Shown: piece by piece, positions 1 to 64,000 of the stretch
Layout of the letters: the number at the start of each line of letters is the position of its first letter
Numbering within the stretch: the stretch's first letter is position 1
Assembly (NCBI GenBank): GCA_002269645.1
Contig: NIVC01000147.1
Coordinates: forward strand, 1 to 64,000
Source: Macrostomum lignano
Taxonomy: Eukaryota
Length of the DNA: 64,000 bases
Reading direction: 5' to 3'
The notes under the pieces: generated by a model
What the model was told of the DNA's origin: nothing
The model's database searches: none
The model's input: only the letters and a program-made list of their open reading frames with translations
Translations under genes and position numbers: made by a program

Positions 1-257
1 AAACTCGATGCAGCAACATCACACTCCTGTCTCAAACTCGATGCAGCAAGATCACACTCTGTCTCAAACTCGATGCAGCAAGATCACACCTGTCGCAAAC
101 TCGATGCAGCAAGATCACATCCTGTCACACAAACTCGATGCAGCAGATCACACCTTGTCACACAAACTCGATGCAGCAAGATCACATCCTGTCACACAAA
201 CTCGATGCAGCAAGATCACACCTTGTCACACAAACTCGATGCAGCAAGATCACACTG
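1..257. repeat. Minisatellite, 31-34 bp unit (AAACTCGATGCAGCAAGATCACAC...), truncated by window start
   Basis: Unit recurs about 8 times; ORFs 8..457, 73..258 and 138..353 are by-products of the repeat. Confidence 0.9.
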
Positions 258-933
258 AGAAATTCAGAAATTTTTTCACTCTGTCGCTATCGGTTACTTT
301 TAATCCCCTTAGTCCAGAAAAAAAAACAAAAAACAATTTTTCCAGCTTGCTAAACACCGAATCGGTGCAGCTGTGCTCTAAGCGGTTTCCACAGTTGGCG
401 AAATTCGAACTGGATTTTAGTATAGACGCCCAGGAGGAGACAGGGGCTGCTGCATGACAATGAGCCCGGCTAGCATCAAATCTCCGGGAGCAATCGAGCG
501 CTGAAATCAATCAACACCCCTCCTATGACTGGCCCTCTTCCCCTGCTGTCCTCGATTCGTCCATGCGAGTCAAATTTGAAATCCGCAGGGGATTGAGGCC
601 CTATATAGATACAACATCATCCCCTATCCCCGCCTGTTCCCAAGATTTCTGTCCGTCTGTCAGCGTTCATATTATTTCTACAGTCTCTCTTGAAACGCGA
701 CTCAACCCATAAGGCGTCCATTTGGCGTCTCAGCAATGTTTGCCTGATTCTGGGACAATGTCTGCTGGGCCCATCAGGGCACCGGAAACCATACGAGTCC
801 TTCATCCCCGACCGTTGCTCTGATGCTGCTGCACCGAGCCAGCAGCTCTCCCTACCCGGCTATTTACTTGAAGAGAAACTGAAAAAGAAAAGTCTAAAAG
901 TGCAAAGGCGCTCACAGATGCTTCTCCAAGCCC

Positions 934-936
<3 letters not shown>

Positions 937-1002
<66 letters not shown>
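937..1002. repeat. (TC)n microsatellite
   Basis: Perfect dinucleotide run. Confidence 0.95.
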
Positions 1003-1006
<4 letters not shown>

Positions 1007-1899
1007 GTCTGTCTCACAGAGCTCCCCTACTTCCTACTGCGGCCTGCGATATCCCATACCCTCTTCCTCTCTTCATTTCATTCGTGACTCCGCCCGGCAG
1101 ACATTGAAGGCCCATTGTAACTGCCAGCTCAGGCCCCGCCCGAAGTAACCCCCCCCCTCACAAGCCCATCTCTTCGCTTCCTTTCTCCATCATCTCTCTT
1201 TGGCTCACTCTTCTTCTCCAGCTCCTCGGGGCGGTGGAGAGAGTGCACTAAGTGCTGGCTGCAGCATGCTGCACTGCCAGCTTCTTTCGGCTTGGCTAAA
1301 TCCTCCTCACACGCATTCATCCCTTCCGTCTCTGAACTCCCAAGAGTTTCTGAACTCTTTTCAAGTCTCTGAACTGCCCCCCCCTCTCTCTCTCTCTCTA
1401 AAAACTGGGCGCAGATTAATTGCCCACCTCCTGTTTAGTGCACTGCCAATAGACTGGATGCGCCATCATCTTGCAGCTCTTTCGCTCCCCCCATTCTCCA
1501 CTCCACACCGGAGCGCATTGATCTCTTCCTCCCCCTGCGGACCAAGTAGGGAAATAGAAGGGCATCGAGCCTGATAATATAAGTCCTCCGGGCCAATTCA
1601 ATAGGAACAAAAATTGACTAAAATACTCCCCCCCCCAGCACTCTCAGGCGCACTGAACGTTAAAGCAGCCCAAGTCTTGCACTTTTCCGCTGATCCTGGC
1701 TAACACGACAAATATCGATAACACGCCCGAACTTGGGACCATTCAATATCACGCGAGCCGGCGCGGACCGGACAAAGATAAACAAAATATTGAAGTAAAC
1801 AAATAACACAATGGATTGGAGATTGGCAGAGCTATTAAAGTGCAAGACCTCAGTTTAGCCCATATATCAATCAGTATTCGAAATTCAACGATCCGAGAA

Positions 1900-1902
<3 letters not shown>

Positions 1903-1958
<56 letters not shown>
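1903..1958. repeat. (GA)n microsatellite
   Basis: Perfect dinucleotide run. Confidence 0.95.
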
Positions 1959-1962
<4 letters not shown>

Positions 1963-4565
1963 GTGGCACGACAGCCGCCTCGGGACAATCTCAAATCAGT
2001 CGGTTTCTCTCCGCGCCCCAGTGTGTTTCCCAGGAGAGCAGCGTACGTACGAGCTGGCCTGCTCCCGCAGAGGAGAGAGAGAGGGAGAGGGCCGCGGCCG
2101 CAGTTCTAGGACACCGCACTGCATGGCTACTGGGTCGCGAGCATGCAGATAAGAGAGAGAGAGAGCGAGTCTTCGATAGCCCTGCCAAGGCGAGATGCTA
2201 CACCACACATATATATAGGGCTATTGGTGGGGATGGAAAATCAATAATTTAGGAGAAAACGCCCCAACCCCCTCCCACCCTGCAAAAACTTAGTGCCCTA
2301 CTACCCAATACCTTGTACCCACTCACAAGTAGTAACTGTAGGTGGCTTTCCGGCCTCTCAATCATTTCCTTGAGACACTGACCCAGACATTGCCGCGAGT
2401 GCATAAATATTATTAATTTCTCATTTTCACATTTAATGCATATTGACGATGGTTATTTATGCATAAATATAAATATAATCCCAACGCACAAGAGCTCACG
2501 GCAGCCCTAGCTGATTACTCATGCATTTCTCTGTCAGGCCTCCACTGCAGCTGCTGCTGGCACATTGCTCCTCCTGCAGCCTGTGCGTGCTCAGTCATTT
2601 CGCTTGATTTTGAAGGTTGTAAAACTATACTGATATTTTTATGACATCGCGATGCTGTAGGATCATCAAGAGCATCAAATACTTTCCTATCTGAGATGCA
2701 ATTCTCTGTTCATAGATGCACACCTAGTGCTCAGAGAACTGAGATTCTCAACAAAGGAAACTCACTCTTCACGTTTGTTAAACTGCATCTGCAGGGTAAT
2801 TGTGGGCCTCTTCTGCCGAATCGTCCACAGGCTGATGGTATTGTCCGACTCAATCGATATCAGGCCGCCCTGCAAATTGACGCCGCAAAAATTTTGATGT
2901 CACGTGATGGCACGGATCGGCCGCGTACGTGCAGAGGCCAGCGGGGATAACGGGGGGTTTTCAGATTGTAGAGCAGATGGGTGGAGCTGGAGAGAGCTTT
3001 GCACAGTCATAATCAAGCGAGTATTTGCTATGCGGCGTGCGGCGCAGATGCAAAAACATTTGCCCCGGCCTCGCGGTCATTTGTGCGAGGGCTAAAAGTA
3101 CAACTCAAACCGCTGGCTATCGCAAATCCGAACAGGCGCCGGAATCTCAGAAGTCGAGAGAAGGGAGAAAACCGGAGATGAGAAGGTGTTGGAATTCAGA
3201 TTGAGGCGCACAAAATCTCTTGAAATCTGCTTACAGTTCCCACCTGGTGCTCCACCTATGGAGTTTCTTTGCTCAGACGCCTCCGACAGAGCATTTAGGT
3301 GGATCTTGCCATGCATTGTGGATTTGTTTTCCTCAAAGAATGTGGGGAACGCTATGGGAAGAAATCCCAGCTCAGGGATTTGAGAGAGAGCCTGCGTGAG
3401 ATTAAATCGTCGGGTCGGTAAGATGGAGAGATAAGGTTTAAGCCCGATTTGCCCGAACAGCTCAGCTTAGACGAAGCAAAGTACAAATCCGCCGTTAGTC
3501 AAGTCGTGGATTGGTACTAGCGGGAATGCGTGGATTAGGCGAAAATTAAGAAGTCTCAAAGAAAGCGACGAAAAAAGACTTGCCTCGTTGATGATGAAGA
3601 TAAGCTGCTTTACTGTTTCTTCCTTTTCCAATCGCAGGTGGCAGTCAACGCCTGCTCGTCCAAGGCTGCAGTGCAACAAAGAATTTTTTTCTTGCATTGC
3701 TAGTAGATTTAACATGTCATTGTAAGCTTTTGAGAATTAAAATGAATAGGGAATATTTAAAGGAATAATCTGTCCGCTTACATTCTAATCGACCCATGTT
3801 TAGTACCGATTGCCAAAAGTTTCTGAATCGGGTCGAATGCGATGCAGCATGGCGCGTTTGGAAACCCGTGACAGACAATCTAAAATAATTTGATTGACTT
3901 ATGGTCTTCATTTAAGTGCTTTCGATAAAACAGAAGACAGTAGTTAAAAGTTAACAAGCCCAACATTAAAAATGAGCCATTACTGATTGGCTATATTATG
4001 CACACACTGAAATAAAAGTTAATAAAAATACCTTTGAAACATTGAAGTGTTCAGATTTGAGATTTTCTTCGAAGTCGAGCGATTCCAAATCTGATTTTGA
4101 CGTTTGAGAACCACCTATCGCTCGAATTCCATCAAAAACACCTTTGACGTTTCGTAATCCTTTCCTCATTCTGAGCTGTTGGCGTTGGTGTATTTATTGT
4201 GGAGAAAGATATGCAGTAGACTATTTTTCATGCTTTTATTAGTGCTCCATTATGATCTCCTGGCTAAGCCTCGAAAAATTTCTCTGAAAATGTAGCTTAA
4301 AAATTGGAACCAACGATAAAACCGGTCTATAAAATGTTGTTAACAGAATTCTATTTTAAAGAAATATATTTTTTGTACTTAATAGCTACTAATAAATGAG
4401 ATAAAATTTTGTTCTAAAAAGGAGTAATATAAGTAAACAGTTAAATTTGTTAAGACTTAGCAAATAAGACCGTGAGTTTGTTGGCTTTTTATTCATAGCA
4501 CGTGCGATACAGCTTTATTAAGCACGACCAGGCCCAAATTAGTGTAAACAATCAGTTACAGAACA

Positions 4566-4775
4566 CAAGGGTGTCGCTACTCTTGATGCCCTGTAGCTGT
4601 GATCCGTTATGGAAATCGAGAATTTCGCTGGAGTGTTCAGAAGTTCAGATTTCAGGGTTGAGTTGAGTGCAAAAATCAGTGTTAATGGCAAAACAACATT
4701 GATTCCCAAAATATTATAGGACTTTTGGTTTCTTGGCTTTGCCCCTCCACCATAAAATCCTTGGCGACACTTCTG
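4566..4775. mobile_element. Decayed copy of the CAGGGGCGTCGCCA MITE family (see 31686..32015)
   Basis: Ends CAAGGGTGTCGCTA / TGGCGACACTTCTG; subterminal TTCTTGGCTT..CCACCATAAAATCC is shared with the 31686 copy. Confidence 0.55.
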
Positions 4776-5339
4776 CTCAGACACGTAGGCCTATATTGTT
4801 TTTCTTTGTTTTATTTGAAGGTGATTTTTAACCTTTAATCTAATTCAAAGTCTAAAGCTTTTAAATAAATTAGGGGCCTAAGTGAAAGAAAAGTTGGCCT
4901 TTCTAATAATACTGTAAGAATATATAGCTATAGAATCTATAATGATTTATGTTTGCTGTTTTTTACTCATATAAATAGGCCTAGGCCCTAACTTTAATAA
5001 GCCTTATAATACTTTAATAGAAGCCTACACTGCATGTATAATTACATGTATTATAATTTATTATTTATAACTTGCAAGTGCAACAATTATACTTAGGGCC
5101 TATTAAGTTCCTAAAAGGTTAGTTATTAGGCCTAGCTTTATAGCTTCAAATTTAACTATGCCCTATATATAGCTAGGCTAAAAAATAAAATTTTATTTTT
5201 ATCTCAATATCTCAGGCCTAATATTTGTATTTTAGATAGAATTATTATTTTTAATTTTAAGATAGAATTTCATTGCCTTTAGGCTTAAGCCTAGCCTAGG
5301 CCTAGTTTTAGACAGTTTTAATTTAAGTCAAGGTCTATT

Positions 5340-6393
5340 ATATAAAGTATGAAGCTAGCAATGGACAGTGGTCTAGGAGCAGATCTACCTAGTCTGGTCT
5401 TAGAAGGCACTTTTAGAGATGATCCGCAACATTTGCAATAAGTAATCTTCAAACCTCTTGATAGCTATTGGCATTCTTTAGCCAAAAGAACATAAATTGG
5501 TCACATAGGTTTAGATTGGGACTATAGGGGCTCTGCCAAATCATAGTAATAGAGTTATTGCAGGAAATCCCAAGAGTCATGCAATATATAGTCAAGCATT
5601 GTCTATTTGCAAGCTGATCTTGCTCAGACCTCAGTTGAACTGGGTTGGACTTTGAGTGCAAAGTATGCTATAGGTTTCTAGTTTGCTTAAGGTAGCTCAG
5701 TATTTGCTTGGTATCCATTGTCTCTTTCTAAGGCAATACAATGACTAAGAATTGCTTTATGGCTATGAACATGACTATCAGTAGGGACTTCCACTTTGTC
5801 ATTATATTTGGTTGCAAAACCTTCTTTTGGAGCTTTCTCCTCTCAAGCCAAGTCCTATTGTCAGTTTTGGTTCTATAAGCATCCTAGGATACCTAGGCCC
5901 CTATGTCTTGTCTTGAACAGTGTACCAATTATACTTTTCCTCTATCCTTAGCATAACCCATTACAATTGTATGGCAGAATTGACTTGCATCTGTCTCTGC
6001 TCATTCCTGAAGTTGTAGAGTACCTACACAGACCACACCTACCTTAGCTGTAGGTCTTCTCAAAGGATGCAAAGTATTGTGCTATGGTCACTAGTCAGAT
6101 GCTCAGCTAGATCACGAGATGAGATATGGGGATCCTTACAGATCATTTCCTTTACCTTCATTGCTATTTCACTTGTCTTTGAGCTCTTTGGCCAGCTAGG
6201 TCTGTCACTATTGCTAAGCACTTCCTACGAGTGCCTGAAGGAAGGACAAAATATGACACTCATATGTCCTATCATTGACATCTTTCATCTAATGCTGTAT
6301 GGTTCTTAGGGATGAAACAGCACTGTCCCAAGCAGGTTTTAGATCTTGGTTGACTTTGGTAGCTCAATCACTGAGCTTTAGTCAGGTAGCCAT
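5340..6393 (-). pseudogene. Degenerate mariner-family transposase relic
   Basis: Manual translation gives KVKEMICKDPHISSRDLAEHL..STILCIL*EDLQLR*VWSV*V (HTH and WVP linker), QIDNA*LYIA (=HDNARPH) and QSPYSPNLNLCD (=PYSPDLxPCD); many stops; ends approximate. Confidence 0.75.
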
Positions 6394-7688
6394 ATAAAAC
6401 TAAAAATACATCTCATCAGGCTCCATGTTTCAACTATATTTTCCTAGGCTCGTTGAATGCCTTAAAGACACTCAAAGGTTTTAAGCCTGGCTTTAAGTGA
6501 GTTTTTCTTGTGGCAAGCCAGTTTTTTTGTAGCTAGTTTGTCTATGGAAATTTTTGATTTAGGTGAAAAATTATATAATTATAGCTATTTTTAGCAGAGT
6601 TATATTATAAATGACAAGACTTTTGTTCCATCCAAAATATATAGGTTTTTAAAAAAATTCATTGGTATTAGCTTTTAAAAAACTGATTAACTCCTAAATT
6701 CCTCAAGTTGATTGAAAGTTAACTGATAATTGTTAATAAGCTTGATCCATTAACATTAACTTAGAAAATATAAGAATTTTGCACTTTTTCCAAAACTCAC
6801 TTTATAATGCATTCTTCTATCTTTTTAGCAAACATATAGAGGTCACCAACCTATTTATTTGGAACTTGAAATCTAATTAGTTAATAATAAAATATAAACA
6901 AGGTTGTTTCAGTAGTACTAACAGGCATAGCAGAAACTTACAAAGTTTGGGAAAGAAATGAATAAAGGAAATGCTCATATGCAACCAAAAAGCTTACAAT
7001 TTTAATTTATTCCTAGAGTTTGTAAGTAAAAAGTTGTTTAACTTACATGTTTATCATCATAAATAAAGTCAATAATTAGGCACTTGGATAAATTAGACTG
7101 TTTGTAATGTTGTAACTTCTTGTAGGACTTATATTTTTGTTCTTTTTTGCATCTATGGTGTCATTTGCATTGTCATTAATGTTAACAATGAATTTTTCAT
7201 TAAGTCAAAAAATTATTAGTGCAAATTCATTAATCCATTAGTGCAAAAAATCTTAATGGCAGTCCATTAATGTTAAATGAACACTTATTAATGCTTATTA
7301 ATGGACTTGTGTCTAACACCAGTAATGGGTAAAATTAAAACCAATAAGGTACATATAGTCTGTTTATACAACATAAGAGAACTTAAGCAAAGAAAACTTA
7401 AGCATAGCAATTAATTATCTAGCTAATATTATATAACTTTTTTGTTTTAATAGCTTGATGAGACTCCAAAATCAATAATATAGATTTTACTTTGAACAAA
7501 ATATACTAGGTTATTATTTTCTTATACAGCTTGTGATTAAACAGTATTAATTACAAATTATACAAAATATGCTATTAAAAATGTGCTCAGAAATGCAAAA
7601 AGATTTCCCTGTTTTTCTCTATTTCAGTATTTGGTTAAAATATTGCAGCTCGCAAGTGCATTAAAAGCAGCAATTTCGAGAGCAAGCA

Positions 7689-9187
7689 ATGAGTGCCACC
7701 CAGCCCAGCGGAGGCGGCCGCCACCCGCCCTGGGTTCACGTGCTCTCCTGCCCAGCCTGCTCTTTCGCCACCCTGGTTGTTGACAAACTCAACCGGCACA
7801 TTTCCAACTGTCACGGCGGCCAGCAGCTCAGTTACACTCTGTTTGTGTGCCCTCTGTGCGACGCTTGCAGCACCGACTGCGCCCTGATCGACGAGCACCT
7901 CAGCATCTACCATAGCGGCGACTGCGCCACGACTGCGACCTCCGCCGCTGCAGTGGAAGCTCACAGCTGCTCCGCTTGCAGACTCGTATTCAAATCCTTG
8001 GCCGCTCTCAGGGGTCACGCCTGTTCGCGGAAGCAAAATCTGCAACAACAGCCGCCGAACTGTATTGTCGATTTGGAGGTTAGAATGGACCAGTTAGATA
8101 AGGCAGCTCACGCCGAGTTTGAGGATGCCGCTGACCCGCTGATGTCGCGCTTGCTGAACTTGTGGGCATCGACTGGCGCTGATCAGCAGCCTTGTGAGCA
8201 GCAGGAGGGGCCATCCGGAGCCCGCCTCACAGCTACCCCGGCGGCAGGTCCTGAGCCAGCCGAGGAGGCTCAGGCTGGAGAAGCCGGGCCAGCAGCGCTG
8301 TCTAGCGAGGACGCCGCCGCTGGCAACGCCACCCGGCGCTGCCCGGCCACGCTGCAGTGCGGAACCTGCCCTGGGCGGTTCACCAAACTGCACAGCCTGT
8401 TCTACCACCAGCTCCACTTCCACTCCGCCTGTCGCTGTCCAGTGTGCGAGTGCGTCTTCTTCGACACCCAGGCCGCCGAGAAGCACGTGGCTGAGGAGCA
8501 TCCCGGCTGTGAAATCTACCGCTGCCCCCGTTGCGTTCGTCGATTCAGCATGTTGGAAGGCCTTCGTCAGCATTGGAATGATGAGCACAGGTGCGCTTTG
8601 AGTTGCACTACTTTTTAAGACACGTACATTCTCTGTGCAAATAATCTCCGCACTAATATTTCAAATCCTCATCCGACAGTCGCAGCGCATTCAAGTGCCC
8701 GTTCTGCAGCCGGCTGTTCCTGCAGGAGCGCTTCCTCACCCGGCACGTGCGCCTCATGCACCCCTGCCAGCTTGCCAGGCAGCCAAAGCGCTGTCCCCAG
8801 TGCCCGCAGGTGCTGGACACCGCCGAGGCCCTCAGGCGTCACCTGACCGTGGCGCACAACTCCGACCCGATGTCCGGCCGGCTGCGCTGCGGAGTCTGCG
8901 GCCGCTACTATAAGAACGAGCGGAGCCTCCGCCAGCACCAGGACAGCCACCGGCCTCTGCCGCAGCCCTTCGCGTGCAGCCTCTGCCCGTACGCCTGCAA
9001 TACTCGCTACCTGCTGCGCTGCCACATACGGGACAAGCACACCGACTTCACCTACGACTGCCGCCTGTGCGGCTCCCGTTTCATGTCGCGCTACCTGCTG
9101 CGCCGGCACATGGACCGGGAGCACCAGCTGGCCGATGCGGCCGCCGCGGTCAAGGCAGCCGCCTCACTGCGGAAGAAACGATCGTGA
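7689..9187 (+). CDS. Multi-C2H2 zinc-finger protein; exons 7689..8590 and 8680..9187
   Basis: Repeated C-x2-C...H-x3/4-H motifs (CPRCVRRFSMLEGLRQHWNDEH, CSLCPYACNTRYLLRCHIRDKH). A GT(8591)..AG(8679) phase-2 intron joins ORF 7689 in frame to FKCPFCSRLFLQERFLTRHVRLMH. Confidence 0.9.
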
Positions 9188-9454
9188 TAATAGACCGATG
9201 CAATTATTCTGTGGGGGATTCAGTGTGGGGGGGAGGGGCAGAGGAGCTCTGAAGCTTGGCTAAAAATTGGCTTGGATCTTGTCGTGCCAGAACCAGAACG
9301 TCAGGGCCGCTGTACTCGTACATATCTGTATGTCTCTAATGGGGATTTTTGTCTTTTAGAAGGTACCAGCAATCAGTGCCCCCTCCCCCTGTTGAGGAGG
9401 CAACAAAGAGTGGAATAAAAATTTTGAATAAACTGCATGTAGCTTCTGACCTCT

Positions 9455-9842
9455 CAGCCTTGACATCTCAGCAATGCCCCCCAGTAAGCATTGACATCTC
9501 AGCGATCCCCGTGAGTCTTGATATCTCAGCAATTCCCAGTAAGCCTTGACATCTCAGGAATTCCCAGTAAGCCTTGACATCTCAGGAATTCCCAGTAAGC
9601 CTTGACATCTCAGGAATTCCCAGTAAGCCTTGACATCTCAGGAATTCCCAGTAAGCCTTGACATCTCAGGAATTCCCAGTAAGCCTTGACATCTCAGGAA
9701 TTCCCAGTAAGCCTTGGCATCTCAGGAATTCCCAGTAAGCCTTGGCATCTCAGCATTTCCCAGTAAGCCTTGACATCTCAGGAATTCCCAGTAAGCCTTG
9801 ACATCTCAGCAATCCCCCCGTGAGCCTTGACATCTCAGCAAT
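9455..9842. repeat. 28-bp minisatellite (CCAGTAAGCCTTGACATCTCAGGAATTC)
   Basis: About 13 tandem units; core motif also present near 36.3 kb and 60.3-60.8 kb. Confidence 0.9.
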
Positions 9843-10371
9843 GGCCGTTTTGATTAGGGAATTTATGTGGTGAAGCTGGGTTAGCTTGCGGCAACACTAA
9901 ACAGTAACGGAGAGCAATAATAACTGATGGGCGAACCATTGCATCTTTGATAATAGAATGAGGATGAAGCAGTGAGGAATTTGAGAAATAGTTGATTATA
10001 TATATAAGATAGCTTAGTAACTGTGTATATCTATTTTTAGCGGCATTTATTAATTCTCTGTTGCCATCTCATTGATACAGTTTTTGCTCCTCTTTGGCCA
10101 TGTTTTTGCGCAACATCTGATGTCATCATTAAATTTTGTTTTCATTTTTCCCAGCTATTTTGTTAACCAGCTATTTTTTTAAGAAAGTTCGTTTCTTTCG
10201 TTGACTTACTAATGCATACACGCACCTGCATGGATATAGATCGAATAATAGGTTACTCCCTTGTTAGTTTTTCCTTGATTGAGGAGTTATACACTTGCGA
10301 TAGTGATTACACCATCAAATAGACTGATTATCCATCTCCAATAGGTTAATCAATTATCTTCAATAGTGAGT

Positions 10372-11172
10372 GATTGGTGATTATCCATCCCTGATAGTGA
10401 GTGATTATCCATCACTGATAGGGAGTGATTATTTATCCCTGAGAGTGATTATCCATCACTTAGAGAGTGATTATCCATCACTTAGAGAGTGATTATCCAT
10501 CACTTAGAGAGTGATTATCCATCCCTGATAGTGAGTGATTATCCATCACTGATAGTGAGTGATTATCCATCCCTGATAGTGAGTGATTATCCATCCCTGA
10601 TAGTGAGTGATTATCCATCACTGATAGTGAGTGATTATCCATCACTGATAGTGAGTGATTATCCATCCCTGATAGTGAGTGATTATCCATCCCTGATAGT
10701 GAGTGATTATCCATCACTGAGAGAGTGATTCTCCATCACTGATAGTGAGTGATTATGCATCCCTGATAGTGAGTGATTATCCATCACTTAGAGAGTGATT
10801 ATCCATCACTGAGAGAGTGATTTTCCATCCCTGATACTCGTAGTGAGTGATTATCCATCACTGAGAGAGTGATTCTCCATCACTGATAGTGAGTGATTAT
10901 GCATCCCTGATAGTGAGTGATTATCCATCACTTAGAGAGTGATTATCCATCACTGAGAGAGTGATTTTCCATCCCTGATACTCGTAGTGAGTGATTATCC
11001 ATCACTGATACTCGTAGTGAGTGATTATCCATCCCCGATAGTGAATGATTATCCATCCCTGATAGTGAGTGATTATCCATCACTGATAGTGAGTGATTAT
11101 CCATCCCTGATAGTGAGTGATTATCTATCCCTGATAGTGAGTGATTATCTATCCCTGATAGTGAGTGATTAT
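10372..11172. repeat. 24-bp minisatellite (TGATAGTGAGTGATTATCCATCCC)
   Basis: About 33 units; SDYPSLIV ORFs are repeat by-products. Confidence 0.95.
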
Positions 11173-11225
11173 CAGACTCATTGCCAAGATAGAATGACCA
11201 GCCTCCTCTGACCCGGCGGCAGGAG

Positions 11226-12173
11226 ATGCAGCAGTCTCAGTCGGACGCCGTGGCCGCCACTCTGACCTCTCTTCGCCTTCTCTTCGCCTGCCGAAGGTGC
11301 CTCTGCGCCTGCGGCGGCGGCAGCGGCGTTGGCGGTCCAGCCGAGCTGTTGCTCGACCGGCTTCAGGAGATTTTCTCTGCCGCCTCCGACCGGCTGCAGC
11401 GGCTGGCCGACAATTCCCAGCAGCTGCGCAGCCGCGGCGGCTTTGGGCCGGGCGCGTCAGCCAAGAAAGCCGCCGCCGGACTCGTGCCGCCGCTCTGCCT
11501 GAAGCGGGAGATGCTGCACCTGCTGCGTCGCTCCATGCTGCGCTGCGGCAGCGGCGGCTCCGACCGCCTCCTTGGCGACTTCGGCGAGAGTCTGGACCGC
11601 CTGCTGCCGGACGATTTCAACGACGAATTCGGGGAGGACGAACTGAGCGCATTCAGCGACACCTCCTGCCTTAGCGGCGACGGCGGTGACAGCCTGGCTG
11701 CTCAGCTGGCCGAGCTGAGGATCGGCTTGGACGCTTGCCTCGTTGTCACCTCGCTGATGGCCGAGAGGGGCTCGAGTTGCGGCAGAGGCGGCGGCGGCGA
11801 CTGTGGCGGCAGCGCCTGCGGCGGCGCTGGCGTTTGCGGCTGCTGCCTTCGCTGGTCGGCGCGAGCGGCGGATTTGGAGGCGGAGGCGGCGCAGCTGCGG
11901 GCCGGCCGGCCGGGCCGGTCGACGACGACAGCCGCCGATCCGAGCCGGGCCGTCCTGGCTGACGAGCTTCGGCAGCTCACGGACGACCTGCGGCGTCTTG
12001 TCGGCGTCCCGACTCCCTCCCTGGTCGGCAGTCGACGGGCGATGCCGCTGCCTCCGCCGCCCCCGCCGCTGCCGGCTCAGCTGCCGCCGCCGCTGCCACC
12101 GCGTCCTTGTCGGCGTTCCTCGACTAGCGTCCGTCGGCAGCGAGCCTGGGTTCGCGACTACACGGACGTTTGA
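11226..12173 (+). CDS. Uncharacterised 315-aa protein or terminal exon; predicted helical segments, Pro-rich tail, C-terminal YTDV
   Basis: GC-rich non-repetitive ORF with codon style like neighbouring exons; no family recognised. Confidence 0.65.
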   Translation: MQQSQSDAVAATLTSLRLLFACRRCLCACGGGSGVGGPAELLLDRLQEIFSAASDRLQRLADNSQQLRSRGGFGPGASAKKAAAGLVPPLCLKREMLHLLRRSMLRCGSGGSDRLLGDFGESLDRLLPDDFNDEFGEDELSAFSDTSCLSGDGGDSLAAQLAELRIGLDACLVVTSLMAERGSSCGRGGGGDCGGSACGGAGVCGCCLRWSARAADLEAEAAQLRAGRPGRSTTTAADPSRAVLADELRQLTDDLRRLVGVPTPSLVGSRRAMPLPPPPPPLPAQLPPPLPPRPCRRSSTSVRRQRAWVRDYTDV

Positions 12174-12720
12174 GATCAGTCACTTGTATTCTAAATGAGC
12201 GCTCGCAATGTCTTCAACCCTAGTAGTATTTTTAATATCAGTCAGACGGCCTTATAATAGCTTTTTAAGTGTTTTTTTACAAAAAGTAATGATAAATCTT
12301 TCAGTTACTATCAGTAGAATAATAAAACATTTTTCTCTCGATTTTCTCTGATTTCTATTTTTTTCCGATTATTAACGCACTCCTCACAAAATCTGCTTTT
12401 TATACGAGTACAAGAAATTCTTAAACTTTTTTTGTGTTCAATAGCATTTTTAGGCGCGTATTAATTCTTAATCTGATGCTTCCGCAAGCTCAACTTCCTG
12501 TGTTAAAGCTGGTTAATCTATTTTGAGCATTTGCAAGGTCTGGTGTTGCACCTAGCTAATATAATAGCAAGTCAGCTGACTGCCTGCTTTTTACTGATTT
12601 TTGGATTGAAGTGCTCTTTGAGTTCTTTCTCTTTGATTTCGGTATGAAGCTATTAGCATTAGTTACACAGCTCTGTCATAGATTTCATCTCATTTAGTTA
12701 TAAGCTACTCATCTCATTTA

Positions 12721-12905
12721 GTTGGTCATTAGCTACTAGTCGAATTTGGTCATTAGCTACTAATCAAAATCAGTCATTAGCTACCGGTAACACTTGGTCA
12801 TTAGCTACTGATAAAAATCGGTCATTAGCTACTGGTAGAATTCGGTCATTAGCTACTGGTCAGATTTGGTCATTAGCTACTAATCAAATTTGGTCATTAG
12901 CTACT
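12721..12905. repeat. 24-bp minisatellite (GGTCATTAGCTACT core)
   Basis: About 8 units. Confidence 0.85.
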
Positions 12906-13047
12906 TATCTTTGATCTAGTGGATCGCAGGCTACCCAATACCTTTCAATCAGAAGCAATTATCAGGTGCTTGGTCACCTGTAAATAAGTCGCAAGCCAGC
13001 CAAATGTTCCCAAACTTATCCCCGCAACCAACGCGCACCCTGTGCAG

Positions 13048-13449
13048 GCCGAGGTCGTGTCAGGTCGCGTCAAGAACGCCAGCGTGGTGAAGCCCATAGT
13101 CTATGGCAATTCCGCCCGTTTTCTCGGCCGGAAACGGGACGAAGACGGGCACACGCACGAGTGGACGGTGTACATCCGGCCAGCCGTGAACGACTGCATG
13201 TCCGCCTACGTGCGACACGTACAATTCAAGCTGCACGAGAGCTACGCCAACCCCGTGCGCACCGTGACGGAGCCGCCCTACGAACTCACCGAGACCGGCT
13301 GGGGCGAATTCGAACTGTCAATCAGGCTGGTCTGGCATGACCCAGCCGAGAAACCGGTGACCCTGTTTCACTTGTTGAAACTGTTCGATCAACGGAATCC
13401 GGATGTCACCACTGGGAGGACGGCCTTGACAGTGAGTTGGTAGGCAGAG

Positions 13450-13486
<37 letters not shown>

Positions 13487-13513
13487 GGCTGACAAACAGA
13501 CAGACAGACAGAT

Positions 13514-13582
<69 letters not shown>

Positions 13583-14091
13583 GGCAGATAGATACTAAGA
13601 AAGACATACAGACAGACAGACAGACAGGCAGATAGATACTAAGAAAGACAGACAGACAGACAGACAGGCTGACAGACACTAATACAGACAGACAGACAGA
13701 GAGACAGACAAACTGAGACAGACAGACAGACAGACAGACTCACAAACACGAGACAAACAGACAGACAGGTACAGAAAGCCTCCCGCCCGCACGCCAGGTG
13801 GAGCTCTACGATGAGCTGGTGTTCAACGAGCCGACCAAGGCCACGTACGACCTGCTGACTGCGCCGCGCCTCTGCCGCTCCGACCGACACTGGGGCAGCG
13901 CCGTCGGTGTTGACTACGCGGCTAAAAAGCTGCGCGACCTTGAAATGGTCCGCTCCGGCCGGCGGGAGCTCAAGGCCGAGCTGGACCTGCTCAAGGATGT
14001 CATTCGGAAGCGGCGGGATGCGGCTGACCGGCTCAAGGCCATGGTGGCCCGGCTGGAGGGCGCCGCTTCCGCCGCTGCCGGCGCTGACTGA
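13048..14091 (+). CDS. YEATS4: YEATS domain protein 4 (GAS41/Yaf9); exons 13048..13431 and 13798..14091; start codon not in these exons
   Basis: [74 protein letters not shown] plus C-terminal coiled coil; phase-0 intron GT(13432)..AG(13797). Confidence 0.95.
13443..13768. repeat. (GACA)n microsatellite filling the YEATS4 intron
   Basis: Direct inspection. Confidence 0.9.
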
Positions 14092-14130
14092 CAGCCGACT
14101 TTGAGCCTGGGATTCGCCTTGAACCTGCCT

Positions 14131-14736
14131 CTGTCTGTCACTCCTTACCCTTGTGTGTCTGTCACTCCTTACCCATGTGTGTCTGTCACTCCTTACCCTT
14201 GTGTGTCTGTCACTCCTTATCCTTGTGTGTCTGTCACTCCTTACCCTTGTGTGTCTGTCACTCCTTACCCATGTGTGTCTGTCACTCCTTACCCCTGTGT
14301 GCCTGTCACTCCTTACCCCTGTGTGTCTGTCACTATTACCCCTGTGTGCCTGTCACTCCTTACCCTTGTGTGTCTGTCACTCCTTACCCTTGTGTGTCTG
14401 TCACTCCTTACCCTTGTGTGTCTGTCACTCCTTACCCATGTGTGTCTGTCACTCCTTACCCCTGTGTGCCTGTCACTCCTTACCCCTGTGTGTCTGTCAC
14501 TATTACCCCTGTGTGCCTGTCACTCCTTACCCCTGTGTGCCTGTCACTCCTTACCCCTGTGTGTCTGTCACTCCTTACCCCTGTGTGCCTGTCACTCCTT
14601 ACCCCTGTGTGCCTGTCACTCCTTACCCCTGTGTGCCTGTCACTCCTTACCCCTGTGTGTCTGTCACTATTACCCCTGTGTGCCTGTCACTCCTTACCCC
14701 TGTGTCTGTCACTCCTTACCCCTGTGTGCCTGTCAC
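14131..14736. repeat. 23-24-bp minisatellite (GTGTGTCTGTCACTCCTTACCCCT)
   Basis: About 25 units just 3' of the YEATS4 stop. Confidence 0.95.
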
Positions 14737-16059
14737 TCTAATTCCTTGTGCTCTCCAACTGGTAATCATTGCGAATTCCCACCAGCATTTGTCTTAAATA
14801 TTCGTAATCGACTCAAATCTTATTAATATTGCAGTGTAAATAAATACAAGCTGTGTATTATAAATATTAGTTTCAATTAACTCTGGTGAAAATAAAAAGA
14901 TCCTATTGATTCGCCTTAATTATTTTCCCCGAATAATCGCTCTGACTGGCTGTGTGGAAATGCAGATTGCGGGATTTGAGACCCCTATGACGAGGCACGG
15001 GGAGTCTTCGAGTCCGCTAATCGATTTTCCTTGTGTCGCCGCGAGGAACGCGACCGGGATTCGAGCCCCAAGTCAGCGCAGCTCCATTCGCCTTATCAAT
15101 TGTGTTCTGCATTTTTCCTTCTCCTCGCCGACTTTGCTGATCCTCTGCAATGCTTTGAGTCGCTAACGCGGCCCCAGCCCCAGCTGATGGCCGATCGATG
15201 TCGCTCCTCAGATTTTTAATTGCCCGCCGGCCTTGGTGGCCTGGGAATGGAATAATGCAGGAAGAACTCCTCCCCTGGGACTTGGGGGCTTCTGTCAGAG
15301 CGCCTCTGGCTGCTGCATATAAGATATATATATGGCACAAGTGAGCCGTCCGGAAGTCGCTACTTCATTTCTTCGGTCTCTCCTTTCTCCATATTTTTGA
15401 CGCCCCGATTCAGTCCGCGAATGAAGCCTGGCTTTGGTGAGCGCTTTAATATTGCTTAATACTGTTCTGAAAGCTTAGATCCTCATCTGACACTTGTAAA
15501 TCCCTGAGCTTGAATTCAGATTTCTTTGAGCAGCTTTGCAAAGACCATCTCAGATTCGTTTGGGTCCTGGATTTCTAATTCCCTTCAGTAATTTTCTTTA
15601 GGTTTAGAGCATTATTTGCTTGGTATGCTACTGCTGAGTAGCTTCCGTGACATTTTCTACTTTCTAATAATCGCAATATCCTAAGCTCCGCAGGATAATT
15701 TCTGAATCCCCCGAAATCCCATTAGCGAAGTCGCGCCAGTCGCGCCGCGCCGGCCTGGTGGCGAAGTGGCGCCGTCGCCGACTGCTGGCGCTGCCGGGGG
15801 CTGGGCGCCGGCGCCGCGAGGCAGGACTTTGCCGCGTTGGCTGGAGCCGCTGCAGCTCTGGGGCCTTCGGCGGCGGCGGCATCGTGTGCTGCGTGCTGAT
15901 GCTGAGTGCTGCCGACTGCGGTGAGCCTTTCAGAATTTCGGAAGTTAATCTGGGTGGGACTGCAGGGAGGCCGCGAACTGATGCAAGTAGCGCCATGTGA
16001 GTCCAGTAATTGCTGTGAGTGACACCGCACACGGCAGAAGTCTGACCCTGTCTGACACT

Positions 16060-16560
16060 TATCTGATAGCATGTGAAACTCATCTCATGACACTCATATG
16101 ACACCATCTGACACTGTATGACACTCATTTGACACTGTACGAATATGACACTCATCTCATAATACCCATCTGACCCTATATGACACCCATCTGGCGCCAT
16201 ATGACACTCATCTGACACCATATATGACACTCATCTCATGACACTCATCTGACACCATATGACAATTATCTGACATCTCATGACACTCATCTGACACCAT
16301 ATGACACTCATCTGACACCATATGAAACTCATCTGACATCTCATGACACTCATCTGACACCATATGACACTCATCTCATAACACCCATCTGCCCCCATAT
16401 GACACCCATCTCATAACACCCATCTGCCCCCATATGACACTCATCTCATAACACCCATCTGCCCCCATATGACACTCATCTCATAATACCCATCTGCCTC
16501 CATATGACACCCATCTCATAATACCCATCTGCCCCCATATGACACTCATCTCATAACACT
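16060..16560. repeat. Degenerate minisatellite (ATATGACACTCATCTGACACC / CATCTCATAACACCCATCTGCCCC)
   Basis: Direct inspection. Confidence 0.85.
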
Positions 16561-18528
16561 ATCGCACTTCTCATCTCATGGCACCAAATGAGAGCCGTCC
16601 GAAAACCTTTTTTACATTACGAGCTAAGACGCGGGAATTAGCCCCCCCCTTATTAAATGCTTTCACACAAATTTTGAGCCGAAAATTTCGGTACTGGCGT
16701 TATTATCTTTCAAAGACTGGCTTTTAAGATTTTGATTCCATATATTTTATATTTTTATCCATCTTATCCAGCGGCATTAGATCGGGATTGGGACCCAGCC
16801 GTCTCGGAATGTCGGCCTGCTTCTTCCCCTTGCCCGAAGGGAAATCCCAAAGCAGAGTAGAGGCAAAGAGGAGAGAGGGGAGTAATTGAGTTTTCCGCTT
16901 CCTCCATCACTTTGCCTGCCTGCGCGGCCCCTTTGCTGTCTCACTACAGCAGCGTTCTTAGTCACCGCCTCCTTCGCTCCGCAGGATCCCAGATCTGGGA
17001 ATGGGGGGGCGGCTCCTCATCAACTGCGGTCCAGCTGCCGCAGACTCTTCATCCGGGCAGGGCGAGGCGTCTCACCTTTTCACACGACTTCTTGGAGAGC
17101 GCCATCTGGAGTAGCCGCCTCAGACTCTGACGTGGTCGAATGTCCCTGCCCAGTGCGCACTGTGTGGGAGACTTTCTCTGCTGCGATGACGTAATCTCAG
17201 ATTGCCCCCCTGCACTGGGGAGGCTTGTGCGTGGGACAGGGAGGAGGGTAGGGTAGGTTCTCCGGCTCGATTTTGGGGATGAAGCTCATACATCCAGCCT
17301 CCCAGTTTATTTAAGCCCATCATCTCATTAGTATTCGCTGCTTGGGTATTAATAAAAAAATCAAAGCGATTCGAAAAAAAATCCAAAAATCCAAAAGGTT
17401 GGATTCCAAAATCCAACCCCTAACTTTGGGGAGCAGAGAAGGTCAATCCCAAAATCCCACACCTAATTTTGGGGAACAGGGAAGGTCAATCCAAAATCCC
17501 ACTCCTAGCACATACGTGTACTGTCTCTATAAACTTGTTGAGCCTCTGTGTACAACTTCGTACATTCAGCCAGAAACAGACGAGCTTTTTCTATACCGCA
17601 CAATGGGTTGCTTACCCAGTAGTCTGTAAAAACTCTTTAAATATGTCAACTAGGATTCTGACACAGGTGCGGCTTGTTCCGCTGTTCCCCTCTCCCTCCA
17701 GTCCTCTCTGTGTTCACCTTCACCCAGACCCCCCCAGCCCAGCGCACTGTGCAGCGGAGAGAGGGGCACGGGAGAGAGCAGGGAATCTACGAAGGCAGGG
17801 GAATTCACGCTCCGGCAATCCCGGGTCCGCTGCGGGAGGAAGCCGTGAGGGGGGGCAGGCGCGAACGCTGCAATAGGGGATGAAATGGAAGGGGAAGAGA
17901 GAAGAGGCAGATGGGATTATAGGGGCTCACCCTCCTCCTCTTCCTCTCTCCCTCTTCTTCTCTGGCTTCCCCATCGATCAGAGGGGAATTAGTGGGCGAG
18001 GCTTCCCAGCGGAGGGGGAGTCGGACCGCGCGCGGCAGAACGCGGCGCTCTGACCAGCCCTGGGGATCGCGAACGGCCTAATCCCCGAACGTTGGAGCTG
18101 AGCAGAGGGAGGAAATGCGGAGAGGAGGGGGGAGGGGCGGCGTGGGTGCGCGCACTGCAGGGAGCGGTGCAAGCTTAAGGGGGGCCTCGGCGTGGGGCTG
18201 TCGCTGCGGGACAAGCTGCCAGAACCCTGCAGCGAGACAGAAATAGAGCCAGGCAGAGTAAGAAAAAGTAAAGGCGACAGTCAAGGCCCAGAGAGGCTCA
18301 GCCGGTGGGCATAAAAAACCGCAGTTGTTCAGGCATGTCACAGCGCTGAAGTCTGCATTCCGTGAAGATCAGAATTCTCATAGCTGGCCAAGCAAGGGCT
18401 GCTTCTGCAATTGAAACACAGGGGAAGCAGTTTTATAAAGTTCTGAGTGAGCCGTCTTGAGCTTTGCTGTCTCTCCTTCTCCCGACATCGCCAGCTTCCT
18501 GGAGGCGAAGGTGTCGGCCGCAGTTCGG

Positions 18529-19198
18529 CATGGGCAACCAGCAGGCGAACAGCGACCGTCAGGGCCAGCAGCCGCTGCCAGCGCCATCGCAGCAGCAGCA
18601 GCAGCATCGTCGGAAGCGTCGATTCAAAGCAAAATCGGACGACTCGGCGAATCATTTGACGTCGATATCGGCGACTGGCGCGGCTGAGCCCTCGGTTCAA
18701 CGCCTGCACCGCCAGCTGTGGTGGAGCCGGACGCCGAGGCGGATGCGGACGCTGCCGAGGTGGCCGAGCCGGGCCTGTCCAGGAGAGATGAAGGCTCCAC
18801 CTCGGCGGCCTACATGTACAAGCTGCTGCCTCCGCCGGACGAAGAATCGGCCACTTTCGGTGGAGGAGGGGGCGGCGGCCTCGGCGGGATGAAGCGCTCT
18901 CCAGCCTTTGACGCCGACGTCAGCGAGCTGCCCAGCAAGACGGACGAGCAGATCCGCTGCCTGGTGGCCCGGACAGCCGCCTGCTGCGTTGTCAATGACG
19001 ACCACATGTTCCCCGACTCCGTCACCCCGTGCAAAGTCGACGGCCGACTGTCGGTCGATTACGACGTGCCCTACATTGACGACGACTTTTTCATCTTCGA
19101 CGAATGGTACATCACCGATGACAAGCGCTGGTCCTGCCTGCGGCGGGCGGAGCTGCCCCGCCTGGCCGAGTGCGAGGACAGCCGGGTCACCGAGTCCG
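18529..19198 (+). CDS. Uncharacterised protein, first coding exon (MGNQQA...); apparent 1-nt frameshift near 18718; donor GTGAGC at 19199
   Basis: High-GC3 codons in frame 2 up to about 18717, then in frame 1 (VEPDAEAD..FPDSVTPCKVDG..DDDFFIFDEWYITDDKRW) up to a consensus donor. Confidence 0.55.
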
Positions 19199-19365
19199 GT
19201 GAGCTGGGGCCCGGATCTCTGCAGAAGTCTTCTTGGGGATCATTGTTGCGTTTTTATCTGAAATTTTCAAGGAATAAAATACCAAGGGGTGTCATTTTGG
19301 AGCTTTTATACTTCGACCAATTTCAAGAAACAGAGTGTCCCGTACTTCTGGTAGTCCTTGGCAAG

Positions 19366-20244
19366 GGGGCCCATCACAAGCTCGAAAAATCGCATCGTCG
19401 AAAAGCATCCACCATCACAAGCTCGAAAAATCATAAGCTCGAAAAATCACATCGTCGAAAAGCATCCACCATCACAAGCTCGAAAAATCATAAGCTCGAA
19501 AAATCACATCGTCGAAAAGCAACCACCATCACAAGCTCGAAAAATCATAAGCTCGAAAAATCACATCGTCGAAAACTGATTTAGCAACCACCATCACAAG
19601 CTCGAAAAGTCATAAGCTCGAAAAGTCATAAGCTCGAAAAGTCATAAGCTCGAAAAATCATATCGTCGAAAAGTCTAGCAACCACCATCATAAGCTCAAA
19701 AATTCACAAGCTCGAAAAGTCACGTTGTCGAAAAGGTTAGCAACCACCATCACAAGCTTGAATAGGGTTGGGGTTAGAGCTTGTGCCTTAAGGTTAGGGT
19801 TAGGTTAGGGTTGGGGTTAGGGTTATGGTTCAGGGTTAGGCTAGGGTACTGGTGCCTTAGGGTTAGGGTTAGTGCCTTGGGGTTAGGGTTAGAGCTTGTG
19901 CCTTTTCGAGCTTGTGAGGGCTAAACTTTTCGACGATGTGATGGTGGCTGCTAAATCAGTTTTCGACGATGTGATTTTTCGAGCTTATGACTTTTCGAGC
20001 TTGTGATGGTGGTTGCTAAAATTTTCGACGTTATGATTTTTTGAGCTTATGACTTTTCGAGCTTGTGATGGTGGTTGCTAAAATTTTCGACGTTATGATT
20101 TTTTGAGCTTATGACTTTTCGAGCTTGTGATGGTGGCTGCTAAATCAGTTTTCGACGATGTGATTTTTCGAGCTTGTGACTTTTCCAGCTTGTGATGGAG
20201 CCTTGTTTTCGACGATGTGATTTTTCGAGCTTATGATGGCGACC
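19366..20244. mobile_element. Foldback-type non-autonomous DNA element; internally repetitive long inverted arms, TTAGGG-like core, 8-10 bp TSD
   Basis: AAGCTCGAAAA arrays (19366-19760) mirrored as TTTTCGAGCTT (19905-20244); CCTTGGCAAG at both 19356..19365 and 20245..20254. Confidence 0.8.
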
Positions 20245-20359
20245 CCTTGGCAAGACCTTCCCCAAAACCCGAATTTCGAATACCAAATCCCAATTTTATA
20301 ATTATAATAACTTCTAAACACTAAAATCTAAACAACTTCTAAACAACTTCTAAACAACT

Positions 20360-22040
20360 TATGATGTGGTAGTCTATGGTGTGGTAGCTTAGCTTATGAT
20401 GTGGTAGTGTATGGTGTGGTAGCTTAGCTTATGATGTGGTAGTCTATGGTGTGGTAGCTTAGCTTATGATGTGGTAGTCTATGGTGTGGTAGCTTAGCTT
20501 ATGATGTGGTAGTCTATGGTGTGGTAGCTTAGCTTATGATGTGGTAGTCTATGGTGTGGTAGCTCAGCTTATGATGTGGTAGTCTATGGTGTGGTAGCTC
20601 AGCTTATGATGCGGTAGTCTATGGTGTGGTAGTGTGGGGTGGGGTGTCTATGGGGTTAAGACGCGTCATTCTATTGAGGTAGTGTATGAGCGGTACGGCT
20701 ATAGTGTAACTTATTCGGTCGCGGTTCCAATTCCTACTGCCAATTCTTACTTCCTACTGTCAATTCCTACTGCCAACACTTTAAGCGGATGTCTCTTCAG
20801 AAGGACTTCTGCATGAACCAAGCGATTGTAAGCAATAAACCAAGTCTCAAGTCTAGACTGAAACTTTTCCTCTCAACCTTATGCTGGCACCCTCGCTTAG
20901 CAACTGGCTTGTCAAAATTAATCACACCTCAAACAGGGTTTTCCCATCGTTCCTAAAAATGCGGATTTGCGATGCGCTGCGATGGCGCTGGGCAGGGCCG
21001 ACGCCCCGGATAAACACTGACCAGGCCGCCAAGGCTTAATCCCTCCGCCTCTAGCTGTAGCTGGGCCCACAGTTTCTTCCCGGTACCTACTGATGGGAGA
21101 TTTCTCCCACGCTTTGGGTGCGGGGGTGGGAGACCGGGAGAGAATCTGATGCGGCTGGCTGTGGTTTCCCGATCCTCCGTTGCTAGGGGGGGGGGGGGTA
21201 CTGGCCCGATTCGTGATCTGATTATCGATCAGGCTGATTTTGTTGATGGCTTTTTCTGTATCAGAGTTTGTTATCCTTTTCCCTGTAGATTAGTTGCTGA
21301 GAGTCGGCGTGTTAAGAATCGAACTCGCCGTTGGCTGTTTGCAGTGTGGTAGTCTGATGTAGTGTACAGATTAGTAGTCTATTTAGTATATGAGAGTTAT
21401 AGCTCAGATTATGATGCAGTAGTCTATGGTGTGGTAGCTTCAGTCCATTATGCGGTAGTCTATGGTGTGGTAGCTTCAGTCCATTATGCGGTAGTCTATG
21501 GTGTGGTAGCTTCAGTCCATTATGCGGTAGTCTATGGTGTGGTAGCTTCAGTCCATTATGCGGTAGTCTATGGTGTGGTAGCTTCAGTCCATTATGCGGT
21601 AGTCTATGGTGTGGTAGCTTCAGTCCATTATGCGGTAGTCTATGGTGTGGTAGCTTCAGTTCATTATGCGGTAGTTTATGGTGAGGTAGCTTCAGCTTAT
21701 GATGCGCCGCTAGTCTATGGTGTGGTAGCTTAGCTTATGATGTGGTAGTCTATGGTGTGGTAGCTCAGCTTATGATGTGGTAGTCTATGGTGTGGTAGCT
21801 CAGCTTATGATGCGGTAGTCTATGGTGTGGTAGCTTAGCTTATGATGTGGTAGTCTATGGTGTGGTAGCTCAGCTTATGATGCGGTAGTCTATGGTGTGG
21901 TAGCTTAGCTTATGATGTGGTAGTCGATGGTGTGGTAGCTCAGCTTATGATGCGGTAGTCTATGGTGTGGTAGCTCAGCTTATGATGTGGTAGTCGATGG
22001 TGTGGTAGCTCAGCTTATGATGCGGTAATCTATGGTGTGG
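20360..22040. repeat. 35/36-bp minisatellite blocks (ATGATGTGGTAGTCTATGGTGTGGTAGCTTAGCTT) at 20360-20632 and 21410-22040
   Basis: Direct inspection; both blocks are followed by the same approx. 110-bp unique flank. Confidence 0.85.
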
Positions 22041-23198
22041 TAGTGTGGGGTAGGGTGTCTATGGGGTTGACATGTCATTCTATTGAGGTAGTGTATGAGT
22101 GGTACGGCTATAGTGTAACTTATTCGGTCGCAGTTCCAATTTCTACTGCCAAACGCTGCCTGCACTCATTTATTTCGGATGCAGTTTGCTTTTCAAAAAG
22201 AACCCCAGCCACCTGGATTTTGGACACAAAGCGTCGGAGCGGCTTCGATTTTAGACTCGAAGTCTCACGCACTGAAAGCTTCGACTCAGATTTCCAACGA
22301 AAATCGGGTTGTTGAATTCTGTTTGGCACTCGAGTGTGTAACTCTGCTCTTGTTGAGCATGAGCTCAGTTTCTGCTTAGGTAGTGCCTGCCCAAAATGGC
22401 ACTGTCTAGAATGTACAAGAATATGGCACTGTCTAGAATGTACAAGAATATGGCACTGTCTAGAATGTACAAGAATATGGCACTGTCTAGAATGTACAAG
22501 AATATGGCACTGTCTAGAATGTACAAGAATATGGCACTGTCTAGAATGTACAAGAATATGGCACTGTCTAGAATGTACAAGAATATGGCACTGTCTAGAG
22601 TGTACAAGAATATGGCACTGTCTAGAATGTACAAGAATATGGCACTGTCTAGAATGTACAGGAATATGGCACTGTCTAGAATGTACAAGAATATGGCACT
22701 GTCTAGAGTGTACAAGAATATGGCACTGTCTAGAGTGTACAAGAATATGGCACTGTCTAGAATGTACAAGAATATGGCACTGTCTAGAGTGTACAAGAAT
22801 ATGGCACTGTCTAGAGTGTACAAGAATATGGCACTGTCTAGAATGTACAAGAATATGGCACTGTCTAGAGTGTACAAGAATATGGCACTGTCTAGAGTGT
22901 ACAAGAATATGGCACTGTCTAGAATATACAAGAATATGGCACTGTCTAGAATGTACAAGAATATGGCACTGTCTAGAATGTACAAGAATATGGCACTGTC
23001 TAGAATGTACAAGAATATGGCACTGTCTAGAATGTACAAGAATATGGCACTGTCTAGAATGTACAAGAATATGGCACTGTCTAGAATGTACAAGAATATA
23101 GCACTGTCTAGAATGTACAAGAATATGGCACTGTCTAGAATGTACAAGAATATGGCACTGTCTAGAATGTACAGGAATATGGCACTGTCCAGAATGTA

Positions 23199-24449
23199 TT
23201 GGGCTGTTAGGAAAGTTCTGTCCGTTTTGACTAAAATAGGTTGGAACGAGTTTTTATAGGAACGCAGCAGTGTTACTCAGTAAAATAATTGCCATCGCAA
23301 TCGATGACCCTCTGCCAACGAGAGGGCAGACTTTGGATGCCAGCTCTGTAGAAATCCTTGGGCTGTGATTCAAAAAAGTTAGTAATGCAGTCCTTGACCC
23401 CTTTGTCATCTTCAAACGTTTTCTCTTTCAGATGATGGTGCAGCGCTCGAAAAAGATGGTAGTCTGTAGGGGCCAGATCAGGGCTGTAAGGTGGGTGAGG
23501 CAGCACTTCCCAGCCCAGATCCAGCAGCTTTTGTCGGGTCAAATTGGCGGTGTGCGGCCGAGCGTTGTCATGAAGGAAGCGAACATGCTGACGCCCTGGA
23601 CGCTGTGTGCGGAGGCAGTCGGCCACATTCTGCAGCTGGTTACAGTAGAGCTCGGCGGTGATGCTGGTGTTGGGCGGCAGCAGCTCAAAGTATACAACTC
23701 CTTCACTGTCCCACCAACAGCAGAGCATCACCTTCTTAGGGTGCAGTGGAGCCTTTGGCTCTGGCTGTGGCGGCTTGCCGGCATCGACCCACTGGCGCTT
23801 GCGGTGTATATTAACGTACATCACCCACTTCTCATCACCAGTGAGTATTGAGGCCAGCCAGTCTGTTGTTCTCTTGTAGGAGAGCAGTGAGGTGCAAATG
23901 TCTGCTCGGCTTTGACGGTCCCTGTCAGTCAGGTCATGGGGGGTCCACTGTCCGAGCTTGCTTTTCTTGCCCATGGCAGCCAGGTGTTCAGCGACTTGCA
24001 CATGGGAGCACCCGAGAGTGGCTGCCAGCTCTCGTGTAGTCTGGTGCGGATTGGCCTCCACAAGTGTCCGCAGCAGCTCAGTGTCTATCTCAGATGGGCG
24101 TCCAGGGCGAGGTTCGTCAGCAAGGCTGTAGTCGCCGCTGCGAAAGCGATCAAACCAACAACGGGCTGTGCGGTCAGAGACAGCATCCTGGCCAAATGCA
24201 CTGCACAGGCGTCGAGTCGATTCGGCTGCTGTAATACCTGCTAGAAAATCATATAGCATGCACTGCCTTAAAGCGATGCTGTTTAATTCAAAATTTCTGG
24301 CCATAGTTGGGCGCTGAAAAGCAAATGACTTGGTTAGAATGACCACAACTCTGGCTGTGTATGCATACACAAGTATTGGATCCAACACAGCTTCATGATC
24401 CTCTGCATAGAAAAATAAAAAAACGGACAGAACTTTCCTAACAACCCAA
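23199..24449 (-). mobile_element. Full-length mariner (DD34D) transposon, 1251 bp
   Basis: 30-bp TIRs TTGGG(C/T)TGTTAGGAAAGTTCTGTCCGTTTT with 1 mismatch; TA duplication at 23197-98 and 24450-51 inside the satellite unit AGAATG-TA-CAAG. Confidence 0.97.
23273..24304 (-). CDS. Intact mariner transposase, 343 aa
   Basis: MARNFE.. HTH, DEPRPGRP, WTPHDL, TGDEKW, HDNARPH, HPPYSPDLAPTDYHLF; no stops or frameshifts. Confidence 0.95.
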   Translation of the reverse strand: MARNFELNSIALRQCMLYDFLAGITAAESTRRLCSAFGQDAVSDRTARCWFDRFRSGDYSLADEPRPGRPSEIDTELLRTLVEANPHQTTRELAATLGCSHVQVAEHLAAMGKKSKLGQWTPHDLTDRDRQSRADICTSLLSYKRTTDWLASILTGDEKWVMYVNIHRKRQWVDAGKPPQPEPKAPLHPKKVMLCCWWDSEGVVYFELLPPNTSITAELYCNQLQNVADCLRTQRPGRQHVRFLHDNARPHTANLTRQKLLDLGWEVLPHPPYSPDLAPTDYHLFRALHHHLKEKTFEDDKGVKDCITNFFESQPKDFYRAGIQSLPSRWQRVIDCDGNYFTE

Positions 24450-26534
24450 TACAAGAATATAGCACTGTCTAGAATATACAAGAATATGGCACTGTCTAGA
24501 GTGTACAAGAATATGGCACTGTCTAGAGTGTACAAGAATATGGCACTGTCTAGAGTGTACAAGAATATGGCACTGTCTAGAATGTACAAGAATATGGCAC
24601 TGTCCAGAATGTACAAGAATATGGCACTGTCTAGAATGTACAAGAATATGGCACTGTCTAGAGTGTACAAGAATATGGCACTGTCTAGAGTGTACAAGAA
24701 TATGGCACTGTCTAGAGTGTACAAGAATATGGCACTGTCTAGAATGTACAAGAATATGGCACTGTCTAGAATGTACAAGAATATGGCACTGTCTAGAATG
24801 TACAAGAATATGGCACTGTCTAGAATGTACAGGAATATGGCACTGTCTAGAATGTACAAGAATATGGCACTGTCTAGAATGTACAAGAATATGGCACTGT
24901 CTAGAGTGTACAAGAATATGGCACTGTCTAGAATGTACAAGAATATGGCACTGTCTAGAATGTACAGGAATATGGCACTGTCTAGAATGTACAAGAATAT
25001 GGCACTGTCTAGAATGTACAAGAATATGGCACTGTCTAGAATGTACAAGAATATGGCACTGTCTAGAGTGTACAAGAATATGGCACTGTCTAGAGTGTAC
25101 AAGAATATGGCACTGTCTAGAGTGTACAAGAATATGGCACTGTCTAGAATGTACAAGAATATGGCACTGTCCAGAATGTACAAGAATATGGCACTGTCTA
25201 GAATGTACAAGAATATGGCACTGTCTAGAGTGTACAAGAATATGGCACTGTCTAGAGTGTACAAGAATATGGCACTGTCTAGAGTGTACAAGAATATGGC
25301 ACTGTCTAGAATGTACAAGAATATGGCACTGTCTAGAATGTACAAGAATATGGCACTGTCTAGAATGTACAGGAATATGGCACTGTCTAGAATGTACAAG
25401 AATATGGCACTGTCTAGAATGTACAAGAATATGGCACTGTCTAGAATGTACAAGAATATGGCACTGTCTAGAATGTACAAGAATATGGCACTGTCTAGAA
25501 TGTACAAGAATATGGCACTGTCTAGAATGTACAAGAATATGGCACTGTCTAGAATGTACAAGAATATGGCACTGTCTAGAATGTACAAGAATATTGCACT
25601 GTCTAGAATGTACAAGAATATGGCACTGTCTAGAATGTACAAGAATATGGCACTGTCTAGAATGTACAAGAATATGGCACTGTCTAGAATGTACAAGAAT
25701 ATGGCACTGTCTAGAATGTACAAGAATATGGCACTGTCCAGAATGTACAAGAATATGGCATTGTCTAGAATGTACAAGAATATTGCACTGTCCAGAGCGT
25801 ACACGAAAGGAAGCTGTCACACATTTAGAAAAGAATCATTCATTCACGGACACAAGAGATGAGCCGTGCATTCCTGGTCAATCTGTTTTTCTATTTACTT
25901 TTTCAAGACTTTGGCTATCTTAGCCTGGGATCTCCAGTTCATGGACTACCAATCTCTGCCGAATCTGTTAAGTGCGCAGACTGTTATTTCCCACCGAGAG
26001 TCGCTCGCATGCCTCCCCCCCCACAGCCCAGTTGCTGCTGCCAATTCCACGCAAAATGCTTCTAACCTTCAAGAAGTTTCTCCTGCGAACGCGGAAGAAT
26101 CCCAGTGTGCCTCGGCGCACTAATAGGTGACGCAGAAAAGATGCTGCTTTTAAGGACCGATGCTTGCGGTGTCGCTACATGGTTGGAATCCCAAGAAAAA
26201 CGGCTGCATTTGCCTGCTATTCTTGCATTACCTGTTTCAATTTAGCATTATTGATCTAACTGTTCTTCTCTTCTGCTCGTTAGGCCTGAAGCAGTTCTAG
26301 GCCAAACTGCGCACAATTGAATTCTATTTTTATAAAGCAGAAGAAACCTTTATGTCTTTTAGCTGATGATGATTTAGCTGCCCTACATTCTCTAAAAGAT
26401 TGTCCAGTGCAGGGGACGGTGTTTTAAGCAGGATCTTTGAGTGATGTCTGTCTTCTGTTCGGGTTGGTAAATAACTAAAATTTATTACAGCCAGCCTCCC
26501 TGCTATTGCGCACCACATCCTAAAGCTACTCTAT

Positions 26535-27385
26535 GGTGCGGTAGTCCGTGGTGTAGTAGTCTATGATGTGGTAGTCTATGGTATGGTAGCCGATGGTGTA
26601 GCAGTCTATGGTGTGGTAGTCTATGGTATGGTTGCCGATGGTGTGGTAGTCTATGGTGTGGTAGTATATGGTATGGTAGTCTATGGTGTGGTAGTATATG
26701 GTATGGTAGCCGATGGTGTGGTAGTCTATGGTGTGGTAGCCGATGGTGTGGTAGCCGATGGTATGATAGTCTATGGTGTGGTAGTGTGGTAGCCGATGGT
26801 GTGGTAGTCTATGGTGTGGTAGTATATGGTATGGTAGCCGATGGTGTGGTAGTCTATGGTGTGGTAGCCGATGGTGTGGTAGCCGATGGTATGATAGTCT
26901 ATGGTGTGGTAGTGTGGTAGCCGATGGTGTGGTAGTCTATGGTGTGGTAGTATATGGTATGGTAGCCGATGGTGTGGTAGTCTATGGTGTGGTAGCCGAT
27001 GGTGTGGTAGCCGATGGTATGATAGTCTATGGTGTGGTAGTGTGGTAGCCGATGGTGTGGTAGTCTATGGTGTGGTAGCCTATGGTGTGGTAGTCTATGG
27101 TGTAGTAGTCTGTGGTGTGGTAGTCTCTGGTGTGGTAGTCTGTGGTGTGGTAGTCTGTGGTGTGGTAGTCTATGGTGTGGTAGTCTGTGGTGTGGTAGTC
27201 TATGGTGTAGTAGTCTATGGTGCGGTAGTCTGTGGTGTGGTAGGTAGTTTATGGTGTGGCAGTGTATTTTGTGGTAATCCATAGTGTGGTTGTATATGGT
27301 GTGTAGTCTATGGTGTGGTAGTTTATGCTGTGGTAGTCTATGTTGCAGTAATATATGGTGTGGTAGTCTATGGTTTGGTAACCTA
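26535..27385. repeat. 15-bp minisatellite (TATGGTGTGGTAGTC), related to the 20-22 kb repeats
   Basis: Direct inspection. Confidence 0.9.
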
Positions 27386-27680
27386 TGAAGTACTTTCTGA
27401 TCGGCTGATTCATAGAATTAACAATTGATGTTTGTATGAGGCTACTTATAGAAATGTTTTCGCATGTGAAAAGAACAATTTACTTAGGCCTTCTAACTAA
27501 ATACTCTACACACACACAAGCCCTAAATAAATTTGGAACCAGGGGTCGTTTAGCGCGAGATTCAGACGCGTTTACCGCTCAGCTGCTCTGCCCTATGCTT
27601 CTTGACCAAATAAAATTTCATTCTTGGAAAAACTCAGCAAGCAATCTATAATTATGCTTGTCAATCGCCCCCTCCCACAG

Positions 27681-27796
27681 CCGTAACCAGCGTCAACGCC
27701 ACACCGCAGCACAAGCAGGCGACTTCCGGCTCTAGAGCCTTCGGCCGCTCCGTGCGACTCTTCCAGCTATGCTGCGGCCGGCGGAGACGGTCCTAA
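27681..27796 (+). CDS. Candidate terminal exon of the 18529 gene (AVTSVNATPQHKQ..FQLCCGRRRRS*)
   Basis: Pyrimidine tract CCCCCTCCCACAG acceptor; phase 1 matches the 19198 donor; GC-rich island in AT-rich DNA. Confidence 0.4.
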
Positions 27797-30736
27797 CAAC
27801 CCGGCCGCTAACCGCCCCGATCCCCGGCTCGCTTGACAACAGCTAGACAGGATAAGTGACGGGCTTTAAACTGCGCTTTAAACTGCCAAACTTACCGTAG
27901 TTCAAATCTTATTACCTGCGGTTATCAAATCCTTAAATTCCGCCGTCATATCTATCCGATCTGTCCCGTAAATGTTAAATATTGTGTAGTTATGATTTTG
28001 AATCTGTAAGAATTAAGCAAGCAGCAATTTACAGGTACGCTGTGGGTGTATAAAATTCCCTATTGGTACTGTAACAAGCGCATTTAACTTTCCAATGCGC
28101 GGCGCAGTTGGCTCACTCAGCTTTGCACGATAATGTTTTTGCATGAAAATATCTGCTTTAGAAATAATAATTCTCACTGTTAGAATCTCTTCTATTGACA
28201 GATAGGCGCTAGCTACTGTGCTTGTTTTTATAATTGCAAAGGATTTAGATAGGCCATATTTACCCGTTCCCTATCTTTATCTGCATTCCCATGTGCACAT
28301 GCTTAGCTCCTGAGCGGGTTGGAAGCGTCCTCCTCAATGTACATTATTTATCGATCGGTTTAGACTAGGGCGTGTATGTACATTATTCGTTTTCTATCCC
28401 CCCGTGAACGCCCCACAGCCAGCCAAGTCTGTCCCTTATACCCAGCATAGAAAGAGATTGTACATTGATCAATGTACATCTTTTGATCGAATTTTTAACC
28501 TCGATCTCATCGAAAGGGCAGTCTTAAACTATTTGCTCATAAGTAGTGTATATTGCGCAGAGATTCTCCTGATTTTGAACAAAACTATTCCTTCTTTCGA
28601 TCGATATATATTCATAATTTCGGAAGTGTATATAATTTGTTATATTCGTACAAATTTCCAGTCAAGAAAGCAGTGATGTACTTTTGTTTGGCCCATAGGT
28701 TGTGCAACCAATATTAAGCATATCACAGCCTATTTTGCTTAGAAGTCCAGTATTCTAGATAGATAACAGACACGCGCAAGAAGTTAAATAGCTTAGCTCG
28801 AATTGCGCTTGTCATTATAATTGTGTCAAAGTCGAATTCATTTATATTAGTGCTCGCCATCTCCCTCCATTTGTCTTGAATATCAGTCTCGCATAAAGGG
28901 ATGAAAAACTTCCATTGGGAGAAATCTCAGATCGGAGCTCCCGTCGATTTAATCGAAGGGTTCGGCTCGTGTTGAGTTGTCCCAGCGTGCGCTGAACTGC
29001 CGCGCTCTCAGCGATGAAGCTGGCAGGCAGCTGGGCAACTCGCGAGCGCCGTCTGACATTTCTATGGAAGTGTGGAAGCGTGAATAACCGGACCGGCTTC
29101 TTACTGGAGGCGAGGCAAAAGCAACATCGAATGAAAATCATCAATCCCTTTGATGAATAGCCATTATCGAAAAATTGTAGTGCTTTTAACAGTTTGTTTC
29201 GCCTGTCAGTTCTATAAAAATGTGAATTTCGTGTTCGTTACCAGCTGAAACCAGTTTCGATTTGCTAAACAATTAATTTATTGTAGTTTTCAAACTTTCC
29301 ATCGCTCTGCTCAAACAGATCTCTTGGATGGTCATGATATGTCATGATGGTCATGTATTTCCACTAATTCGACGAAAGTACGAGACCAGCCAATATAGCA
29401 TTCATTTAGGCACGATTTTCTGCTTTTTCAGTTTTTTTCTTCTTATTAATAATTTTCGTTTGAGAATTTTTGTCCGGCAAACAGCCTGTTAGCCAAAAGA
29501 GTTTTTTGTTTCGCCTGGTAAATGGGATTAAATTTATCATAGAACGGAGCACAAGCGCACAGCCTTGGAGAGTCTCTTCATGTTGTTGCTGTTGCTGTTG
29601 GTAAGCTGTTGTGCCACTGCATTTGCTTCTTTGATTACTGTGTGTGATGTTTTAATTTGCATCTCAACTTTGTTTAACTGGAAAGGTATACCTGCAGTTT
29701 TTATTAACGCATGTTGTTCCTCGTTGTCTTCAGAATGAACCACCTCAGGCGTTTTTTGAGCCCGCGTCACAGTTGCACAAAACGGACCTACATTTCAAAT
29801 ACGCTCGTACTTCACTCGCGAAAGTCACAAATTCAGATGATGTGATCTTTAAGTGTTTCTGAGTCATACACAATAAATACGCTCGTATTGCAGGATGCAG
29901 GATACTTGCAGTTGAATGCTTGAAAATAATCCAGACTTTAACTTTTCATTGCCTTTTAGCTAAATTACATATGTCCTTCGTTTTTTCATTGGAGGATTGA
30001 TCGTTTATCTTTGTGTATCCAAGGTTGACTTTGTGTATACCTTGATATTAGGGAATTATAATACCAGGATTTCGATTAGGCCTAAATCCCAGGATCACAA
30101 TTGAAAATCATAACCCAGTTGTCCTGCTTTGATTTATTGATCTTTTAAACATGCAGGCTTGTGAGTAGAAGGCTAGGGCTGCAGGGATGCAAAACGGGTG
30201 TTAGCAGATCGTAAGGAGATTTAAGGTGTAATAATGTATAGAACTTTAAGCAGTTCCTACCTTCAAAACTCCTTGGTCATAGTTGGGATTATAACAGTGG
30301 GACCTCGCTATCAGATCACAACCCAAGCTATCCAATTCTCCATTTGTAGGGCGGGTGCCTATGTGAAGATGAGGTCTCTGATCCCCTTCTACCCCTGGTA
30401 TCAGTACCTCGGGCCAGTAGCTCTGTAAGCTATCATTCCCCAGACATCACATTCAAGTGTGATGTTCCTGAGCATGTAAAAAAGCACATCTATTACGCCA
30501 GCCCGTACATCACACTCCAATTCAGAGCTCACTGGCAGTTTCTTGTTTGCAAAATATTTTACTCTGTTCTACTTTTATTATTGTAAGCCTTTTAAAATCA
30601 GATTAGATAGCTTTGTAATCCAAAATTGCACCAACCAAGATTAGAAGCTTTTCAAACCCACTAATGGCAAAACTCTGGATTTTGTACTCGCTACTTGATA
30701 TGCTCAATTATGAGCTGGTTTGTGCTGCCAGCACTA

Positions 30737-31155
30737 ACCGGCGTTTGTGTACATCGCCAACCCCCCGGCTTGCGCCCACCCCCCTCCCTCGGGAGGGTTT
30801 TTATGCCTGCGGGCTAGCTGAGTTTGTGTCTCGCTGCAATCGTTTGAGGCTACCGCAGCAGGGCCTGTTCACCATCTCTGGCGGTTCAGCCGGCAGCGCC
30901 TCTCTGACATCCCGGATGTTGGACGTGCAGTTCAAGTGCTGGCTCAATAAGGCGGGCATCAGCGCGGCAGGCTACTCCGTGCACAGCTTGCGGAGGGGTG
31001 CAGCCAAATGGGCGGCGCGTTTCGGTCTGTCAGTCAGGGAGATCCAGAGCGTGGGCGACTGGCGCAGCGACGCAGTGAACTGTTATTTGTCGCCGGGCGA
31101 TGCAGCTTTCGGCGCTGCTCGGAAGCTGGCGGTTGCTTTGCTTTCTAGGTGTTGA
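30737..31155 (+). mobile_element. C-terminal fragment of a DIRS/Ngaro-type tyrosine recombinase
   Basis: GYSVHSLRRGAA..IQSVGDWRSDAVNCY carries the H-x-x-R, W and Y catalytic positions; N-terminal part and first Arg are missing. Confidence 0.75.
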
Positions 31156-31685
31156 TCGCCTCCTGGCCCCTTTGCCTTTTGCGCGTTCCTTTTTCTTTGA
31201 TTTTCCTTTCGCGCCTGCTTTTGTTTGGTGTTGGGGGCTCCGTTGCCAGGCTCTCTCACCTCGTCTGCTCGCCAGCTCTGTGTCTTGTGTGTCCTTTGTT
31301 GAGGGGGCGGTGTGCACTTACAACGGATTAATGTGTCCTTACGTACGTCTGTCAAGGACACATTATGTCGTAATGATGGGTCCATAAGTACTTGACTTTT
31401 AAATGGGGTGACACGATCAGTGCTAATATGGAAAAAAACCCATGCATTTTCCTTGTTGAGAAAACACAGCACTCAAGCTGTTTAGTGTAGGAAAGCGCTC
31501 CTACTAACAGTTTTTTTATGGTTGAAAGAAGTTGGGAGAATCGTCTCAGTCCGATTGAGCTGGCTCTCCATATATCTTAGGGTCACGCCAACTCCTTCGT
31601 TAGAGGAGAACGGGTTAGTTAGAAGTTTTAGAAGTTAGAACTCCATCTCAATTAAATCCCATCCGTGAAACCCGAACAATGGCGG

Positions 31686-32015
31686 CAGGGGCGTCGCCAC
31701 CGAGGGGGACAGGGGAACATGTCCCCCCGAGTAAAAGATATGGGGGCATGCCAATGCTTAATTGTCTCCCCACCCCACCTTGTGACGGCCGTTATGGAAA
31801 TCAATAATTTTTCTGAAGGGCGACAAAACATAGTGCCTGCGGCGCCAAAATGAGTGCCTGTGGCGCTAAAGTGAGTGCCTGTGGCGCTAAAATGAGTGCT
31901 GACAACACCGATTTCTGAAAACAATGTACATGTAGGAATTTAGTCATGTACAGTATATGTACATGTAGAATTCTTGGCTTGTCCCCCCACCATAAAATCC
32001 ATGGCGACGCCCCTG
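31686..32015. mobile_element. MITE with TIR CAGGGGCGTCGCCA / TGGCGACGCCCCTG
   Basis: 14-bp TIR; flanks CAATGGCGG and CAATGGCGT (7-9 bp TSD depending on end choice). Confidence 0.8.
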
Positions 32016-35000
32016 CAATGGCGTATTGAATGGCGTACAATCGTAATCTTTATTCGAATCATTACGAGCGTACCAAGTATGAAATTGTGCTATTTTGTCA
32101 TTAAATACGAGCGTAAGTTCAAACCCCTCCTTAGCAGCTGATTGATTTTACCCTCTTTTTTCAATACAAATAAGGCAGTTACAGCTGTGTGCGAAAACTC
32201 ATCGTCAACCCTAGCCGCTACGATGATGGCTCTATCAAAATGTACATCTGATAAAAAAGTGTACGAGCGTAACAGGGCCAAAACTTTAATTGGAGCAGTC
32301 TCTCCAATTTTGTGGATCCAGCAAAGAGACTTTATATAAGACCTTTCAGGCGATAAATTTCAAACATCAATCCCTGTAAGAACAGGCACAGTCTACAATA
32401 GAAAATTCCGTTTTCTCTCGCTCAGCTATCTGATATCTCAGCTCAATCTCCCCGTACCTTATTCTTAAAACTCACCAATGCTTATACGCTCGTAGTTTGT
32501 TCACTCAGTGTATACGGCACTCAGTGTAATTTAAGTCTATGCATGGCCGACTACCCGAGTTGACTGAAATCTCGTCGGCCTTGCCCTTACACTCGCATTC
32601 CCTCCGCTGGAAAGAGAAACAGTACGTGCAGCGGTAGGCCGAAAATCCTACTTTTCTGCCTTTTAAGGATCTTAAAATACTGAGGATCTTGAGGATCTAA
32701 AAATGAGGATCTTAAAAAGGTGAGAAAAAATTAAATAGGCTATCTTCGGTTTTTCCATTTAAGTTTCAATGCTGATTTGCCAGTATTTTGGGAGGAGATC
32801 GATTTCCAACAGACAAACACGTCAATTTTAGAACGTTAGAGAAGAGTGAAGAGAGACGGAGATCGCAAGACAATAAATTAATAGTCTACTAAGTGTTTCG
32901 AGTGGTAAAATAAAATTTAATGATTAGAGCCAAATAAAAGTATGGGTCTAATCAAACGACCAACGGCGAGCAAAATAGAAAGGAAGTCAACCAACAGTAA
33001 AGTAAAGTAAGGTCGAAAGGTCTGTTTCGGCTTTTTACTGCTTTTCAACTTGATGCAGCTATAGATATGAATTACGGCATTTTTGAAGAGTATAACACAT
33101 CTGTTGTTCAAGATATAGTAGACAGCCCTCTTCTTAGGAAAAAAAATTGTGTGAGTCACTAGAAAAAAAAGTGTTAAATAATTTCGGAGCAGTGTAATTA
33201 TGTGAAATCTAAACGTTTTTTTACTGTACTGTAGCATTTCGGACCAAATTAAAAATTTTTGGCTTGCGCAGCGGGGGCTTAGCCTGTGCTTCGATTAGGC
33301 CTCTTAGTTCTCTTCGCGTGTTGTGAAATGCCGTCTCTGTTTTGACCACGTAGCGTACCGCTACCGGTATTGAATTCAACATTTAGGTTGTATAGAATCA
33401 GGACCACCATTCTGGTGTTGCCTTCACATTTGTTTTGGTTTGGCATAGGCAGACAGACATAGTTTGCCTATGCCTACCTATGTAGAATGTAGTAATAAAT
33501 GATTCATAATCTTAACCTCTATTATGGCATTCTCATAATCTAGTAGAAAGTATAAGTTGATAATAGGCCTATACGAATTGTTCATACTTGATTATTAGCA
33601 TAATAGTAAATATGCTAAGTAGGGGCCTAATATAATATAGTAAATAATCTATAATTAAGAACACTTTGTATCATTGTATGTACTCAAGAAAAAACTACCT
33701 ACATTTTTGTGTATACCAATGTAGTCATATTAAAGATAGGCCTACATTACCTTACAGTTACAAAGCTTATACAAAGCTCTAAATTATCAATTTTGAAATA
33801 TTACCATTAGATAGATGATTTTAGTATTTAATTTCAATTAGATTTAAAAACTGTGAATAATAGTTATATTTGCCATAGCCAGGGTCATGTAAACTATGTA
33901 TGCACTAAAGAATTTTTAGACAAAAATGAACAAGCTATCACTAGCTGCGTCTCAGCTACATCAAAATTTTAAACTAATGCCCCAAATGTGCTTATAATAA
34001 AATCTTATAGATCCATAGTGCGGAAGGATTTCTGTATACGACGGAAGGTAAATTTTCATTTTGGCCTGTTATACGACAGTACGACAGGGATTAGAAAATG
34101 GTACTAGTGTTGTACGACAGAGTTAGAGTTTAAGGAAGTGCTGTATGACAAAAATTCTTGATATTGCATTTTTTCAATATGCAAAGTAAAACAACAGATA
34201 TATTGTACTTTTCTGCTTGCAATGTCAAGTATAGTTTTGCGCCAATAAAATTGAATTAAGAGTTTGTACAAATATAATACTGATAATTTAAATTACCCTT
34301 TGAGTGGAAAAGTGCAACTATTAATTTTTACTTCTTTGCTTCAACGCAATACATTAACAACGACGTTATGAGTTATTTACGAGACTACGAGTATCTGGTA
34401 CTGGTGTCCGATTGTCCATCAAAGGAATACTATGTCTATACTTCACGTATGAGTCGTATGACATTGACAAGTGTACAACAGACAGACATGTAACATGTTT
34501 ACATGTACGACATAGCGCCCCCCAAAAATTAGCGATGTACGACATGTACGACAGGCGATCCCTGTGTACGACGGAGATTTCTGGCATATACCCGTCCTTC
34601 TGCACTATGGTTATAGATTATGGTCCAATAGTTATATCCCAAAAGATTTCAGCTCATTAAATAATACTTGCTTCATTTCTTAGGCAGTTTTATGAAATAA
34701 AACATGATTGTATGATTTAAAAAATCAATAGGCCCTACTAATCAAAATACATGTAGACTTGTCACATTTCATAATTTTGATCAAAACACAATTAGCACTG
34801 TTGATGGATTTCAACTTTACCTAACTAAGTATTCATAGCATTAGCACATTTGCTGAGTGCAACCAGCTTGTATTGTATACATAAGATATAGTAAATGCAT
34901 GCAATTAAATTGACCAGATTTTTCCAAATTTAAGAAATGTGCTAGTTTAACAAAATGAATACTTTTTTATTAGGAATATCAAACATTTTGTAAAGTATTT

Positions 35001-35293
35001 ATTATACAAATCATTTATATGATTTCTTTTTTATTATCATCAGTTTGGCATAATAAACTGGGGCACCAAAAAGCAATCTGGGGCACCTAAATGCTGGGCA
35101 CTAAAAAGCATAGGCACCAAAATGCATGGAAACTGAATTTTAACCATTACATAGGCTGCTTTATGTTGCGCTACTGCATCACAACTATACCATATTGCAT
35201 ATATATCAATATATTGAATTGAAAAGGCTTCTATTTGCTGGAGTTTTCTAGGCAAAAGGACATTGGTATATACATTCAAAGTTTAAGGTATTG

Positions 35294-35573
35294 AATTTCT
35301 AATCAAACAGTACAAAACTCATAAAAATCGGTTAAGCTATTTTTCTCTATTCTATCCTATCACATATAGATTATATATATATGTATATGCCTGCCGAGAT
35401 CTTGTTGCTAGCAGAGGCCATCAGCCTGATGGACCTTATCAAATTTGTTTATCCATCATTTGAGGCCTCGGCAGAAAGAGAGGTCTAATCTAATCAAATC
35501 ATATATATGTGCTAGATTAGAGAAAAATAGCTTAACCAATTTTTATGAGTTTTGTATTGTTTGATTAGAAATT
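35294..35573. mobile_element. MITE-like element with approx. 57-bp inverted termini
   Basis: AATTTCTAATCAAACAGTACAAAACTCATAAAAATCGGTTAAGCTATTTTTCTCT is mirrored at 35517-35573. Confidence 0.65.
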
Positions 35574-37098
35574 TTCCTGTAACAGTACATGTGTCTTGGC
35601 TAAGAAATTGCACAATGCTAAAGGAATTAAATATCAAAAAACATGCTTTTTAGCAAAGGTGAAGCAAACTTTTCAACTTGAAATGCATTGTAAGAATGCT
35701 AGAGAAAAAACTGACTGGTTGAATTCTGATTCTGAAATAGATTGCATTATAACTAAATTGTAATTCCAACTTAAATTGAAAATGCAATATGGAAGTGTAG
35801 CACCAGACTTGATTTAGATTGTGTAAACATATTGTTAACTGATACTGACTGACTAAGAAATTGATTGTCATAACTGCTTTGTGTGATTTACTCTTTACTT
35901 GGAGTTTAAGGTATTGAATTATATAGGTGCTAAATTTCATGCTATCAAAACAATAAGAGCTAACCTAGAGGTAAACAGACTGAACTGCTAAATGCAGCAA
36001 CAATGGTTCAAATATTCATAGAATAGAATTTTTTAATTAAAGCTTTTTAACAAAAAAAATAAAAATACTTTTTGAAAAAGTGTCATGTAAAAATCATGGA
36101 AGTGTCATGTAAAAATCATAAAAGTGTCATGGAATAATAAAAGAAGCATCATGTCAGACATAAAGGAAGTGTCATGTAAAAATCAAGAGAAGCATCATGT
36201 CAAAAATAAAAGAAGCATCACATAAAACTGTGCCGTAACTTTTGAGGAGAATTACTATGATATCAAGGCTCATGAAAATAACTGAGATGTAAAGGATTAA
36301 GGGGGAATTTCTGAGATGTCAAGGCAAAAGCCAAGGCAAACCCCACCAACCTTTTGTGTTTAACTATTCAACTCTAACAACTGAATATGTGATCTCAATT
36401 GCAATGGAAATCAATTATGAAAAACTTATCAATTGTATTAGTTGCTACCCATTCTCCACGTTCCTTTTTATTTCATGATACCAACAGCTTGACAACACTT
36501 AAATGTAACAAGGAATAGATTGCCCTGCTCTGAAATTGTTCATTAGGAGGCCTGTTTTGCGAGCGCGTGTGCACAGGTGGTCTTGTATTTCTGCATCTTA
36601 ATACACGGGCTATGTATATAGCTCATAAATCACATCTGATAGCATGATAGGGATAACAGTAATACTCGTAATTTACACCTGCCTTAATGAGCAGATGCCT
36701 TAATGAGCCGGAGCTATTGTGCAGACTTTATTTATTATCTTCAGCATTACCAGACATAGTTGGTTTTATATGATGAAGACATTTGTTTAATAAAATAATA
36801 CTATAAGTAGGAAATGAGGGCCCGTAACCATTTTCAGCCCAATTACTATAAAATTTTCTCACTGCCTGCCTAGAAACCCCTGTCTTGGAACTCCAAATCT
36901 ACCCACCCCAAGCTATCCAAAAAGTAAACTAGCTGTCATTTTCCTGTGGCCATCTTGGTGTGTGGCCGCTCATCTTAGTCTTACACCATGGCAAAAATGA
37001 ACATCAAATCCTAACTTAATAACTCGATTTGGTTAAATTGACTGAAATTACCTGAGTACCTGTACCTAACTTGAATTTCCAGGCTAAATATCTAGCAT

Positions 37099-38771
37099 AT
37101 GACTTGTGGTATGGCTGCTGCCTCTAAACCTAGTGAAAGTGCAAAGCACATCATCTTCACTGGGCCACCTGGTAGGTAAAAGTTTTACTGCTTAATTGGC
37201 TCATTACTAACTGACTTGATCATGCTCTCAGCATCCGCCCACAACCTGGGCCTGTTATCTAATCACCAATGCAGGTGTAGGCAAGACAACGGCCACTCGT
37301 CGATTGGCTGAGCTCTGGCGCAGTCGCGGTCGCCCAGCTGCTGGCTTCTACACAGAGGAGGTCCGGTCCAGCGGCAGACGGATCGGTTTCGATGTGGTGT
37401 CCATTTTCGATGGCAGCCGCGCCACGCTAGCAAGGACCGAGTGAGTGGCTTCAGAATGAATTTTTTTAATTTTTATCTGTTTAAGACTTTAAGGCTTCCA
37501 GGCTAGAGTTGAACTATTGATATTCCATTATCCGCTACTCTTTCACGAAGTGGCAACCCCTTACCAAGTCCCTCAGTAGGCGGCAACCCTTTCCCCAGTC
37601 CTTACATAGGTGGCAACCCCATCCCCAGTCCTTCAGTAGGCGACAACCCATTCCCCAGTCCTTCAGTAGGCGACAACCCTTTCCCCAGTCTTTCAGTAGG
37701 CGACAACCCTTTCCCCAGTCCTTCATTTGGCGGCAACTCCTTCCGCAGTCCTTCAGTAGACGGCAACCCTTTCTCCAATCCTTACATAGGCGGCAACCCC
37801 TTCCCCAGTCCTTCAGTAGGCGGCAACCCTTTCCCCAGTCCTTCAGTAGGCGGCAAACCATTTCCCCAGTCCTTCAGTAGGCGGCAACCCTTTCCCCAGT
37901 CCTTCAGTAGGCGGCAAACCATTTCCCCAGTCCTTCAGTAGGCGGCAACCCTTTCTCCAATCCTTCAGTAGGCGGCAACCCCTTCCCCAGTCTTTCAGTA
38001 GGCGACAACCCTTTCTCCAGTCCTTCATTTGGCGGCAACCCCTTCCCCAGTCCTTCAGTAGGCGGCAACCCTTTCCCCAGTCCTTCAGTAGACGACAACC
38101 CTTTCCCCAGTCCTTCAGTAGACGGCAACCCTTTCCCCAGTCCTTCAGTAGGCGGCAACCCTTTCCCCAGTCCTTCAGTAGACGGCAACCCCTTCCCCCG
38201 TCCTTCTGAGGGCTCTCGGTGTTTGGCTATAAAGTCTGTTAATTATAGAAAAATCCCTAGTAAAATGGAATACAAAGCAGTAGTACTTAAAAAGTAGTTA
38301 CTAATGCATCTAGTAACTGCACTCCCAGTCTCCCTGCATCCACACTGCAGACCGTTCGCTGACTTTGTCCGGTTCGGACAGCCGCCGCCGCCTCGCGTCT
38401 CTGCCTATCTAGTCAACACTGGCGCCTTTGAAGCCGCCGCCGAGGCCGCTCTGTCGCCAGCCCTGGCCAGACTGCAGCAGCCGGATCGGGCCGCTAGCGG
38501 GCCACCGCTGCTAGTTGTCATTGACGAAGTTGGCAAGATGGAGTTATTCGGCAGTCAGTTTAAGCGGCTTGTTGAACACCTGGTTAATCCGGCTCTGACA
38601 CCACCCTATCAGTTGCTAGTGACCCTGCCAGTAGCTAAGGGGTCGCGGGAGGACCCGTTAATTAGTCGGCTACGGGCAGACAATAAATTTTTCAAGTACT
38701 CGTTGAGTCGCGAGTCGCGCGATGAAGCGCCAGATTCTGCGTTGAAAGCATTGGAATCTGCTGTGTCTTAG
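37099..38771 (+). CDS. NTPCR: Cancer-related nucleoside triphosphatase; exons 37099..37171, 37275..37440, 38351..38771
   Basis: HIIFTGPPGVGKTT (Walker A), GFYTEEVRSSGRRIGFDVV, VIDEVGKMELF; GT-AG introns (phase 1 and 2) keep the frame; start could be ATG 37099 or 37111. Confidence 0.93.
37549..38205. repeat. 30-bp minisatellite in NTPCR intron 2
   Basis: CCTTCAGTAGGCGGCAACCCTTTCCCCAGT, about 22 units. Confidence 0.95.
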
Positions 38772-38939
38772 AATGTTGTCATGCGTAAACTTGTGTCCAA
38801 TAGAAACCCTAGCTATGATTAATATTAAATAAACTTATTCAGCAACAATAAATTCACACTAATCGCTAGGATTTTTTAGTTACTTTTTTGTTTTTTTTAG
38901 CTTAGGCTTTTTGTGTGTAACTGTTATCTCTACAATTCT

Positions 38940-39260
38940 CAGACCACACCCTGACTTCCTCTGAGACTCGCAACAGCACACCCTGACTCCCTCTGAGACT
39001 CGCAACAGCACACGCTGACTCCCTCTGAGACTGGCAACAGCACACGCTGACTCCCTCTGAGACTGGCAACAGCACACCCTGACCCCTCTGAGACTGGCAA
39101 CAGCACACGCTGACTCCCTCTGAGACTGGCAACAGCACACCCTGACTCCCTCTGAGACTGGCAACAGCACACTCTGACTCTCTTCTGAGACTGGCAACAG
39201 AACACCCTGACTCCCTCTGACACTGGCAACAGCACACCTGACTCCCCTGAGACTGGCAGC
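38940..39260. repeat. 32-bp minisatellite between NTPCR and ERCC6L
   Basis: CTGACTCCCTCTGAGACTGGCAACAGCACACG, about 10 units. Confidence 0.9.
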
Positions 39261-39357
39261 TCCGCATGTGATTTCCAGTATCAAGCCCCGAACCGGGCTC
39301 ACACCAGCATTATTTGCATCTTGCAGCTTAGTTAAATCGGTCAGTCAGCACAGCGCA

Positions 39358-42300
39358 ATGTCCGCCAGCCAAAAGGACTTTGACTCAGCAGGCGCCGGCT
39401 CCGCATCGCCGCAGAGCGCCGCCCGTCTGCTAGTGAAGCAGGCAAGGCAGCAGTTTAATGCCAACGACTTCTTAGCGTCTCTGACCAGCCTCCAGGCTGC
39501 CTACGCCATCAATCCCAGCGAGTCGCTGCTCAACCGAATCTCGCGCCTGAAGGAATTCCTCGAAGATGCCAAGGACGGCAGCGATGCTGAAGAAGGCAAT
39601 GCCGGCAGCGACGAAGAAGCCGGCGGCGCCGACGAGAATTGCAGCGAAGTCGACGCCGACGACGTTGACTTTGTAGAGCCGCCTCGCCTGAAGTCGACAT
39701 TCGCTAAGCCGAAGCCGCGGCCGCGAATTGTCGACGAGGACGACGATGACGAACAGGACGATCGCGACAACTGGCGCCGGTCCAAGCATCAGCTGCCGCC
39801 GCGAAGGAGGTCGCCGCCGCGGTCGCACATCTCTAAGTCGCCGCTGGCTCTGTCCAACAACAGCGAAGCCGGACACCGCGATATCGGCGGCGGCAGCAGC
39901 AAGTTGGCCGAGGTGTGCCCGGGATTCTCGCTGTGCCGGCCGCTCTTTGATAAGCTGTACGATCACCAGCGAGCCGGCATCTCCTGGCTGTACAGCCTGC
40001 ACAAAGCCGGCAAGGGCGGCATCCTGGCCGACGATATGGGACTGGGTGAGTGCTCAACAGCTCTGCAATAATCGCCCCTCTCTTACTGATTGCGTGTGAA
40101 CTCTATCACTATTTTGTTTCACGATAAGCATGTAGCCCCCTTTAAAATCACCCTTCAATATCCCCAACATTACCCTTTAATATCCCCAACATCACCCTTT
40201 AATATCCCCAACATCACCCTTTAATATCCCCAACATCACCCTTTAATATCCCCAACATCACCCTTTAATATCCCCAACATCACCCTTTAATATCCCCAAC
40301 ATCACCCTTTAATATCCCCAACATCACCCTTTAATATCCCCAACATCACCCTTTAATATCCCCAACATCACCCTTTAATGTCCGCCACCATCACCCTTCA
40401 ATATCTCCAACATCACCCTTTAATGTCCGCCACCATCACCCTTTAATATCCCCAACATCACCCTTTAATATCCCCAACATCACCCTTTAATATCCCCAAC
40501 ATCACCCTTTAATATCCCCAACATCACCCTTTAATATCCCCAACATCACCCTTTAATATCCCCAACATCACCCTTTAATATCCCCAACATCACCCTTTAA
40601 TGTCCGCCACCATCACCCTTGAATATCCCCAACATCACCCTTTAATATCCCCAACATCACCCTTTAATATCCCCAACATCACCCTTTAATATCCCCAACA
40701 TCACCCTTTAATATCCCCAACATCACCCTTTAATATCCCCAACATCACCCTTTAATATCCCTAACGTCAACCTCAAAACGCGACTAAATACATCGCCTAG
40801 AATCGCCCTGACACCGCACCCACTGTCACCCTTACACTTGCCATAAACATCGGCCCGCGCCACCCGCAGGCAAGACCATCCAGACCATCGCATTCCTGCG
40901 CGGCCTTTTCGATCAAAACGAGATTCGATCCGTTCTGCTAATCATGCCCGTGTCGGTCATCATGACCTGGCGCCAGGAGTTCGACAAATGGGCCCGCAAC
41001 TTGCCTGTGTACTTGTACCACGGCCAGACTAAGCGCCAGATGGAATACGATCTGTCCAGGGTGCAGCGGCGCTCCGGCGTGCTCATCACCACCTACGGCA
41101 TGGTGGTGTCCTCCTGGCAGAGTCTGGCCTGCGACCAGAATAACCGCACCTTCGTTTGGGACTATGTTATTCTGGACGAGGGCCACAAGATCAAGAATTC
41201 TAGCCGAAAGACATCCAAGGTCTGTCTGTCTGTCTGTCTGTTTTAGTGTCTGTTTGTCTGTCTGTCTGTCTTTCTTAGTGTCTGTCTGTCTGTCGTTGTG
41301 GATAATTTTAAATAGGTTTTCTTGCACCTAAGTGTATATCTTGAATATGTGAATTGATTTGTTTAAAACTATTTATTTTATTTTGTCTTTCAAGGTCACA
41401 TTTTTTATTTCCTTTTTTGCGTCTTCATTTCCCACACTGACTACTGCCTATATACCACTGCTTAAAAAAGAACAACAAGCTCCCTGATTTGCCTTCCACA
41501 GGGTGTTTTTGCCATCGACGCCAAGCACAGACTGCTCCTCACTGGCACAGCGGTGCAAAACAACCTCATGGAGATGTGGGCTCTATTCGACTTCGCCCAT
41601 CACGGCACCCTGCTGGGCACGCAGAAGACCTTCAAAACCGAGTACGAGCGGCCAATCATTCGGTCCAGGGAGAAGGACGCCACAGCGTCCGAGCGTCGCT
41701 ACGGAGACCAGATGGCGCAGAGCCTGAAGGCCCGCATCGAGCCGTACTTCCTGCGCCGGACCAAGCACCAGATCCAGGCCAGCACCAAGCAGCAGGGCCA
41801 GAAGCCCTCGGCCGGGCCGGCAATGCCCTCCCTGACTAGAAAGAACGACGTAGTTGTCTGGCTGTTCATGTCTCAGACTCAGCTCAACATCTACCGCGAC
41901 TTTCTCCAGCTGGACCAGGTCAAGGCCCTGTTAGTGAATAGCAACCGCCGGTCGCCTTTAGTGGAGCTGACCGTGCTGAAGAAGATTTGCGATCATCCTC
42001 GCCTGCTGTCGGCCAACCAGTGCCAGGATCTGGGCCTGAGCCGCGCCGAGAACATGCTGGATAATAGCCGGGCCGCTATCCATCTGCCAGTGTCCATGCT
42101 GACGGAAGAGAGCGGCAAGATGGCTTTCTTGGCCAAACTAATGGCCCGGCTGAAGGCCGAGGGGCATCGGACTCTGGTGTTCTCACAGTCGCGCAAGATG
42201 CTGGACATTGCCGAGCGAATTCTGGAGGAGCGCGGCCATCGGCTGTCTAGACTGGACGGCCGGGTAACCCAGGTGGCTGACCGGCAGCACATTGTCAGCA

Positions 42301-45300
42301 CATTCGCTCGGGACAAGAGCATTGACGCTTTTCTGCTCACCACACAGGTGAGTTTTCATCCATTAGTGTCGTATCTAAATCTGCAAATCATCTAGAGGTT
42401 TCATATCTAATCATTAGATGTGGCGTATCTAAATCATCTAGAGGTTTCATATCTAATCATCCAGAGGTGGCGTATCTAAATCATCTAGAGGTTTCATATC
42501 TAATCATGAGTAACCTGAGTAAGTGTCCGACAGTAGCAGCAGCAGGCCGACTCCCGAGACTTCGCAGTGGTCCATGTGGACGCGGCTCCATGGAGTTGTC
42601 TCCGGTGGCCATATGTCGATTTTGCGATTAGACAGCGGGCGGGACTCAGCGCATGTCCGGCATCTCTCCATATACTGTCGCACATCTCGATCCAATCCAG
42701 GCCACTAGAATTCCTTGCAGATGTGGGTCTTAGTGCTCTCAAAGCTAGGATGCACTTCATCATGAGCCGCTTCCAGAATCCTCCGACGAAGCACTGCTGG
42801 AGGTACCACTCGAGTTCCATGGATCACCAAGCCGTTATCAGTCGACAGGGAAGTTCTACAGGCTTTAAAGGGTCGCTCAACCTGAGAAACCTGACCCCAA
42901 CGCCCGGTTCGGATTCTCTGTTGCAGTCTCTTCAGCACCGAGCAGTTCAGGGTGGCTTCCGGAGCTCCTGCCGAGTCATCTGCGCTCAGCACTGAATCCG
43001 CTTGATGCACCGTGTCCTCATCGACTTCTGCAGTGTAGTTGAGCCTTGACAAGGCATCAGCGTCCAGTAGCTGCTTTCCTGGAATGTATTCCACAGAGTA
43101 ATCGAATGCAGACAGTCTCAATGCCCATCTAGTCAGCCTAGCTGAAGCTGTTTTTGACAGGCTTTTGCTCGGGTTGAAAATAAATCTTAGAGGCTCATAG
43201 TCTGTTTGCAAGATAATTTTTTCCCGATCAACATTTTCGCTCGCTCAACTGCCCAGACTATGACTAGCGCTTCCCTTTCAATGTTAGAGTAGTTGGACTC
43301 CGCGGAGGTGAGCATCTTCGATAGGTACATCACCGGGTGACCTGCTTGAGTCAGAACAGCGCCTACAGATTTTTCACTAGCATCAACTCGAAGGCAGACT
43401 GGCGCATTGATGTCATATGGCTTGGCACACGGCTTGGAGGCGAGACATGCTTTTACTTCGGCAAAGGCAGCCTCGGCTGCCGGGCTCCCATCGAATGCAC
43501 TGTCGCTCCTCCTCAGCTCATGCAATACTCGGCAGCGCTCGGAGAAGTTGGGAATCGTCTGCCGTAGAACTGTGCGAGTCCTAGAAACTTCTCTAGGTCC
43601 TTTTTACTCTTGGGGCTGGCTACCTGTAGCACTCTCTCAACCATCTCTGGGTCTGGTTTGATGCCTTCTGCATCGATAACATGCCCAAGAAACTTCAGGC
43701 TGCTAGTCTCCATAACGTACTTTGACTCGTTAATTTTGACATTGGCCTCTCGCAGTCTTTTCAAGACACTTTCCCTGATCTGCTGTAGCTCTAGCGTAGA
43801 ACTCCCACCAATCAGCACACCATCTTGATAAGTTATAACACTCGGATGCTCACTGATCAGTTCCTCCATCTCACGCTGAAAGACTGATGGTGACACCTTG
43901 ATACCGTAGGGCAGTCTGTTGAAGCAGTAGCAGCCGAATGGGGTGTTGATGGTGGTGACCGCCTTGGACTGCTCATCCAGGAGAATCTGGTAGTAGGCGT
44001 CTGACAGATCCAGGTCTCTATGGAGGGTGTGAGATACGTCTGGCCTTGAATCAGCTGATTGACGGCCGTGTAGTCGCCGCAGATCCTCACGGTCTCCCGG
44101 CCAGGCTTGGCGGTGACTACGATCGGGCTGCCCCACTCCGATGAGTTCACTTTCTCAGCAATTCCAGCCGCCTCCATCAGGTCGAGTTCCTTCTTCACCA
44201 GCGGTTTTAATGCCATTGGAAGCTTACAGGCCGGTTGGAACACTGGCTCGGCGCTGGACTTGAGTCGGATCTCCAACCGCGCCCTTGATTCCAGCCAACT
44301 TCAGATATTTGTTGCTCACCTCCTCCGAATGGTGCATCTGCTGGCTGCTTAGCAGATTCCGGCCCAGAAGACCGAATTGCTGGTGACAGTCTATCACCGG
44401 GAGTTCCATTGTCGCAAATCTCCCGTTGTCGCCTTCAGTCTCCACCAGGCACTGTAGGAGGCCAAGCTGTCTCATCACGTGACCATCATATGACAGCATG
44501 CGTGACTTCGGCTTCTTGAGTGCTGGACGTCCAAGGTCGATCCAGATTTTCTTGGAGATCAATGAGCAGGAGGCGCCGCTGTCCCTCTCCATTTTCACCT
44601 GCTTACCGTTGATCTTCACAAAGCAGAAGTCAGCTGGCTTGCCTTCAGTGCAGAAAAACACAGCTTCATCCGGGTGGGCTTTGGGCTCCGTGAAGTGCGC
44701 CTTGGCGGTGCCGCGACATGCCCTGGCAAAGTGTCCCTGCTTTCCGCACTTGTGGCAAGCAGCTTTCAAGGCCCGACATTCAGACACATTACGATGCTGA
44801 GCCAAGCCGCATCTTCCACACTTGCCCTTGAACTGGTGAACAGTGTGAGCCGATTGCTGCTCCAGCTCTTGTGACACTGCCTGATGCACAGCTGGCTCAG
44901 TTGATGCTCCGATGTTCTGAGCTGCCGATGTTGGTGTCGTGAAGTCGTTGACTAGTTGCAGCTGCTGAACAAACTCAGTGATCTGATCTACAGTCAGCTC
45001 TTGCGTCATCCCACGCTCCAAAACCTTATTTCTCGTGTCCTGGCTGACTAGGCCAGCGATGAGGCGCGATGTCCTCCCACCGCATTCCTGCGATCTTCTT
45101 TGGAGCCACCAGCTGTTTGACCTTCATAAGTTGACTTACGCCCAGCGATCCTAGAAATGCGTCTGTCAAGCCGAGGTTGTTCTCCTCGTCTCTGACTCCT
45201 TTGGACCTCGCCTGAGCGTCGAACACTTCTACCCAGGCTTGCAGTTCGTCCACATTTTCCAGAGTCAGTTGATCTCGTATCTTAATAGACATTATGGCCG

Positions 45301-48237
45301 TATGCAGGCATGCGCAATCCTGCTTGCGACGCCAAGTGAAAGTCAATAGCTTTAGCACTCAAGTTGTGACAGAAGTTTATTGAAGTCAACCTCAGATCAG
45401 AAACACATTTAATAAGCATCGCAGCATAGCATTGGGGTGGGTGACAGAGATAAGGCATGCACGATGGAATAGAGAATGAGCAACAATGTACACAGAGTAC
45501 GCAAACCCTCACCAGACAAATAACCCACCCCAAACACTGACCCCAGAGCCCACAGTCCATAAAAGATCAGAGTCAGTCAGAGTCCAACAGTGTCTAATCA
45601 TCTAGAGGTTTCGTATCTAATCACTCATTGGTGGCATATCTAATCATCAATTGCTGGCTTATCTAAACATCAATAAGGGGCCTATTTAAACCTCACACAT
45701 TTATGTCGTCCATTTACCTGTCTGCTGCCACTCTTCCGCAGGTGGGCGGAGTCGGCCTCACTCTGACTGCGGCAGACCGCGTAGTCATTCTGGACCCATC
45801 GTGGAACCCGGCGGTGGACGCTCAGGCGGTTGACAGGGCCTTCCGCATTGGGCAGAGTCGCAATGTACTGATCTACCGGCTCATCACGTGCGGCACTGTG
45901 GAAGAGAAGATCTACCGCCGACAGGTGTTCAAAGATGGTATCACCAGGCAGACAACTGGCATCGGCGAGGCTGACAAGGATCCTTATCGGTGAGCTTGGG
46001 TCTGTGTTCGAGTCTGAGCTTATGTAGTGCTTTTGATCGAGTTTCTCAGCAATATCGATCAAGTTTCCCAGCATTATCGATCAATATTCTTAGCTCTATC
46101 GATCGAGTTTTCCAGCAATATCGATCAAGTTTCCCAGCATTATCAATCAATATTCTTAGCTCTATCGATCGAGTTTCCCAGCATTATCGATCAATATTCT
46201 TAGCATTATCGATCAATATTCTTAGCATTATCGATCAATATTCTCAGCATTATCGATCGAGTTTCTTAGCATTATCAATCGACATTCCCAGCATTATCAA
46301 TCGATATTCTCAGCATTATCAATCGATATTCTCAGCATTATCAATCGACATTCCCAGCATTATCAATCGATATTCTCGGCACTGTCGATCGAGTTTCTGA
46401 GCACAAATATTTGAGCAATTCATGAGCACTATTGCTGGAGTCTCTAACCCCAAAATTCGCCCACTCCCCCCTATGCTCAATCCGCCAGCTACTTCACAAA
46501 GCAAGAGCTGAGGGAGCTTTTCAAGCTGGACGATCACCTGAAGTCGCAGACGCAGCAGCAGCTGGCCGAGCTGCACAGCGGCCAGCGTCGCACCGATCCG
46601 GAGCTTGACGAGCACCTGGCCTACCTTCACAGCCTGAATGTGTTCGGCATCTCCGATCACGACCTGATGTTCACGCAGGCCGACGCCACGGAGCCCGACG
46701 TGGACGACAACAGCGAGGCCTCAGCCGCCGCTGCCGCCAGTATGTTCGGCGGTCCCGGGCTCGAATCCACCACGATCGGAGCCGCTAATTCGGCTAAATT
46801 TGCCGAGCAGCGCCGGCGTCAGGTGGAGGAGACACTGGCTAGGGAGAACGAGGAGATGGCAGGCCGCAGGCTGGACCGCATCGATATGAGCCGCATGGAG
46901 CTGTCAGTGCTGCAGCCGGGCTCCGCTCGGCCGGCCAATGTGCGCGACCGGATTGAGGCCACCATGCACCAGTTTGTGCCGCTCTCCCGGCCCAAAATTC
47001 CTCAGGTATGAAGTTTGCTAAAGTTTTTTAACTGTCTTTCTGAGCACTGATTATTCACTTTCTTCAAATCTGAAACTTGCAGCCGCCGCGGCCTCGGCCT
47101 GTGTACGCCTCCGACTCGGCCTCGGCCGCCTTGGTTTCAGCTTCCGCCTCATCATCCGCCGGGGTTGAAGCGGCTGGCGTTCCAAGCCCGCCTCCTAGTC
47201 CGCCACTGCGGCAGCCGATGCCGCCGCCTCCGCCACCGCGGCAGCCTATGCCGCAACAGCCAGTGCCGCAACAGCCCGTGCCGCCGCAGCCAGTGCCGCA
47301 ACAGCCAGTGCCGCAACAGCAAGTGCCGCAATCGCCGCCGACGCCGCCGCCCTCGGTGGCCCAGCTGTCTGAGAGCATCCACGCAATGAGCGTCTCCGAG
47401 GACAGCGTGGTTAGCGATGACCCGACGTTCGACAAGTCGAATCGAGGCGACACTTCGATGGCTGTCCAGCAGGCTGCTTCCGCAGCAGCCGACGTCAGCT
47501 TCGAGGACTCGCCGCTGGCCGTGCGCCTGCCGTCAGCTGGCCGCCGCAATGTCCGCCGGCTGGCCATCGACTCCGACTCCGATGAGGCCGCCGATGATGA
47601 GCAGCAGGCGGGCGCCGCGGCTATGGAGGCCTCATGCGCGGCTTCGCCAGCCCCGCCGGCTCCTCAGAAGCTGATTGTGCCTGCCACGCCGGAGCGCCTC
47701 TCAGACAGTGCTCACGCCATGAGCTTCTCGGAAGCTGACGGAGAAGGCGAATTAGTGGAAGAGTCCGGCTCAGATGCCGGGTCAGATGCTGAGTCAGATG
47801 CTGGAGAGAACAACGAACCGATCGAAGTTGTTGAGCTGTCCTCGTCTGACGAGAGCCTTCAGGAGGCGCTGCAGAGTCGGCCGGTGCACAGCCTGCTGTC
47901 GCGGTCACTGGGCGCTGATGCTTCGGCCGCGGCGGCTGGGGACACGTCGGCGGTCTCGGGCGCCAGCTCGATCATCGGCAACAAGAGCCGCGGCAAGGTG
48001 GTCCTGGTGTCCGACTCGCCAGTCCAGTCGCGCTTGTCCACCCCCTCGGCCGCTGCAGCCGCAGGTCTCACTGCCGTCGAGACACCGCCGCCGGCGCCTC
48101 TTCCGCACTCAGCGATGCAGCGGTGGTTCTCGACTCCAATGGCCTCTGGAGCTCCCGCTGCCACTCCCGCCACCGCTGCCGCCGACGCTGCCAGCACCCA
48201 GGCCGGTAATTGCATGTCCATTGACGGGGACGACTGA
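39358..48237 (+). CDS. ERCC6L: SNF2-family DNA translocase ERCC6L/PICH; exons 39358..40045, 40870..41219, 41502..42347, 45742..45989, 46489..47005, 47083..48237
   Basis: [135 protein letters not shown]; all junctions are GT-AG and in frame. Confidence 0.92.
40145..40765. repeat. 22-23-bp minisatellite in ERCC6L intron 1
   Basis: CATCACCCTTTAATATCCCCAA, about 28 units. Confidence 0.95.
45316..45334 (-). promoter_or_regulatory. Primer-binding site TGGCGTCGCAAGCAGGATT (tRNA 3' end complement, Ser-like)
   Basis: Begins TGG right after the LTR; complement reads AATCCTGCTTGCGACGCCA; tRNA identity is inferred. Confidence 0.7.
45337..45589 (-). repeat. 5' LTR (253 bp, TG...CA) of the gypsy element
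   Basis: Starts TGTTGGACT, ends ...CTTTCA, contains AATAAA, followed after 2 nt by a PBS. Confidence 0.8.
46035..46395. repeat. Degenerate ATCGAT-rich minisatellite in an ERCC6L intron
   Basis: CAGCATTATCGATCAATATTCT / ATCGATCGAGTTTCC units. Confidence 0.85.
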
Positions 48238-49424
48238 AGATCTGGCGCGGCAATGGGATCGGTGCTCTGGGGAACAATTACTAGAGCGTCCCGTTTGCAA
48301 TTACATTCTCTTGACATTTGTTTCACATGAATTCGTCACACACTTTCGTTTACTTTTACTTTCAAATATGCGCACGCTTATCTTTAGCTTTTCAATATTT
48401 TACGTTTTCTAGCGCATTTTTTGTTCCTTTTAGTGTGTTCTGATCTTCTGCAGCTTACTCAATCAATCATGATCTGATGAGCGGGGGTGAAAGCTTGGCA
48501 AAATGGTAGAAGAGATCGTGTGGCATTTATGAGCAGTGCTCAAGCACCACAGAACGGCATTTTTCGTAGGCTGCTACTGTTACTGTTAACTATACTTCTG
48601 TGTAATACATCTACTCCAGCTATTATATAAAACCTGTTTGTTCGCTTCCGTTTTTTATTAGGATAATTCTTTCAACAGACTGATTGGGTTGGCTTCTCTT
48701 TCGTGTCCTTCTTTTGTTCGTGAGAATCTTGCAGCGAATTATAATAAGTAGTATCTATAGTTGACTAAGCAGTATCTATAGTTTACTAAGTAGTATATAT
48801 AGTTTACTAAGTAGTATATGTAGTGCATATTGTTTTACTAAGTAGTATACAATTAACTGATTCAACAGTTAAGCATTGAATTTAGATTTTCCATTCCTCT
48901 CTACGCATCAATACCAAGTGGCAGAGCAGATCAGCGGTACACGGGTCTGACTCTCCGCTGTCACATTGCGATTCACACCCTCGAGGGCCGGGCCAGGCCC
49001 AAACCTCCAAGGCACTGGGAGAGTGTACATGTCTAACGATTATAAATTCAGAGCCTCTGTATACCCTGCGTGAGCGTGAGACGGACCGGACCGCACAGCG
49101 CATAAAGCTACCGAGTTCGATGGAATAATACTGCTACGCCGGTCGGGGTTGGCCAGGGTCCCGGCCGTGCCCACGGCTCCCCCCAGGAGCGGCCTCAGCG
49201 TTGGGCTCTCTCCGCCCGTCAACCGCCTGGGTCATATAGCCGCCTCGCTTTTGATTGTCTGTCTGAAGTGCATGGGAGCAGCTGTAGCTTTGCCATGTGT
49301 TGCGTGTACTCATTGTAGGCTCAGCCTATTAGCGCACTTCTATTCTTCATTTCTAAAGCCCTAGTAATATACCGGCACTAGTGGTATCTGACTGATCTAC
49401 GGGTGTTAAGTATAGTATCTGACT

Positions 49425-49975
49425 TGCAGATGTCAGTAGTATCGGTGCTGCAGATGTCAGTAGTATCTGTAAAGGTGTCAGTAGTATCTGATCTGCAGGT
49501 GTCAGTAGTATCCGTACTGCAGGTGTCAGTAGTATCTGACTTGCAGATGTCAGTAGTATCTGTGCTGCAGATGTCAGTAGTATCTGTACTGCAGGTGTCA
49601 GTAGTATCTGTACTGCAGGTGTCAGTAGTATCTGTGCCGCAGGTGTCAGTAGTATCTGATCTGCAGGTGTCAGTAGTATCTGTACTGCAGGTGTCAGTAG
49701 TATCTGTGCTGCAGGTGTCAGTAGTATCTGACTTGCAGATGTCAGTAGTATCTGTGCTGCAGATGTCAGTAGTATCTGTGCTGCAGATGTCAGTAGTATA
49801 TTAAAGGTGTCAGTAGTATCTGATCTGCAGATGTCAGTAGTATCCGTACTGCAGGTGTCAGTAGTGTCTGTACTGCAGGTGTCAGTAGTATCTGTACTGC
49901 AGGTGTCAGTAGTATCCGTACTGCAGGTGTCAGTAGTATCTGTACTGCAGGTGTCAGTAGTATCCGTACTGCCAG
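49425..49975. repeat. 24-bp minisatellite (GCAGGTGTCAGTAGTATCTGTACT)
   Basis: About 23 units. Confidence 0.95.
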
Positions 49976-50114
49976 GTGTCAGTATTTTCAGTTCGACATT
50001 GGTCCTGTTTCCCCAGTTGATTGCATGGTTTTGGTCACCCGGATGCGGAGCCGGGCTCCGTCGATGCGCCACTGCAGATCTCTTGCACGGGCCAGTGAGC
50101 ACAGTGAGAACAGG

Positions 50115-50750
50115 TTGACTTGACTTGACTTAGCTGCAGGGCTGTCCCGGAGGGGACACAGCGGGAAGGCGCGGGCGCCCATTCCGCTAGTCCCTGAACG
50201 GCCGACGCGTCGCTATGGACGGAGGGTTGGCGCCGCCCAGGGAGGTCCCCCAGTGTCGCCAGCAGCTATGGTGCTCTCTGGAAAGGAGAGTTCAGCCCTG
50301 CGTGTGGCCCGAAGGTAGCGCATGAGCTGATTAAAGTTTTCGGGTTTGCACGCTTCAGTAATAGATGTGTGTGGCCCGAGGTAAGTGAGTCTGGCCCGCG
50401 TGAAGGCGGGACAGATGCTGACGAAATGCTCAGCGGTTTCGTCACCTGAGTTGCAGAAACTACAGGTGGCGTTGGTGGCGTTGCCCTGCAGGTACTGGTG
50501 CCTGGAGAAGCAGCCGTGACCAGAGAGGGTCATGGTGGCAGCCCGGATGTCTCTGCGCGAGAGGCGCAAGAGGAGCTTCCGGAGCTGGTGAGAGGGCTGA
50601 GGGACAGCGCCTCTGGATTGCCTGCAGTTCGTGCGGTTCGCCCAAGTCGAGCGGTGCTGAGTCCTGATCCACGCTTTGATGCGCGAGTCGATGACACAGC
50701 CAGGAATCGGGACAAGAGGTTCGGGGCCGAGAGAGGAGCCTTCTTCGATC
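50115..50750 (-). mobile_element. 3' end of an RNase H-type LINE (I/R1/LOA group) with an (AAGTC)n tail
   Basis: GPEP..IKAWIRTQHRSTW..CRQS..LLRLSRRDIR..SGHG..CSFCNSGDETAEHFVSICP (C-terminal CCHC), GC-rich 3'UTR, tail AAGTCAAGTCAAGTCAA at 50115-50131. Confidence 0.8.
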
Positions 50751-50978
50751 TAAGCAGGTCGAAGAAGCCGCACAGCAGCAAGGCGCGGCCCTGAAGCTGC
50801 GCTGGACTGAGTGGCTTCCCTAAAGATGAGTTCATGCGGACGGTGACGCTGCACCGGACGTGAAAGAAAAGCAAAAGAACAGGCAAATTTCAGAAAAGTT
50901 CAGCAGGAGGCCTTTGTGAGTATGGAGTCTGGATACCAGGTCACTAAACACTTGGAAAGTACCGCGGGGACGTGAAAT

Positions 50979-51684
50979 GCTAAGGATCAGATGAAGCTAC
51001 AACTGGCTAAGGATCAGATGAAGCTACAGCTGGCTAAGGATCAGATGAAGCTACTGCTGGCTAAGGATCAGATGAAGCTACAGCTGGCTAAGGATCAGAT
51101 GAAGCTACTGCTTGCTAAGGATCAGATGCAGCTACTGCTGGCTAAGGATCAGATGAAGCTACAGCTGGCTAAGGATCAGATGCAGCTACAGCTGGCTAAG
51201 GATCAGATGAAGCTACAGCTGGCTAAAGATCAGATGAAGCTACAGCTGGCTAAGGATCAGATGAAGCTACAGCTGGCTAAGGATCAGATGCAGCTACAAC
51301 TGGCTAAGGATCAGATGCAGCTACTGCTGGCTAAGGATCAGATGAAGCTACAGCTGGCTAAGGATCAGATGAAGCTACTTCTGGCTAAGGATCAGATGAA
51401 GCTACAGCTGGCTAAGGATCAGATGAAGCTACAGCTGGCTAAGGATCAGATGAAGCTACAGCTGGCTAAGGATCAGATGAAGCTACAGCTGGCTAAGGAT
51501 CCGATGAAGCTACAACTGGCTAAGGATCAGATGAAGCTACAGCTGGCTAAGGATCAAATGAAGCTACTGCTGGCTAAGGATCAGATGCAGCTACTGCTGG
51601 CTAAGGATCAGATGAAGCTACAGCTGGCTAAGGATCAGATGAAGCTACTGCTGGCTAAGGATCAGATGAAGCTACAGCTGGCTG
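50979..51684 (+). repeat. 27-bp minisatellite (GCTAAGGATCAGATGAAGCTACAGCTG), open as (MKLQLAKDQ)n in ORF 50991..51737
   Basis: About 26 units, stop-free in the + frame. Confidence 0.9.
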
Positions 51685-52536
51685 GGATCAGTGCTGCTCT
51701 GGGTTTATTTTCTCACTCCGCCTTGGGTAATGATTGAACAATGCATTGTTGAAGTGAAAAAAAGTTTTATTGCCAATGCTTTGAGATTAAACCTGCCACC
51801 ACATACTGAACTCGTGTTGACTCAGTCATATTTACCCAGCTCTGTAAAAGTTCACTGTTGTCTCTCAATGCAGCAGCACCAGCTGCCCGTGGTCGCCAGG
51901 GGTTAGTGAAATGAGCTGCAACGCCTCGCTGCATCCGGATGTCCGGAGCCCCCAGCAGCTAAGTCAAGTAATTCTCTCAATGCGTGTTTTCTGTTGTCTT
52001 CTGGATGTGGCTGTGCTGCACGTGATTAGTGATGGATGCAGGCTCTGCTTCAGGGTTTTTTTAGTCAGAGGCAGGAGGCTGTGTGCACCCTGCATGGCAC
52101 ACTTTAAGCGACATTGCCACACAACCGGCGAGAGGCATTGCTGCCCATTCTGCCGACTCCAGTCATGCTCAGACGCAGTCATACGCACAGGCACGCACTC
52201 ACACAGTAGTGTACAGCGCCTCTAACTTCACTGTGCCTTGGGGGTTGGCCCTCAAGGGCATTAATTGCACGAGCACAGCCAAGCCGAGATTCCAATTTTA
52301 GCCCCAAATACCGGTAAATGACTGTACTTGAAATCAAGTCTGGGCCGATGGCGCATCAAGCCGTTTGCAGCTGGCCGCTAGTCCCGGCAATAGTCGGGAG
52401 ACAGAATTCCCACTCGAAGGGCCAGTTGTCTCATCTCGCTAATTGTATTTAAAAGCAAATCGGCCATCAAAGCGAGTCAAGTGTCAATTACTTTTGCTTT
52501 TAAGCGCCGGCATTTGTGCAATTGCTGACTTGGAAA

Positions 52537-52797
52537 TCAGCCGGGGTACGCGGCCGGCCCGTACTGCTGCAAGTAGCGCCGTCGCAGGCGCAGCTGAACC
52601 GCACCTCCGCCTAGAAGGCCACCGTTGATCCGCTTCTCCTCATCCTCCCAGGAGTCGTCGTCGTCAACTTCTTCAGCGTCGCCGTCGTTGTCGTCGTTCT
52701 CGACGTCCTCGACAGAGACGGCTAGCCGCAGAGCAGACAGGTGCAACAGGAGCAGCAGTGGGAGCAGAGCTTGGCAGAACCGTGAGCTCATCTCCAT
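52537..52797 (-). CDS. Candidate secreted prepropeptide, 86 aa
   Basis: Hydrophobic signal-like N-terminus (FCQALLPLLLLLHLSALRLAVS), acidic spacer, KR and RRR cleavage sites, C-terminal Gly. Confidence 0.6.
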   Translation of the reverse strand: MEMSSRFCQALLPLLLLLHLSALRLAVSVEDVENDDNDGDAEEVDDDDSWEDEEKRINGGLLGGGAVQLRLRRRYLQQYGPAAYPG

Positions 52798-52857
52798 TCG
52801 CAAATGCCGAATCGCTTGGAGATGTGAGAGCGGCGCAGCTCTTTATTTTGCTTGCTG

Positions 52858-52893
<36 letters not shown>

Positions 52894-53269
52894 GACGGCT
52901 GGATGGCGAGTGCTCAACTTGGACTCAGCTCACGCAGAGTCGCATGGATGTACACTTGGTCTTTTCTTTTTGCGTTTTGTAACTGTCCAGCATTATTCTC
53001 TCACTTGAGAAGGCCAATGTTAGTTCAGATTTGAGAGTCGGAAAAGATGTGAGATTAGGGCAGTTTTGAGCTGTTTGGTGTGCAAACATTCGTTTGGTTA
53101 GAGATTCACATCTACCTGGCACTGGCTGTGTGCTGTAACTGTCTGTCACCTTATATTTACCTGGAGAAGAGGTGGAAATTAATGTACATGGTTTGAATAT
53201 ATAAATGTGTGGATAAATCTGATTTCCTCATCATGTTGCACCATTCCAGTAACGTTTGGGCAGATAAAG

Positions 53270-53570
53270 CTGTGGGTAGAGTCAGGCAGATCAAGCGGGT
53301 ACAGTCAGAATTCTCAACCCGCACGGAACAATTTGTATCCTTGAGCAGCAAGACACTTAACTCTGCATTGCTCCAGTTCACCCAGCTGTAAAATGGGTGC
53401 CAGCATTAGCTGGGGTAATTGAGGGCGTGTGTGGCGACCCCCAGACCTTGGACTGAACAGCCGTACGCAGCCTTCAGATGCGCCGCGCAATAGCTGCGGC
53501 TGAGCTGTCGGTTGCACATCTGCCCACTAGGGCAGTTGTAATCAATTATTATTATCATTATTATTATTAG
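53270..53570 (+). mobile_element. tRNA-derived SINE with CORE-like central domain and (ATT)n tail
   Basis: CCTTGAGC..AAGACACTTAAC..CAGCTGTAAAATGGG; second copy at 59497..59790 in opposite orientation. Confidence 0.7.
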
Positions 53571-53874
53571 TGAGCAAAAAGAGATCATTTGATTAGCTTA
53601 AATTTGCAGCTAGCATTGGCTCAGCCATGCTGCCAGTCCAGATGTCTAACTTGTAATGTCCCTGAACGTCCCTTCTCCGACAAGCCCCCTCTCTCGATGC
53701 CTCGTATTCTCCTGAGCTATAAGACCAGTTAGATAACAGATTCCGTCTTGCCGTTTTGGTTCCGGGTTCGGCAAACTTTACCTCAAGGGCCAGGGTAAAG
53801 AATCCAGATCGTGGCTGCGGGCGAGATGAGAGATGAGAGGAGAGGGGAGAGCCGAGATAGGAAATGAGAGGGAA

Positions 53875-54275
53875 AATGAGATAAGAGCTAGGAAGAGATA
53901 AGAGAAGAGAAAGAAAATGAGATGAGAGCTAGGATGGGATAAGAGAAGAGAAAGAAAATGAGATGAGAGCTAGGATGAGATAAGAGAAGAGAAAGAAAAT
54001 GAGATGAGAGCTAGGATGAGATAAGAGAAGAGAAAGAAAATGAGATGAGAGCTTGGATGAGATAAGAGAAGAGAAGAAAATGAGATGAGAGCTAGGACGA
54101 GATAAGTGAAGAGAAAGAAAATGGGATAAGAAGAGAGCCAGGAAGAGATAAGAGAAGAGAAAGAAAATGAGATGAGAGCTAGGAAGAGATAAGAGAAGAG
54201 AAAGAAAATGAGATGAGAGCTAGGATGAGATAAGAGAAGAGAAAGAAGATGAGATGAGAGCTAGGATGAGATAGG
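53875..54275. repeat. 41-bp purine-rich minisatellite
   Basis: GAGATGAGAGCTAGGATGAGATAAGAGAAGAGAAAGAAAAT, about 10 units. Confidence 0.9.
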
Positions 54276-54491
54276 AGATTATTTAATTTGATGATAGTTT
54301 TATGAAGAGGACGCACATTTTTTCAATCTTAAAACCGCACATTTAGCTTCGATGCGCCTCTTCCCCTACTATCAGTAGGCTAGCCTAGGATTTTCTCTCT
54401 ATTCTCTCACCTAGGCCGAGTCCTATGCTATCTTATGACATTACTCAGGGACTACTCAAACATGTTTGAGTAGTCCCTGACATTGCTATGC

Positions 54492-55379
54492 ACTTTTGGT
54501 GACAATAACACGCGCGTGGGATGCGTGTTAATGTCATTTCGGACATTAACACGCAACGGCAATTTAAACAATAACAAAGGGTAAATTTTATTTTTTATGT
54601 TAGAAAAACATCAAAAACTGTTCAACAAAGAAATCGTATGTTAATCATTTAATACCAGGCCTACACAGAAACGTCACTCAAAAAGAATATCGATCAGATT
54701 GCGACTGCCACCAATGGTCACTTTCATCTTCTTTGACGGAGCAGCCTGCACACGTAGTGCGCCGTCGGTCTGGACAGGCTCTTGATAAACGTCCGCACAT
54801 TCCTCCATCGTAGCCTCGCTTATTGTGATTGGATTTTGGACGAGCTAGCTTAACGATCTTTCACTTTCGCCCAGTGATGAGCAAGATCTCCTGGATAGTC
54901 TGGCCACAGGCATCCAGGTGGCACGCTTTTGGTGCTTTTGGTGACTTTTGGTGACAATAACACGCGCGTGGGATGCGTGTTAATGTCATTTTGGACATTA
55001 ACACGCAACGGCAATTTAAACAATAACAAAGGGTAAATTTTATTTTTTATGTTAGAAAAACATCAAAAACTGTTCAACAAAGAAATCGTATGTTAATCAT
55101 TTAATACCAGGCCTACACAGAAACGTCACTCAAAAAGAATATCGATCAGATTGCGACTGCCACCAATGGTCACTTTCATCTTCTTTGACGGAGCAGCCTG
55201 CACACGTAGTGCGCCGTCGGTCTGGACAGGCTCTTGATAAACGTCCGCACATTCCTCCATCGTAGCCTCGCTTATTGTGATTGGATTTTGGACGAGCTAG
55301 CTTAACGATCTTTCACTTTCGCCCAGTGATGAGCAAGATCTCCTGGATAGTCTGGCCACAGGCATCCAGGTGGCACGCT
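54492..55379. repeat. Near-perfect tandem duplication, 452-bp period (54492..54927 and 54944..55379)
   Basis: Copies read identical apart from CGG/TGG at GTCATTT(C/T)GGAC. Confidence 0.92.
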
Positions 55380-56116
55380 CTAGTTACTCTGCAGTTTAAG
55401 AAAAGTTGGCAACTGATTTGTCTAGATTCAAATGTGTTCACAGAGACACATGAATATGGTGGGCAAAAGTACAGGTCAAACTACCTACCATATGCAGCGG
55501 TCGGTGTACACCTTAGTAAGGCCTGCTTTCTCACTGACGTTCTTCATAAACTCAAGAAGATAGCGAAAGCCTCTAGCAGCCTTTCTCAGAGAATCTATAG
55601 CGGTTCGCTGCATCTCGACTGTCTAATGACCTTGGGCATGATCGAATGACGTGCAGATCAAGTCGAATTCGCCGGATGTTACTCCTGAAATCTCACCATT
55701 CGGCATAGCTCCGTAGTTAAATAGAGGAGGCAGAACTTCTGCCACTGTAGTTGGCTCTGCGTCAGCCATGGCGATTTCGTTTGCGTAAATGAAAGATGCA
55801 AGCAATCAAATCTGCTGTCTTTCTACTCAGCTCTCTTAAACCTTCTGTCTCCCTCTTTATGGGATCAAAAAACTACAGTGCATATTAATGTCGATGTGGG
55901 CCATAGACTAAAATTTATTTAAATTTCATTGTAGAAAGTGGGGGCTTTGCCCCAACACCCCCATTCTCACTCTCCCCCTCCTCGACTCCTTCCGGCGCCA
56001 ACTAATTAAAAATAAATCGATTTTTGTGTGCCAAACTCGTGGCAGAAGTTCTGTTTAATACTAAAAGTAGCTATTCGCTCCGACTCAACCTAAGGCGTTT
56101 AGGATTGTGATTTATA

Positions 56117-58266
56117 CTGTCTAACAAAAGTTCTTGTACGGTTGCTTCTGTTGCCTCTGGTATCCATAATTTCCATCCGTTTCAAATGAAAATTAGTGCA
56201 AATGAAAGCTGGGAATCTCTGCAACATTTTCTGTTTCACCGTATTTTTTTATTCTGGAGTGGCTCGGAACAGCTTGCCGTTTAGCACAGACAGATCGAAT
56301 AAAAAAAGTGACAGAATGACATAGAGCAAGCAGTCTATGGCCAACTTAGCTGTCTAGGCCTTATTTTTTCGTCACTAAATGTCTAGAAAACCACTTAATC
56401 GATCTTTTCCTTGTTGTCTCGCTATTAATTAAGGTAAAATGCGTCCTCTCGAAGCGAAACAATTCTCCAACGAATTTCTTGGCTCACAACAGGCATGTCT
56501 CTCAGAAAGGACAAGTTAAGTCATGGAACTTTGCGAGGAACCACAGGGTTATACAGTGTGCGACAGTTTAGGCCATAGACATGTCGCCTGGGTGAAGAAG
56601 TAAAGCAAACCCCACACACAGAGCGATCGATCGACAGAAGGCTTCCTAGACACTGTGGAGTTTGTCAACGCGTAAAGAAAGTTGGCCATGCCATAAAGAA
56701 ATTGCCTGCCATAAAATGCACAATTGGCATTATATCCTGGCCCATAGTACATAAACAATGTCTTAAATTAACTGATAGTATGTAATTCATGATGGCATTG
56801 CCATAGACAAATAAAAAAATAAGAAGCTAGACCTAATATAGTAGGGATAAAAATATCATAGGAGCCTAAAAATCTGGCTTTATTTAGGCCATTTTAGACT
56901 TTTCAAATCACAGGATTTATGACCTAAGCTAGATATCATTCCTACAGTTAAGTTATGGTAACTCCTATTGCAATCCTATACTTTTCAACATTTTATCATG
57001 AAAATATGCTTTTTGTAGATAAATTGTTTAGTAAAATTTCCATTTAAGAATCTTGAGCTAAGTCCAGGATTTGGGACGCGACAAGAAATTCTTCTCCTCG
57101 GATTTATTCACTTTTAACTCCTAGATAACTATTTGATGGCCATTCTGAAAATAGCTGGTGAATTGCCATCGTAATATGTCTAATTATCATTAATGAAAAC
57201 ATATTTCATACGCCTATTCATAAATTGTAAGCAAATCTTCATTAAACCCAAAAAAGCAAGTTTACATTGCATTACAGTGTAGCTATAGTTCAATTAGTTA
57301 CGGCTTAACTGTAATACTAAGTATGTCTCTGGAATTTTTGCCGAAACATCTAAATGCTTCCAAAGAACGTGTAATAAAAATAATAACTAAGAAGCTAAAT
57401 GAATTGCCACGTTAAAAAGAGCTAGACACTGTTTACAATTGACTTGACCTGCACGGGAGCAATATATTCAAATGAATGGCAAAAAATGAGCAATAATTAC
57501 GCCTTAAGTAAATTCTAAAGCAGTTAATTATTTATTTATATTTTTACTAACGAAGCTATGTTCTTTTATCTGGTAAATTACTCATATATATAATTGTTAA
57601 AATCCAGTACTTCGAATTTTCCGTACCTATAACGCATGCACTTCATGGTCGTCTCGAAGGAGAATAAATCCATAAAAGTCAAATCACCTACTCAACGAGG
57701 AAACTAATTCAGTAAAAACACAATTAGTATGTGTAAAAAGCACATTACACCACTTTGGTGGATCAAAAGTGCTGTATGATTGCGTTGTTTTTGTTTATTG
57801 CAAAAGAGTCACTTTTTCAGTGTAAATTATTCATCTATATTTATGCGGGGTTTTTTTTAATCATATTGAATTCATTAGCGTAGGTAAATTCTGCTTAATT
57901 GATTAAAACTTTTAATCGGTTAACGGCGCGGCACCCCGAGGTTCTACCGAGTTCGGGCCGACGTCGGCTGGCCGACTTTAGTATGGCCGATCGAATGCCG
58001 AGTGGCCGACGTCGGCCCGAGCTCGGACCGAGCTCGGCTTTGCCACTGGGTGCTTGCTCTATGTCATTCTGTCACTTTTTTTATTCGATCTGTCTGTGCT
58101 AAACGGCAAGCTGTTCCGAGCCACTCCAGAATAAAAAAATACGGTGAAACAGAAAATGTTGCAGAGATTCCTAGCTTTCATTTGCACTAATTTTCATTTG
58201 AAACGGATGGAAATTATGGATACCAGAGGCAACAGAAGCAACCGTACAAGAACTTTTGTTAGACAG
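56117..58266. mobile_element. Non-autonomous DNA transposon, approx. 215-bp TIRs (CTGTCTAACAAAAG...), TA or TATA target duplication
   Basis: 56117-56331 is the reverse complement of 58052-58266 with about 1 mismatch; TATA on both flanks. Confidence 0.8.
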
Positions 58267-59496
58267 TATAAGTGAGAAAGTTTAACCTGTAAGTTAAATA
58301 ATTAACGTTTTTTTTTCTTTTTCGCAATGCCAACTGAGATGAGTGGCTAGACCTAGAGGCAGGGGTCACAGTGAACCGGAAGCGACACAGTTCCCAGTCA
58401 ATCAGTCGATCTAAGCAATCATGATAAACATGCAAACTAAGTGCCAGACCGGTGCTTTCGCGCAGTCTCAGGCAGCTAAGCGGCTAAAACGAGTTAATTG
58501 TTAGGCTAAGGGTCTCCAAAGGTGACAATACACCAACATCATCGCTATTGTCGATGTGTTAACACATTTAGTGCCAAAGGCGTGCAGTTACGTGTACTTG
58601 TACATGTACTTCTGGGAATTTGGTAATGAGGTAGTACATTTGGCAGTGTATAAAGGCTCGCCAGCGCAAGAACCCCCTGCAAAAGTCCTCTCTGTCCCTG
58701 CATGGCCAATGCGATCTTAGTCCCAGCAGCGTCCCTTCTATTCGGCTATGACTTCGAGATAGACAGCTAAAAGACACTAGGTGGCAGGTAAGTGCAGTGC
58801 CCCTCTAGTCGGAAGTCCGATTTCAATAGCTCCGGTTTGGTCAGCCGGGGCGCACGGACTGGTGGCAGCGGGTTAGTTAATCGGTGGATTAGCTAATCTC
58901 TACCTTTCAAACTCTCCCTGCTTGTCTCTCGCTGTCTTCTCTTAGCTATAGGACCTAGCTGCTCGCCCACAATCTAGCTACCATGGGGCTGACCATCTGA
59001 CAGAAGTGAGAGGTCGAGTTCTAAGAGATTCATTTCTGAGTTCTCAGGCCCGAAGCTACAGGCTTAAAAGGCCGAACCCATAATTTAATAAAATAATAAG
59101 CTACTGAATATCAAGAGATTCTTGGGTTTTGAAAAGTTAAAAATCAAATTTTCTTGATGACAGAAAGGTTCAAGAATTACAAAATGGAAGAAAGCTTGGA
59201 CCAGAACCCAGCACTGCAAGTTTGACAAAAGGATGAGAGTAAGAGCCAACAGAGGGCTTCCCATTGGCTGCAGATTGGCTCTCCAGCTTAAACTCTTCCA
59301 CCTGCTACCTGCATTTGTACGCTAGTGTATATTATTTTCCATCTATAATCCTGTTTATTAGCTTCAATATTTTGCCAGTTCTGAGACACCAAACTTTACA
59401 GCCCTATCGTTTCTATTGAAAAGCTTGCATGGCCGTAGCGGTGAGTTGTCGCACATTGTTTTGAGGTCTGACTGCGTAGTCCATAATTACGAGCAA

Positions 59497-59790
59497 ATAT
59501 AATTAATATAATTAATTAATCTCAATGGGCAGATGTGCAACCGACAGCTCAGCCGCAGCTATTGCACGGCGCATCTGAAGGCTGCGTACGGCTGTTCATT
59601 CCAAGGACTGGGGGGTCGCCACACACACCCTCAATTACCCCAGCTAATGCTGGCACCCATATAAAAGCTGAGTGAACTGAAGCAATGCAGAGTTGGGTGT
59701 CTTGCTCAATGGCACAGTTTGTTCCGAGTTAGGTCGAGAATCGAACCCCTGACTGACCTTTCAGTTTCTAGTGTGGTCAACTAAGTAGTA
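59497..59790 (-). mobile_element. Second SINE copy with B-box GGTTCGATTC
   Basis: Reverse-complement match to 53270..53570; AT-rich tail at 59497-59520. Confidence 0.75.
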
Positions 59791-60101
59791 TATATTAGAT
59801 GGAAGGGGCGCAAAACTCGGTTCTAGTTATTTTCTAGTTTTTTGCTTCCTTTCCGCTTTCTACTGCGTTCAGTTTGGTGCATTGCACAGAGTCTAGCAGA
59901 GTTCCATTCACCATAGAGAGAAAACTGAAATCACCAGGCAATTCGTTTTTTTCGATGTTCGGGCATCAGGGTCGAAACTTCATAGCTCAGTGCTGAAGCA
60001 TACAAGAAACTGCAAATTTCTATGGGGATGGCCATTCTTTCTCCTCGTTGTTCAGTTTAGAACCGTAGACAAATTTTCATGGTCTTAATTTATAGGCTTA
60101 G

Positions 60102-61651
<1,550 letters not shown>

Positions 61652-62100
61652 CAGACAACTCATTTTTTTGTATATACGAAGATTCACCGTAATAGGAAAG
61701 AGAATTTCTAGAATTAATTTTAATTTCTAAAAAGTTTTTTTCCTACCGCTTTATAAACATGCTCAACTATGCGCCTGGAGAAATGGCTTCCGCTACGTCG
61801 ACCGAAGAGCTGGCCTGGATTTCTCGACATTCCAGACAGACGTATCTTTTTTTAAGCTACATTGTATGCGTCTGTGTTTCTGTGTTGCCTAACTCAGAGT
61901 AGAGGAGAGGAGAGGAGAGGCGAGGAGAGGAGAGGAGAGTACTATTTAAGGCTAGCTGGTTAAATTATTTTCGATCTAATGGCTTTTCTCAAGGGACCAG
62001 AAAAAGTAATGAGCAGCAAATCAGAATAATTCTGACACGGCTCTTACCTGTAAATCTAAGTAAAAGCATCGTTTTTCCTACTCAGTGTTGGCTCCGCGGC

Positions 62101-63466
62101 ATGGGAAAGCCACCACGACGAGTCATAGCGACCGCCGGGTTTGCACTGCTGCTACTGCTGCTCTGTACCTGGTCTTTGAGTGACATTAAAGACAAGGCGA
62201 CAATCAACAAAAACTTTTTCAAGGACCCGGTCGATTTGGAGTCCATCGGGCACTTCGTGTACAGCGCCTACTTCGACACCAGACCGACGCTCAATGGTCG
62301 CAAGTACGTCCGCGTGATCACTGTGCTCGATACGAAGGCCTACGAGAAGGAGCTCATCTGCCAGTTCATGCACCAGTCCGGTCACCTCTCCTTCAGCACA
62401 GTCGCCAAGAGGTCTGCTATCGGCGCTGGCATGGGTCACAAGCAGCACTATTACAAGGAGTTCGTGCTGTCTTGCCCCGTCGCAGATGACCTCCGCTTTG
62501 CTGCCTTCGTCTTCATTCAAACTGGCGACGCCTCTCTGAGATCGCAGGTGATGCGAGTGAGACACAACCCTCTGTCTCTGGGTCAGAGTCCAAACAACCC
62601 TCGTCAGATCATCAACTGCGTGTCGGTGACCTTTGGCAAGCCGGATGAGTACAGACTGATCGAGTGGCTCGAGGCTCAGAGACTGCTCAAGATGGACAAA
62701 GTGCAGCTGCACTTTTATCACATGACGAACAAAAACTTTGAATCAGTAGCTCAAGCCTACAGTGCAGAAGGATTTGTGAATGTGAGAAAGCTCGGATGTC
62801 GGTTTTGTGAAGCCGGTCAGGAAGAGTGGCTGGGACTGCTGCTGATGTCTCCCGCCATCAACCAGTGCTTCTATGAGGTAATAGACACGTCATGGTGGAC
62901 AGTTTTCAGATTCGTGGCGTCACTCGTCCTTCCTTATCGAATTGCAGAACCTCGGCCGCTACACGTACACGGCGGTGTTCGACCTGGACGAGATCATCGT
63001 GCCACAGCAGCACCCGGACTATCCCACTCTGCTGAGCGCGCTGGAGAAACGAGCGAACTCGAGCTCGTTCGCCTTCAGGAACTGGTACCACTTCAGCGAG
63101 CTCGGAGAGGACTCCTCGGTGGACCCCAGGATGTACATGCTCCGGCACCCGTACAGCACGAAACAGGAGAGCCCGCCTGACTATTCTATCAAGTCGATTC
63201 ACAAATCCTGCTGTGTGGTGGCCTTGCACAACCATTTCAGCTGGGAGGACGTCCCCAAGCCAAACACGAAACGATCCCGCTACAACGCAGAAGTCCAAAT
63301 CGGCGTCAATGAGCACTACAAGCGCTGTCACTTAGATAAGGAAGCTTGCAAGGAGATGACGGATGTCAAGCATAATAAGGACGGCTTCAGACTCCGTCAG
63401 CTGTTGGGCAAGGAGCTTACGGCAGCTTTTCGCGGCAAAGTAAAGCAAATATTTGGCGCAAGTTAA
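62101..63466 (+). CDS. Glycosyltransferase family 92 / DUF23 (galt-1-like) type II membrane protein; exons 62101..62877 and 62948..63466
   Basis: N-terminal TM anchor, FVYSAYFD, EWLEAQRLL..KVQLHFY, AINQCFYE-NLGRYTYTAVFDLDEIIVP (DxD), HNHF; phase-0 GT-AG intron. Confidence 0.88.
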
Positions 63467-63955
63467 GGCTGATGCAGCGTCCTAAGCCAGCACTGTGGAA
63501 TTTAGCAATTTCAAGCGATTTATAGAGCGCATTTGCTCCTGTTCCACGTTGTGTTTGTACCGTTGCAGTGCAAGTGCATCCCTCCCTGAGTCATCCCCAT
63601 GCGTCTCGTCCCCACTTTGATGTCTGCGTGAATTACCCTGTGTGACACACCTCAATGTATGCAAGGTGTGTCTCAGCCAGTTAGCTTAAGCCCTAGTTTT
63701 CTATTTTATCGTTTAACCCTCCGTTAATTATCCCCTTGTTTGTTGTGCGATGATTGGCTGCAGCCAGGCCATCTCTTGCAGTACATTTCTGTAACTCTGC
63801 GCTGTGATTGGCTAATGGGGCTCTGAGCCAGCCTTTCCCCTTGCGTACTGTGGCTAATTTATTTTAGCGCAGCGTCGCTTGCCCCGCCTCTCGCGCGCTC
63901 GGGCTTGAGATACGTCGTATTGTTTCACTACCTAGCTGTACAGCTGGAGCTGCCA

Positions 63956-64000
63956 GCCGTAAACACGGTCCCTTACTGCGAACGCCCAACGTACTTAATA
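63956..64000 (+). ncRNA. Spliced-leader (SL)-like sequence, possible SL RNA gene variant, truncated by window end
   Basis: GCCGTAAACACGGTCCCTTACTGCGAACGCCCAAC has the flatworm SL 5' CCGT/ACGG hairpin and resembles the Macrostomum SL as I recall it; not verified against a database. Confidence 0.55.

What the first reader, a model, noticed from the sequence alone, without database searches (positions are those of the whole stretch)
63956..64000. Divergent spliced-leader-like sequence at the window end
Seen: GCCGTAAACACGGTCCCTTACTGCGAACGCCCAACGTACTTAATA, with a CCGT-AAAC-ACGG hairpin and two ATTGG (reverse CCAAT) boxes about 165-215 bp upstream. Knowledge: flatworm SL exons begin with such a CCGT/ACGG stem and end in AUG. 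From memory the Macrostomum SL is close to GCCGTAAAGACGGTCTCTTACTGCGAAGACTCAATTTATTGCATG. That matches the first 27 nt at all but 2 positions, then diverges, with ATA where the canonical leader has ATG. Inference: a second SL class, an SL-like snRNA, or an SL pseudogene about 490 bp downstream of the GT92 gene.
Basis: partly seen in the sequence, partly recalled or inferred. Interest (0 to 1): 0.75.

Follow-up and report, generated by a model that had tools for sequence, protein, structure and literature searches.

The report
Truncated spliced-leader relic in Macrostomum
The last 45 bases of the window begin with a real 27-base copy of the 5' end of the Macrostomum spliced leader, but the sequence beyond the window lacks what a spliced-leader RNA gene needs, so it is most likely a dead leader fragment rather than a second leader class.

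Summary
Identity is 34/45: 25/27 in the 5' part, then 9/18.

The window is Macrostomum lignano contig NIVC01000147.1, bases 1-64000. I recovered the next 9.5 kb, and also a canonical Macrostomum-type SL RNA gene from a metagenome contig.

Only nt 1-27 are demonstrably homologous to the leader.
- The leader-equivalent ends AUA, not AUG.
- It is followed by GUCCGU, not the GU[G/A]AG donor.
- There is no hairpin/Sm/hairpin 3' domain.
- A covariance model of the canonical gene scores it 9 bits, against 143 for the canonical gene.
- Flanks do not align.

The element is single-copy at this locus and recurs only at the same position in three duplicated copies of the locus. One of those copies is 26/27.

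Best reading: an SL-derived, 3'-truncated relic that cannot donate a leader.

One caveat remains. It lies in a CpG-rich segment downstream of CCAAT and GC boxes, and a GTAAGT donor follows 161 nt after its start. A cis-transcribed RNA with an SL-like 5' end is therefore not excluded. No expression data were reachable.

The parts
63956..63982 (+). SL-homologous core: the first 27 nt of the Macrostomum spliced leader (25/27 here, 26/27 in the contig-146 copy). It includes the CCGU-AAAC-ACGG mini-hairpin and CUUACUGCGAA.
   Evidence: blastn local alignment to the canonical gene covers exactly 63956-63982. One search gives the four copies.
63983..64000 (+). In-register tail of the leader-equivalent, ending ATA where the leader has ATG. 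It matches 9/18 and is not demonstrably homologous.
   Evidence: 9/18; 11/23 when the next 5 nt are included, empirical p about 0.018; gapped local and global alignment no better than shuffles, p = 0.74 and 0.52.
63850..64000 (+). CpG-rich, promoter-like segment. It continues to contig position 64115, outside the window. CpG o/e is 1.41 against 0.56 in the flanks. It contains a GC box, GCCCCGCC, at 63881.
   Evidence: (top 1.8% of 260-nt windows in the contig).
63753..63757 (-). Distal ATTGG (CCAAT box on the minus strand, context TGATTGGCT) at -203.
   Evidence: Motif only; not tested for function.
63807..63811 (-). Proximal ATTGG (CCAAT box on the minus strand, context TGATTGGCT) at -149.
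62101..63466 (+). Upstream neighbour: a two-exon GT92 (PF01697) glycosyltransferase gene. Exons are 62101-62877 and 62948-63466, with a phase-0 GT..AG intron. No AATAAA or ATTAAA occurs before contig position 64430, so its 3'UTR might run over the SL-like piece.

Best explanation
The element is a 3'-truncated relic of the spliced-leader RNA. It is a 27-nt copy of the leader's 5' end, starting exactly at leader nucleotide 1, joined to unrelated single-copy intergenic DNA between two convergent GT92 genes of Macrostomum lignano.

It was already there before this chromosomal segment was duplicated, because all four assembled copies of the locus carry it at the same position. It cannot act as a spliced-leader donor. 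It has no AUG-GU[G/A]AG exon end, no Sm-site domain and no canonical fold.

**Shown:** the homology and its sharp limits; the missing features; presence in four duplicated copies of the locus.

**Inferred:** the origin. Because similarity begins exactly at the RNA's 5' end and stops abruptly, I favour capture of an RNA-derived (cDNA) fragment, or breakage of a former SL RNA gene copy at nt 27/28. Present-day lack of function is also an inference.
For: **Identity of the window**
- The window is NIVC01000147.1:1-64000 of M. lignano assembly GCA_002269645.1. The overlap with L001 is identical.

**Reference gene**
- A canonical gene was recovered from a metagenome contig, L003 615-723. Its 45-nt exon is identical to the published SL. 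It is followed by GTAAG, then hairpin, AUUUUUAG, hairpin. The fold z-score is -3.3 overall and -3.7 for the 3' domain. This fits the published description of the 109-bp M. lignano gene (PMC8629364).

**Limits of the homology**
- blastn aligns only 63956-63982, at 25/27.
- Upstream local alignment gives p = 0.30.
- Downstream gives p = 0.74.
- Identity is heterogeneous: 25/2 against 9/9, Fisher p = 0.003.

**Missing features**
- The exon-equivalent ends AUA and is followed by GUCCGU. The species donor motif is GT[G/A]AG (PMC8629364).
- The 120- and 160-nt folds give z = -0.14 and -0.41.
- The 3' domain gives z = +0.37 and -0.63.
- The covariance model gives 9.1 bits, E = 3, against 142.8 bits for the canonical gene.
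- The 3' half of an SL RNA gene is found nowhere in the 73.6-kb contig or in the three other loci.

**Other support**
- The same element lies at the homologous position in contigs 146, 148 and 2621.
- SL-RNA pseudogenes lacking an AUG or a donor are documented in other flatworms (PMC12582326).
- Published k-mer surveys report a single SL in M. lignano, M. cliftonense and M. hystrix.
Against: - No retroposition hallmarks were found. The only A-rich run downstream (contig 64420-64440) belongs to the terminal inverted repeat of a MITE-like element, and no target-site duplication was seen.
- The element lies in a CpG-rich segment (o/e 1.41, top 1.8% of windows), downstream of two CCAAT boxes and a GC box. 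It is followed 161 nt after its start by GTAAGT. That is what a live promoter plus first exon would look like.
- The first 62 nt can form a hairpin about as stable as canonical stem-loop I (-15.2 against -15.6 kcal/mol). It is not significant (z = -1.1).
- GU is kept at the donor position, and the in-register tail identity is marginally above chance (p about 0.018).
- Divergence among the four copies is too low, about 2.5% in the element against about 3.5% in the flanks (my count on the alignment), to show either neutrality or constraint.
- No expression data could be consulted.
Confidence: 0.6

Rival explanations
1. Cis-encoded SL-like 5' end. The CpG-rich segment with CCAAT and GC boxes is a working RNA polymerase II promoter. 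Transcription starts at or near 63956, giving a non-coding first exon of about 161 nt. Its first 27 nt mimic the spliced leader, and it is spliced from the GTAAGT donor at contig 64117. The SL-derived piece could serve as a promoter-proximal or 5'-end module. It may have been co-opted from a broken SL RNA gene.
For: - CpG o/e is 1.41 over 63850-64115, against 0.56 in the flanks.
- ATTGG boxes lie at -203 and -149, and GCCCCGCC at -75.
- GTAAGT lies at +161 and is kept in all four copies.
- Similarity starts exactly at leader nucleotide 1.
- A comparable CpG peak marks the 5' end of the neighbouring GT92 paralog.
Against: - No downstream exon or open reading frame was found in the 2.1 kb before the convergent GT92 paralog.
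- The only ATG-initiated frame in the exon is destroyed in the contig-146 copy by ATG>ACG plus a 1-nt insertion.
- That copy also has a 7-bp deletion at -45..-39.
- The next same-strand gene, a DEG/ENaC gene at about 70060, appears to have its own CpG-island promoter, shared with the GT92 paralog.
- No gene is annotated here in any of the four loci.
- A six-ORF concatenated protein search found no predicted product from any public contig.
Confidence: 0.2
2. A functional second spliced-leader RNA class or SL-like snRNA. It would have a 45-nt non-AUG leader, a weak GUCCGU donor, a stem-loop-I-like hairpin, and an unusually long body of about 155 nt carrying an AGUUUUAAGG Sm-like site.
For: - GU lies exactly at the canonical donor position.
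- The hairpin over nt 8-53 places AUA|GU on its 3' strand, much as in canonical stem-loop I.
- AGUUUUAAGG at +121..+130 resembles the 5' part of the S. mansoni motif AGUUUUCUUUGG (PMC12582326).
- The published M. lignano gene survey accepted only 100% BLAST hits to the 35-mer, so it would have missed a variant.
- Planarians have several SL classes. I know this only from a title in a reference list, Rossi et al. 2014; that paper is not held.
Against: - There is no AUG, and the donor is non-consensus.
- The Sm-like run is not flanked by stable hairpins (z = +0.37 and -0.63) and lies well beyond the 109-nt canonical length.
- The covariance model gives 9.1 bits against 142.8.
- Whole-RNA folds are no better than shuffles.
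- The element is not multicopy or clustered; it recurs only in duplicated copies of the locus.
- Three independent k-mer analyses found one SL only.
Confidence: 0.06
3. Chance resemblance or an assembly artefact.
For: Demonstrable homology is only 27 nt long.
Against: - P(>=25/27) is 1.8e-13 per position, and 0 of 100 shuffles gave a match.
- The match starts exactly at leader nucleotide 1.
- The element is present in four separately assembled contigs that differ at other positions.
Confidence: 0.02

Closest known systems
Canonical Macrostomum SL RNA gene (109 nt; described for M. lignano in PMC8629364; an example recovered here is L003 615-723)
   Same: Nucleotides 1-27 match at 25-26 of 27. 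This includes the 5' mini-hairpin and CUUACUGCGAA, the strand that pairs with the donor GUAAG in the canonical RNA. GU sits at the same distance (+46) from the start.
   Different: - It has AUA instead of AUG, and GUCCG instead of GUAAG.
- It lacks the GAUCCA/UGGAUC hairpin, the AUUUUUAG Sm-like site and the GCCC/GGGC hairpin.
- Flanks do not align.
- It scores 9 bits against 143 bits on the covariance model.
SL-RNA pseudogenes of other animals (S. bovis, S. haematobium and F. hepatica loci lacking the donor, PMC12582326; C. elegans, Hydra and S. mansoni candidates, PMC7346339)
   Same: An SL-homologous locus that has lost the AUG and/or the donor and is not expected to be used in trans-splicing.
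   Different: Those loci are recognisable along most of the SL RNA. Here only the first 27 nt are recognisable, with an abrupt junction. It is a fragment rather than a decayed full-length copy. None has been reported for Macrostomum in the literature I could search.
Relict spliced leaders and snRNA-chimeric retrocopies (dinoflagellate relict SLs in recycled mRNAs; human U6-L1/mRNA chimeras). Recalled from my own knowledge, not checked here.
   Same: A small-RNA 5' segment lies at the 5' boundary of otherwise unrelated DNA, with homology beginning exactly at the RNA's first nucleotide.
   Different: No poly(A) tail, target-site duplication or recognisable mRNA body was found here. Dinoflagellate relics are truncated at the 5' end, whereas this one is truncated at the 3' end.
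Site-specific retrotransposons that split SL RNA genes (SLACS, CZAR and CRE in trypanosomatids; NeSL-1 in C. elegans). From my own knowledge.
   Same: They would leave a promoter plus the first part of the SL exon joined to foreign sequence.
   Different: There is no retrotransposon ORF downstream and no 3' remainder of the SL gene within 9.5 kb.

Membership tests
Functional flatworm SL RNA gene | 5' exon homologous to the species' spliced leader | tested here: inconclusive
   Met for nt 1-27 (25/27). Nt 28-45 match 9/18, and gapped alignment is no better than shuffles.
Functional flatworm SL RNA gene | Leader ends in AUG | tested here: not met
   It ends AUA in all four copies. Rare non-AUG SLs do exist in parasitic flatworms (PMC12582326).
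Functional flatworm SL RNA gene | Consensus 5' splice donor directly after the leader (GUAAG in the canonical gene; species motif GU[G/A]AG) | tested here: not met
   GUCCGU follows the leader. The consensus comes from PMC8629364. Only the GU dinucleotide and positions +5 and +6 fit.
Functional flatworm SL RNA gene | Stem-loop I with the donor on its 3' strand | tested here: inconclusive
   A hairpin over nt 8-53 is predicted at -15.2 kcal/mol, but z = -1.14 and 29 of 200 shuffles fold as well. The canonical value is -15.6 kcal/mol, z = -1.5.
Functional flatworm SL RNA gene | Sm-like site between two hairpins in the 3' domain, total length about 80-110 nt | tested here: not met
   There is no U-run within +46..+120. 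The only one is AGUUUUAAGG at +121..+130, without stable flanking hairpins (z = +0.37 and -0.63). The canonical 3' domain gives z = -3.68.
Functional flatworm SL RNA gene | Overall sequence and structure fit to the genus's SL RNA | tested here: not met
   Covariance model R1 gives 142.8 bits for the canonical gene and 9.1 bits (E = 3) for the variant. Rfam has no usable family: it misses even the canonical gene.
Functional flatworm SL RNA gene | The leader is found at 5' ends of many mRNAs; the RNA is TMG-capped and Sm-bound | not testable with these tools
   No RNA-seq access. Indirect evidence only: published k-mer surveys report one SL (PMC5173321, PMC10468722, PMC12582326).
SL-RNA pseudogene / SL-derived relic | Statistically secure homology to the SL RNA | tested here: met
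   25/27 (26/27 in contig 146), in register from nucleotide 1. P = 1.8e-13 per site, and no shuffle gave a match.
SL-RNA pseudogene / SL-derived relic | Loss of elements required for function | tested here: met
   The AUG, the consensus donor, the Sm domain and the 3' hairpins are all absent.
SL-RNA pseudogene / SL-derived relic | Neutral evolution of the element | tested here: inconclusive
   Four copies are available. There are 4 differences in 161 nt, against about 3.5% in the flanks (my count on the alignment). That is too few to separate constraint from neutrality.
SL-RNA pseudogene / SL-derived relic | Retroposition hallmarks (poly(A) tail, target-site duplication), if the fragment is RNA-derived | tested here: not met
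   The A-rich run at contig 64420-64440 is part of a MITE terminal inverted repeat. No direct repeats flank the element.
Pol II promoter plus first exon (cis-encoded SL-like 5' end) | Promoter-type motifs and a CpG island at the start; a splice donor closing the exon | tested here: met
   ATTGG x2, GCCCCGCC, CpG o/e 1.41, and GTAAGT at +161. This is sequence-level evidence only.
Pol II promoter plus first exon (cis-encoded SL-like 5' end) | Transcript evidence and downstream exons | not testable with these tools
   No annotated gene, no ORF and no predicted protein in public contigs.

The most novel reading that the evidence does not exclude
The locus is alive, in one of two forms.

(a) A polymerase II promoter, possibly descended from an SL RNA gene, makes a cis-encoded RNA. 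Its first 27 nt reproduce the spliced leader's 5' hairpin and its donor-pairing CUUACUGCGAA strand. This would be a genomically hard-wired 'SL mimic' that gives a transcript SL-like 5'-end properties without trans-splicing.

(b) A second, non-AUG SL RNA class with an atypical long body, missed because published surveys demanded exact matches to the canonical leader.
Probability: 0.15. Interest if true: 0.7.

Novelty: new member of a known kind. Interest (0 to 1): 0.3.

Why it matters
If it is a relic, it is a small but clean annotation point. M. lignano is described as having a single SL and eight identical SL RNA genes, and this is a previously unreported SL-derived fragment.

Pipelines that seed on the first part of the leader, or that trim SL from reads, could mis-assign it. 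Any transcript reading through this locus would look partly 'trans-spliced'. The sharp 27-nt boundary, starting at the RNA's first nucleotide, also hints at RNA-mediated capture of SL RNA fragments in a flatworm genome.

If the locus is instead expressed with an SL-like 5' end, it would offer a natural test. One could ask what the 5' part of the leader contributes (capping, translation, RNP binding) independently of trans-splicing.

Tried and rejected
- **Rfam** on the window, the window end and the extension found nothing. This is uninformative, because Rfam also misses the canonical Macrostomum SL RNA.
I solved this through a homology search and cluster members.
- **UniRef-only paralogs P0001 and P0004** have no contigs on record.
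- **Viral-contig scan** for the leader pattern gave 0 hits.
- **M. lignano's own canonical SL RNA loci.** I tried to reach them through the Na/K-ATPase beta gene next to the metagenome SL RNA gene. No M. lignano orthologue was found, only Logan hits at 76-77% identity. The promoter comparison therefore had to use a different species.
- **Concatenated-ORF protein search**, meant to fish out any public contig or transcript covering the element, gave no hits.
- **Search for the missing 3' half** of an SL RNA gene in 147 kb of related sequence found nothing.
- **Literature search** for the variant sequence found nothing relevant. The planarian SL3 paper, PMC3994195, is not held.
- **Rejected: retrocopy of a trans-spliced mRNA.** There is no full leader, no mRNA-like ORF, no poly(A) tail, and a consensus intron donor is present.
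- **Rejected: 5' exon of the DEG/ENaC gene.** That gene lies 6 kb away, beyond an antisense gene, and appears to have its own CpG-island promoter.
- **Rejected: coding first exon.** The ATG and the reading frame are not kept in contig 146.

Full report
**1. The observation.** The 45-mer GCCGTAAACACGGTCCCTTACTGCGAACGCCCAACGTACTTAATA is at window 63956-64000 on the + strand. Its first 27 nt occur once in the window, and no match at up to 3 mismatches appeared in 100 dinucleotide-preserving shuffles. ATTGG boxes lie at 63753 (-203) and 63807 (-149), and GCCCCGCC at 63881 (-75).

The M. cliftonense 45-nt SL is GCCGTAAAGACGGTCTCTTACTGCGAAGACTCAATTTATTGCATG (PMC10468722, suppl. Table S3). The M. lignano consensus is the same from its second base (PMC5173321), as is the 35-mer version (PMC8629364). 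Ungapped identity is 34/45, made up of 25/27 followed by 9/18, with ATA where the leader ends ATG. P(>=25/27) is 1.8e-13 per position, so the 5' match is not chance even genome-wide.

**2. Where the window comes from, and the missing sequence.**
- The gene ending 490 bp upstream has two exons (62101-62877 and 62948-63466) and encodes a GT92 (PF01697) protein.
- A homology search returned M. lignano proteins. One of them, PAA89573.1, lies on NIVC01000147.1 (73,569 bp) of assembly GCA_002269645.1.
- The fetched locus L001 is that contig, bases 56178-73569, reversed. Its overlap with the window is identical.
- The window is therefore bases 1-64000 of that contig, and the next 9.5 kb could be read.

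Directly after ...TTAATA comes GTCCGTGTAGTTCGG... The first GT[G/A]AG is GTAAGT at contig 64117, 161 nt after the start of the element.

Further on lie these features:
- a MITE-like element with 80-nt terminal inverted repeats (64449-64528 and 65286-65365);
- a convergent GT92 paralog (66178-68850, minus strand);
- a DEG/ENaC gene from about 70060.

**3. A canonical reference gene.** One scan of JGI metagenome contigs with CCGTAAASACGGTCYCTTACTGCGAA returned one contig, L003 (Ga0302322_100095745). Its features are:
- the exact 45-nt leader;
- followed by GTAAGACACC;
- the hairpin GAUCCA..UGGAUC;
- AGUAUUUUUAGC;
- the hairpin GCCC..GGGC.

This matches the verbal description of the 109-bp M. lignano SL RNA gene: donor GTAAG, and an Sm-like site between hairpins 2 and 3 (PMC8629364). 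It folds far better than shuffles, with z = -3.3 overall and z = -3.7 for the 3' domain.

The contig's Na/K-ATPase beta protein is only 76-77% identical to its nearest relatives, with no M. lignano hit. The organism is therefore another Macrostomum-like flatworm. The leader is invariant across M. lignano, M. cliftonense, M. hystrix and this organism.

**4. Comparison of the variant with the canonical gene.**
- blastn aligns only 63956-63982.
- Upstream 350 nt: best local score 21 against 19.6 +/- 2.6 for dinucleotide shuffles, p = 0.30.
- Downstream of nt 27: p = 0.74 local and 0.52 global.
- The in-register identity of the tail plus the first five 'intron' bases is 11/23, empirical p about 0.018 in this window. 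This is a hint, not proof.
- The identity drop from 25/27 to 9/18 is significant (Fisher p = 0.003). The element is therefore not a uniformly decayed full-length copy. Either only about 27 nt are SL-derived, or the 5' part has been preferentially kept.

**5. Tests of SL RNA function.**
- The exon-equivalent ends AUA.
- The donor position reads GUCCGU, against the species motif GT[G/A]AG.
- RNA folds of 120 and 160 nt are no better than shuffles, z = -0.14 and -0.41.
- The first 62 nt can form a hairpin (nt 8-53) that puts AUA|GU on its 3' strand. It is about as stable as canonical stem-loop I (-15.2 against -15.6 kcal/mol), but it is not significant (z = -1.1).
- The only U-run is AGUUUUAAGG at +121..+130. 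The surrounding 81 nt fold no better than random in either sequence version (z = +0.37 and -0.63).
- A covariance model built from the canonical gene scores that gene 142.8 bits and the variant 9.1 bits, E = 3.
- The missing 3' half of an SL RNA gene was not found anywhere in the contig or in the related loci.
- Rfam gave nothing, but it also fails on the canonical gene, so that result carries no weight.

**6. Copies.** Members of the GT92 protein cluster led to three further Mlig_3_7 loci, on contigs 146, 148 and 2621. These align to the region at 94.9%, 98.5% and 97.8% identity. Each carries the element at the homologous position.

Contigs 148 and 2621 are identical to the window over the element and its 161-nt continuation. 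Contig 146 differs as follows:
- it has GGTCTC, so it matches the leader at 26/27;
- it has a 7-bp deletion at -45..-39;
- it has ATG>ACG at the only ATG of the 161-nt stretch;
- it has a 1-nt insertion.

The element therefore predates the duplication of this segment and is not an assembly artefact. The stretch is not coding. Divergence is about 2.5% in the element and about 3.5% in the flanks (my count on the alignment), which does not discriminate constraint from neutrality. The 954-bp spacer is otherwise single-copy in all the sequence I hold.

**7. Context that keeps a rival alive.**
- Contig 63850-64115 is CpG-rich: o/e 1.41 with 24 CpGs, against 0.56 in the flanks. That is in the top 1.8% of 260-nt windows in the contig.
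- A similar CpG peak marks the 5' end of the neighbouring GT92 paralog.
- With two CCAAT boxes, a GC box and a GTAAGT donor at +161, this resembles a TATA-less polymerase II promoter plus a non-coding first exon.

Against that reading:
- no downstream exon or ORF was found;
- no gene is annotated here in any of the four loci;
- no predicted protein from any public contig matches six concatenated ORFs of the region.

There is also no AATAAA or ATTAAA between the GT92 stop codon and 64430. The piece may therefore simply ride in a long GT92 3'UTR.

**8. Verdict.**
- The resemblance to the leader is true homology, but it is limited to leader nt 1-27.
- The locus fails the defining features of a working SL RNA gene that could be tested: the AUG, a consensus donor, the Sm domain and the overall model fit.
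- I favour a 3'-truncated SL-derived relic, confidence about 0.6. Flatworm SL-RNA pseudogenes have precedent (PMC12582326), but this is an unusually short, sharply bounded fragment that has not been reported for Macrostomum.
- A cis-transcribed RNA with an SL-like 5' end (about 0.2) and a genuine second SL class (about 0.06) remain open. Mapping existing M. lignano RNA-seq and 5'-end data to this 500-bp region would settle the matter.

Noticed in passing
window 1-64000 (whole window): The window is bases 1-64000 of Macrostomum lignano contig NIVC01000147.1 (assembly GCA_002269645.1). It is very rich in minisatellites: 56 TRF rows, for example 27-bp arrays at 22396-23198 and 24450-25807, and a 452-bp tandem duplication at 54492-55379.
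   Followed up: partly
window 9456-9842: A 28-bp minisatellite of about 14 copies. On the minus strand its unit contains CTTACTGGGAA, one mismatch from the SL core CTTACTGCGAA. No further SL similarity, so this is taken as coincidence.
   Followed up: partly
window 60100-61650: A large palindrome about 0.5 kb upstream of the GT92 gene. (ATAG)n at 60772-61055 and (ATCT)n at 61073-61262 are flanked by inverted, near-identical arms: ORFs 60234-60431 (+) and 61330-61515 (-) translate to the same peptide.
   Followed up: no
L001 8205-8284 and 9042-9121 (contig 65286-65365 and 64449-64528, just past the window): A MITE-like insertion of about 0.9 kb with 80-nt terminal inverted repeats (88% complementary) and AT-rich outer ends. 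It supplies the only AATAAA downstream of the GT92 gene.
   Followed up: partly
L001 4720-7392 (+) = contig 66178-68850 (-); L004 10001-12132 and 20759-21527: GT92 genes form a convergent pair around the SL-like piece. Contig 146 has an extra tandem copy. The locus exists in at least four diverged copies in the assembly (94.9-98.5% identity), in line with the reported hidden polyploidy (PMC10468722).
   Followed up: partly
L001 3031-3510 (-) = contig from about 70060 (+); L005 4888-8756: A DEG/ENaC (PF00858) channel gene lies divergent from the GT92 paralog, with a CpG-rich peak (contig 68801-69061) between them and a CTACAG acceptor about 40 nt before its ATG.
   Followed up: no
L003 1-3076 (JGI metagenome contig Ga0302322_100095745): An environmental metagenome contig carries a canonical Macrostomum-type SL RNA gene (615-723), with a 9-nt partial repeat GCCGTAAAC at -15. 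That repeat has the same C as the variant's loop. About 1.1 kb downstream is a Na/K-ATPase beta-subunit gene (1774-2922, PF00287). The organism is not M. lignano.
   Followed up: partly
L001 277-924 (contig about 72650-73290): A 21-22-bp tandem array (GGATGGGTTGGTGTCAGCTGGA-like) lies near the end of the contig.
   Followed up: no
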